Assembly: GCF_963921235.1 (NCBI RefSeq)
Contig: NC_086097.1
Span: 160,768,001-160,832,000 of the forward strand
DNA from: Mobula hypostoma
Lineage: Eukaryota
Direction of reading: 5' to 3'
DNA length: 64,000 nt
The notes under the pieces are model-generated. The model ran no database searches. It saw only the letters and a program-made list of their open reading frames with translations, and was not told where the DNA came from. Of the stretch, positions 1 to 64,000 are shown in pieces; the first letter of the stretch is position 1, and each line of letters opens with the position of its first letter. Both the position numbers and the translations under genes were made by a program.

Positions 1-985
1 CTATATCAGCACAGGGAATTAGAGGCATGGGAGGGGAGCTGGCCAACATTGATTGAAAGGGGACATGAGCAGAGGTGACAGCAGAACAGCAATCACTATG
101 GTTTTTGGAGGCAATTCAGAAGTCATCGGATAGATACATCCCAGAAATGAAGAAGTACTCTAAGTGGAGGATGAGGCATCCATACCTGACAAGGGAAGTC
201 AATGCAGCAGAGAAGTAAAGGAGAAGGCATAAATTAGGGGGAACTTTGAGGTTTGGGAAGCTTTTAAAAACCAACAGAATGCAACTAAAAAAGCCATAAG
301 GAGGGAAAGGAGGAAATATGAAGGTCAGGAAGCCAACAATATCAAGGAGGATATCAAAAGTTTTTTACAGATATAAAGAGTAAATCAGAGGCAAGAGTAG
401 ATATAGGACCAATAGAAAATGACACTGGTTTGGTAGTAATGGCAGACAAACTCAAGTATTTTGCGTCAGTCAAAAGATACTAGCAAAATGGCAAAAATAC
501 GAGAGTGTCAGGGGCAGAAGTGAGCGAGGTTACTATTACTAAGGAGCAGATGCTCGGGAGGCTGAAGGATCTGAAGGTAGATTAGTCACCTGGAGCACAT
601 GGACTAACTCCAGGGTTCTGAAAGGTAGTGGAAGAGACTGTGGAGTCATTAGTTATGCTCTTTCAAGAATCTCTAGATTCTGGAATGGTTCCAAAGGACT
701 GAAAAATTGCAAGTATCAATTGGTTGGGAAGATGTAAAAGCCTTATTATCAATGAGGTTCCAAGGTATTTAGAGACACATGATAAAGTAGGCCAAAATCA
801 GTATGGTTTCTTTAAGGAGGAACTTGCCTGACAAATTCTGAGGAAATAACAAGCGGATAGACGAAGAGTCAGTGGATGATGTTTACTTTTATTTTCAGAA
901 GGCCTTTGACAAGGTGCCGGACATGAAGCTGCTTAACAAGATAAGAGCCCATGGTGTTGTAGGAAAGATACTAGCATGGATAGAA

Positions 986-1123
986 CAAGAAAAAATCTGC
1001 AGATGCTGGAAATCCAAGCAACACACACAGTGCTGGATGAACTCAGCAGCATCTATGGAAAAGAATACAGTCGATGTTTTGGGCTAAGACCCTTCATCAG
1101 GACTAGAGAGAAAAAGATGAGTC
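986..1123 (-). mobile_element. Penelope-like terminal fragment inserted in CR1
   Basis: Same terminal sequence as the 13.5-14.0 kb element; flanked by 13-bp TSD agcatggatagaa (973-985) / agcattgatagaa (1124-1136). Confidence 0.7.
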
Positions 1124-1535
1124 AGCATTGATAGAAGATCGGCCTACTGGTGGGGAGGAAAGAGTGAGAATAAAGCAGGCCTTTTCTGCCACAGACTAGT
1201 GGTGTTCCACAGGGGTTGGTGTTGGGGCTGCTTCTTTTCACTCATGTCAATGACTTGATGTCAGAATTGAAGTTTTATGGCGAATTTTGAAGATTATACA
1301 AAGATATGTGGAGGGCAGATAGTATTGAGGAAGTAAGGAATCTGAAAAGGACTTGGATTGGGAGAATGGACAAAGAAGTGGCAGATGGAATGTAGTATAG
1401 AGGAAGTATACGGTCATGCACTTTAGTAGTAGGAATAAAGACATAGACCATTTTCTAAATGAGGAGAAAATTCAAAAATCAGCGATGTAGAGTCAGTGGT
1501 AAGGAAGGCAAATGCAATGTTAGCATTCAATCGAA

Positions 1536-1601
1536 TTACAACTACTACTGCTACTACTACTACGTCGACTCAGGCCTAGGGGGCCGGTATCGGGCACTAA
1601 G
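1536..1601 (-). mobile_element. Short 5'-truncated retroposon with (TAG)n tail
   Basis: Perfect 13-bp TSD gcattcaatcgaa at 1523-1535 and 1602-1614; (CTA)n tract on the + strand. Confidence 0.6.
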
Positions 1602-1728
1602 GCATTCAATCGAAAGTGTTAGAATATAAGTTGAAGGATGTAATGCAGAGGCTTTATAAAGCATTGGTCAGATCACACTTAGTGTATTATGAGCAGTTTT
1701 GGGCTCCTTATCTAAGAAAACATGCGCT

Positions 1729-1947
1729 TTTATATCTTACCCCCATACAAAACTCCCCGAACATACCATGGCAGCTAATATATTTACAATACAACACTTA
1801 ACACATACAAGTATGGACATTTCACAGCCATATGAAAGATATAAAAGGTATCTTTTATATAAGATATAAAAGCAAAATGGAGGAAAATGTAATGTATTAC
1901 GTATTCTGTATTGTGTCATTCCTTCAATAAAAATAAAATTTTAAAAA
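1729..1947 (+). mobile_element. Poly(A)-tailed retroposed fragment (L1-like 3' end)
   Basis: AATAAA plus A-rich tail; imperfect 15-bp TSD aagaaaacatgcgct (1714-1728) / aagaaaagatgtgct (1948-1962). Confidence 0.5.
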
Positions 1948-2469
1948 AAGAAAAGATGTGCTGGCATTGGAGAGGGTTTGGAGGAGATTCACAAGAATGA
2001 TTCCAGAAATGAAAAGGTTAACATTTGGTGTATTTAATAGCTCTAGGCCTGTACTCACTGGAGTTTGGAAGAATGGTGGGGGGGGGGGGGGAGGAAATCT
2101 CATTGAAACCTATCAAATATTGAAAAGCCTAGACAGAGTGGATGAGGAAAGGATGTTTCCTATAGTCAGTGAGGCTTGAATCAGCCGGCACAGCCTCAGA
2201 ATAGCGGTATCTCTATTCATAACAGAGATGAGGAATTTCTTTTGTCAGAGGGTAGTGAATTTGTGGAATTCATTGCTGTAGAGACGGAGTCATTGGGTAT
2301 ATTTAAAGCAGAGGTAAATAGGTTCTTGATTAGTCAGGGTGTCAAAGTTTAAGGGGTGAAGGGAGGAGAATGGTGTTGAGAGAGATAATAAATCAGCCTT
2401 AATGGAATGTTACAGCAGGCTTGATGGACCAAATAGCCTGTAATTCTGCTGCTGTGCCTTACGGTCTTG

Positions 2470-3600
2470 GGTTGGGTTTCACCTTGTAGGAAGTAATGAC
2501 CTGCAAACCCTGCCACAGCTGATGTGTATGTGATTCCATCTGAAACGTCAAGTGGATATTGTTCTTTCACTCTTAAAGCCTTCCTTAGGTCATACATGGA
2601 TTTTTTGTATAGTTCTGGACCACTGTTCTTGAATGTCACAAGTCTAGCCTTCAGCAGACAACAAATATCCTGGTTCATCCACAGTTTTTGGTTTGAATAC
2701 ACCTGGTTTGTTCTCAAAGGCGCACACTCATCTGCATAGGTCTATATGAAGTCGGGGACAATTGTGGAGTATTCATTCAGATTCAAAGATGAATCCCTGA
2801 ATATTGTCCAGTCCACCAACTCAGAGCAGTCCTATAAGCTTTCGTCTGCCTCCCTTGACCATACCCCAGCACTGGTGCTGTAGTTATTAGTCTCTGCCTA
2901 TATGCCAGGAGTAGAAGTATAGCCAGGTGATAGAACTTTCCAGAGTGCAGGTGTGGGATGACAAAGTAAACGTTCTTGATGGTGATTTAACAGTGGTCAA
3001 GTGTGTTGATTCTCTGGTTGCACAGGTGATATGTTGGTTGTAGTTGTTCAGAGACTCCTTCAAGCTGGCCTGGTTGAAATCCCTTGTAATGGTAGGGAAC
3101 ACCTCTGATTGCATTGTTTTGTGACTGCTGATCATGGTGTTTTGCTCCTGCCTGTCATTGGCCAGAGGTGGATTGTACAACATTACCAGAATGGCAGCAG
3201 AAAACTCCCTGAGCAGATAAAATGGACACTTGCCAAATGTTCCAGGTCAGGTGAGCAGGATTGAGCCAGAGATGCCATGCCTTTGCAGCATGGTGACTTA
3301 GCTTTATGATTAACTCTATCTCCTCTACTTTTAAAAGTATTAGTTGTTCTGTCATTGTGGAGAATGGTGAAGCCATCAGATTGCAGTGCTGCATCCAAAA
3401 TGGTGGGGGTGAAGCAAAATACACAGTAGTCCCTGATGTTTCCCTGGTACTGCAATCTTGCTCTGGGGTCTTCAGTTTTATTTTCCAGAGACTGTACATT
3501 TGCCAACAGGATAGCTGGAAGCCGGGGTCTAAGGCCTTTACGTTCCAAACATACCTGCAGACCTGCTCATCTTTTGGCACTTCAGTTTAATTAAAGGGAA
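2470..3600 (-). mobile_element. Rex1/Babar-like LINE, endonuclease region, decayed
   Basis: Peptides LPAILLANVQSLENK..RDYCVFCFT, DFNQASLK and NQKLWMNQ (APE endonuclease and linker). Confidence 0.7.
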
Positions 3601-5009
3601 AATGCAATCAGGAATCTGCTGAGTTTAAGTAAATATAGATTTTTTAACATCTTAAGACTATTTTGCTTACTGAAGTTCCCATGGCTGTGACTGTGGATTT
3701 CAATTGTAGTTGTCCTAAAATGATATATTTGATGTTCCCCGTCAGAGCTGCATGAAAAAGTCACCATTTATCGTCACCATCTTATCGCTTGATGACATTT
3801 TATGAAGTCTAGTAAAAGTTGATGGTGCTTGGTCCAGTGAATTAAAAATAAGCAGCATTTTGGTGGGAAAAACAAGGCTAGACAAGCCTGCTTACCCTCA
3901 CCACTGCAAGCAGCAACCTGCATATTTCTAGCAGTTTTCCAAGTGTCATACCTCAAGGTCATAAATCTGTATTCGTTCAGCAGAGCGGTGTACTTTTTTG
4001 ACTAGAATAGCAACTTTCAGAAGAACAGCCCCTTCCATGCAGCACAGCAGCTGAAAGAAACAAATGACAGTGTCGTTGTATGGAATGACTTCTGTTCACC
4101 CCAGCCATGTACTGTATATTCATCTCCAGAAGAGATTTTTCCCTTTACTAAAGCATCCAAATGAAAGTTCTACTAGAGCATTATGGTTGAAAACGTAATG
4201 TGTTCCTTGGGAATAAATGTGAACCAAATTTACTTCCTCTTGTATATTTATTTTCTGTCATCATTATGACTGTATTTATGATCAGTTTTGTTTTAAAAAC
4301 AATGATATGAGCAATAAATGTCCTAGTTCCTCCGGTAAAAGTGTAATTTGAGTCAATCAGATTGGTGGATCTAAAGGCCAGATCAGATAAGGATGGCAGA
4401 CTTCTTTCCTTAAAACAGAGGGAATTTAGGACTCTGTTAGTTTCTTCATCTTTTCTGATAGTATCTTAATATTTCTAAATTTGCATTTGCGAATTCAAAT
4501 TTCCTACTGTTATGGGAATGTCTCGGGATCAGAAGAGTATGTGCATTTGGATAATAATCTAATACCTTTACCTCTGATATTATACCAGTAATGGACTGGT
4601 AAATATTTTGCGTAAGCCAAGCCATAAAAACTAAAGTAGATGGGTAAAGTCATCTCATCCGGCTCTGGCAGCCCAGGCTGTTGAGAGAAATGAGAATACA
4701 GTTGATATGCATACAAACTTGGATAAAGTACCACAGATTTGGCTGCTGGAAAAATTGAAGGCTGTGAAATAATATGTGGCATTGACAGCAGTATAAAATT
4801 ATATGATGGATGGAAATCCTTTGTGGGGGAAGACGGGACGGTTTTTCTATCAAATGGGAGGCAGACAGTTCCCCAAATTGTAGCTGAAATCGCTGCTTTC
4901 TTTTTTGTTTATTGTCAGTGTCATAGATTGTGATGTACAAGGCACAGTTTCAGAATTTGATTATGACAGAAACTTGGGAGAGAAATGATTACTTAGAATG
5001 GTAATATAC

Positions 5010-5580
5010 TTAAGTTCAAAATAAATTTATTATCAAAGTACATATGTCAACATATACAACCCTGACATTCATTTTCTTGAGGACAATTGCAACAAGTACA
5101 AGAAACACAATAGAATCAATGCAAGACCGCACCCAGTAGGAAAACAACAACCGCTAAGGGAACAAAAATCAACAAACTGCGAGTACAGAAAGAAAGAGGG
5201 GGAAAGGGAAGAAATAATTAAAAATAAATAAGCTTTAATATTGTGGCTATGAGATGAAAGTCCTTGAAGGTGAGTCCGAGGTTGTGGGAACAGTTTAATG
5301 ATGGGGTGAATGAAGTTCAGTGAAGTTATCCCCTTTGGTTTAAGAGCTTGATTGTTGAGGGGTAATAAATATTCCTCAACCTGATGGTAAGGGTCCTGAT
5401 GCCCCTGTATCAACTAACTGATAGCAGCAGCAAGAAGAGAGTATGGCCTGGATATTGGGGGGTCCTTGATGATGGATGCTGCTTTCCTATGACATTGCTC
5501 CATATCGAGGTGCTCAATTCTGAGGAGGGCTTTACTCGTGTTAGACTAGGCTGTATCTACTACCTTCTTGTAGGCTTCAA
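5010..5580 (-). mobile_element. Rex1/Babar-like LINE 3' fragment
   Basis: Similar to the 3' ends of the copies at 58-59 kb and 23.4-23.9 kb. Confidence 0.55.
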
Positions 5581-5835
5581 GAGGATATGGGTTTGTTTTA
5601 ATGGGCAGATAATCACAGGTGAAATACAATGCAGCTAATATGTCAGTCATAAAGTTTTCTAATTTTCTAATCATTAGATGGAAATTTGGCCATTGTTATT
5701 ACACATTTTAGGCATTACAGGGTTTGGAGTGAGTGATAAAGTTTTTTCCTTTCCCGGAATAAAGGATTGCAGCTAAGTAGCTAATCTGTATCAATTTGGG
5801 TGGCTCTCAAAGTAGAGAAGTTTGAGAAGTGATTT

Positions 5836-8670
5836 AGACCATAAGACATAGGAGCAGAATTAGGCCATTTAGCCCACTGAGTCTGCTCCGCTGTACCATC
5901 ATGGCTGATCCTAGATCCCGCACAACCCCATCCACCTTTGTTCTCGCCATATCATTTGATTCCCTGACCAATCAGGAAGCCATTAACTTCCGCCTTAAAT
6001 ATACCGCACTCTGTGGCAGAGCTTTCCACAGATTTACTACTCTCTGGCTAAAAAAAAAATTCTCCTTACCTCTATTTTAAAAGATCGTCCCTCAATTTGG
6101 AGGCCGTGCCCTCTAGTTCTGGATACCCCCAACATAGGTAACATCTCTCCACATCCACCTAATTTAGTCATTCTAATATGCCCACACATTCTTCTAAATT
6201 ACAGTGAGTAAAGGCTCAAAGCTGCCAAAAGCTCTTCATATGTTATCCCTTCATCCCCAGACTCATCCTCATGAACCTCCTCTGGACTCTGTCCAATGAC
6301 AACACATCCTTTTTGAGATATGGGGCCCAAAACTGATGACAATACTCCAAGTGCAGCATGTCTGGTGTCTTATAAAGCCTCAGCATTATCTTGTTTTTAT
6401 ACTCTATCCCCGTTGAAATAAATGCCAACATTGCATTTGCCTTCTTTACTACAGACTTAACCAATAAATTAACCTTCTGGGAATCCTGCAGAAGGACTCC
6501 CAAGTCCCTCTGGACCTTTGATATTTGAATTTTCTCTCCATTTAGATAGTCCACACTATTGTTCCTTTTACCAAAATGCATTATCATACATTTCTCAACA
6601 CTGTATTCCATCTGCCACTTTTTTGCCCATCCTTCCAATTTGTCTAAGTCCTGCTGCAATATCATTGATTCCTCAGCACTTCCTACCCCTCCACCTATCT
6701 TCATATCATCTGCAAACTTTGCCACAAAGGCATCAATTCCATTATCTAAATTATTGACAAACAATGTGAAAAGTAGTGCCAAAACTGACCCCTGAGAAAC
6801 ACCACTGACCCCCAATCAGAAAAAGCCCCTTTTATTCCCACTCACTGTCTCCTGTCTGTCAGCCATATAATGCCATAGGATTTTACCTTGTTAAGCAGCA
6901 TAGGATTTTATCAAAATGCCTTCTGAAAATCCAGTTGCATCCACTGCCTCTCCTTTGTCCACCTTGGTTGTTTCCTCCTTGAAGAACCGTAACAGATTTG
7001 TCAGGCATGATTTCCCTTTACAGAAACCATGCTGACTTTTGACTTATTTTGTCATTAGTCTCCAAGTACCTCAAAATCCATCCTTAATAATAGACTCCAA
7101 CACTTTCCCACCCAATGAGATCAAGCTAACTGGCCTATAATTTTCTTTCTTTTGCCTTCCTCCCTTCTTAAAGAGTGGAGTAACATTTGCAATTTTTCAG
7201 TCCTCCGGGACAAGGCCAGAATTAAGTGGTTCTTGAAAGATCATGACCAATGCATCTGTTATCTCTTCGGCAACCTCTGTCAGGACTCTGGGATATAGTC
7301 CATCTGGTCCAGGTGACTTATCCACCTTAAGACCTTTGATTTTCCTAGTAATTTTTCCTTTGTAATAGCAATGGCACTTACGGACCTCTAGCGCACCGCT
7401 AGTGTCTTCCACAATGAAAACTGATGCAAAGCACTCATTAAGTTCATCTGCCATTTCTTAGACCCGCAATACTACCTCACCAGCTTCATGTTCCAGTGGT
7501 CCAATATAAACTCTCACCTCCCTTTTAAAGCTTCCAAATCATCTGACTTCCTACTCACTTTTGCTACCTTATATGGCCTTTCCTTGGGTTTTATGCAGTC
7601 CTTGACTTCCCTTGTCAGTCACTGTTGCCTACCCCTGTCATTTGAGAACAACTTCTTCTGTGGGACATATCTATCTTGCACCTTGTGAACTGTTCCTAGA
7701 AACTTAAGCCATTTCTACTCTGCCATCCAGTATCCTCCTTCAGTTCACCTGGGCAAGCTCTTCTCTCATGCCTCTGTAATTCCCTTTATTCCATTCTGGT
7801 ACTGATATATGTGACGTGCTTCTCTCTCTCAAATTGCAGTATAAATTCAATCATATTATGATCACTGTTCCCCTAAGGGTTCCTTTACATTAAGCTCCCT
7901 AATATGATCTGGATTATTACACAACACCCAGTCGAAGATGGCCTTTCTCCTAGTAGGTTCAAGCACAAGCTGCTCTAGAAAGCCATCTCGTAGGCATTCA
8001 CCAAATTCCCTCTCTTGCGATCTGACACCAACCTGATTTTCGTATTCCCCTTGCATATTGAAGACCCCATTACAATTGTGATGTTACCCTTATTACACAC
8101 CTTTTCCAGCTCACTTTGCAATCTCAACCCCACATTTGGAGGCCTATATATGATTCCCACATTTGGAGGCCTATATATGATTCCCACAATGTTTTTTTTT
8201 ACCCTTGCAGTTTCTTAACTCCACCCACAAAGATTTGACATTTTCTGGACCCTATGTCATCTCTGTTTGAAGATGTAATTCCATCTCTTGCTTAACAGAG
8301 CCACACTACCACCTATGCCTTCCTGTCTGTCCTTTAAAATGCAAATTATATCCTTTGATGTTAAGCTCCCAATTACGGCCTTCTTTCAGCCACGACTCAG
8401 TGATGCCCACAACATCATACCAGCCAAACTCTACTTGCGCCATGAGTTTGTCCACCTTATTCAGAATGCTACATGCATTGACCTTCAGTCCTGCATTCTT
8501 CGCCCTTTTGAATTTTGCCGCTGTGGTACGATTTAACTCTTTGCTCTATCTGCATTTGTACTCAATCATTGGCTTGTCCTCCTTACATTCATGTTATACC
8601 TATCATCTACTTGTAAACTTGCTGGCTCATTCTCAACTCCATCATCCTGGTACTCATCCCCCTGCCATAT
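5836..8670 (-). mobile_element. CR1-clade LINE, endonuclease through RT to 3' tail, decayed
   Basis: ORF 6243-6815 GVSQGSVLALLFTLFVNNLD..AKFADDMKIGG; KSPGPDGLYPRVL; GIIYRPPN; tail gaccataagacatagg. Confidence 0.9.
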
Positions 8671-9854
8671 TGGTTATCTTAAAATCATGAAGGATTTGTC
8701 GTAGAAAAATTGCTTTCAGTGGCAAAAAGAATAGATACCCAGTGACAAAAGAGTAATTGTGATAGTTAATAAAACCTGAATGGTCACTGGGAAAAAATCT
8801 GAGTAATGCGAATGCAGTTAGTAATAGCTCTCAGAGAAGAATTGGCATTGTATTTGAAGGAAGTTACAGGGATGTGGAATTAAAGAAGTAAGAAAATAAA
8901 ACTGGCAGAAACTCAATGGATGGAATGGCTTCCGTCAGTGCCCTGTGGTTCAACTTTAAAATGGAGCATTTATTGGAAGGAAGTTGAATGAAAACTGTAT
9001 TGCTGAGGCATGTTACAGTTCTTTTGTGGTGATCCAGGTTGTTCATACAACTTTTGTTTTTGAAACAGTGATTTGTTTTTATTTTCACTTTATCTCACTT
9101 GTGCTATACAGTATTGAAAAATAGTATGGATGGCAATATAAAGTTTGCATCACTTTCTACATAAGAATTATTCAGGTATTTTAAATCATACTGAATGAGT
9201 AATCTATGAAATTTATGTATGTAGTAACTCAGTCAAAGCTGCCTTATCATCCCCTCAGTGAAGAGTAATTACTGTAATATTATTTTGAAACTTTGATTTG
9301 GCAGTACTCAAAAGATTTGGATCCATGTTTATGTTCTGAGTCTGAAGAAGCTTTGTTCTTGAAGGTTTTATCCTATTATTACCAAGCATATGAGTCAGAA
9401 TTTTAATTAAAAAACTAGCAAGTTTTTAATTTTAAAGTCTATTCATATCTTAGTCATCCATTGTAGTCGAGCTAATAAATATCAAGACTGAATACATGAG
9501 GCTGTGTTCATATAGCCTAGCAGAAAGGTGCAAGAAGTGTAAGATCGTTAGCTTTATTAGTAGAAAAACATGAATTGCAAAAAGAAAGGTGTTAGTTTAG
9601 CAGACATGTATTATAACTGAGGGGTCAGCACTGATATTTCGTACATCACACTGTTTATTTTGAATACTGCAGAGTTAGAGTATTTTGAAAACAATAAATA
9701 TTAGTCATATGACATTTCACATGTAGCTTGTCAGTAAATAAGGCAGATACGTTTACTGGTCAGTGATCAAATGGCGAAATGAGACTAAAGCTATCAATTT
9801 TGCTCTTCTACAGGAGTATCATTCAGACAATATTGTATTTCAGCATTTTTAGAA

Positions 9855-9965
9855 ATGCAGTTCTCAAATACCTATCTCTTTTTTTCAGTGGTTCAACAGC
9901 TCCTTTCGGCACACTTTTATGGAGTTTGTGAGAAACAGCAGTGGCTATTGTCCAGCACAACATAA
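9855..9965 (+). CDS. Candidate upstream ORF (36 aa) overlapping the conserved uORF in another frame
   Basis: ATG 9855 to TAA 9963-9965, MQFSNTYLFFSVVQQLLSAHFYGVCEKQQWLLSSTT; exonic only if the acceptor at 9812-9813 is used. Confidence 0.4.
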   Translation: MQFSNTYLFFSVVQQLLSAHFYGVCEKQQWLLSSTT

Positions 9966-9984
9966 CATCTTTGCAGACAAGTAA
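9919..9984 (+). CDS. Peptide uORF (21 aa) in the PTP4A 5' leader, like the PRL Mg2+-sensitive uORF
   Basis: ATG GAG..GAC AAG TAA = MEFVRNSSGYCPAQHNIFADK; the C-x-AQH-x-IFADK end matches my recollection of the mammalian PTP4A1/2 uORF peptide; lies downstream of both candidate splice acceptors. Confidence 0.75.
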   Translation: MEFVRNSSGYCPAQHNIFADK

Positions 9985-10327
9985 ACCTAAGGAGGAACCT
10001 GCCAGCTAACAAATTTGAGTGAAAAGTATCCAAGTGATAACAGACTTGGCCTGTTTGGTATCTCCAGTTGTATTCTTATTGCTTTGCAATGTATCTCCAA
10101 ATGGGGTGACTGAACTGTTGAATGTAGATGCATTTATAGTTTAAAGGAGAGCGTAGAGGAAGAAGCAGAGACCAATTTTATGAACAATTTAAAGAAGAAT
10201 ATTTCATTCGCTTGCTGCAATAAGAAACCTACAATCCTATGAAGACAGTACACATAAATTAGTTTGGAGATATTCTGATCATTTACAGCCACTACTAACC
10301 ACCTTCTGTGCCACTGGTTCCATCCCC

Positions 10328-10432
10328 ATGGCCCGCATGAATCGCCCTGCTCCTGTGGAAGTTTCTTACAAACACATGAGATTTCTCATCACCCACAATC
10401 CTACAAATGCTACATTGGGCGTATTTATAGAG
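10328..10432 (+). CDS. PTP4A3: PRL/PTP4A protein tyrosine phosphatase type IVA, coding exon 1 (aa 1-35)
   Basis: [35 protein letters not shown] then donor GTGAGT; family certain, paralogue assignment uncertain. Confidence 0.95.
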
Positions 10433-12077
10433 GTGAGTCTTGAAAACTAAACATAATGTTTGCAGTTTAGTGTTTGAGTGGTTACCTAGTGGATGTTCAA
10501 ACTGAATCTAAATGTGATTGGCAAACAAACCTTCTACTCTGATAGATGTTGATGCCTGATGTTTTTGATTTGAGATATCCAACTGTTAACATTTGTGAAG
10601 AAGTTTGCATGATATAAGATCCTAAGCATTAATGGTAAAGAAAGTGATGAATATTCATAGGAAGACTGAATTTTTAATTATTAATAAATTACATTAATGA
10701 AATAGACTGATCCAAATGGTCTAGATTATTTCTTTCTCATTTTTATCTGGTTCAATTTTTCAATAATTTATCAAGCCTCAAATCCTAATTTAAGCTCTAC
10801 CCTAGGCATTTAACATAATTCCACGATTTCATAACTCGTGTGCTATATATCTGCAAAGGAAAAGGCTGCTGCTGCTCTTAGTTCTCAATTTTTTTTTATT
10901 TCTGAAAGGGAAATTTCAGGTTTAATAATTCTTTGAACTGATTTCCAGACAGATTTAGTTTAGAATTAGAAATTTTGGAATTAAAGCCATCTGCTATATT
11001 AGTTGACTTACGCTTGCTTAGACTTTACAGAAGATTTTAATGGATAGAAAGGGATAGAGAAGTTGTTAGTTTTATAACTTATTCTGTTTGTGCATAATTT
11101 TATAACTCCTTTTTGCCTTTCCATTGCCAAGACAATCAGAAATTTGATCTACTTAGATGTTGCCTATAATAGAGCAGGTCAGAGATTGAGTATTTTGTAG
11201 TAGTAATTTTCCAATTAAGAAACTCTGAAAACATGATTTTTCTTTTTTTTATTATTGATCTCTTTTCATTGCTGATTTTGCGATTACATGGATCATGTTG
11301 GATACGGAATTTTTATTTCAAGTTGAACAATTTCAAGATTGATTAAATCTAAGGAAGAGAAGCTGAGATATCTGACCAAATTCTGAAACCTAATTTATTC
11401 ACAGCTAGTTGAAAGCATGGATGCCATTGTTGATGAGGAAGTTAAAAGCTGGAGGCCAGAACTGCAGATGGTGTTTGGAAGCTAGGAGCCCTGTAGATGA
11501 AAAACGAGCAGATATTTGAAATGAGGTCCAATTCATGGAAGTTGTATTATCAAAGGACAAACAGGAGAACAATGGAATAGTCAATTATCTGTCAGAAACT
11601 AGTGGGTGCCAATCTGGGTAGAAGAGTTCAAATCAGGGTATTTGAGCAACCAACCATGAGTGGGCTTGTTTGTGGTTAGTTTTTTTTTCAGTTGTTCGTA
11701 GACATTTGCAAAGCATGTACAGGCCAAAAGGTTGATTGGCCCTTGTGGGTCCTTTTAATTCTTGCTGTAAATCAGGAATGCTTTATCAACTTCAAAAATA
11801 AATAAAACATGTTCTTATTTAAGCTACTATCATGCAACAGCAATGGCCAAATTAAGAGCTTACAGATTTCATAGACCCTGACTTCCTGGGAGAGTATCTA
11901 TTTCATCTGAGGCCATCAAGCTTATAAGAAAATCCAAAGCCACAAAGATCTCAGCTTCAGTTCCATTTGAACCTAAGATCATAAATAGGAATACAATGTA
12001 GATTCCATTCATCACCCAGAATGTTTTATCAGTTATAATTCTTAAATAGTGAGTTGCTTATATTTTTCCTTCCTTAG

Positions 12078-12170
12078 GAGCTACGGAAATATGGTGTAAC
12101 CACGCTTGTGAGAGTATGTGATACCACATATGATAAGAGGCCACTGGAGAGTGAGGGCATTGTAGTAATA
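12078..12170 (+). CDS. PTP4A3: PTP4A coding exon 2 (aa 36-66)
   Basis: Acceptor ttccttcctt[33 protein letters not shown] (redox Cys49); donor GTAAGT; 93 nt. Confidence 0.95.
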
Positions 12171-13153
12171 GTAAGTAACACTTTTTACTTTACTAAATGG
12201 AAGTTTAAAACAATAATGTGAATTTTTACAAGTGAAAGTCAAAAACCTGTTCAGAGTAAGACATGAAGTTTCTCAAAAGCCACAATCCTAGAGGTATTGA
12301 TGAGAAAGTTTTCCCAGAGACCAGTCAAACAACAACCTGACAAGTAGTACTGTATATTGATTCAAATAGGAAGGTAGCTGGTAAACAGAAATAAAAATAC
12401 TTAGCTTTGCATTAGCTCAGTAGTATTAAGTGTTTGATAACTGGAGCAACATAATATATGGTACTGTACAAAGATTTTAGACACCCTATCTCTATCTATC
12501 TGTATATATATTAATCCCAGCTCAAGGACATCTCTCAAGGATTCCTTGGAGTCATGTCCTTGGTCCACTGATGTTCAGCGGCTTGATCAACAGTCTTTCC
12601 TCCGTTCACAAGTTGTAATGAGATATTTCCTAATGATCACACAATGTTGAATTTCTTCACAACTCCTCAGCAAATGGAAAGAGGGAGAGAGACACTCTCA
12701 GTATCACCTTCATAAGGCTGTTTAGGAATGATCTTGTCAGTTATACTCCTGTCCTGAAAAACAAATAAATACAGGAAAAAAATCTTATTTGAATGTACTT
12801 CAACACCTGAAAACATTCTTCATTTCACTGATTTAGGAGCATATTGCTGTGACATTTTGAAACTCTGTAGTGCCTTGGTGAGTGGTTAAAAAAACGAGGT
12901 TGTCTAGTTAGAAAGGGTTTTAGATGTGGAACAGTCTTGTTGCTTGAAATTATAGTCTCCTTGCAATAATTGTGCCAGTTGTCTTAGCACAAAAATTGTT
13001 TTTATTCCTTGTAGTATCTGCAGTGCAATGCATCCATTCTTCTATTTTCTGTTGTATAAACCTTTGTAATCGACCCATGTTCAAATTGGAGCAACACACA
13101 CAAAATGCTGGTGGAATGCAGCAGGCCAGGCAGCATCCATAGGAAGAAGCACT

Positions 13154-13188
13154 GTCGACGTTTCAGGCTGAGACGCTTCGTCAGGACT
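13154..13188 (-). ncRNA. Minimal type I hammerhead ribozyme motif (Penelope-associated)
   Basis: Minus strand agtc-CTGACGA-agcgtctcagcct-GAAA-C-GTC-gac; stem II has a mismatch. Confidence 0.5.
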
Positions 13189-13869
13189 AACTAAAAGAAG
13201 AGATGGTAAGAGATTTGAAAGTAGGAGGGGGAGTGGGAGATTCTGAAATGATAGGAGAAGACAGGAGAGGGAGGAATAGAGCTAAGAGCTGTAAAGTTGA
13301 TTGGCAGAAGGGATACAAGGCTGGAGAAGGGAGAGGATCATGGGACGGGATGCCTATGGAGAAAGAAAGGGGGAGGGAAGTGCCAGAGGAAGATGGAGAG
13401 CAGGCAAGGAGTAATTGTGAGATGGACAGAGAGAGGAAAAAAAACAAAAAAATAAAAAATAATAAATGAATTAATAAATATATAAGAGATGGGGTGAGAA
13501 CATCTGGGTAGCCTCCAACCTGATGACATGAACAACGACTTCTCCAACTTCCATTAATGCCCCGTTCTCACCCCATCCCTTATTTATTTCTTCATTTATT
13601 TATTTTTTTTTCCTTTGTTTTTCTCTTTCTCTGTCCTCTCACAATTACTCCTTGCCTGCTCTCCATCTTCCTCCGGCGCTCCCCTCCCCCTTTTATTCTC
13701 CCTAGGCCTCCCGTCCCATGATCCTCTCCCTTCTCCAGCCTTGTATCCCTTTTGCCAATTAACTTTCCAGCTCTTAGCTCTATCCCTCCCACTCCTGTCT
13801 TCTCCTATCATTTCGGATCTCCCCCTCCCCCTCCTACTTTCAAATCTCTTACTATCTCTTCTTTCAGTT

Positions 13870-13905
13870 AGTCCTGATGAAGGGTCTCAGCCTGAAACTT
13901 CGACT
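13870..13905 (+). ncRNA. Minimal type I hammerhead ribozyme motif (Penelope-associated)
   Basis: agtc-CTGATGA-AGGgtctcagCCT-GAAA-CTTC-gact; stem I agtc/gact, stem II AGG/CCT. Confidence 0.55.
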
Positions 13906-14921
13906 GTGCTTCTTCCTATGGATGCTGCATGGCCTGCAGCGTTCTACCAGCATTTTGTGTGTGTTGCTTGAATTTCTAGCACCTGCAGATTTCCTCGTGT
14001 TTGCATGTTCAAATTGGTTTGTTTTTGTGGTTATTTAAATTAAGTGATCAAGCAATTGCAGTACAGTATTTTCTTTTGTGTTGCAATGATATGTATTAGC
14101 AATGCACAATATTTCCTGACTGACTCCACTGTAATTTGGTGAAAGTAGTAGCACAATGAATTGCTTTTATTGGAGCCTTACCACATATTTAGAGTATTTC
14201 AAGATAACCGTTTCTGAAACTTTTTGACAGTGGTGTCCTACCACTTGTGCTCTGCAGGGCTTATTTCGAATTATGAATTTTCATAGTCTTGTTCTTCACC
14301 AATGTACTGTGTTGAAATATTCCCAAGGAAAGCATTCAGTGTTTTATGGAATCATTTGACACTGGCAGTCTGAATTTGCATATTTGCTATAGTTCTTACT
14401 TGCTTCAATATATTAATTAGTTTCTGTTTAGTTACTAAATAGCCTTGCATGTTTTCCTAACATCTATCCAATAGTCTTTAACCTTTACATTTGCAGTGCT
14501 TTCATGACCAAATAAAAGAAATTTGTCAAGTGAACTAAGGTCATAACTCAGTAAAGACCAAATGTTGCTAGTATAATGAGCTGAGAATTCTAGTGAAGTG
14601 TAGTAAAATGAAAACAGTAACCATTATCTATTTGAACTACAGAATTATTTGAATTATGCATGTTTTACAAGGCTGTAGCAAATGTTACTCAATTAACTAA
14701 GCATTTGTAACACTCACACAGTATTTGCCACCTATTTGGATATAATGTGTGATGGCATTTAACATTTCATATATTAAAAAGCAATGCGTAATTTTTCATA
14801 ACTACTGCAGAAACTTAAAGCTCACAGGATTGTTAATTCAGTTCAACATGCTGTCAAGCGATCTGACAAGAAAGTAAATTTCCTGAGATCACCTATTGCA
14901 CCACAGGGCGATGAGGCAATT

Positions 14922-17490
14922 AAGACCATAAGACATTGAAGCAGAATTGGGTCATTCACCTCATCGAGTCTACTCTGCCATAGCATCTTGGCTGATTTAT
15001 TACCCTTCTCAACCTCATTCTCCTACCTTCTCCCTGTAACCTTTAATGCCCTTACTAATCAACAACCTGTCAATCTCCTCTTTAAATGTACCCAATGACT
15101 TGGCCTCCACAGCTATCTGTGGCAATGAACTCCTCTGGCTAAAGAAATTCTTCATCTCTGTTGTAAAGGGATGTCTTTCTATTCTGAGCCTGTACCCTCT
15201 GGAGCTTGATTCCCCCACTGTTGGAAACATCCTCTCCATATCCACCCCGTTTAGGGCTTTCAATCTTCAATAGGTTTTCATGAGATTCCTCCCTCATTCT
15301 TCTAACCTCCAGTGTGTACTGGCCCAGAGCCATCAAACACACGCTTCTCAAACATGAACCTTTTCAATCCTGGGATCATTCTCGTGAACTTCTTCTGGAC
15401 CCTCTTCAATGCCAGCACATGATGCCTTAAATAAGGGGCCCGAGGCTGCTCACAATACTCCGTGAGGCCTCGCCAATGCCTTATAAAGTCACAGCATTAC
15501 ATCCCTTTTTTGTATTCTAGTCCTCTCAAAATGAATGCTAACACTGCATGTGCCACCAACTCGACCTGCAAGTTACCCTGTAGTGAATCCTGCATGATGA
15601 CTCCTAAGTCCCTTTGAATCTCTGATTTCTGAATTTTCTTCCCATTTAGAAAATTACCTTTGGCTTTATTCCTTCTACCAAGGTATATTCCATCTGCCAC
15701 TTCTAAGTTCATTCTCTTCATCTGTCTAAGCCCTTCTGCAAACATTCTGCTTTCTCAATGCTCCTTCATCTATCATTGTATCATCTGCAAACTTGGCCAC
15801 AAAGCCGTCAATTTTGTCATCCAAATCATTGACATAAGGTTTCCCCCCACCATCCGAAGGTAGAGCGTTCCTGTGAAACGGTTCGTAAGCCGGAATGTCG
15901 TAAAGCAAAGAAACAATTACCATTTATTTATATGGGAAAATTTTGTGAGCGTTCGCAGACCCAAAAATAACCTACCAAATCATGCCAAATAACACATAAA
16001 ACCTAAAATAACAGTAACATATAGTAAAAACAGGAATGATATGATAAATACACAGCTTATATAAAGTAGAAATTCTTTTCCACAATCATTGCCTGAACTG
16101 TTCTCCATAGCGAAAATCTCACGCAAGCACCGTCGACAAAAACACGGCACACGCGCTCTCCAGTAACCTTTAAGCTATGAAGCTGCCAAATCATACCAAA
16201 TAACACGTAAAAATACACAGCCGATATAAAGTAGAAATAATGTATGTACAGTGTAGTATCACTTACCAGAATTGGGAAAGCGCGAAGCACACTGATGATA
16301 GTGTATTAGACTGAGTCGTCGGAGTTTGGGTGGTGCAGTGGCCCCCACCCTCTGGGCAGCGAACCGATACCGATCCGCGAAGCATGCAGCAGTAGCCGGG
16401 AGGCACACAGCACATCTTTAAGAAAAAAGCCAAAATAAACATGCTAATTAATTAGGTGCCACCCAGCACGTAATTGTCGGCCCAGATCAGTGCCGATTGC
16501 CGATAGCATCGCCTCTGATCTGGGCCGACGATTACGTGTCGGGCGGCACCTAATTAACTAGCTTGTTTATTTCGGCTTTTTTCGTAAAGATGTGCTGTAT
16601 GTCTCCCGGCTACTGTTGCAATCTCTGCAAATCGGTATCTGTCCGCGGCCTGGGTGTTGGGGTGGTGGGACACTGGGGTGTCATCTTATCGTCTGTTTCA
16701 TTAGAGCAGGCAGCCCATCTTCTCATAAGACTGCCCACCTTGATGTCAAAGGTCGAGGTTCGTCGTCTGCTGTGGCTGATGTGGAAGGCTTGCTTGACTG
16801 CTGAGCCTCGCGCATTTTTCTATCATACAGTTCTTTGTAAGCACTCAAACCATCCTGCAAATATCCCCTAAACCGACGTACCCTTTCAAGATTAAAGTCG
16901 TACTTTATCATTACTCACTTGGTTTAGATTGTTATCCTTTCCTCTTCCAATTGCATCAGCTCTTCATCTATCAGTTCTTGGTCATGGGATGCCAAAACCT
17001 CTTCAACATAATCTTCATCAGCTTCCACAAGCCAAACTCACTTTGTCCTTACTTCGTTCACCACGATCGAAACGCTTAATTATGTCTAGTTTTACGCTAA
17101 GTGTAACACTCTTACAAGCTGTTTCAGGCTTTTCTGATACCATAGAACTCATCTTGCAAACGGCTGCTCACAGGCACGTACTTAAGCAATGCCAGCAAGA
17201 TTACAGTTCCGAATCCCGGGGAAAGCGGCTGCTCGGGGTGCACGCTGATTTTTTTTCGCGCACTGCCTTTTTTCGTAACAGTGAGGTTTCGTAAAGCGAA
17301 CGTTCGAAAAGTGGGGGACACCTGTATAACGTGAAAAGAAGTGGTGCCAACGTTGACAGTTGTGGAACACCACTAGTCACCAACAGCCAACCAGAAAAGG
17401 CCCCCCCTCCTCTATTCCCCATCTTTACCTCTTGCCAGTGTGCCAGTTTCCTATCCATGCTCTTATCATTCCTGAAATACCAAGGGCTCT
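14922..17490 (-). mobile_element. CR1-clade LINE RT/3' part, split by a Tigger insertion
   Basis: VNDLDDKIDGFVAKFADDT and VTSGVPQLSTLAPLLFTLY lie on opposite sides of the Tigger; tail aagaccataagacat. Confidence 0.85.
15837..17324 (-). mobile_element. Internally deleted Tigger/pogo DNA transposon
   Basis: Imperfect TIRs aggtttccccccacc.. / ..gtgggggacacctg with TA on both sides; minus-strand ORF 17018-17152 SVTLSVKLDIIKRFDRGE (CENP-B/psq HTH-like); C-terminal remnant ..LSAYKELYDRKMREAQQSS. Confidence 0.8.
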
Positions 17491-17689
17491 TAACTTAGAA
17501 ATATAGAAAACCTACAGCACCAGACAGGCCCTTCAGCCCACAATACTGTACCGAACATGTACTTACTTTAGAAATTACCTCAGGTTACCCATAGCCCTCT
17601 ATTTTTCTAAGCTCCATGTACAACTTGTTTAGCTGCCTTTATTAAATAGAAACCCCAACCCTATGCCTATCTGCATATCCTTTCAATAC

Positions 17690-18913
17690 AGGCTAACCAG
17701 TATTGGCATTTAATGGATCTGGGGTTGAGAGGGTGAACAGCTTTAAGTTCCTTAGCATAAACATCACCGAGGATCTCACATGGTGTGTACATCCTGACTG
17801 TGTGGTGAAAAATGCACAACAGCACCTCTTTCACCTCAGATGGTTGAAGAAGTTTGGTATGGGACCCCAAATCCTAAGAACTTTCTATAGGGGCACAAAT
17901 GAAAGCATCCTGACTGGCTGCGTCGCTGCCTGGTATGGGAACTGTACTTCCCTCAATTGCAGGACTTTACAGAGAATGGTGCGGACAGCCTAGCACATCT
18001 GTCGATGTGAACTTCCCACTATTCAGGACATTTACAAAGACAGATATGCAAAAAGGGCTGAAAGGATCATTGGGGACTTGAGTCACTCCAACCACAAACT
18101 GTTCCATCTGCTACCATTTGGGAAATGGTACTGTAGCATAAAAGCCAGGACCATAAGACCATAAAATATGGGAGCAGACGTAGGCCAGTCGGCCCATTGA
18201 GTCTGCTCCACCATTCAATCATGGGCTGATCCAATTCTTCCAGTCATCCCCACTCCCCTGCCTTCTCCTCATACCCTTTGATGTCCTGGCTAATCAAGAA
18301 CCTATCTATCTCTGCCTTAATTGTGCCCAATGACTTGGCCTTCAAAGCCGCTAGTGGCAAGAAATTCCACAGATTTACCACCCTTTGACTAAAGTAATTT
18401 CTCTGCACCTCTGTTCTAAATGGACATCCTACAATCCTGAAGTTGTGCCCTCTTGTCCTAGACTCCCCTACCACTTTGCCATACCTAATCTGTTCAGGCC
18501 TTTTAACATTCAGGATGTTTCTACGAGATCCCCCCTCATTTTCCTGAACTCCAGGGAATACAGCCCAAGAGCTGCCAGACGTTCCTCATAGGGTAATCTT
18601 TTCATTCCCGGAATCACTCTCATGAATCTTCTCTGAATGCTCTCCAATGTCAGTATATCCTATCTAAAATAAGGAGCCCAAAACTGCGCACAATACTCCA
18701 AGCTCTTGAGACACCAGATCATCAGACTGATTAATTCATGCTGATACAATTCTATTTCTGTGTTATATTGACTGTCCCGTTGTACATACTATTTATGATT
18801 AAATACTATAAATTGCACATTTAGACAGAGGTGTAGTGTAAAGATTTTTGCTACTCATGAATATCAAGGATGTACTGTAAATAATAAAGTCAATTCAATT
18901 CAATTCAATTCAA
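17690..18913 (+). mobile_element. Rex1/Babar-like LINE 3' part, interrupted by CR1 (~18150-18700, minus)
   Basis: VERVNSFKFLSINITEDLTW..FYRGTNESILTGCVAAWYG; AATAAA plus (CAATT)n tail near 18880-18913. Confidence 0.8.
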
Positions 18914-20809
18914 TGTGGATGTTAAGTTCCCAACTATGATCTTTCAGTCACGGCTCTGTGATGCTCACAACAACATACCTGCCAGTTTCTAACTGTACTA
19001 CAAGATTGTCTATCTTATTCTGTAAACTGTGTGTATTCAAATATAATATCAGTCCTGTATTCATCACCCTTTTAAATATTGCTCCCTCCCGTTATGTTAT
19101 CTCACATTGACTGCAGTTTTGGCCCATCTGCCTGTCTTTTCTCACAGTCTCCATACACAATGCAACTACCTGTGTACCAACCTGCTCTTCCTCTGGTTCC
19201 CAACCCCCCTGCAAATTAGTTTAAACTGCACTCCCTCCACAACCCTCGGTAAACCTGCCCCAAGGATAGTGGTTCCCCTTGAGTTCAGGAGTAACCAGTC
19301 CTGTTTGTACAGGTCATACTTTCCCTAGAGGAGACTCCAATGATCCAGAAACTGAAGCCCTACCCCCTGCATCAATTCCTCAGCCATAGATTCATCTTTC
19401 AAATCATCCTATTCTTACCCTCAGTGGTACATGGCACAGGCAGCAATCTGAGATTACTACCCTTGAACTGCTTTTCAGCTTTCTACCTAACTGTCTATGT
19501 TCTCTCTTCAGGACCCTATCCCTTTTCCTACCTACGTAGTTGGTACGAATATGTATCTTGACTTCTGGATGTTCACCCTCCCCCCTTTAGAATACTGTAG
19601 ACCTGATTCAAAGACATCACTGACTCTGGCACCTGGCAGGCAACTTACCAATCAGGTGTCTCTCTCACATCCATGGAATCTTCTGTTTGCTCCTCCAACT
19701 ATTCCATTTCTTCTCCATATGCGGCTCTAACATTACATTCATCAAACATAAAGTAAATTGGATCTAACTATGTAAACATAAGCAAGATTGCAGGTTTTCT
19801 ATATTTAAGCCAATTTTGATGCTATTATTTATTACTCAAAGGTTGTGATTCATTCATTTTTGGGATTGACGTGAACTAACACTTATTGCCCATTAAGGAT
19901 TCACCTTGAGTAGCTGCTGGTGAGCTGTCATTATTATGAATCATTGCACATCTTCTGCTGTTGGTTTGGGAATTCTAGGACTTAATCCCAGTGGTGCCGA
20001 AATACCTGCAATATGTTTCCAAGTCAAGATGAAGTGTGACTTGGAGGGGGACATTCAGTAGAAGATGTAAAGATCTACTTTTTCTTTTGTCTCAGCTGAC
20101 TGTAATTTAGCTGTTCAGCCAAGTTAATGACTTTGTAGTTGCTTTACAACCTGGATCCTGTAGAACTGAAGCCTAATAGCAACCAACATTTGAAATATGG
20201 AAGTCCACAGCAACAAGGCTACTAGATTCTGGTTAGATTCTTTGAGCTCAGCAGCAAGCATTCTCCCTCCACATTGACCTCCATGATCTGTGACTGTACT
20301 GTGTTTTTTAGAATTTCTCGCAAAACCAAAAGATTATGCAATCAATTTATTTTTGAATTGCTCATTGTGACCTGAGCATAACATCTCTACGATATAGTGA
20401 GATTTTGTTTCCAGTAGCTATTATATTTTTTTGGGTCTTTACTTTCAAATGGTAAGTTCACAACCTTACTGGGGAGATAAATAGTTTCCTGTGGCTTCAA
20501 TTAGACCGTAAGATATAGGAGCAGAATTCTATCTGTTCTGCCATTCAATCACGGCAAGTTATTTTTCAATCTCATTCTTCTGCATTCTACCACATTGTTC
20601 TTAACCTCCCCCCACCAATCAAGAAATTATCAATCTACATTTAAATAAACCCAGTAGCTTGGCCTCCAAAGCCCTCTGTGGCAACAATTCCAAAATTGCT
20701 CAAAATGTTCCAAATCTGTTCTGACAAATGTCTTAATTCCTCAGCATTACATACTTGATTTAATGTTCTAGTCCTTTCAAAATGAATGCTAATATTTTAT
20801 GTTATGTTA

Positions 20810-21562
20810 CGCTCACAACTGCCCACTCACTTCCCCCTTCGCCTTCATTCAGGGCCCCAAACGGTCCTTCCTGGTGAGGCAATATTTCTGTTATGAACCT
20901 CTTGGGGACATCTAGTGTATCCCATACTCCCGATGTGGCTCCTCTGCTCCATCCGCAAAAAGTGGAATTTCTGGTGGCCAACCATTTTAATTCCTATCCT
21001 ATTCCTGTTCTGACATGTCGGTTCATGGCTTCCTCTTTTGCCACAATGAGGTCGCTCTCACGTTGGAGGAACAACACCTTGTATATCGTGTAGGTAGCCT
21101 CCAACCTGATGGCATGAACATCGATATCTCCTTCTGGTAATTTCTTTTTTCCCTTCTCCCCCCCTTCCTCTTCTTCTATTCTGCACTCTGGCCTCTTACC
21201 CCTTCTCCTCACCTGCCTATCACCTCCCCCGGTGTCTCTCCTCCTTCCCTTTCTCCCATGTTCCACTCTCTTCTCGTATCAAATTCCTTCTTCTCCAGCC
21301 CTTTGCCTTTTTCAATCATCATCTCCCATCTCCTTACATTATGCCCTTCCCTACCCACCTGACGTCACCTATCACCTTCCAGTTTGTCCTTCCCCTCCTC
21401 CACCTTCTGGTATCTTCCCCATTCCTTACCAATCCTGATAAAGGATCTTGGTCTGTAAAAAAAACTGTCGATTCATTTCCATAGATGTTGCCTGACCTGT
21501 GGAATTTCTCCAGTATTTTATGTGTTGCTCGGAATTCCCAACATCTGCAGAATCTCATGTTT
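20810..21562 (+). mobile_element. Penelope-like element 3' fragment
   Basis: Similar to the GIY-YIG-bearing copy at 41.5 kb; C/T-rich tract and shared terminus. Confidence 0.7.
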
Positions 21563-21569
21563 AACATTT

Positions 21570-24500
21570 TGCCACTATCACGGCTGACACAATCTGTAGG
21601 TTAACCTTTAGGGAATTCTCCATTAGGACTCACAAGTCCCATTGCAGCTCCAAATTTTGAACTCTCTCCTCATTTAGAAAATTGTCAACATCCTTTATTC
21701 TTCCTTGTGACCCCTCATTTCCCTGTGCAGTATTCCTTCTGACATTTTCCCCGCTCTGATAAACTGTCCAAGTCCTTCACCTATCTTTGTATTATGTGTA
21801 AACTTGGCTGTAGTGCCATCAGTCCCTTCATGCAGATCTTGAAAAGTTGTGGGCTCAGCATCTGCAGAACTCTATAGTTACTGGCAGCCATCCTGGAAAG
21901 GACACCTTTATTCCACTACCTGTCAGCCATTCTTCTATCCATGTTAGTACATTGATCATAAGACATGGCAGCTGAATTAGGTGATTCAGCTCATTGAGTT
22001 TGCTCTGCCATTACATCATGGCTGATTTATTATCTCTCTCAACCCCACTCTTCTGACTTCTCCCCGAAACTTTGGCGCCCTGACTGATCAAGAACCTAAC
22101 AACCACTGTTTTAACTATACCCGGTGGCTTTGTTTCCACAGCCATTTGTGGCAATGAATTCCACAGATTCACCATCCTCTGGCTAAAGAAATTCCTCTTC
22201 ATGTCTGTTCAAAATGAACGTCCTTCTATTCTGAGGCTGTGCCCTTTGGTCCTAGATTTCCCCACTGTAGGAAACATCCTCTCCAGTTCCACTCTATCTA
22301 GGCCTTTCAATATTTGATAGATTTCAGTGACATTCTACTGCCCTCGCAGTGCATAGCATACAAAGCTAGGGAGGGAGTTAAACACCACCTCAAAAATCAC
22401 CCGAACCAGAAGCTTTCTTCAGGGTTTTTAATGAGGCAACTTTGTGAAACTGCAGAAAGTTAAGTAAAATACATATTAGATTCAATACAGAATCATTGCA
22501 TAGATGAATATATTTGACTGTTCTTATGATTAGCATTAAATAAAGTAATACACACATGCAACATCTGTAGCAATGCTGTGGACTAGACAAACTCATGATG
22601 CAACGATAGCTTAATAGCGATGAACGGTAAACATAATTATTCCTTTAAAGTACATCTACTAAATATTTACCAACATTAAGAAAGCCTAAGGCTCACAGAT
22701 ATTGCTGTTTCAAGGGCAAATAAAGAGCAGATGGAGATGGACATCTTTTTTCTGCTGTGTGTGTTTCAAGTCGAAATCCAAATTAGCTCATGCAGGAAAT
22801 GATTAGTTACAGGAAGTGCTCTTTGTACAAAAGGAACAGCCCCTCTCAAGGCAAAGCAGAAAATCCACCCCCCCCCCCATCCCATTCTTCTAAACTCCAA
22901 AGAGTACAGGCCTGGAACCATTTACTGCTTCTCATACCTTAACCCTTTCATTCTCTAAATCATTCTCGTGAACCTCCTCTGGACCCTCTCCAATGCCAGC
23001 TCATCTTAGATAAGAAGCCCAGAACTGCTCAGAATACTCCAAGTGCAGTCTGACCAATGCCTTATAAAAGCCTCAGCATCACACCCTTGCTTTTAGTTTT
23101 TAGTCCTCTCAAAATGAATGCTAACATCACATTTGTTTTCCTTACCACCAACTGAACCTGCAAATTAACCCTTGAGGAATACTGACAAGGATGCTCAAGT
23201 CCATTTGCACCTTTTTTTTCCAATTTTCTCCCTTTTTAGAAAATAGTCTATGCCTTTATTCCTTATACCAGAGTGCTTGACCATACGCTTTCCTACACTA
23301 TATTCCATCAGCTACTCTGCCCATTCATCCAATCTAAGTCCTTCTGCAGATTCCCTGCTTCCTCAAAACTACCTGCCATCCACCTAACTTCATATCATCT
23401 GCAAACTTGGTCACAGAGCCATCAATCCTGTCATTCCATCAAAGTTCAAGTAAAATTTATCATTAGAGTACATATATCTCACCACATATGGCCCTGATAT
23501 ACTTTTTCCTGTGGAACATACTTAGCAAATCTATAGAATAGTAGTTATAAGCTGGATCAATGAAAGAGCAAGAACATAGAGGAAAACAAACTGTGCAAAT
23601 GCAAATATAAATAAATAGCAATAAATAATGAGAGCATGAAATAACGAGATAAAGAGTCCTTAAAGTGAGATCATTGGTTGTGGGAACATCTCAATAGACG
23701 TATGTAGTTATCCTCATTTGTTCAAGAGCCTGATGATTGAGGGGTAGTGACTGTTCTTGAACTTGGTGGTCTGAGTCCTGAGGTACTTGTACCTTCTACC
23801 TGATGGCAGTAGCGAGAAAAGAGCATGGCCAGTGTGGCGAAGATCATTGATGATGGACGTACAAGATGTAAAGAAGCGGTCCCTACACCGACCCCAGCGA
23901 AACACCATTATTCACCCACAGCCAACTAGGAAAGGTCCCTCCATTCTCACAGTTTGCCTTCTGCTGGTCAGCAGGTCATCTGTCCATGCTAGTATCTTTC
24001 CTGTAATGCCATGGTCTCCTTTTAAGCAGCCTCGTGTGGCATCTTGTCCGAAGCCTTCTGAAAATCCAAGTAATCCTTTGTCTATCCTGCTTGTAATTTC
24101 TTCAAAGAATTCCAACATATTTGTCAGTTAAGATTCCCCCTTAAGGAAACCATGCTGACTTTGGCCTATTATCATGGGCCTCCAAGTACCCCGAAACCTT
24201 ATCCTTAATAATGGACTCTAACATCTTCCCAACCAATCGATATTTGCAATTTTCCGGTCCTCTGAAACCATTCCAGAATCCAGTGATTCTTGAAAGATCA
24301 TTATTAATACCTCCACAATCTCTTCAGCTACCTCTTTCAGAACCTTAGTGTAGTCCATCTGATCCAGGTGACTTGTCTGCCTTCAAAACCTTTCAGCTTT
24401 GCAAGCCTTTCTCCTTAGTAGCAGCAACTACACTCACTTCTGCACCCTGGCAATCTCAAATTTATGGCATACTATTCGTGTCTTCCACAGTGAAAACTGA

Positions 24501-25865
24501 CACAATATACTTATTAAATTCATTTGCCATTTCTTTGTCACCTATTACTATCTCTACAGTGTCATTTTCTGGTGGTTCAGTATCCACTCTTGCCTCTGTT
24601 TTACATATCTGAAACATCTTTTGCTGTCCTCTGATACTGTTGGCTAGTTTACCTTCCTATTTCATGTTTTCTCTTCTTCAGCCTTTTTGAGTTGCCTTCT
24701 GTTGGTTTTTAAAAGCTTCCCAATCCTTTAACTGCCCACTATTTTTTAATTTTAGTTAGAAATGCAGTGCAGAATGGGCCCTTGGAGCCGCATTTCCTAG
24801 CAACCCCTAACAACCCCAATTTAACTGTAGCCTAATCATGGGACATCCTTCCTTTTTAGCATTGGTCTTCATCTTTGGGATTGCTCCCATCCAATCAACT
24901 TTGGCCAGCTCCTCTCCTGTATCAGCAGTTCCCTTTACTCCACTGGTAATACTGATACTTCTGACTTTAGCTTCTCCCCCTCAGACTGCAGGGTAAATTC
25001 TATCCTATTATGATCACTGCCTCCTAAGGGTTCCTTAAGGTCCCTAATCAAATCTAGTTCATTACACAGTCCAGAATTCCCTTTTCCCCAGTGGACTGAC
25101 CACAATCTTCTCTAAAAAGCCATCTTGTATGCAATCTACAAATTCGCTGCCTTGTGATCCAGCATCAACCTGATTTTCCCAATCTACCTGCATATTGAAA
25201 TTGCTCCATGGTTATCATAATGTTGTCCTTTTTACATGCCTTTTCTCTTTCCCATTGTAATTTGTATTCCACAAACTGGATACTGTTCAGACATTTGTAT
25301 ACAACTCCCATCAGGGTCTTTTATCTGTGTATTTTCTGAACTCCACCCACAAGGATTCTATATCTTCCGATCCTATGTCACCTGTTTCTAAGGATTTGAT
25401 TTCCTTTTTTTTTACCAACAGAGCCACCCCACCCCCTCTGCCTTCCTGCTTGTTCATTCAATACATTGTGTATCCTTGGACATTAAGCTCCCAACCATGA
25501 TCTTTCAGCCATGACTTAGTAATGCCTGCAACATCATAAATTCCAATCTATAATTGCACGATAAGATCATTTGCCTTATTCCATGCACTGCGTGCATTCA
25601 AATATAACACCTTCAGTCCTGTTCTCATCGTCCTTTTCAATTTTGCCGATGTTATAGTTACTCATCCCACTAACTGCAGTGTTGCCTTATTGTCTGACTG
25701 TCCTTCATCACAGTCTCATTACACACTGCATTTTGCTTGTATACCTATCCTCACCCCAACACTCCAGTTTTCATCCCCCTATCAAATTAATTTAACTCTC
25801 CTTCACAGGACTTTCATACTGCCCCGCAAGGATATTGGTGCTCCTCAAGTTCAGGTGTAACTTCA
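21570..25865 (-). mobile_element. Cluster of decayed CR1 fragments with a nested Rex1-like piece (~23440-23850)
   Basis: MKRNFFSQRMVNLWNSLP; LEFFEEITSRIDKG; GHALFSLLPSGRRY; includes a non-TE gap near 22330-22860. Confidence 0.75.
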
Positions 25866-26394
25866 GCTCTAATATCTGGTGTCTAATGTTCTTTAAAATC
25901 TTGTTTTCAAAGGCCTTCTCAATATACAAAAATAAGAACAGATTTCAATACGATCTTGCTGGTTTTTAATGATTTGAGAATGATTTGAAAAAACTACATG
26001 ATGAATATTTAAGCATTTAAATATTTGAGGATCAAATGGGAAGAGAATTTCAATAGTAAATAATGTAGCACAAAAGGAAATAGGGACATACTTTCTTCCA
26101 ATGCACTGTACAATATTTCCCTCCTTTCATCACTAAGTATTTCCCAAAGAATACCTTAAGATCAGTAATGGAACTGCGTAGGATGGAGTTTATACTCATT
26201 ATTTAAATATCAGCACACTAATTACTCGTTGGATAGATCATCTTCTATTAGATATCAAATGTAGCTTCCTGATCGCTGTTTCATATTGTACTAGCCATGA
26301 ATTAAAATATTATTTAATTGTGATGGTTGATGGAAAAGTCCTCTTTGTTGCAGCACAAAGTCAACTGTTTTACAAGTAGTTTTACCTTTTTAAG

Positions 26395-26525
26395 GATTGG
26401 CCATTTGATGATGGTGATCCACCTCCAAGCAAAATTGTGGATGATTGGCTAAATTTACTTAAAACTAAGTTTATGGAAGAACCTGGAAGCTGTGTAGCAG
26501 TCCATTGTGTTGCTGGCCTTGGGAG
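26395..26525 (+). CDS. PTP4A3: PTP4A coding exon 3 (aa 67-110; WPFDD loop and P-loop)
   Basis: [44 protein letters not shown] (catalytic Cys104); acceptor ttttaAG, donor GTATGT; 131 nt. Confidence 0.97.
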
Positions 26526-27258
26526 GTATGTATACAAGAACTTTTGCTGGCCAGGGTCTAACGTCCTATTGTTTTATTATGGAGAAGTTGTCAGTTAATG
26601 TAGTAGTAGTAATGTCTTGATGTTCTGCTGTATGTAGTTGAGTGAGTTCAAATAAGCTGCTATCAGTAGAAGGAAATTATGTAGTTTCTTCAGTCTACGA
26701 AAACCAATCCTGGACAAGATTATCAAGGAATAAAATCAAACATTTGGTAATTTCTAATAGGCGAGAAGAATTGATGAAAACAATATACCAGGCAGAGCAT
26801 TTGAGGGAGAGAATTGCAAAAAAGAGCCACTAATATAACTAGGGAGAACTGAATGTCAAAATTTCCTAATTGCTTACAAGTTTGAAACTTAGTAAATGGC
26901 ACAGAGGGCTTCAAAAGAATTTGGGAGAATATGTGTTGACAAAGTGGATACTAAAGAATGTGCAGTGAATGTGTAAGTGCTTTCTTCCTGACACAACCTA
27001 TAAAAATGTATTTGTTTCAGTTGTGCTGGTAGTAGGTATCCATAACGATGGCAGGAGATATATGAGTGTATCTCAATATTTGACATGGTTATCAATGGAG
27101 GAATGAGATACTAGAAAAAGTTTCTTTCCAGGGAGTGCTAGAAAATGCACTGTTCAGAGAGGGGTGTGGCTAGCCAATTTTGAAGTAGTGCTTCAGATAA
27201 TAACACCTTATAAGTTGGGGCAGTGTTCTGTGCTTATACAGCTGTTTCAACTATGCAG

Positions 27259-27333
27259 GGCCCCTGTACTGGTAGCAGTTGCTCTTATCGAATGTGGAAT
27301 GAAGTATGAAGATGCCATTCAATTCATCCGGCA
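27259..27333 (+). CDS. PTP4A3: PTP4A coding exon 4 (aa 111-135)
   Basis: [25 protein letters not shown]; phase 2-2, 75 nt; acceptor tatgcAG, donor GTAAGT. Confidence 0.95.
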
Positions 27334-27625
27334 GTAAGTACAATTTGTCCCTTAAAACTGGTTTTAGTCATTATTTGATTTGATGATGTCTTTGCAAGGG
27401 CACTTTGCCTGGTTCCCTTTGAAAACTGAGCACTGCATAATATACAAAGTGCAATGGATCACTGACTTAAAGAATATGTCATTATTACCTAGAAATCTGG
27501 TCACCACATTAGAGGAAAAATGTATTAATATTCAAGAGGGTTCAGAGGAGATTTGTCAATGTATTGCCAGACAATCAAGGTTCATCCTATCCCACCTGCA
27601 GGAACAACCTGCCAGAACTGGCGGG

Positions 27626-27690
27626 GTGTGTGTGTGTGTGTGTGTGTGTCTGTCTGTCTGTCTGTCTGTACGTGTATGTATGTATATACA
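27626..27690. repeat. (GT)n(GTCT)n compound microsatellite
   Basis: Read directly from the sequence, in the last intron. Confidence 0.9.
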
Positions 27691-28376
27691 TACTTTCTTC
27701 CAGTATCCTCTGTCTCTTGATTCACTGATAACACTTAAGTCACTAGGCATAAAAGACGGTCGTAATTCGCACAAATAAATATTTATTTGTTGGAGTTCAA
27801 AATACCAATCCCAGATCATTGCTGAGAATTCCTCAGGTCAGTATCATAGATCCAATCATCATAAGATACTTTATTAGTCACCTTGCTGTCACCATCAGAA
27901 GTGAATGGTGATAAAGGAATGTTGCATTTTCTCTGAAAATGAAGCAATCAATGCCAGGTTTTTGCAAAACTCTAAACACCATTCAGGAAGAGCTGTTGTG
28001 GCTTACTTAACATTTATAATGGATATGGTGGTAATTTAGTAGTAGTTATCTTGGTTATGGGTCTTTCACCTTTAGCACCTTGGACTAAATACGTTTGACT
28101 GGAGAAGCCATGTACTGTAAATAGACAGCTGTGAAAGCAAGTCAGAGACTAGTATCCATGGCAAATGAATCCTACGGTACAGGAAGAATCCTTTTATTAA
28201 CCCCCTTATGAGTTGCTGGAGGTGACCCAGATTGTTTTGTAATTATTTGAATTTGGGGCATTAAAGTGTATTGACTTTTAAAAATAAATGAATAGTTATG
28301 ATATAAAGAAGTAAGGATGCTTTCATCAATTTCTTGAATTTCTTTTCACTTTTCTTTTCAACCTTTTCTTAAACAG

Positions 28377-28494
28377 AAAACGTAGAGGTGCCATTAACAG
28401 CAAACAGCTCTCATACTTGGAAAAATATCGGCCAAAGATGAGACTTCGTTTCAAGGACCCTAATAATCACAAGAACAGTTGTGCCATCGTATGA
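28377..28494 (+). CDS. PTP4A3: PTP4A coding exon 5 (aa 136-173; polybasic region, CaaX, stop)
   Basis: Strong polypyrimidine tract + aaac[43 protein letters not shown]; total CDS 522 nt. Confidence 0.96.
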
Positions 28495-31400
28495 AATTGA
28501 ACACTTTCAGTGAACAATGGTTTACAGCAATTTTTATATATTAAACAAAAATAAAATCCCTTTCAGTTTCCTATCTTAAAATCCAATCCGATGTTGTTTC
28601 TTCCTCCAAGGGTAACTTCAATATTTATTTATAATTAAATCATCAAATGAAGGAAAGTACCATTCTTTATGACGGCTTATTGATTCTGATTAAAAGCCCT
28701 AAGCAAGTTTATCATTTGAGGTAGTCTTATCATCTTAAATTCTATGTTTCCTCTTTGCAAAAGATATCCTTGATTTATATGGTGTATAATCAAAATAGAA
28801 ATCTGGTGTGATAACCTAGAGTAAAAAAAGTGCATTTAGGAAAGTAATTGTAAATATGATGCAAATTGACTGAAGTATGATTGATTGGTACTAATTTTGG
28901 CAAAACATTGTTCTTTAGTCTGATGAGTTGATGGTTGATGAGTTGTGGTTCCTTATGTTTGTTGAACCAAATCCAGGTGAATATTTAGCATTTATAGAGC
29001 CTTTGTTTTGTACCTTAAGATAGTTGCATTCCTGCGATTCCACACTTTGTGTTTGTATACAACATCCCTGTACAAGAATCACTAATCTGTGTGCTTCCAA
29101 TTCAAGTGCAAAATGGCTATTATAATCATTTTTTGATGTCTAGTTTTCCACAAACAAACTTTCCTATGTGCATTGAAAGTTGACAGTAATTGTGTACTAA
29201 TCCTGAATTTAAACATACGATTTGCCCAATGACCAACAGAAGGTAACCTAATGGTTATCCTCACTGTGGTTGATGGGTAAGGAAGTGAGGTAACAAGTTT
29301 TGATATTGATTGTTTGAGATAGTGTTTTTTTAATAGTTATATCTATTTGCCAGGACTTGGTTAAACTGAAGTCTTTGTGTAATAAAATAAAATGCTGGAA
29401 ATATCCATATAATGAAAGACCACTGACATGAAGCATTAACTTTATTTCCCTGCACACATGATGTCTGACTTGCTAAATATTTCCAGTATTTTCCATTTTT
29501 ATTTCCATATTTCATATTTCCAAAGCTTGCAGTTTGTTTTCTGTTTTGCTTTTGTCTTACTGGCAGGTTTTGAACCCAAATCCCATATTTCTTTAGTACA
29601 AGCTGGTGGGGTTAATTAAGGGAATTTTAAACTGAATACAGTCTTTTTAATGTGATAAATTTTGCAGTTGAATAGGAAATGTCAAAGTGTACATTCATAC
29701 TATATGTATAATTACAGTGAAAACTTTGTTCATTTTAATTCTGCTTTAGTCAAAATTCAGGTGTATTGGAGCGTGAACTCTTGGAAGATAATATTCACTC
29801 TGCTGATCAGAACATTACGACTAATTTATTTCACATATGGCTTTATTGAGGCCACTGCACTGAAGCTAAACTTGCCTTATGAATGCCACGTTACTGAAGT
29901 TTTGCCTTTTTCCTTCTGTTATTTATTCGTAATAAAAGCTAAATACTGGAAATGCACAGCAGGTCAGGCCATATCTGTGGAGCAGGTGATGGCTGACCAT
30001 TCAAGAAAACAAATAACAAATGGTTTGCAAGCCCTAAGCAGTGATACCCTAAGAATTAGGGCAAGCATTTAATCTCATATTGTGCCTTTGTCATCTACTT
30101 AAGATTTCATAACTCTGAATTGTTTTTGTCCATGGAGAAAGAAAACCCTATGAATGACGCCCAGGTTTCATTCTAAGTTCAGCTCAGGCATAACTTATAG
30201 AAAACTCATCTGTCCATGAGAACAGTAACTTCTTTGTTGTAGTGAAGTACAACTATATAAATAGTGTAAGTCAGCTTAATGCTGTGCAACTTTTCTGTGA
30301 TCTATACATTATTAACCATTTACAGTGTAACTAGAACTTTAGCTGTTAGAAGTTTCTAAAGAATGTGAGGTCATCCAGTCAGGGTTTTTGTTTTTTTAAC
30401 TTTTTACACCAATTTCCACATCTTCCTTCTATGACAGTCCATTAATGAAATTAACAACAATTTACAAAACCTAGCTGGTTTGCTGACTTTTTGTTATGCT
30501 TCTGTTCTTGGGCTGCAGTTAACATGTAAAATTATAATTGTGGAGGATTTGTGCAAGTTCAAAATATGGGCTTGGAAATTCAACTATGCAGTGCTCACCT
30601 TTCAGGTACCAAACAGTTTTATAAACTCCCAGATTAATATTTGTTACACACAAACCAGGAGGTTGAACTCTTTAAATCTTGTTTCTATTCTAACATGTTA
30701 GACATAATGTAAGGTAAAATGTAATCCTAACATCACAAAACAAATTTCAACATCAGTGCACAGCACAGAATGATGGAGGCATGAATGAGAGTTCAGTTAT
30801 ACACATGACTGAAATCGTTTGTGTGTTCCTTTTCTGTCTTCTATATACATACTCTCAATAGGCAATAGAGAGGAGGGAAGGCTAGATACACTCAATCCAA
30901 TCATTTTGCACGTCTGATTGGTTGATTGTGTGATTAAATTGAAGAGTGTTTCTACTTTCCATAAAATAGAACTGAATCTAGTCAGACTTGTGACCCGAGA
31001 ATTCATTTCTGCTGAAAGTAACCATGAGGCATTGTTATTGGCAATACAATAAAGGTATCAGAAAGCAGAACAATTTGTTTGTGCAGTATGCAGAACTGTA
31101 GTAAGTGCTAAGTACTATAATGTACATATTTTGTACTTTGATACAAAAAAGTGAACAACTATAAAATCATGTGATATCATTAAATGTCAATACTTGTTAT
31201 TGGTTCTATTTATCCCACCGAAATGAAACTTGCATTTATTAAACATTTCCACTAGCCAATCCTTCAAAATATCAGTGTCATTTAAATATAAAAGTAAATA
31301 CTATCTTTTGTTAACTTTATAAACATTTTACTAAAAATTTCTAAGTACACCTATGTTTTAATGAGTTTACAGATTAAGACAAGTAAACAAGTTACTTTCA

Positions 31401-34140
31401 TCCTTTTAAAAGTATAAGCTTAAAAAGAAAAGCAATTCATTGCTTCAACAGTCAATACATTCTGTAATATCCTGTTCCACATTATTTTTAGTAACATTTA
31501 CACAATCTGATGTAGATTGGAGTTAAACAATGTTGAAAAATTGCAGTGCACAAGTTGTATAAAGGCATTGCTTGATTAACTGCCTCCTGCAAATTATCTT
31601 GGAGTTGTAGTGATTTTAAGTAGAAAGTACTATGTACATGTTTTTTTAAAAGGAATGTATAAGATTTCATTATGAATCCTGTGTGCCCAATTTTTATTAA
31701 TAGCTGATGTGGCAGCATTGTATATAAAAACTATTATTTGCTCCATGCACCATCCTCAAAGGATATGATGGCATTGCACAAACATTTTTCTCTTTAAACA
31801 TGGTATGATCTAAATCTCTTATTTGAAATAATGGTGCTAATAATCAGCAGTTTCTTCCTACAAGAAGGAAAAACTTGTGTCCTTTTAATCTTTGTTGATA
31901 TTTAAGGTAACTGAATTTAGGACCATGTAGCAAAAGAATCTTGATTCACACAGGGAAGTGTTGTGAAAAGGACAATTACATCTGGTTCATCCAAGTCAGA
32001 GAGTCGATGTCTGAAGCTATTTTAAGAGATGAGAATGTTGTTTCAGTTGATGCAGGAACTGTTTCATTTAGACTGTGTAACCCCTAAAGTAGTAGATTGT
32101 CAGCTGTAAAAGGCTCTAAGGAAACAAGGTTGGTCTGGGCTTTGGGTCTTTAATACTTTATTGAAATATAGTTATTTATCTCAGTGCAATTTATAGAAGT
32201 CTACTGAATGTACTGCTTACAGTTTCCTCCGAAGCCATTAGTTTCTTTCTAGAATGAAAGTTGAAAGTGGGACAAAAAAGAGAGATTTGTGCTTTTTGTA
32301 CTAAATAATGTGACGATAATTCTTCGCTCATATAACATCATGAAACATGCAGTTATCTTTTTTGATACTGAGTTAGTTATACACCACACTAAACTCTCAA
32401 GCTGTCATCTCACACCATCTTAACTGGGGCAGAACAGGCTGGATAATGACAGTTGGCAAACCACACAAACTCTTGTTAGCACAATTGTGCATACCACAAT
32501 TAACATCCTTCATGGTAGAAACTGATCTTGGTGTATAGTGGTCAAATTAAACTTCAGCACTTGATCTTATACAGGCAATAAACAAAGGTGTCGTTGAGAC
32601 TTTGGCACTACTTTTTCTTGTTTTGTTTTGAAAATTATGATGGGGAATTTGCGTAATTTCCTAACAAGCTGACTCCTTTCATTTGTGATCAAACTTGAAG
32701 CTTAAACTGTCTTGACTGTTTTAGTGCATCAATTTTTATCCTATTTTAACAAAAGTATTAAAATAGTTAACACAAAAATGCAACAATTTAACTAAAGAGA
32801 GAGAACCTATTTCTGTGAATAAGAAGTGAATGGACAAGAAAGTGTGTGGGGGGGGGGAGAGAGAGTATAAGTTAGGTTTATTTCTATTCAAAGTGCAAAC
32901 AGTTATGTTCCCACAACCTAATTCCATGCACAAAGCTTTTAAGCATTCAGGAATCTGCATTGAACACACTTCCCTAGCATGACTGGGACCTCATTTCCTT
33001 TAATAATGGGCCCTTTTTTAATTCCTGAGCACTCCCTCTTAAATTGGGCTCATTAATCGGATGGGTTTAGTTGGTGTGTCACATTGTAGTATTATGTCAT
33101 TTGGGGACAGAATGGGAAACACCTGTGTGAACCAACTTTGTTTCACTTGAATTGCATTTCCTGTTAAAACATTGTTGAAAAGCATTTCACATAGTGAAGC
33201 AGAAGAAACACATAGAGAAATGTATTAAATTATATTTGCATGTACTTGTTACAGTGATTAGAAGGATGGCTGTTACTTGCTTTTATCACAAGGCTTGAAC
33301 TTGCTTAATGTGATAATTTACAAAGGTAAAATGTAATCTCCAATAGTGAAATTGCACATCATTATCTGAAGTGGTTTTCACTTCCTAATACTGAACAAGC
33401 TAACTTAATTGCCAATGATCTTATTTAGTAGACAAACATGTAGCAGTATTCAAATTTGCAAGTTTTGCTTGTGAATAGATAGCCTAGTGTACTGAATTCA
33501 TTAATGGGTTTGAAACTTATGGATTGTATCTGAAAGAAAAATATTCCCTTGTATATAATAATTGTAAGCTGTGAAGTCCTGTATGGTTAATCTTACTATT
33601 GGTGAGTAGTACTCCCCTGTGCTAGAGATGGTGTACTAAAATTGCTTCATTTTTGCCTGAAGTTTCAGATAATAAATCTGAGCTCAGTGGCCTTCATTTT
33701 ATAGAAATGGTATATGAAGTGTTTACATATTTAAAACGTGTGTACAGACAATAATGTAATACATTTTTTAGTGTTTGTGTTATAGGCTTGCAGAGTAAAA
33801 AACTTAATCTTTCAATATACAGAATTATATATCCTACTACCTTGAATCCAAATACTAATGTTTTACTGAGTAACAAAAGTGCCAGTCTCCTTAGCAGATG
33901 GGGAACAGTGAGATTTGGTCTTCATTGCGCTCTAGTAACGTTTTTTGATTGAACTAAATTTTATTCATCCAGTTGCTTTAAAGAACGTGACCTGCTTTGT
34001 CTTTTTTATTGTCTGAATTAGCGAAGAATTGAAAGACTTCACAATATTCCTCTCAAATCATTTGAATAGAGATTTTTTACTTTTAATATTTGTTAGTAAC
34101 TTATATTCTAGTTGAGACTTTTTGCTTCCTACAATAAATA
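28495..34140 (+). other. Probable long 3'UTR of the PTP4A gene
   Basis: AT-rich, almost TE-free; several AATAAA (~28550, 29381, 31048, 33671, 34133) and TGTAHATA motifs; true end unknown. Confidence 0.4.
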
Positions 34141-35377
34141 GGGAACCAATGGTAAAAGAGAGAGTGATTAAAATGCTTATCTTACCAATAAAAAAAGTTT
34201 GAAATTGATTATAATTACATAGTCCAGTTCTAATGAATCCTGACTAATTTCACATGCTATGCTGTTAATTTGTCCCAAGGTCAAATAAGCTACGCTGCAA
34301 AGATAAAATTGCAGTAGCGTAAGAAACATCCTCTGAAAATGGCTTAAAAGTTTTTTATGTGGGGGGAAAACAGGAAGTTTACGCCCACAGAACTTGTCCA
34401 AATTAACAATGAATCTGAATTTATCTACTATACTTAGATGGAGCTAATGTGGCTGAAAGTTTGATATCCAGCCTTTGATTTTTTTTTTTGTGGCCTGCAA
34501 AGTATTGTTTTATGTCAGACTGCTGGTTTGTTGTGGACAATTTTTAGTGTTCAAAACAATTGTAATTACTATTTGCCTCCAGCAAGGTAAATAAAAGGGG
34601 CTTTCATTTTCACAACACGTATTCGTTTTGAATTTGTTAGATACAAGTCATGTCTTGCCAAAGGAAAGAAAATTATATTAACACTTTGATGGTAGACCAC
34701 TTGGAGTTGAAAAAACAATTTCAAGAAGCACTGTTCATGTTCTGGTACCTGTGATTGGGTACCTGGATGTTCCTGTTTATTCTGCATCCCCACAAGAACG
34801 ATGAAAGCAGTGATCTTAAAGCTGTAGGTCAAATTAGCGGTTAAAATTCACAATCTTTCTTTGGATTCTTGATTGCCTCAGGCACTTCCTTCTGGATTTG
34901 GTTTCCTCAAAATTGATTCAGATATTATGCTTCAAAATCAATGATGGGCTGTGTTAATACCTCAACTATATAAATGAGTTATAATCATTTTACATGAGCT
35001 ATCTATTGTTATCTCTATTTCTGTCATAGCCCATTTATTATTTATTTTGGTTATGGAAACGTGAAAAATTTCTGTTTACTTTTTTTGATGACTGAGAAAA
35101 TGGGTAGGAATCAACTATATTAATATCACCTATAATACAGGTCAGGTAAGGATGCCAGATTTCCTTCCCTAAAGGGCATTCGTGAAATAGGTGAGAGTTT
35201 AAACAATACAAATAAAATATTTACTATTATTGTTTCTAGTTTTTTTTATTTGATTTTTTTGCTTGAATTTAAATTCCCCTAGTGCCATGATTGGATTTGA
35301 ACTTAACATTTCTGGTCGATCATCTTGACCTTTAGATATTGAGTACCTAAGCAGAAAGCTTACATGCTTAGTGACTG

Positions 35378-35588
35378 CAACACACATCAAAGTTGCTGGT
35401 GAACGCAGCAGGCCAGGCAGCATCTCTAGGAAGAGGTACAGTTGACGTTTCAGGCTGAGACCCTTCGTCAGACTCGGCCTGAAACGTCGACTGTACCTCT
35501 TCCTAGAGATGCTGCCTGGCCTGCTGCGTTCACCAGCAACTTTGATGTGTGTTGTTTGAATTTCCAGCATCTGCAGAATTCCTGTTGT
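35378..35588. mobile_element. Miniature palindromic Penelope-like insertion
   Basis: ~80-bp near-perfect inverted arms; TSD atgcttagtgactg (35364-35377) / atgcctagtgactg (35589-35602); hammerhead core on minus strand at 35440-35474. Confidence 0.75.
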
Positions 35589-35949
35589 ATGCCTAGTGAC
35601 TGAACACTTTTTGAATACCTGATGAAACTGCCTAGAATCTTCTGAGAAAGCATGTTCAGTGTTAAGTTTGATAGGAGCATACTGAATCATACCTTGGCAT
35701 GAATGTACTAAACGTGCTGTCTAGATTTTACACCATGCAGGCATCATGAGCTGCTACATTTGCTGATCAAAAATCAGCATTCATCCCAACTTCTGATGGG
35801 AAAATGAAGGTAGAGAAAGAATGTGTCTTATACAACATGTACATAAGGAAGGTATAAGTATGAAGTGCAATATTTCAGAAACAATAGTGGTGGGATGGGG
35901 AGAGAGAAGGCAATAATACACTACACTTTAGTAAAGATATACTAAATGT

Positions 35950-36980
35950 CATAAAGCTCTTTGGCCCAATTTACCCATGCTGACTGAAATGCTTGTGGCT
36001 AATACTGTACCATTTTCTTGCATTTGGCCCACATCCCTCTATTGCTTTTCAATCCAAATCCTTTGAAAGCAACATGTCTACTTCTGGCAGCTGATTCCAT
36101 ATGCTCACCATCCTCTGTATGGAAGCACTCCTTCAAATATGTTCCCTCTGAATTTAAATGTCTAGTTTTAGACTATACTGTATCTATGTCCCTTATACTT
36201 GTATAAATACCTAAAAGGTCACCCTTCAGTCTCCTGTGCTCAAGTGAGAATAATCCTAATGCATCCCATCTTTCCTTGTAACTTAAGCCCTCTGTTCTAG
36301 GCAATGTTCTGCTGGTGAATCTCTTCTACACTCTTTCTGGACAATATCACATGTGCTCTATAGGTCAGTGACTAAAGCTGCAAACATTACTCTCAGTGTG
36401 GCCCAATTAATGTCTTGTATAGCTGCAACATCATGATGTCCCAACTGTCATACCTTATGAAGGCAAGCAAGTTAACTGCCTTTTTCACTACCCTATCCAT
36501 CTGAGTTAGCTGCTGAGGGAGTTCTGAACTTGCACCCCAATCCCCCTCTAGATATAAACAATTTTGAGATCCCTGCCATTCACTGTACATGCCTAGACAG
36601 TGTGAGACAACACAAAATACATTACTTCACACTTGTCTGGATTAAATTCCATCTGCCACCACTCCACCCAATTTTTCAGCTGAACTGTGTATCCTTAGGA
36701 AACTATGCTCACTATCAACAACTCCACCACTCTTAATGCAAGCAGCTAACTTGCTTGTCTGTGTTCTGATGTTCACATACAAGGTCCTTGCACCAGTCTT
36801 TGCTAAATACCACTGGTTTCAGACCCAGTGATATAAACAAACCTCCACTGTTCCCCTCTGCATCATATCACCAATTGAATTTCCATCCAATTTGTCAAAA
36901 TATCTTGGGCCCCACATGCCCTAACTTTCTGTTCTAGCATGTTCAGCAGGACCTTGTCAAAAGCCTTACTAAAGTCCTCC
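35950..36980 (-). mobile_element. Old CR1-like LINE fragment
   Basis: DRVVKKAVNLLAFI..MLQLYKTLIGPH. Confidence 0.6.
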
Positions 36981-39900
36981 TAATCGCTTAAGATCTCTCC
37001 TATATCGTCCATAAATTTTAAAGGATAACAATTTCCTCTTGTCAACATACGCTTACTCCTTTTTTCCCGATCAGCCCCTCAATTTATTTTGTTAACCAAG
37101 ATTCCCCAATCTTACCATCGTTGCTTTTTGAAAGGGACAAACTTTTAAACACCTCCCACATTGAATGTTGGTTTTCCCTTTAACAGATGTTCCCAATCTA
37201 TCTTGGTAAGTCTTATACTGTCGAATTCTGTCTTCTCCCAGTTAAAGAGCTCAGCTCTAAGCCTGACCTTTTCATTTTCCATGACTACCTTAAACCTTAC
37301 TGAATTTGGCCAGCCAAATAATTAAGCAATAAGGGTGCCTAAGACTTTTGCACAGTACTGTAGTAATTTTATGTATTGCACTGTACTGCAAAAAAAACAT
37401 TCATGACATATGTGAGTGATACACCTGATTCTGTGTGTGTCTCTATTATGAAAAGGGGGTAGGGAGAGGAGAATCATGGTTGGGAGAAGAAGAAAGGAGA
37501 GGGAAGGTGCTTCACCCTCACTATTCCCAATATCCTTTGCTCCTGGCAGATTTACAACTTGCTCTGTTCCATATTGACAAATATAGTACTGGGTAAAAAT
37601 CTTAAGCACTCTAACTATATACAGTATGTGCTTATGATGTTTACACAGTACTGTATATACTCTGATAAGGTCAACATCCTACACAACAGGGGGGAAAAGA
37701 CCACATTTTATGAGTAATTAATGCAGAAAAACAGGTCAGTACAGAGGATTCACGAACTTTTTCTTGCAACTGTATATAAATAATATACAATAAGGGTCAC
37801 AACACTGACCCCTATGGCGCACCATTCTGAGAAATAATCGTCAACCACCTCCCTCTCCTACTTCTGATTCAATTTTGAATCCACCTAACTAGATGTCTCT
37901 TGGTTCCATGGGAGGCAATCTTCCATACCAGCCTACCACGTGGGACCTCATCAAAGACTTTGCTAAAATCCAAGTAGGTAATATTCATTGCCCTACCTTC
38001 CTTTTCAACACCTTGTTGATTCCTCCTAATCAGACTCTGTCGCTCCAAAGACTATATTACTGCATCATAACCATACTGTGAGTTTACAAAAGTTTATGAA
38101 TCCTGGTTTGAATGTTCAAAGATTGATTATTTCTTGTGATGTATATTTTGCCTTATTCTAGCTCTATGCAGTGTGCAGTAATTCAATCTGCACTGACACT
38201 ATGTGAAACAAGTGTTTTGCTGTACCTTGGTACATGTGATAATAATAAACAAATATCAAATATTAAAGTGTAGTAGAAACATCAGACTTGTTATTTACAT
38301 AAAAAACATGAGGTAGCCTTGTCCTGTTTGTTGACTGAGATTGCACTACAGTTCAACATTAAACCATCCTTCAGGATTTCCTGTTGTTTAAGTTGGGCTT
38401 CAGAGCACACTTAACAACTTGGATTATCTATTTGAGATTTACCTTTGACCTCTTTGTGGAGTTTCAACCTGTATTCTAATTTTAGTATAAAATAAGGGCC
38501 ACATATAAGGAAGAGTATTTTGTATGTTCAGGGCACAGCTCTCGTGTGGCAATTCTTCACACTTTCCTGATGCTTATGGTATGGATCCTGCACCTTATCT
38601 ATCCTGTTTCTCCCGTTCTTTGTATGGTTGTCTATCCAACTCATCTCACTTATGAGAACAAACCTTACTCTCTTGGCCCTATCACATTAGTATTTGAATA
38701 TCAGACTTCTCTTCCTGAGAACAAAAAATATTCCATTAACCTGCACCACTCACCTCCATCGACCTGCCCTCAGTGTCAATCTCCTTTTCACATCTGAATT
38801 ATTATACTTTTCTGCCTGCATTGACTGCTATTCTAAAGTTGATTTCCTTTTTCTCCTTATGAAGTGTTCCATGCAAGCTCTCGCCTTTTCTGACACATAC
38901 TAAATGCTGATATTTTTTCCTACTTTCACAACATCAAAAGCCCCTTTTTAAAAAAAGTCATGAATGATCTTTTATGATTGTTGATTTCATTTTCTCAATC
39001 AACCTCTTTGCAGCCTTGATTATCTCATCCTGCAGTGGTTCGCATCTATGTGCAGTGTATCTATTGAATAGCCTACTTTTGATTATACTTTTGAGCATTT
39101 GATACTTCATCTGTTTTGCTCTTCAATTAGAAAATGGATGCTTGGTTGCTAAAATTAATATATCTTTCAATACTTCCACATAAATTAATTGACCAATGAA
39201 ATGGATATTCATCACAGTATTGCCAATTTAAATTGGCAAGGCATCCATAACTTTATTGGCTTGATTCCATCTCTAATTTTCATTTAAATGGCCTGCCATT
39301 TTATTTTATTCTGATTCCTTGATCTAGATTCATCTACACCAGAAGGATACCTAATCATTTCAGAAAACTTCAATATATCATACCACAGCCTTAATTTAAG
39401 AAAATGCAAATCAAGTTTATGCCACCTGAGATTAAAATTTAATGTAACATCTTAACATCTCCTGCTTTTGCAATAAATCTACACTGTATTCCCCCATTAG
39501 TATACCTTTCCTAAAGTGTAGTATATATTGCCTTCTCTCTCCCCATCCCATCACTGTTGTTTCTGAAATATTGCACTTCATTCCTATACCATACTGATCT
39601 ACATGTTGTGTAAGATGTGTTCTCTCTCTGCCTTCATTTTCCTATCTTAAGCTCCAAAGTTCAGATGAATACTGATGTTTGCTCAGCAAATGTAGCAGCT
39701 CATGCCTGCATGATGTAAAACCTAGACAGCATGGGTTGGTACATGGGAAATAGCATTTCATACCAAGAATTGGTTATCTCCTTTGGGAATGGATCTATCC
39801 ACCCACACTAGGCATTTCCATTGGCAGGTCCCTCACTATCAACATTCCTATGGTCGCCACCTACTGTAAAACTTAACCAGGTGAAATAATTTTGCTATGG

Positions 39901-40284
39901 GAGTAAGTCAGAGGCTGTTACCTTACACAAGGCAGAAGTGTGACAAATACTTTGACAAATAAACCTGCTTGATTGGTTGGTATGCTATACACCACTGGCA
40001 GATCATGGTTATGGTATGTGCTCTAAGTATAATGCACTACAATTGCTCATTCATGCCACTGGGACAGCAGGCACATGAGAACACCAGCACCTTCATGTTT
40101 CCCTCTAAATTGTACAGCATTCTGACCTGGAAATATTCCTCATTGGAACTGAAGCCATCTAACAAACTGCATTATAAGATTATCTTCACCAGAACAACTG
40201 CAGCAGTTCAAGGAGGTCACCATTTTTTTTCAAGGGTATGTCGACCTGGTAAGTAATGCTCCGTGTCGACCTGGTAAGTAATGC

Positions 40285-40360
40285 AAGGGAGCCGGCCGGA
40301 TTCGGACTCGGGACCTCTCGCCCGAAGTCCAGTGCTGATGCCGCTATGCCACCAGCCAGC
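40285..40360 (-). mobile_element. tRNA-derived SINE head
   Basis: Minus strand A-box-like tggcatagcgg and B-box-like gagtccgaatcc; no complete cloverleaf. Confidence 0.55.
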
Positions 40361-40699
40361 ATAAAATCTAGACCAATGCTTTTTTATTCTATTTTTGAAC
40401 AATTTTAACACCTGTCCTTAATTTTACAACATCCTATTTATACATAAATAGATTTAAGGTAACTTTGGTTGCTTTATCAATCAAGACAATGGAGGTTCAT
40501 GTAGATCCTGCTGCATGTACCTATTCTTATCTTTACTTGTCGTATTCAAGATCCTCACATGTCCAGTTTGTGATTCTGTTTGAACATAAGAATTAGGATC
40601 AGGAGCAGGTCATGTAGTCCTTTGAGCCTGTTTCAACAATCATTAAGATGATGGCAGATCTTCCTCTGTAGTTCTGCTTTCCTGCATTATTTTCATATA

Positions 40700-41187
40700 C
40701 AGTACAGTGCAAAAGTCTTAAATATATATATATATTTATAATATATATACTATAATATATATATTATAGAGCTGGGGTTCCTAAGACCTTTGCACCATAC
40801 AGTAGTAATTTTATTGCACTGTACTGCTGCTACAAATAAAAACACATTTCTTGACGTATGTGAGTGATGATAAACCTGATTCTGATATGGGTCTTTATTG
40901 TGGACTGAGAGTGGGAAAGGGTCAGGGAGAGGGCAATCTGGTTAGGAAATGGGGAATTGAGAGAGGAGAGAGCAGAAAGCACCCAGGAGACATTCAGTAA
41001 TGATCAATGAACCAACTGCTTGGAATTAATTGACTTTGCCTGGTGTCTTAGGGCAGGGTGTGTCTGCACCTGTGCCATTCCAGACATTCTTTGCTCCCAT
41101 CAGACTTACAGATTTGCTCTCCACTCCATGTTGACAAATACAATAGCTATATACTCTATACATGCCTAAGAATTTTATACAGTACTG
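40700..41187. mobile_element. Tc1/mariner-type MITE
   Basis: TIR-like cagtacagtgcaaaagtctta / ctaagacctttgcaccatacag / ctaagaattttatacagtactg, TA-flanked; related copy at ~37335-37635. Confidence 0.55.
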
Positions 41188-41499
41188 TATCTGATTATAT
41201 TAATCTTAAGGAAAAGAGTAATGTGGTAGGAGAAATCTGAGTGCAAAATAAACTGCCAGAACTAGTACAACAGATGCTAAGAGATTCTGTAGATTGTTAA
41301 TTTTTCTTTATTTAAACTAAGTGCCTAGCTAGGCCTATCAAAAGTAATTCTATGGAATCAATAACGGGAAATAAGGAAAGGTTTGATGAGTTAAACAGCT
41401 ATTAAACGGATATGAATAATAGTCCAGAATTAAAGCTGTGAATTCAAAGAGAAGAAGGAACTATGGGTGGAGGGAGGTGAGAGGAAAGGGGTGGAATTA

Positions 41500-42220
41500 C
41501 AGTCATCCTTCCTTACCCACCACTTTCTGCTTTCCGTAGGGATCACTCCCTACACGACTCCCTTGTCCACTCATGCCTCCCCCCGATCTCCTTCCTGGCA
41601 GTTATCCTTGAGAGCGGAACAAGTGCCATATCGGCCCCTACACCACCTTCCTCACTACTATTCAGGGTCCCAAACAGTCTTTCCAGGTGAGGCAACACTT
41701 CACCTGTGAGTTTGCTGGGGTCATCTACTGTATCCAGTGCTCCCAGTGTGGCCTCCTGTTTATCAGTGAGACCCGGTGTAGATTTGGAGACCACTTGCCC
41801 GAATACCTACGCTTCATCCACCAGAAAAGTGGCCACCTAGTTCAATTCTACTTCCCATTCCCATTCCATCATGTCAGTCCATGGCTGTCGCTAGTGCTGC
41901 AATGAGGCCATGCTCAGGTTGGAGGAGCAACACCTTATATTATGCCATGGACATCAATTTCTCAAGCTTCCGGTAATCCCCACCCAGCTTCACCATTCCC
42001 TATTCCCACTTCTCTTTGCATCACCCCTCCCCCACTCCTGGTTTCATCTATCACCTATAAACTTGTATTTCTTCCTCCACTCCCCCTACCTTCTTACTCT
42101 GCCTTCTCATCTTTTTTCTCCAGTCCCGATGAAGGGTTTCAACCCAAAATGTTGACTATTTAGTCTTGTCCATATGTGCTGCCAGGCCTGCTGAGTTCCT
42201 CCAGCATTTTGTGTGTGTTG
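41500..42220 (+). mobile_element. Penelope-like element, GIY-YIG endonuclease remnant and terminus
   Basis: RQHFTCEFAGVIYCIQCSQCGLLFISETRCRFGDHL; degenerate hammerhead cagtcccgatgaaggg at ~42121. Confidence 0.8.
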
Positions 42221-44344
42221 TTGAGAAATAATGTGTGCTGTGGATAAAGGATGGATGTACTAAAATTTCCAGAAGGCATTTCATGAGGTAGCTCATTAAA
42301 GGCTATTGCCCAAAATAAAAGCACGAAGAGTACCCAAAACACTGGTCAAAGATCTGGTCAATTGAAGGCAGAGGGAGAAGACGTGAAAGACTGCAGACAT
42401 AAACATATTTGGAAATCTTAGTGCAAGTCTCACAAAAGCCTACTATTCAGATAGGCAAGTATCTGGAATGTGAATAGAATATTATCGCTTATTGCTTGAA
42501 GAATTGTAAACAAAATTAAGCAGGTTATTATGCTTCAATAACGTAGAGGTGGATATGGAATATTGTGCATGACATGGCTTTCCTTATTTTACAAAGGATA
42601 TTAATGTATTGGAAGCAGTTAGTCAGAGGTTACCTAGAATGGGTGGGTGGTCTTGCATCTATTGAAGTTTAAGAGATTGTCTTGATTTGTAAACATAATT
42701 TCCTGTGGATGTTATGGAGACAATAGATACAGGCATAATGGAGGTGGATGGGGAGAAATAGCAACACCTAAAATATACAGGTTTAAAATGAGGATGAGGG
42801 AGAATCTAAGAGGGGAAAAATATCATCCAGAGGACAGATTATACTGCCTGAGTATGTAGTAGAGGCAGACATGCCACAACATTTAAGCATTAACTGGAAG
42901 AGCACTTGAATCATCAAGACATAGAACGCTGCAGACCAAGTGTTGTGTAAATAGAAGGGAATGCAGAATTACCATTCAACCAGATCAGGCAGGCAGAGCA
43001 TTTGACTTGAGGGGTCTAGTGTCTTACTCCTGTTCCAATTCATATATTAATACAATAAATCTATCAATCTCTTTTTTGAGGGAATTCTGCAATCCTCAGA
43101 CAGAGAATCCTAAGGATTCAGCAACCTGTAAGTGAAGGATTTTCTCTTTCAAATTTAAAATGGCTACTATTTGTTCTGAGACTTTGTCTCCTCAAATATT
43201 CCCTCTATTCAGCTCTATCAAAATATGGTATGTTTCAGTAAAATCACTTCACATTCTTCTAACCGCTGGAGAATACAAGCCAAATCTCTGAACCTCTCTT
43301 TGCTGGACAAGCCCACCATCTCAGGTACCAGTTGAATGAATCTTCACTGTGCTCCCTCTGTGGCAAATATACTCCTTTTTAAGGAAGAAGACCTTGTCCG
43401 TATATGGTCTCAGCAATGCACCATTCATCTTTCCTCCTGTAACCAGCTTATCTCATAATACATATCTGCTGCCTCCTAACTACTTGCTGCACCTTTCAAT
43501 ACACATGAAAGACCCCTTTTAGCCTTGGTTCATGTGTAACATAAAGTCTTTTCAGTGATGAAGAGGTCCTGGTTATTTATGACAGTAGTAGTGATGCTCT
43601 GATCGCTGCTGATTTCCTCTTCATTATTACCTTATTGGTAAGGTACAAGGCAATGTAGCCATTTACAAATTCCTGATGAGAATAAAATTCACTTCGATAA
43701 CATATTCTCATTGCTAACTTCTTGTTGCCATCAAAGGGCACCATTTTGAGCAATCAAACTATGCAAAATCTGTGGAGTAGTGGTTCTTGTATTGAATTTA
43801 CTAAGCATTGAGTTCAATGTTTCTGTATCACATTGTCTAACATGAAAATTTAGGAGTAAATAATGTAAGACTACTTTCTTATTGTCTGGAAAGCCTGTAT
43901 AAACGAATGCCAGTATCTAGCAGGGTGGAACTTAGTGAGTACCCTTGTGGATATGTCAGGATGCAAATGGTTCCAGGGCCGAGTGCTAGATTTAAAGGCA
44001 AGATGCATACATGCGTACAGCACATTTCATACCTCCAGCATAGTGTAATCTGCTATTCGCATGACAGTTGGATAAATATTTCCTTTATGTCATCTATAGC
44101 ATCATTTGTATACTATGTGATCTTGACTGCTATGGAAAAGGAATATTTAATTTTCATTAAAATATAAATCAACAGGTGATCTACGAGAATTTTTTTTTAC
44201 TTGCATACTTTATCTTTTGTATGACTTTGTGGTACTCCCAAATTGTGACCAGCCTAACCCACCATGCAGAAGGTATCCTGTGGCTAACCTGAGCTGGACT
44301 ACTCTTGAAGTTCTGTGTACAGTTCTATTTACAGTGTCTATACC

Positions 44345-44630
44345 ATGGTCAGCATGGTAGCGTAGTAGTTGACACAATATTTTACAGTTTCAGTGACGCA
44401 GGGTCAATTCTCGCCACTGTCTGGAAGGAGTTTGTATGCTCTCCTCGTGACCACATGGGTTTCCTCTGAGTGCTCTGGTTTCCTCCCATGGTCCAAAGAC
44501 ACACCATTTGATAGGTTAATTGGTTACTGCAAATTGTCCCATGATGAGGCTAGGGTTAAATCAAGGATTGCTGGGCAGCATAGCTCCTAGGGCCTATTCT
44601 GCGGTTGTATCTCAATACATAAATAAATAT
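44345..44630 (+). mobile_element. V-SINE (HE1-like)
   Basis: tRNA-like head plus V-domain ggagtttgtatgctctcctcgtg..gggtttcctctgagtgctctggtttcctccca..tccaaagac; A-rich tail. Confidence 0.75.
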
Positions 44631-47339
44631 AAACAGACAGAAGGGTTTGTGTGGTTGAAACTAGAAGTGCAAAGTTAAACACATCAGGAAAGATTGAACA
44701 GGCTGGGTGCTTACCTTCTGTGGGAGGGTAAAAGGCTAGAATGGATCCAACAGAGATGCATAAAATTATGAAAGTTTTTAAAGAGCAAGTTCTTTGTTAC
44801 CACTATTGCATAAAAAGAGGCCATTTTACCAGATGCTCTTCAACACATTAAATATTCAAATATCTGATATAGATTTTTTTTAAAAAATTGGTTTGGTGGC
44901 AAACCTGTGAAATTCTCTGTCGCAGAAGGTAGTGAAGGCCAAGTCACTGAATATTCTAAGGAAAGACAGATTTCTAAATACAAAAAGCATCAGTGTGGTG
45001 TGGGGTGAAATCAGGAATATGTTATTGTTATTAAATGATACAGGAGGCTCAAAGAACTGTTTGACCTCTTCCTGCTCCTACTTTTTCATGTGCCTGTATT
45101 TTGTTTTTAAAAATTAAATGCTATTGACCCAAATCACTTATTCTGTTTCTCTTGCCATAGAAGCTGACCTGCTGTGTGTTTCCTGCATTTTTTTTTATTT
45201 CCGTTTTCCAGTACCACAGTATTTTACTGCTATAAATATTTCACTCCAATGTTTTATTCTTTTAACTATAGAAATCTCATAATGGGTCCCTTGGTGCATC
45301 TGACATAGGTAATGGAAACCAATGCGCCAAAAGGCAGGAAATCTACCCTGCTTGGGAAACAATGCTTTGGCTTCTTTGAATGATGTAAACACTAGCATAA
45401 ATTCTATTTAGAAACTGGGCCTGAAACTTTGTAATGTTAGAAGATAAACTATTTAAACCAGAAAATCAGGGGAATACATAGTTTTGAAATACAATTTGAG
45501 ATTTGTTAGTTTATATGCAAGACAAAAAGCAAGTAATCTCCCACATCCTTCCTCAAAGATATTTATTGTGAAAATGTTGGCATCCCATAATGGATTTATG
45601 AGAAATTAACAATTGCCTAAAATATTATCTCCCCGTGATAACAATGAAGGGGGGAGTCTGAATTTCAAAGGGAGAGCCTGAAACACTACATCTACTACAT
45701 GGCTTTTGTGGAACTGTTGACCAGAGATAGAATTCTCAGCAAAACAGCCTTTGAAGTTCAGAATAGTTAATTTTACGTAAGGCCTTTTAAAATTTTCCAA
45801 AGAGTAACTGAACTGCTTTCTCAAAGTCAGATCTTCAGTATGAAAAAATTTAAACCAAAATATTGAAACATTTGGCAGCAGTTCATTGGTTTGTTTTTGA
45901 GTGACCACGTCTGTGGCAGTCTTGCTTCGGCAAGTACTGACTGAATCGCATCTGTCGTCACTGGGAAGGGAAGATTCGTCATTTGCCAGGACGTGGGTTT
46001 GACCCGGATCCCAAAGTGACCTTGCTGGGTTAATTGGCATTCAGTCACAAACACAAGAGATTTGGCAGTTGCTCACTTTTAAGTCTGTTTCCTGGTCTCT
46101 GATGATATTTTCCAGTCAGCATCCTTCCTGCCTTCAAGGACAAAGTTCAGATGAGTTCAGTAGGAAGAACCCTGTTTCCATGTGTTAGTGGCTGCATTCT
46201 ACTTTACAGATACACATCAACACAGAACGAGCTGAATCCCCATTCATCTAATCAAGGCAGGATTTCTGTTTTACCGATAAAAAGAGCATCTGTTTACTTT
46301 ACCAAAGGGATGGCAAAGTGGTTTATTTTGATCCACACTGACTCTCTTCCCTAAGAGGCAGGTGACTTGTTATGAGAAGTTCCTGTTGAAAAATATACCA
46401 CTTGGCTTAATGTTTTTTTTTCCATGCAGATCTTGTAACCTCCCATCTGTGTACATCCCAATAAAGAATTTAAAGGGAGATTCCCATTTTGCAGTGTGTG
46501 TCTACGAACAAAAGCAGCTTCAAGTTGGAAGACCTCTCTTCTGCTTCACTGTCAACCATTCAACATTTATTGTAAGAAGAATTAACAATGGCCCATTGAT
46601 CCCAGATGAATGATTATGAATGACTTCCCATCAGTCACAATCAGTGACTAGTGTGAGACATGAATGGCCTGTCAGACTACAATACAATAGACAGGCAGAT
46701 CACTAAGCAGTGAATAAATCTGCTTTTGTCTGTATTTTACCCTTCTGCTCTTTTTTTTCAGTGGTTTTACTGAACACAACAAAAATAACTTGCATTTCTA
46801 TCACAGCAAACTGTTTCAGAATGACTCATCAGACTATAAGCACATGGTGTGTTCATTGACAATAATCCGTATTAACAAGAGAATTAATTACCATGCCTAG
46901 AGTGTTATAAACTATTTTTTTTTCCATGACTCAGTTCAAGGCTGTTTTGCAGCGCTCTGGGATTTCAATCAGTCATGGGTCATCTTTTTGCTCTCTTGAG
47001 ATCTCTGGCTCAGAGATAGACATATTTTCCTGTGCAATACACAGGAGGAACTTGTTCCCAAATTGACTATCTTTGGGTGGTGCTGAACAAGGAACCCTGT
47101 TGAGTAAGTTGATTGCATATCTTTTATCTGACTGTACCCACCTCCACACTGTGGCATTACAGTGTTGTCACTAGGAGCAGCCTCAGACCACCCTGTCCAT
47201 AAGAAATAGGAGCAGAATTAAGCCATTCAGCGCATACAGTCTGCTCTGCTATTTCATCATGATGATCCATTTTCCATCTCAATCTTGTCCTCCTGCTTAC
47301 TCTCCGTAACCATAAATGCCGTGACTACTCAAGAACCTG

Positions 47340-47830
47340 TCAACACAGGAGCATAATTGAGAGCATCCTGACTGGCTGTATCACTGCCTGGTATGGGAAC
47401 TGTACTTCCTTCAATCGCAAGACTCTGCAGAGAGTGCTGCAGACAGCCCAGTGCATCTGTGCATGCGAACTTCCCATTATTCCAGACATTTACAGCAATA
47501 GTGTGTAAAAAGGGCCCGAAGGATGATTGGGGACCCGAATCACCCCAACCACAAACTGTTCCAGCTGCTACCATCCAGGAAACGGTACCGCAGCGTTAAA
47601 GCCAGGACTAACATGCTCTGGGACAGCTTTTTCCACCAGGCCATCTGACTGATTAATTCACATGGACACAATTGTATTTCTAAGCTATATTGACTGTTTT
47701 GTTGTATATCTTACTATACATACTATTTATTACAAATTACTATAATTTGTACATTGTTCATTTGGGCAGAAAAGTAACGTAAAGATTTCTACTCCTCATG
47801 TATATGAAGGCTGTAAGAAATAAATTCAAG
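47340..47830 (+). mobile_element. Rex1/Babar-like 3' fragment nested in a minus-strand CR1 3' end (47197-48020)
   Basis: gagagcatcctgactggctgtatcactgcctggtatggg; same family as 17.7 kb; the CR1 continues on both sides. Confidence 0.7.
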
Positions 47831-48323
47831 GCAACCTCACCCTAAATACGCCCAATGACCACATGGCTGTGGCAACAAGTTCCAAGATTCACCACCCTCT
47901 GGCTAAAGAAATTCCTCATCTCCATTCTAAATGGACATCCCTCTATTCTAAAGCTGTGCCCTCTCGGCCTAGACTCTCCCACTATAGGAAACATCCTTTG
48001 CACATCCTCTCTATCTAGATCCTCAGCCTCCTTCCCCCACAGACCCAGCATTCAATAAGTAGAATATCAGGAGATCTCATGAGCTCCCACCATAGCCCCC
48101 TTCCCTGGTTACTTGCATCACTTGCAGTTCTTAGCCATAAATGTACCAGACCCGAATGTACCAAAAAATTTGGTCAGGTTTAATATCAAGTGAATACACA
48201 TGTTAGTACCACCTTGGCAGAACAAGGAGCACACTGGGATATTAGTCACAGTTGATGTCCCAATGATACAGACACAGTCAATGGATTTTCCATTTAACAA
48301 TGGGTCCTAGCTATCAAATTATA

Positions 48324-50070
48324 AACACGAGGAAGTCTGCAGATGCTGGAAGTCTAAAGCAACACACACAGAAGGCTAGAGGAACTCAGCAGGCCAGGCA
48401 GCATCTATAGAAGTGAATAAACAGTCCACAAAAGAACAAACCAATCCCACTTCATCACCACCCTCCTCTCACAAACAAGACAAAATCTGCAGATGCTGAA
48501 AATCTGAGCAACACACACAAAATTTGATTGTATCCTTTTCCTAGATGCTGTCTGGCCTGCTGAATTCGTCCAGCATTTTGTGTGTGTATGACCCTCTTCT
48601 ACCTGGCAGAACTGGTCCTCGCTCTGAATGATTTTTCCTTTTGCTCCAAACTCGGGGTATAGCCATGGACCCCAGCTATGCCTGTCTCTTCCTGGCTAAG
48701 TAAAGAAGTCCATGTTTGAAGCCTTCCTTGGAAATACTCCCCAAATCTTCCTTCACTACATTGGAGACTGCCTTGTTGCTGCCTCATGTACCCATGCTGA
48801 GCTTGTCAGTTTATCAACTTTGCCTCTAACTTCCACCCTGCCCTTAAATTCACTTGGTCCAACTCTGACATCTCCCTCCCCTTTCTCGATCTCACAGCCT
48901 CCATCTCTGGAGACAAACTAACAACCGCCATCTTCTGTAAACTTACTAATCCCCACAGTTATCTTGACTATACCTCTTCCCACTCTATCTCCTGTAAGAA
49001 TGCTATTCCCTTTTCTCAGTTTCTTCACTTCTGCTGCATCTGTTTCCAGGACTTGGTTTTCCGTTCTAGGACATCAGAGATGTCCTCCTTTAAAGAACAG
49101 GGGTTTCCTTCCTCCACTATTGATGCTATCCTCACCTGCATCTTCTCCATTTCCCGAACATCTGCACTCACCCTTTTCTGCCACCTTAACAGTTCCTCTT
49201 GACCTTGCCTACCACCTTATTGGTCTCCACATGCAACACATTATCCTCCACAACTTCTGCCATCTCCAAAGGTATCCTACCGCTAAACATATCTTTACCT
49301 CTCCCCTCTGCTCTCCACAGGGATCACTCCCTCCATGATTGCCTCCCCACTAATCTCCCTCCCAGCACTTATTCCTGTAAGCGGCCCAAGTGCTACACCT
49401 GCCATACACCTCCCTCATCTTCATCCAGTGCCTCAGGCAGTCATTCTAGGTGAGGCACTGGGGTCATCTATTGGGTTCGGTGCTCCCAGTGCGGCCTCCC
49501 CTACGTTTGTGAGACCCATCATAAATTGGGGGACAGCTTCATCAAGCACCTCCACTCTATCTGCCACAAGTGAGAACAGCCAAACATTTTAATTCCAATT
49601 CTGATTCCCATTCCCATTCCAAGATGTCATTCCATGGCCTCCTCTTGTGCCAAGATGAGGCCACCATCAGGGTGGAGGAGCAACACCTTATGTTCCGTCT
49701 GGGTAGTCTCCAACCTGATGATATGGATATTGATTTCTTCTTCCAGTAAACAAGTACCCCCACCCCGTATTCTCTGACTCTTTACCTCTTCTCGCCTACC
49801 TATTAATTCCCCCGGGTCCCCCAGCCATCTGCCCTCTTTTCCTTTCTCCTGTGGTCCACTCTCCTCTCCTATCAGATTCCTTCATCTCCAGCTCTTGACC
49901 TTTCCCACCAACCTGTATTCCCCTGTCACTTTCCAGCCAGCCTCCTCCCCCACCCCACTTTTTTATTCTGGCATCTTCCCCCTTCCTGTCAGTCCTGAAG
50001 AAGGGTCTCGACTATTTATTCATTTTCATAGATGTCGCCTGACCACCAGCATTTCTACCAGCATTTTCCG
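48324..50070 (+). mobile_element. Penelope-like element (decayed RT + GIY-YIG) preceded by inverted terminal fragments
   Basis: RT-like remnants G(I)AM, FLHYIGDCL and PFLDL; endonuclease region similar to 41.7 kb; terminus agtcctgaagaagggtctc. Confidence 0.75.
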
Positions 50071-51439
50071 TGCTTTTTATATGCTATCAAGTTCATTTGT
50101 TTCTCCTCTGATTCAGACGTTGCTATTTTCTACCTTGAACGATAGCTGGCATCACTCTTTTGAGGATGCTTCCCTCGTTTGCTGTTTGAGTTTTCTGATG
50201 GCCTTTCACTACATGATCATTTGTGGCAATGACTGACAGCAGAAAAGAGATGTTCTGATACTTAGTAGTTGCACCACATTGATGGGCAGTGATGTTCTTG
50301 CCAAACCAGCAGGCATCAATACAACCGAGGAGAACTTCACTCAAAGCTCTTATTTGGAGATTAAGTCACTGTGTCAGGTCCCTGTGGCACATACTGGGAA
50401 GTGTGTCCTGCAGAGAAGAAAGCTGTGAGTGACTGCACACTGTAGGGGTGGTATCAGTTTGTAAGCACATTGTTGTTTGCATCAATGGAGAACACCGGTT
50501 AACAGAGAGAAACTGTGTTCTTCAGTGGGACAGAAGTCAGGGGCACTGAGAGCAAGATAATGCCTGGTTACCTTTCTGAGCTTTAGAGAAAAGATCCTGC
50601 TTTTAAAATGAAAGCCCATTTTGCATTTGAATAAAACTAAAATTTGGGAACCAGTGACTCCTGTTTTCTTCAGTTTTCTCTTCTCTTTCCTACACTTGCA
50701 GAGTCTGACCTACTCAGCAGATATGATCCGTAAGGCCTAATATAAGGAGGTCTATGGACCGCACCATTCCCAGCATGACCAAAAATGGATACTTTCAAAT
50801 CTCTAGACTATGGTCAGATTGCCTGTGCCACATGGGTGCATTGAACTAGTGGAGACATTCACACAGATAACACAGCAAGCAATTCACATTCCAGGCTTTC
50901 ATTGGGCCGATAGGACTTCTATAATAGGGACACAGGAGACTGCAGATTGAAGCAACACACAAAAAATTGGCTCCACTGAGGGAAATGAATAGTGAGTTTT
51001 CTTTTGCTTTTTATTGTGGTTTTATGTATGAAATTACCAGTTACAGGAAATTCCTACAGAAGTAGAGAAGTCTTAGGGTGCTAGCTGATCCAATTTATTT
51101 TCCTGCTTCACCTCAGTTGCTGGAATGTTGCAGGCACCAGGAAACAAAGTAAATGTCTGGAGATAGTACCACACATCCTGAAGGGGCTTGAAATTCAACC
51201 CAAACATGTGGTCTAGTATGCAAGTTGATGTGGTTGCTGAAACTGATTTCAGTATTAACGCTTCCTTCCTGCTGCTTACAAATTACACAGCTGCTACATG
51301 TATGCATATGGCAGAGGGAAGTGGAAAACTAGCTCCATTTTGATCTGTAATACATTATGTTTTGGATTTTGGCCAAAATTCCATGTCTATAGGGGATCCT
51401 GTGTCTCCTAAAAAGTTTGTGATGTTATATGAGAAGGAC

Positions 51440-52400
51440 TAGTGAAAAAGCAGCATCACTGGAATTCTTTATCAAAGAACACGGTTTCACTTCCTCCTCC
51501 ATCAATGCTGTCCCCACCCATATCTCTGCCATTTTCCGCACATCTGCCTTCACTCCATCCTTTCACTGCCATAACAGGGAGAAGCTTCTCTTGTCTTGAT
51601 CTAGCACACCACAGCCTTCGTATCCAGCACATTATTCTCTGTAACATCTGCCATCTACAACGGGATCCTGCCAACTAACCACATCTTCCCGTACCCCACT
51701 CTCTACTTTCCGGAAGGCTTGTTCCCCATGTGACTTGATTTCCACTCATCCCTCCCCACCGATCTCCCTCCTGCACTTATTCCTGCAAGTTTGTCAATTA
51801 CTATATCTGACCATTCATCTCCTCCCTCACCACCACCCAGGTCCCAAAACAGTCCTTCTAGGTGAGGTGACTCTTCATGTGCAGGCCTGTCAGGGTCATT
51901 GGTTGTATCTGGTGCTCTTGGTACATTAGCCTCTGATGGTAACTCATTTCAAGTCCACTTCCCATTCCAGTGCAACTTGTCAGTCCATGGCATCCTCTAC
52001 TGTTGCAATGAGGCCACACTCAGGTTGGAGGAGCAACACCTTTTATTTCATTTGGTTAGCCTCTGACCTGATAGCATGAACATCATTTTCTCTAATTTAC
52101 AGTAATTTCTCCACTGCCTCCTACTTCTCTTTTCTCATTTCCCTATTTGGTTCCTCTCTCACCACTTCTCACCTTCCTGTCACCTCCCTCTGGTGCCCCT
52201 CCTTCTTCCATTTCTACCATGGTCTTCTGTCCTCTCCTATCAGTTTCCTTCTTCTTCAGCCTATCACCTCCCAGCTTCTTAATTCACTCCCTCCCCCACC
52301 TACCCACCATCCCGCTCACTTGGTTTCACTTATAACCTACCAACTTGTACTCCTTGCCCTCCCTCACCTTCTTTATTCCAACACCTGCAGAGTCTCTTGT
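51440..52400 (+). mobile_element. Penelope-like element fragment
   Basis: Collinear with 49090-50000 (HHSLRIQHIILCNICHLQRDP). Confidence 0.7.
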
Positions 52401-53360
52401 TCATTTGTGGTGTTGTTTGCCAGATGAGCTCTTACTCTAGTAATGTGCAGTATATATGAGATGCTTGCTTCATTGAAACCCTGGTTATGTTTGCAATACA
52501 CATACTCTGGGAAACAATGTTAACCTTTTAATTAAAAAAGATAATTCTATCTCCCTCAACAGTCGTTTTGGCCAAGTCATCTATCTCTTTATAAAAAGTC
52601 GATTTGTCCCTGGAAAGTAATTCCATGCAAATTTAATGACTATTTATCTGCTACTGTCTCACAATTTAATGTTTCAACTGTGTTTGCAGATACTTTAGGA
52701 GTTTTTTGATTTTGTAAATGTCCTCTTTGTAGATTAAGGAGCTTAGCATGCTATGTCAAGCCTTGGACTGACTTGGAAGACCTGACAAAGAGATACCATC
52801 TCAATGGTTGGGACTGGACTGTAAAGGATCAGATCACTGGTCCCTATTCAATGTGAACTGGGCTCAGATCCAGCACACCAGAGTATGGGAAAAGAGCAAA
52901 GGAGTGGATCATACTGGATGACTTATTTAAGAAGCCAACACGGGCAGGAAGGGCCAATTGCTCTGTGCTCGCTAAATGGCTAAACCCAATGAAGCTGAAT
53001 TTTTATATTTCCCTGAAATACTTTAGTTACAATTTTAGTTCATGCAATAGTGTAACATTTTCAATTACTATTTCCCACATCAGCTTAAATTTATAACAAG
53101 CAGCAAACCCAAAAAATGGTGTAGTCAAAAAATTGAATCTGATGATCTGTATTTATAAACCATAAATAAATAAAGAAAATATTTGCTTCTCCTTCTGATC
53201 ATATTTTCTATTCTTTGCTTGTGAATCAGATTAAACAAGTGATTAATATACAGGATGGTTCAGCAATTAGCATGCCAGTTGATTAACAAACTACTCTGCA
53301 GGTTAGTGTCAAGAAAATCAAAAGAGAGTTGATGGATGTTGCAAAAAAGAAGTTACAGTA

Positions 53361-53890
53361 TTGAATTGAATTGAATCGACTTTATTACTTACATTCTTCA
53401 TATACATGAGGAGTAAAAATCTTTACGTTACATCTCTGTCTAAATGTGCAATTTATAGTAATTTATAATAAATAGTATGTACAACCGGATAGTCAATATA
53501 ACACAAAAATACAGTTGTGTCAGCATGAGTTAAGCAGTCTGATGGCCTGGTGGAAGAAGCTGTCCCAGAGCCTATTAGTCCAGGCTTTAATGCTGTGGTA
53601 CCATTTCCTGGATGGTAGCAGCTGGAACAGTTTGTGGTTGGGGTGACTTGGGTCCCCAATGATCCTTTGGGCCCTTTTTACACCCCTGTCTTTGTAAATG
53701 TCTTGAATAGTGGGAAGTTCACATCTACAGATGCGCTGGGCTGTCCGCATCACTCTTTGCGGAGCCATGTGATTGAGGGAAGTACAGTTCCCATACCAGG
53801 CAGCCAGTTAGGACACTCTCGATTATGCCCCTACAGGAAGTGAGGGGCTCACACCAAACTTCTTCAACCGTCTGAAGTGAAAGAGGCCTG
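53361..53890 (-). mobile_element. Rex1/Babar-like LINE 3' part
   Basis: QRVMRTAQRICRCELPTIQDIY..LFQLLPS..DSFFHQAIRLLN; (TTGAA)n tail. Confidence 0.8.
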
Positions 53891-54212
53891 GGAGCAAGGA
53901 ATGATGCAAGGTTTAAATGAGATTTATTCATCTCTGCACTGAACTGAGGCTGTGGTCTGCAACTAATAGGCTCCTGGACCGGCTGTAGTGATGACTAGCG
54001 TTGTGGCTGTGAACTCACTTTCGTGATCTTCAGTTCTGAATGTTATTTGCTTACTTTTATTGTTTGCATGATTCATTTTTTTTTCTGCACATTGAGCTTT
54101 GACAATCTTTTTTAAATGGGTTCTATTGGGTTTCTTTGTTTTGTGGCTGCCTGTAAGGAGATGAATCTGAAGGGTGCATGTAGTATACATACTGTACTTT
54201 GATAAATGTACT

Positions 54213-54655
54213 TAGTCATAGTCATAGTCATACTTTATTGATCCCGGGGGAAATTGATTTTTGTTACAGTTGCACCATAAATAATAAATAGTAATAGAAC
54301 CATAAATAGTTAAATAGTAATATGTAAATTATGCCAGTAAATTATGAAATAAGTCCAGGACCAGCCTATTGGCTCAGGGTGTCTGACCCTCCAAGGGAGG
54401 AGTTGTAAAGTTTGATGGCCACAGGCAGGAATGACTTCCTATGACGCTCTGTGCTGCATCTCGGTGGAATGAGTCTCTGGCTGAATGTACTCCTGTGCCC
54501 ACCCAGTATGTTATGTAGTGGATGGGAGACATTGACCAAGATGGCATGCAACTTAGACAGCATCCTCTTTTCAGACACCACCGTGAGAGAGTCCAGTTCC
54601 ATCCCCACAACCTCACTGGCCTTACGAATGAGTTTGTTGATTCTGTTGGTGTCTG
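54213..54655 (-). mobile_element. Rex1-type LINE 3' end
   Basis: SEKRMLSKLHAILVNVSHPLH..RCSTERHRKSFLPVAIKLYNS; (AGTCAT)n tail. Confidence 0.75.
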
Positions 54656-54689
54656 AACTGAGGCTGTACTTTAAACAGAAGATCTGTTC

Positions 54690-55645
54690 AGGTCTCAGCT
54701 CTACTCCCTACACATTCACAACTATGTGGCCAGATTCTCCCTAACTCCATCAGCAAGTTTGCAGATGTTGGCCCTGTAACAGGCCAAATTTCAAATAATG
54801 ATGAGTCCAAGTAAAGGAAGAAGATAAGAGTGTCTAGTGACATGGTGTCATGACAACAACCCTTCCCTTAATGTCAGCAAAACGAAAGAGCTGGTCATTG
54901 ACTTCAGGAAGTAGTGGGGTATTGTGCATGGTCCTGGTTACATCAACAATGGGCTGTTGAGAGCTTCAAATTCGTAGGAATAAACATCGCCAACATGTCC
55001 TGGTCAAACCAATTGTTGGCCAGGAAAGTACACCAGTATCTCAGAAGGCTAAAGAAGTATGGTTTATCCCCTTTAACACTTACCATTTTTTATTGATGCA
55101 CCATAGGATGCATTCTATCCAGATGCGTAACAGCCTGGTATAGCTACTGCACTGCCTGAGACCACAAGAAAATGCAGGAAGTTATTGGATAAAACTCAGC
55201 ACATTATGAAAAGCAGCCTCCCCTCCATTAACCCTGTCTACACTTCTCACTGCTTCAGTAAAGCCAACATAATCATCAAAGCACCCCCCCCCCCGCCCCC
55301 CCACACAGTCATTCTCTCTTCTTTCCTCTCCTGTCTGGCAGAAGATACAAAAGCCTGAAAGTACAGTCCATCGGGCTCAAGGCCACCTTCCATCCTACTG
55401 TTATAAGACTGTTGAAAATTTCCTTAGGTTGTTGACCTCACAGACTACCTCCTCATGTTCTTATATCTTACTGTCTGCCTGTGCTGCGCTTTCCCTGTAA
55501 ATGTAGCACATTATTCAGCGTTCTGTTATTGTTCCCTTGTACTTCATCCGAGCACTGATGCGATGAATTGACCTGTATAAATGGCACGCAAAACAAAGTT
55601 TCTCTCTGTGCCTCTGTACATGGGACAATGATAAATCAATTCAAT
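54690..55645 (+). mobile_element. Decayed Rex1/Babar-like RT fragment
   Basis: aagtttgcagat (KFAD); VESFKFVGINI..YLRRLKKYG. Confidence 0.65.
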
Positions 55646-56179
55646 TTACCAATTCATATTGTGTTACGGATTGAAAACTAAACTGACTAGAACCAAATAA
55701 AATCTAATTTTATTTTTGACAAGTGAAATACTCAGTCCCGAAACAGGCAAGAAAAATAGAGTAAGGTGCCTGAAGTTGGAGAATTGAGTCCTGCAAGCTA
55801 CAACTTGCCGAGATGTAAAACAAGGTGTTGTTCCTTAAGCGTACTCTGAGTTCATTGTAACAGTGCAGGAGGACACAGGTAGAGAAGTTGCAGTGAGAGT
55901 GAGCTAGTAAGTTTGAATGCCAGGCAACCAGAAGCTCAGGGTCACTCTGGTGGATTGAGTACAGGATTGACTGCCCAATCTGTATTTGTTTTTCACTTGC
56001 TCTTCCATTTAGGCTTTCATTTGTATATTCTGGCCTCAGGTGTATCTCAACAGCTCTCTCTATAAAACATCGAGATGAAAAGGACTGCAGATGCTGAAAC
56101 CTGGTGCAAAAAAAATGGAAGAACTCAGCAGGCCAGGCAGCATCTATGGAGGGAAATGGACAGTCAACATTTTGGATTA

Positions 56180-56600
56180 ACTTTTGATCCTAGATTTGAC
56201 TCCGAGAAAAGGTGGGGCTCTTTTGATTTGAGTTAGTTAAGATGGTCCTCTTCTGATTCTTGGCTAAATGGATTTGGTTGGCGGATTGATGTCTTTCTTT
56301 TAATGGAAGCTTGTATGGCATATAGCTCCGGGTTTGTGCTCCAAATGGGTTTTTTCCCCTTTTTTTTGTTATTAGGGTTTTTTTGTTTGTTTTAGTTAGT
56401 AGGGGTTCTTTTTTCCTTTTTTCATTTTTCCAAAAACTATAGCTTTAACATTTTGTTTTTTTTCTTATTATTATTGATATACTGTTTAGCTTGGTTGATA
56501 GTTTAACTCTTATTATACATATGGATATGTTGTCTTGATTATTTTGATGTATTTTTCTTTGTTGTTGATTTTCAATAATAATTAAAAAGATTTTAAAATG
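56180..56600 (+). mobile_element. L1-like 3' fragment inserted into a Penelope terminus
   Basis: T-rich 3'UTR with A-rich tail; imperfect duplication acattttggatt / atattttgggtt splits the hammerhead region. Confidence 0.45.
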
Positions 56601-56664
56601 AAATGATATTTTGGGTTGAGGCCCTTGAAACATATAATTCAGATGAAACATTAAATTTCCAATT

Positions 56665-57475
56665 CTATAAGACATAGAAGAAGAATTAGGCCATCTGGCC
56701 CATCGAGTCGGTTCTACCATTCAGTCATGGCTGATCCTTTTTTTTAATCTCCTCCTCAACCCCAGTTCCCAGCCTTATCCCCGTAACCTTTGATGCCGTG
56801 TCCAATCAAGAACCTATCAATCTCTGCCTTAAATACACCCAACGATCTGGCCTCCTCAGCTGCATGTGGCAACAAATTCCACAAATTTACCACCCTATGG
56901 CTAAAGAAATTTCTCTGCATCTCTGTTTTGAAAGGGCGTCCCTCTATCCTGCACTCTATCCTCTTGTCCTAGACTCTCCCACTGTAGGAAACATCCTTTC
57001 CACATCCATTCTGTCTAGGCCTTTCAACATTCAAAAGATTTCAATGAGATTCCCCCCTCATCCTTCTGAATTCCAGTGAGTACAGACCCAGAGCCATCAA
57101 ACATTCCTCATATGATAATCCTTTCATTCCTGGAATCATCCTTATGAACCTCCTCTTGACCCTCTCCAATGCCAGCACATCTTTTCTAAGATGAGCGGCC
57201 CAAAACTATTCACAATACTCAAGGTGAAGTCTCACGAGTGCCTTATAAAGCCTCAGAATCACATCCTTGCTCTTGAATTCTAGACCAGTTGAAATGAATG
57301 CTAACGTGGCATTTGCCTTCCTCATCACTGACTCAACCTGCAAGTTAACCTTCAGGGTGTTCTGCACAAGGACTCTCAAGTCTCTCTGCATCTCAGATTC
57401 CTGGATTTTGTCCCCATTTAGAAAATAGTCCGCACTTTTATTTCTACCACCAAAGTGCATGACCATGCATTTTTC
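56665..57475 (-). mobile_element. CR1-clade LINE 3' part
   Basis: VMHFGGRNKSADYFLNG..QRDLRVLV..LYKALVRLHLEYC. Confidence 0.85.
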
Positions 57476-58049
57476 CCTGACCCACTGAGTTCCTTCAATG
57501 CCTTTCGTATGAATGTAAAGAAATCAGATCTCACAATATTGACAGCAAGTTACACAAATGTTATTTCACATACTGAAGTCCTTACCTTTGTACTACCCAT
57601 TGCCTTATCTCAACTTTTCTGTCCTCTCTGACCCTCTCTCTCCCAGTTCTGTTGAAGGGTCTTTGACTTGAAATACTAATTAGTTCTCGTTCCACGGATG
57701 TTGCATGAATTCCTGTGTTTTTTCAGCAATTCGTTTTTCCATTTCAGATTTCCAGCATCAGCAGATTTTTAGATAAGAATGGAACCAGGCAAATGTGGTT
57801 AAGCTAACTGGAGACTGAGGAGAAGCAAGAGAAGTTGATCTTGTAGTCAACCATATTGCAGTTGAGAGGGAATAGGATAGTTTTCCAAACTCGTGAGATA
57901 ACGTGACATTGATCAGAGTCATTTACACGCCACAGTCAGCTCCAAAATTGGACTTCTAAATCTTCATTGACAAACAACATCACTGCCCACTCCTTAAACC
58001 TCTGTTGTAAGGCTGGTTCTTTTGATGAGGAGTAATGGTATGAAAGCTG

Positions 58050-58940
58050 ATTGGCATATAGGAGGGAGATTGAAAATCTAGTGAATGGTGTCTCAACAAC
58101 ACCTCTCACTCAATGTCAGCAAAACCACAGAACTGATTATTGACTATAGAATGAAGAAACTGGAGTTCCAGTCCTTATTAGGAAATCAGAAATAGAGAGC
58201 GTCATTAACTTTATGTTCCTTGATGTTATCATATCAGAGGATCAGTCCTGGGACAGTAACTATCATAACAAAGAAGGCACCACAGTGCCTCTACTTTCTT
58301 AGACGTTTGTGTGTATTTGGCATGTCATCTAAAACTTTGACAATTTTTAATTAATGCACAGTGGGCAGCATCCCGACTGGATTCATCCCAGCCTGGATTG
58401 GAAACACCTATGCCCAAGAATAGAAAAGTCTACAAAACATGCTGGTTACAGCCCAATCCATCACAAGGAAATCCCTCCCAACCATTACGCACATCTACAA
58501 GGAGCACTGCCACAAGAAGGCAACATCCAGCATCAAGGACCACATCATCCAGGATGTGCTCTCTTCTCACTATTACCATTGGGCAGGAGGTACAGGGGTC
58601 TTTGGTCCCACACCACCAGGTTCAGGAACAGTTGTTACCCTACAACCATCAGGCTCCTGAACCAGCATGGATAACTTTACTCACCTCAACTCTGAACTGA
58701 TTTCACAACCTCTGGACCTACTTTCAAGGTCTGTACAACTTATGTCCTCAGTATTATTTACGCATTTATATTTTCATTTGCACAGTTAGTCTTTTTTGCT
58801 GACTGGTTGTCTGTCAGTCTTCGTTTATGTATAATTTCATTAATTCTATTGTATATTTTCCTGTGAATACCTGCAAGATAATGAATCTCAAGAAGGCATA
58901 TGGTGATATATATAATTTGCTAATAAATTTACTTTGAACT
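58050..58940 (+). mobile_element. Rex1/Babar-like LINE 3' part
   Basis: HHPGCALFSLLPLGRRYR..TTRFRNSCYPTTIRLLN; AATAAA at end. Confidence 0.75.
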
Positions 58941-59059
58941 GTAATCCGCTTAAACAACATTCAAAATGCTGGGGCCTTCACAGCGACAGCAGTGCTGCAC
59001 CTGCAGCTTAGATTCCAAAACTTCACCTTGTAAGTTATTAGCTTTATATGGTGCAGGTA

Positions 59060-59345
59060 AACTGAAAAAGAAATCAAAACTTTCATTGAAATGTGTTGTT
59101 TGCATCAATGACCAACACAGTCTGAGGATGTTCTGGGGGCAGCCTGCAAATGTTGCTCTGCGTCTGGCACCACCATAGCAAGCCCACAACTTACTAACCC
59201 GTATATTTTTGAATGTAGGAGGGACAGGAACACCAGAGGAAACCTACATGGTCATGAAGAGAACATGCAAACTCCTTGCAGCTTCGGTGGGGATTGAACC
59301 CTGCTTGCTGGCGCTGTAATACATTATTCTAACTGCTATGCAACC
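59060..59345 (-). mobile_element. V-SINE, decayed
   Basis: Reverse-complement V-domain (gaggaaacctacatggtcatgaagagaacatgcaaactcc) plus B-box ggggattgaaccc. Confidence 0.6.
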
Positions 59346-59859
59346 CATGTATCCCCCTACTGTGCTGCCCCTTGCATCCATCTTTTCAATAATGTTATCA
59401 TTGTGTCTGTTCCCAGATAAGTCCGTGTGCTTTACATCCCGACCTCAGAGTTCCTCCAGCATTTTGTATGTTGCTCAAGATTTCTAGCATCCGCAGCCTT
59501 CCCTTTGTCTACTTTCGAGCCTCTGTTTTCTGAGTATTTCCTTTGTGGTGCTGCAGCCACACATACTACTTCTGCAGGACTTGTGCAACAAATGGATGCC
59601 AGTTCAGTTGTCTATTTCCGCCTGAATATCTCCAATTTCCAACTAACTCCTGCTCCTGGATATTATAAATACAAACCGAGTTCTGCAGCTTTGCTCCCAC
59701 CTGGTGGTTACTTCAGACATGTGCATCTTTCAAACTACAACCCTATCAATATAATTGTTGTGCTGTTTCAACAGCTATAGAAGACCAAGGTTATTGTGTA
59801 CGTTAAAAATCAGGAACAGATCGGAAAAGTCCATGGATGTCAGCTTCTCACGCCTGTCT

Positions 59860-60060
59860 AAGTACCAGTGTAACATTCTCAGCTGACTATCCAGTATAAG
59901 ACTGAAGTAGAACCAGACTACTGGAAGTGCAGTCTCTCAGATAAAACAATAAATTCAATCCCTGTCTACTCCCACCGGTGAACATTACAGATCCCTTGAA
60001 CTTGGACCAAAAATCTCAATCGTGTGTCTTGGCCTGCATCTGAGTCCCAATCAACTAAAA
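59860..60060 (+). mobile_element. Possible ancient Deu-domain SINE remnant
   Basis: gtctctcagataaaacaataaat..ccctgtctactccc..ggtgaacattacagatccc resembles the Deu core from memory. Confidence 0.3.
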
Positions 60061-60259
60061 TTGATATTGTACAGGAAGTGCTGGAAACACTCAGCAGGTC
60101 AAAAGGTATCTGTAGGAAATGAAGCAGATTTAAAATCTTCAGTCACTGACTGTTCCTTCATCAAACAGTGAAAGAAAGTAAACTGAGGAAGTTTTAAGTT
60201 GCAGAAGGATGTGGGATGGATATTGTAGGATAATAGGAATATATCTGATGGAAATTTTA

Positions 60260-60775
60260 ACTCTCAAATTTCTACAGATGTACCATAGAGAGCATTCTAA
60301 TGGGCTGTATCACCATGTGGTATGAGGGGGCTACTGCACAGGATCGAAATAAGCTGCAGAGAGTTGTAAATTCGGTTTGTTTCATCGTGGGTGCTAGCCT
60401 CCGTACTATTCAGGACATCTTCAAGGAGCAATGCCTCAAAAAGGTGCCATCCATCATTACGGACCCCTTCACCCAGAACATGCCCTGAATCATTGCTGCC
60501 TTAAGGAAGGAGGTGCAGGAGACTCAAGGCACACGCGCAATGATTCAGGAACAGCTTCTTCCCCTTTGCCATCTGAATGGATATTGAACCTTTGAACACG
60601 ATTTCACTGTTTTTATCTTTATTTTTGCACTACTTATTTAATTTAGCAATTTTATATAACTGTAATCCACAGTTTTTTTTTGTCTATTATCATGTATTGC
60701 ATTGTACCATTGCCACAAAGACGACAAATTTCAAGACATATGCTGGTGATATTAAACCTGGTTCTGATTCTGAAT
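60260..60775 (+). mobile_element. Rex1/Babar-like 3' fragment
   Basis: GCITMWYEGATAQDRNKLQRVV; tail ttctgattctga. Confidence 0.7.
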
Positions 60776-61654
60776 GAAGCTTGGCTTGCCTTAGGGACTA
60801 GCTATTGATGAAATCATCCTGTGATAGATTAAGCAGGGTATTTAGAGAGATGAACAATGAACATAAAAACTATGCAAAAGAGGACAATTAGAGCGAGTGG
60901 AAAAAAAACAAACACAAACAAAGAAATGTAAGAGTAGAAGCTCTTACACTGTTCTTTCACTGTTTGATGAAGGAACAGTCAGTGACTGAAGGAAATAACC
61001 AGCAGATCAGGCTGTACTAGTGCAGAGAGAAAAACTGAGTCAATATTAGATATAGACAACCCATAGCATAACTGGCCTGTTCCAACAAAAGCATAAAAAA
61101 TGCATTATGTGAAGTTGTAGAACTTAGCATTGAATCTGAAAGGCTTCAATGTGCCCAGGCAGGAGATGATGAACTGTTCCCCAATCTTGTGATAGGCCTC
61201 TTCATAACAGTGCATGAATCCTGAGATAGACAGGTCAGGTGTAAAAAATTAGTTTCTATCACAAATAAGTCACTGAACTTGATTATCTGATCACTAATGC
61301 CTTTCCATTTGGGGGCTTGTGTCCACAAAGTGATGTCTGTGCTTATCAGAGATCAATAATGCAGTCACATTTGGTTCTGATATTTATTAAAAACTTGGGT
61401 ATGAATATGTGGGTAAATTTTCCAAATTTAGGAAAGATCCAACCTCTGGAAGCACAGAGTCCATGAAGGCTAAAAACAAAGTTCACAGTAAATTTATTAT
61501 CAAAGTATATATACAACCCTGAGATACATTTTCTTGCAGGCGTACTCAATAAATCCGTAATAGAATTATAACTATAATAGAATCAATGAAAGACCACTCC
61601 AATTTGGGTGTTCAACCAGTATGTAAAAAACACTAACTGTGCAAATGAGATGAG

Positions 61655-62200
61655 AAGTTGTGGTTGCATTATGGTCTGGTATGAGAACACCAATGTCTTT
61701 AAGCAGAAAATCCTACAAAAGTTAGTGGATTCAGCCCAGTACATCGCGGGTAAAGCCCTCCCAACCACTGAGCACATCTACATGAAATGTTGTTGTAGAA
61801 AAGCAGCATCCATCATCAAAAATCCTCACCACCCAGGCCATACCTTTTCTCACTGCTGCCATCAAGTAGAAGGTACAAGTGCCTCACAAATCACATCACC
61901 AGGTTCAGGAACAGTTACCCCCCCTCAATTATCAGGCTCTTGAAAAGAGGATTACTACACTTCTTCTATTTCTGGTATTCCCACAGCTAATGATCTCACC
62001 TTAAGGACTCTTTATCTTATTATTTCATGCTCATTATTTATTGCAATTTATTTATATTTGCATTTGCACATTTTGTTGTTCATTGATCCGGTTTACAGTT
62101 ATTGTTCTATAGATTTGCTAAGTATGACTGCAGGAAATTAAACCACAGGGTTGTATGATGTGACATATATGCACACGGTTAACAGGTTTTTTACTTTTAC
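61655..62200 (+). mobile_element. Rex1/Babar-like 3' fragment
   Basis: GCIMVWYENT..LQKLVDSAQYIAGKALPTTEHIY..SIIKNPHHPGH. Confidence 0.7.
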
Positions 62201-62219
62201 TTTTATTACTTCCACTTGA

Positions 62220-64000
62220 AAGTGAGTCCATTGTTTGTAGGAACATTTCAATGATGGGACAAGTGAAGTTGAATGAAGTTATCCACTTTGGTTCAAGAGC
62301 CAGATGGTTGAGAGGTAATAACTGTTCCTGAACCTGGTGGTGTCAATCCTGAGGCTCCTGTACCTTCTTCCTGATGGTAACCGTGAGAAGACCACATGTC
62401 TTGCGTGTTGGTGAGTCCCTGATAATGGACGCTGCTTTCCTGCAACAGCACTTCATATAGATGTGCTCTGGTGAAGAGGTCTTTACTCATGATGCATTGG
62501 GCCATATCCACTACTTATAGTAGGATTTTTCATTCAAGGCCAATGGTGTCTCCACACAAAGCTCTGATGCAACCAGTCAATATACACTCCACTACACTTC
62601 TATAGGAGTTTGTCAAAGTTTCAGACGTCACGCTGAATCTCTGCGAACTCCTAAGGAAGTAGAGGCACTGCTGTGCTTTCTTCATAATTACATTTACGTG
62701 CTGGGCCCAGGGAAAGTCCTCCAAAATAATAACACCAAGGATTTTAAAGTTGCTGACCCTCTCTATCTCTGATCCTCCGATGGGGACTGCCACATAGACC
62801 TTTGCTGACATTGAGTGAGAGGTTGTTATAGTGGCACCATTCAGCCAGATTTTCAATCTCCCTCCGAAATGCTGTTTTGTCTTCACCTTTGGTTCAATCC
62901 ACAACAGTGGTGTCATCAGCAAACTAGAATATGGTATTGGAGCTGTGCTCAGCCACACAGTCTTAAGTGTAAAGCGAGTAGAGCAGGGGGCTAAGCACAC
63001 AGCCCTGTGGTGCACCTGTGCTGACGGGCAACATGGAGGAGATGTTGTTGCCAATCTGAACTGACTGGGTCTGCAAGTGAAGAAATCGAAGGTCCAATTG
63101 CCCAAAGAGGTACTGAAGCCAAGATCTTGAAGCTTATTGATTAGTTTTGAGGGATGATAGTATTGAATGCAGAGCTGTAGTTGATAAAGGGCATCCTGAT
63201 GTATGTATGTATCTTTGCTGCCTAGATGTTCCAGGGTTCAGTGAAGAGCCTGTGAGTTGGCATCTACTGTTGACCTGGTGCACTGAAAAACAAATTGGAG
63301 TGAATCCAAATCGCTTCTCAGGCAGGAGTGGATATGTTTCATCACCAACCTCTCAAAGCACTTATCATTGTGGATGTAAGTGCTGATGGACGATAGTCAT
63401 TGAGCCAGGTTACCACGGTCTTCTTAGCACGCTTGAAGCAGGTGGGAACGTCAGACTGCCAAACCGAGAGGTAGGCATCTCAGTGAAGACTCCAGCCAGT
63501 TGATTAGCACAGTTTTTAGTACTTGGCCAGATATCCCACCTGGGCTGGATGTATTTTGTGGGTTCACCCTTCTGAAGGCCCACTCACATGTCAGCCTCAG
63601 AGACTGAAATCACAGGATCATTGTGGGTGGTGGGTGTTCGTGATGTTTCTTCCATGTCTTGATGGTCAAAGTGACATCAAAGACATTGGGCTCAACTGGA
63701 AACAAAGCCCTGGTGTTGCCAAAGGTGCTTGATTTAACTTTATAAGAAGTAATAGTATACAAGCCTTGCCGCAACTGTCGAGTATCCTTCATTGATTCAT
63801 GTTTAGCCCAGAGCTGTCACTTTGCCCATGAGATGGCTTTCTAGAGATCGTACCTGGACCTCTTGTAATTTTCTTGGTCACCAGACTTGAATGCCTCTGA
63901 TCTAGCCCTCAGCAGATTGCAGCTCTTATGGTCATTCTGGGCTTCTCATTGCAGAAGATTGAATGATTTTGTGGAGACACTCTCATCTACAACTATATTA
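62220..64000 (-). mobile_element. Rex1/Babar-like LINE RT region, decayed, running off the window end
   Basis: IERVSNFKILGVIILED..KKAQQCLYFLRS..YRSVVECILTGCI; frameshifted GAPQGCVL and KFADD. Confidence 0.85.

Follow-up and report, generated by a model that had tools for sequence, protein, structure and literature searches.

A probable PTP4A3 counterpart of the conserved PTP4A1 and PTP4A2 upstream open reading frame in the ray Mobula hypostoma

A Mg2+-sensitive upstream open reading frame (uORF) in PTP4A2, the gene of PRL-2, is said to have been described by Hardy in PNAS in 2019. The human and mouse PTP4A1 peptides, 44 aa long and ending in DLYADK, appear in a supplement of 2006 (PMC1402274), and the PTP4A1 uORF peptide is described as conserved from human to fish (PMC3914846). 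The human PTP4A1 uORF represses in a sequence-dependent manner, and frameshifting it raises reporter output (PMC7530721); the human PTP4A1 leader is about sevenfold repressive and resists eIF2 phosphorylation (PMC4383229). Depletion of Mg2+ raises PRL-1/2 translation via the uORF, a response that is abolished by scrambling (PMC11855589, PMC10083557). In mammals the Mg2+ response needs AMPK/mTORC2 (PMC11855589), which means that even in mammals the peptide has not been established as a direct Mg2+ sensor. A PTP4A2 uORF is annotated as coding by GENCODE, and HLA-I peptides have been reported (PMC13275300).

In the literature that could be searched, which excludes most subscription papers, we found no report of this uORF for PTP4A3 or for any cartilaginous fish, and the Mg2+ response is attributed there to PRL-1/2 only. 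The accessible parts of five papers (PMC11890864, PMC9082881, PMC8728433, PMC10967961 and PMC10538695) hold nothing on a PRL-3 uORF, and no PTP4A uORF occurs among the rows listed of the Mackowiak 2015 supplements (9 of 16 files). The element, its age and its link to Mg2+ in mammals (PRL-1/2) are already known; what may be new, as far as this search reaches, is an intact, constrained copy of the uORF in PTP4A3. The path from Mg2+ status to PRL dose in vertebrate cells is known in outline only, and the arrest motif is unmapped in the accessible literature. A third paralogue, diverged yet intact, would offer a ready mutant panel for that motif.

The host gene and its paralogues

The window, by which we mean the whole stretch of 64,000 nt of M. 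hypostoma DNA that was analysed, carries a PRL phosphatase gene on its plus strand. Its five coding parts, joined by GT-AG introns, lie at 10328..10432 (main ATG at 10328, with C at -3), 12078..12170 (93 nt, from spliced contigs), 26395..26525 (131 nt, with the WPFDD loop and the catalytic HCxxGxxR motif), 27259..27333 (75 nt) and 28377..28494 (the last, with the CAAX box CAIV at its end), and together encode 173 aa with a C-terminal CAAX box. In a 33-row tree of 30 proteins, chosen by name from 120 listed, and three ray genes, the window protein groups with 10/10 named PTP4A3 rows (support 98/91), while the ray gene on contig C2 falls with PTP4A1 (95/88) and that on C76 with PTP4A2 (98/95). 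Its nearest neighbour in the tree, with 90% identity, is a catshark protein named 'IVA 3-like', the name that NCBI gives to its shark relatives. By this grouping the gene is PTP4A3 and not a fourth paralogue. When the genome was searched with two different exons, the same four places were found (the window, C2, C76 and C75), giving three intron-bearing PTP4A genes and one processed pseudogene, on C75. The original prediction had allowed for a PTP4A3-like gene or a new paralogue, and it is the first of these that stands.

Proteins recorded under the names Mobula and Hemitrygon differ hardly at all from the PTP4A2 product encoded on C76. The pseudogene (C75:6263.8-6264.3 kb, minus strand; L004/L009) is a 5'-truncated, intronless PTP4A2 retrocopy that matches the C76 gene; it has an open 164-codon frame, its catalytic HCV reads RCV, and it holds no part of the uORF exon. 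Each of the three PTP4A contigs has one ADGRB N-terminal exon (compared with ADGRB3 chains alone), the copy on C1 lying 2.8 Mb off the window, and KHDRBS-type matches occur on C1 and C2 only. One ADGRB gene on each PTP4A contig fits the three-gene paralogon in which the human PTP4A genes presumably lie together with ADGRB and KHDRBS paralogues.

The ray PTP4A3 protein retains C49, D72, C104, L108, R110 and R138; we take D72, C104, L108, R110 and R138 to be residues needed for CNNM binding. Beside the WPFDD loop (26395-26525), the ray protein and its catshark relative have Asp74, at a position that is Ala in PTP4A3 of frog and otter, and this residue may have a bearing on CNNM binding or catalysis. 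Elsewhere in the window, LINE-type retroelement fragments lie at 6243-6815, 17697-17993 and 62530-63237 (Pfam RVT_1 and two ALKBH8_N), and no Pfam family was found in 9/12 long window frames scanned.

The uORF and its two splice forms

Positions 9919..9984 of the plus strand translate to MEFVRNSSGYCPAQHNIFADK followed by a TAA stop, forming a 21-codon uORF whose AUG has U at -3 and G at +4 and whose stop is separated from the main ATG by 343 nt. The first coding exon of PTP4A3 (9889..10432, plus strand) comprises 439 nt of leader and 105 nt of CDS, and is preceded by a polypyrimidine tract and an AG acceptor (9871..9888, plus strand). The same strand of the leader also holds ten open codons in the uORF frame (9889..9918), which would be translated solely in the 37-codon form described below, a Met-Gly-stop mini-uORF (10101..10109) 116 nt past the uORF stop, and a 20-codon uORF (10180..10242) that is not conserved and served as an internal negative control. 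On the way from the uORF to the main ATG the leader has five more AUGs.

Four of 22 listed sequencing runs were examined, one per organism; that they are RNA is a guess, and their contigs are spliced. No difference was observed between run X4 and the window; X9 and X11 are 95-99% alike and X15 is 90-95% alike. In all four, the cover of the contigs starts at 9889 and breaks off at the donor that follows 10432, to continue from 12078 (GT..AG). A single contig joins uORF, main ATG and next exon in X4, X9 and X15; X11 has two contigs, between which 9977-9993 is uncovered. Since the contigs of all four runs join the uORF exon to 12078, the uORF is exonic and shares one exon with the main start. The intact ATG-to-TAA frame, its predicted distance of about 340 nt from the main ATG in the same exon, and its retention in the mRNA were all confirmed in this way. 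The spacing between acceptor and uAUG is 30 nt in 6/7 loci compared, the exception being a teleost locus (L042).

The 21-mer is the short, internal-AUG form of a uORF that, in one splice form, spans two exons and 37 codons. The 21-aa peptide originally described thus has its ORF, but it is not the only form. In X15, the first coding exon follows an exon outside the window that ends at C1:160651431 (L016:1523), across an intron of 126,457 nt. The last codons of this exon, in the uORF frame, are an ATG and five more (M-S-R-R-R-A), after which comes a GT donor, and genome and X15 differ there by one synonymous base of 23 searched. In X4, X9 and X11 it follows another exon outside the window, ending at C1:160705441 (L010:1530) across an intron of 72,447 nt. 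In that exon an in-frame stop stands 12 codons ahead of the junction and is followed by no further ATG in this frame, so that the 21-codon form alone is possible with it; X4, the run most like the window, did not show the 37-codon splice. The arrangement of ATG, five codons and GT donor occurs upstream in all three ray paralogues, at C2:90414984 in PTP4A1 and at C76:7861084 in PTP4A2, the latter a predicted exon end inside a CpG island that has 4/6 residues in common with a lamprey product (P0205). Met stands at the upstream position in 41/85 fetched uORF products, in P0205 and in human PTP4A1. All in-frame uORF AUGs of the three ray PTP4A genes are in weak context, with U at -3 in all six.

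Several further features of these exons were observed. The exon region at L016:1350-1523 (C1:160651258-160651431) contains TGACG motifs that we assume to be CRE/ATF-like, and a 27-codon uORF in another frame, the stop of which overlaps the ATG of the 37-codon uORF. The exon at L010:1307-1530 is AT-rich, and its final 224 nt hold five short AUG ORFs, each of which closes before the junction. Exon 2 of PTP4A1 has a tandem NAGNAG-like acceptor (L002:1091-1099; also at the L003 acceptor), and, as some fetched products have the first Gln and others lack it, both acceptors are probably used, with the uORF frame kept. In the first intron of PTP4A2 (L022-L023, C76 at about 7823.6-7828 kb), a GC-rich region resembles, by eye, an LTR-retrotransposon gag-pol on the opposite strand. 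A TRSAMSQH match was rejected as PTP4A2 exon 1, as it has no donor and lies beside the LTR element.

Another reading makes the uORF a second cistron, encoding a trans-acting microprotein of 37 aa (44 aa in mammals), rather than a brake in cis. The PTP4A1 uORF product is annotated as a protein by NCBI, the coding annotation and HLA-I peptides of PTP4A2 cited above point in the same direction, and the N-terminal extension is conserved within PTP4A1. However, paralogues vary greatly in the extension but not in position or length, repression in cis has been reported for PTP4A1 (PMC7530721), and no Pfam family was found for 4/4 uORF peptide forms scanned. We regard a trans-acting product as very improbable, and it would in any case be compatible with a repressor in cis.

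Homology, selection and age

On sequence grounds, the window uORF is almost certainly homologous to the conserved-peptide uORF of PTP4A1 and PTP4A2. Ray PTP4A1 (L002) and ray PTP4A2 (L003) each have a 21-codon uORF with its ATG 30 nt into the first coding exon, and 12/21 residues are identical across all three ray peptides. The window holds 1049 ATG-ORFs of 15-60 aa. When these are compared with the ray PTP4A1 peptide, the uORF scores 77 and the runner-up 28, while the others average 13.3 (sd 3.4), and the resemblance is not due to chance. The predicted alignment to the PTP4A1/2 uORFs therefore holds, in score, in length, in offset and in residues. The ending IFADK that had been proposed for the mammalian peptide does not: it is in no fetched sequence, human PTP4A1 having DLYADK and a PTP4A2-type locus SILADK. 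The expectation of a conserved C-terminus and a variable N-terminus is correct between paralogues but fails within PTP4A1, where residues 1-15 are nearly fixed and 16-21 are the most variable. Searched at the DNA level with the uORF, the genome gave no match other than the uORF itself, and the paralogues were reached through the CDS.

The residues common to ray PTP4A3, PTP4A1, PTP4A2 and lamprey are Y/F10, C11, A13, Q14, H15, A/V19, D20 and K21. Six residues of the ray PTP4A3 peptide (R5, N6, S8, G9, P12 and N16) are absent from 25/25 distinct fetched cores; two of these represent the changes Q12P and D9G, at positions that are otherwise Q in 25/25 and D/E in 25/25 of the cores, and S8 is common to the ray PTP4A3 and ray PTP4A2 peptides. 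The length of 21 codons is found in 25/25 distinct full-length cores, and is 22 in the teleost L042. On every feature that could be tested here, the ray PTP4A3 uORF fits, by comparison of sequences, the PRL-1/2 uORF family.

Between paralogue pairs, pN/pS of the uORF is 0.27, 0.29 and 0.23 (Fisher p 0.001, 0.002 and 0.008), with pS of 0.70-0.72 versus pN of 0.19-0.20, computed over the 20 codons after the ATG as raw proportions uncorrected for multiple hits. The other two frames have stops in at least two paralogues. By this measure the peptide is under purifying selection between paralogues. Comparison with orthologues is shallower, as the three relatives are close (90-99% alike). Among them, at least 3/96 sites vary in 9889-9984 versus at least 35/343 in the remaining leader (p 0.038), and, among the differences listed, at least 2/77 non-synonymous sites vary in 9889-9984 (p 0.042) and at least 3/66 sites in the 21-codon ORF alone (p 0.17); further differences in exon 9889-10432 have no listed position (2 in X9, 3 in X11 and 4 in X15). 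The uORF changes listed in the relatives are one synonymous and two non-synonymous (D20N in X9 and K21E in X15); N20 and E21 also occur in PTP4A1-type cores, in 1/25 and 7/25. In the control uORF at 10180-10242, the ATG reads ATA in 3/3 relatives, and at least 6 sites vary in 63 nt.

Nucleotide conservation is high among PTP4A1 orthologues, and the stretch could in principle be kept as RNA, with the ORF incidental to a Mg2+ riboswitch-like structure for which a weak 8-bp consensus hairpin might be adduced. The energy of this hairpin is -5.39 kcal/mol, its covariation term is +0.14, and 4/8 of its pairs are broken in 2/7 sequences. Folding z-scores of 4/4 stretches are 0.64, 0.80, -0.07 and 0.97, Rfam, searched up to E 1, gave no match, and substitutions are biased to synonymous sites. 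A conserved, covarying RNA structure was rejected as the cause of conservation on the z-scores, the covariation and Rfam, and we give this explanation the least credence of all.

With respect to the distribution of the element, two profile searches yielded 53 and 32 proteins, nearly all PTP4A1-type and many bearing the NCBI name 'uncharacterized LOC128125822 homolog'. The fetched uORF products come from mammals, birds, reptiles, amphibians and teleosts, together with one lamprey product of 36 aa (LOC142924643; P0205, XP_075923389.1). By these sequences the element predates the split of sharks and bony fishes, as had been predicted; the prediction was an understatement, since the lamprey product, already annotated by NCBI, makes the element older still, and its antiquity was known. 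The lamprey product would also place the element before PTP4A3 as a separate gene. No PTP4A3-type product is among the 85 fetched, an absence that is uninformative because PTP4A2-type products are almost absent as well. A HMMER scan gave 3 matches, none a PTP4A3-type uORF product and one a chance match to a repeat protein. In several vertebrate genomes (proteins P0045, P0099, P0056, P0070 and P0160), gene predictors have joined the uORF to the PTP4A protein, reading it either in its own frame or in a shifted one; these models are annotation artefacts to which the coding-like conservation of the uORF has given rise.

One metagenome scan provided nine vertebrate PTP4A loci. The two PTP4A1 loci that extend far enough upstream (L039, L040) have an intact uORF, as do the PTP4A2-type loci L041 (typed on 32 residues and so not firmly), L042 and L045 (partial); in L038 and L043 the upstream sequence is too short for a uORF. 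A profile of seven uORFs, which found L045 at E 7.5e-10 as a control, detected none in the PTP4A3 loci L037 (mammal-type, 720-nt leader) and L044 (teleost-type, 1.7 kb). L037 reaches just 145 nt upstream of its Met-Gly-stop, where the uORF end would show in 4/5 loci, and in L044 the uORF may sit in a further exon. These two incomplete leaders suggest that PTP4A3 of bony vertebrates may have lost the uORF. A candidate decayed remnant in L037 (C-C-Q-A-G-G-Q-H) was rejected: nhmmer found no match in that locus, and the pairwise DNA score was 25.5 versus a shuffle mean of 21.8 and maximum of 34.5. The Met-Gly-stop mini-uORF lies 101-150 nt past the uORF stop in the three ray genes and in L039 and L040, the bony-vertebrate PTP4A1 loci, and it is also present in L037; by chance it occurs in 9 to 30 of 2000 shuffles per leader. 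It was not found upstream in 6/9 metagenome loci (L038 and L041-L045), some of them short. At 10101-10109 it shows no change in the relatives among the differences listed, and we found no mention of it in the accessible literature on PTP4A leaders.

One may ask whether the uORF is a decaying relic, an ancestral leftover whose likeness among rays results from slow evolution and splice-proximal constraint. The non-synonymous share of the changes listed among the relatives (2/3), the p of 0.17 for the 21-codon ORF, the lack of detection in L037 and L044 and the start of the element only 30 nt from the acceptor would agree with such a fate. A relic, however, would hardly have kept start, stop, frame and length intact since the divergence from PTP4A1/2, nor an upstream ATG in phase 126 kb away, which is present in a second organism as well, and the low pN relative to pS between paralogues also speaks against it. 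We consider decay improbable.

A stronger competitor, which we nevertheless hold to be rather unlikely, is that the uORF is translated and represses PRL-3 by generic effects, namely leaky scanning, reinitiation at Met-Gly-stop, resistance to eIF2 phosphorylation or nonsense-mediated decay, while the diverged peptide no longer stalls ribosomes or answers to Mg2+. Q12P, D9G and the four other unique residues would be natural under such a loss, the human PTP4A1 leader combines strong repression with resistance to eIF2 phosphorylation (PMC4383229), and the mini-uORF is kept even in the mammal-type PTP4A3 leader in which the long uORF is undetected. Nonsense-mediated decay is conceivable because the uORF stop lies 448 nt before the exon junction. 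Yet C11, A13, Q14, H15, A19-D20-K21 and the length of 21 codons are retained, with pN/pS of about 0.28 against both paralogues, beyond what a generic uORF would need, and the nearby 20-codon uORF, which is not conserved, is without its ATG in 3/3 relatives.

A possible mechanism and its known counterparts

Taking these data together, and arguing by analogy with PRL-1/2, we think it probable that the window uORF is the PTP4A3 copy of a PTP4A uORF that predates the PTP4A1/2/3 duplications, and that it acts as a translated, peptide-dependent repressor. As part of this explanation, the uORF would still be under selection in the ray. By homology with PRL-1/2, some scanning ribosomes would start at the weak uAUG(s) and make the peptide. 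By virtue of its sequence, with a core of Y/F-C-x-A-Q-H followed by A/V-D-K at the stop, the nascent peptide would then pause the ribosome on the stop codon or close to it, and the paused ribosome, with the queue behind it, would keep others from reaching the main AUG, 343 nt further on. The uORF stop is 63 nt, or about two footprints, downstream of the internal AUG, and the 21-codon spacing would suit a queue that sets a ribosome over this weak AUG. How strongly the main ORF is repressed would depend on which upstream exon is used, the one giving two in-frame AUGs and the other a single AUG. Since there are five further AUGs before the main ATG, repression need not depend on the window uORF, and since R5, N6, S8, G9, P12 and N16 are in none of the 25 cores, the ray peptide may stall less or respond differently.

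We are evenly divided on a further step, again by analogy, in which the block would ease as cellular Mg2+/energy falls, and more PRL-3 would bind CNNM and restore Mg2+. Such relief at low Mg2+/energy would perhaps act through AMPK/mTORC2 and not through direct binding. More speculatively, all three vertebrate PRL genes might have begun with a two-AUG, two-exon, Mg2+-responsive arrest uORF and a Met-Gly-stop. According to this speculation, which we find somewhat doubtful, cartilaginous fish would have kept a working, sequence-diverged and exon-tunable PRL-3 copy, and bony vertebrates would have lost theirs, uncoupling the metastasis-associated PRL-3 from Mg2+ feedback. If this is true, nature would have supplied in the ray peptide a series of mutants (Q12P, D9G) by which the motif can be narrowed to Y/F-C-x-A-Q-H...A-D-K with a fixed spacing of 21 codons; and if mammalian PTP4A3 lacks the element, this would help to explain why Mg2+-dependent translation has been described for PRL-1/2 only.

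A close counterpart is the PTP4A1 uORF or uPEP (Crowe 2006, NM_003463_1; LOC128125822 homolog; the CPuORF of Takahashi 2020), which shares with the ray PTP4A3 uORF the equivalent exon, the 30-nt offset, the 21-codon core, the in-frame Met six codons before the junction, the U at -3 and the downstream Met-Gly-stop. Over the exon-2 part, 17/31 residues are identical between the two ray uORFs. The ray PTP4A3 uORF differs in its six unseen core residues and in its stop, TAA instead of TGA; whereas mammalian PTP4A1 has a further upstream Met (44 aa), ray PTP4A3 has a second upstream exon that drops the extension. Repression has been reported for the human PTP4A1 uORF and is predicted for the ray PTP4A3 uORF. 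The PTP4A2 uORF (c1riboseqorf55) has the core C-x-A-Q-H and A/V-D-K at the stop (L003, L041, L042 and L045), as does ray PTP4A3, but in bony vertebrates its N-terminal half differs from the ray PTP4A3 peptide. The lamprey product P0205, from outside the jawed vertebrates, has the upstream Met, the internal M-E-F, V4 and the C-terminal ADK in common with the window peptide. Metabolite-responsive arrest-peptide uORFs with ribosome queuing are also known from AMD1 (MAGDIS), AZIN1 and the fungal arginine attenuator peptide. These have different ligands, and no sequence relation to the ray uORF is expected; the likeness to them would lie, by analogy, in a weak start, a conserved peptide and a fixed spacing to the stop.
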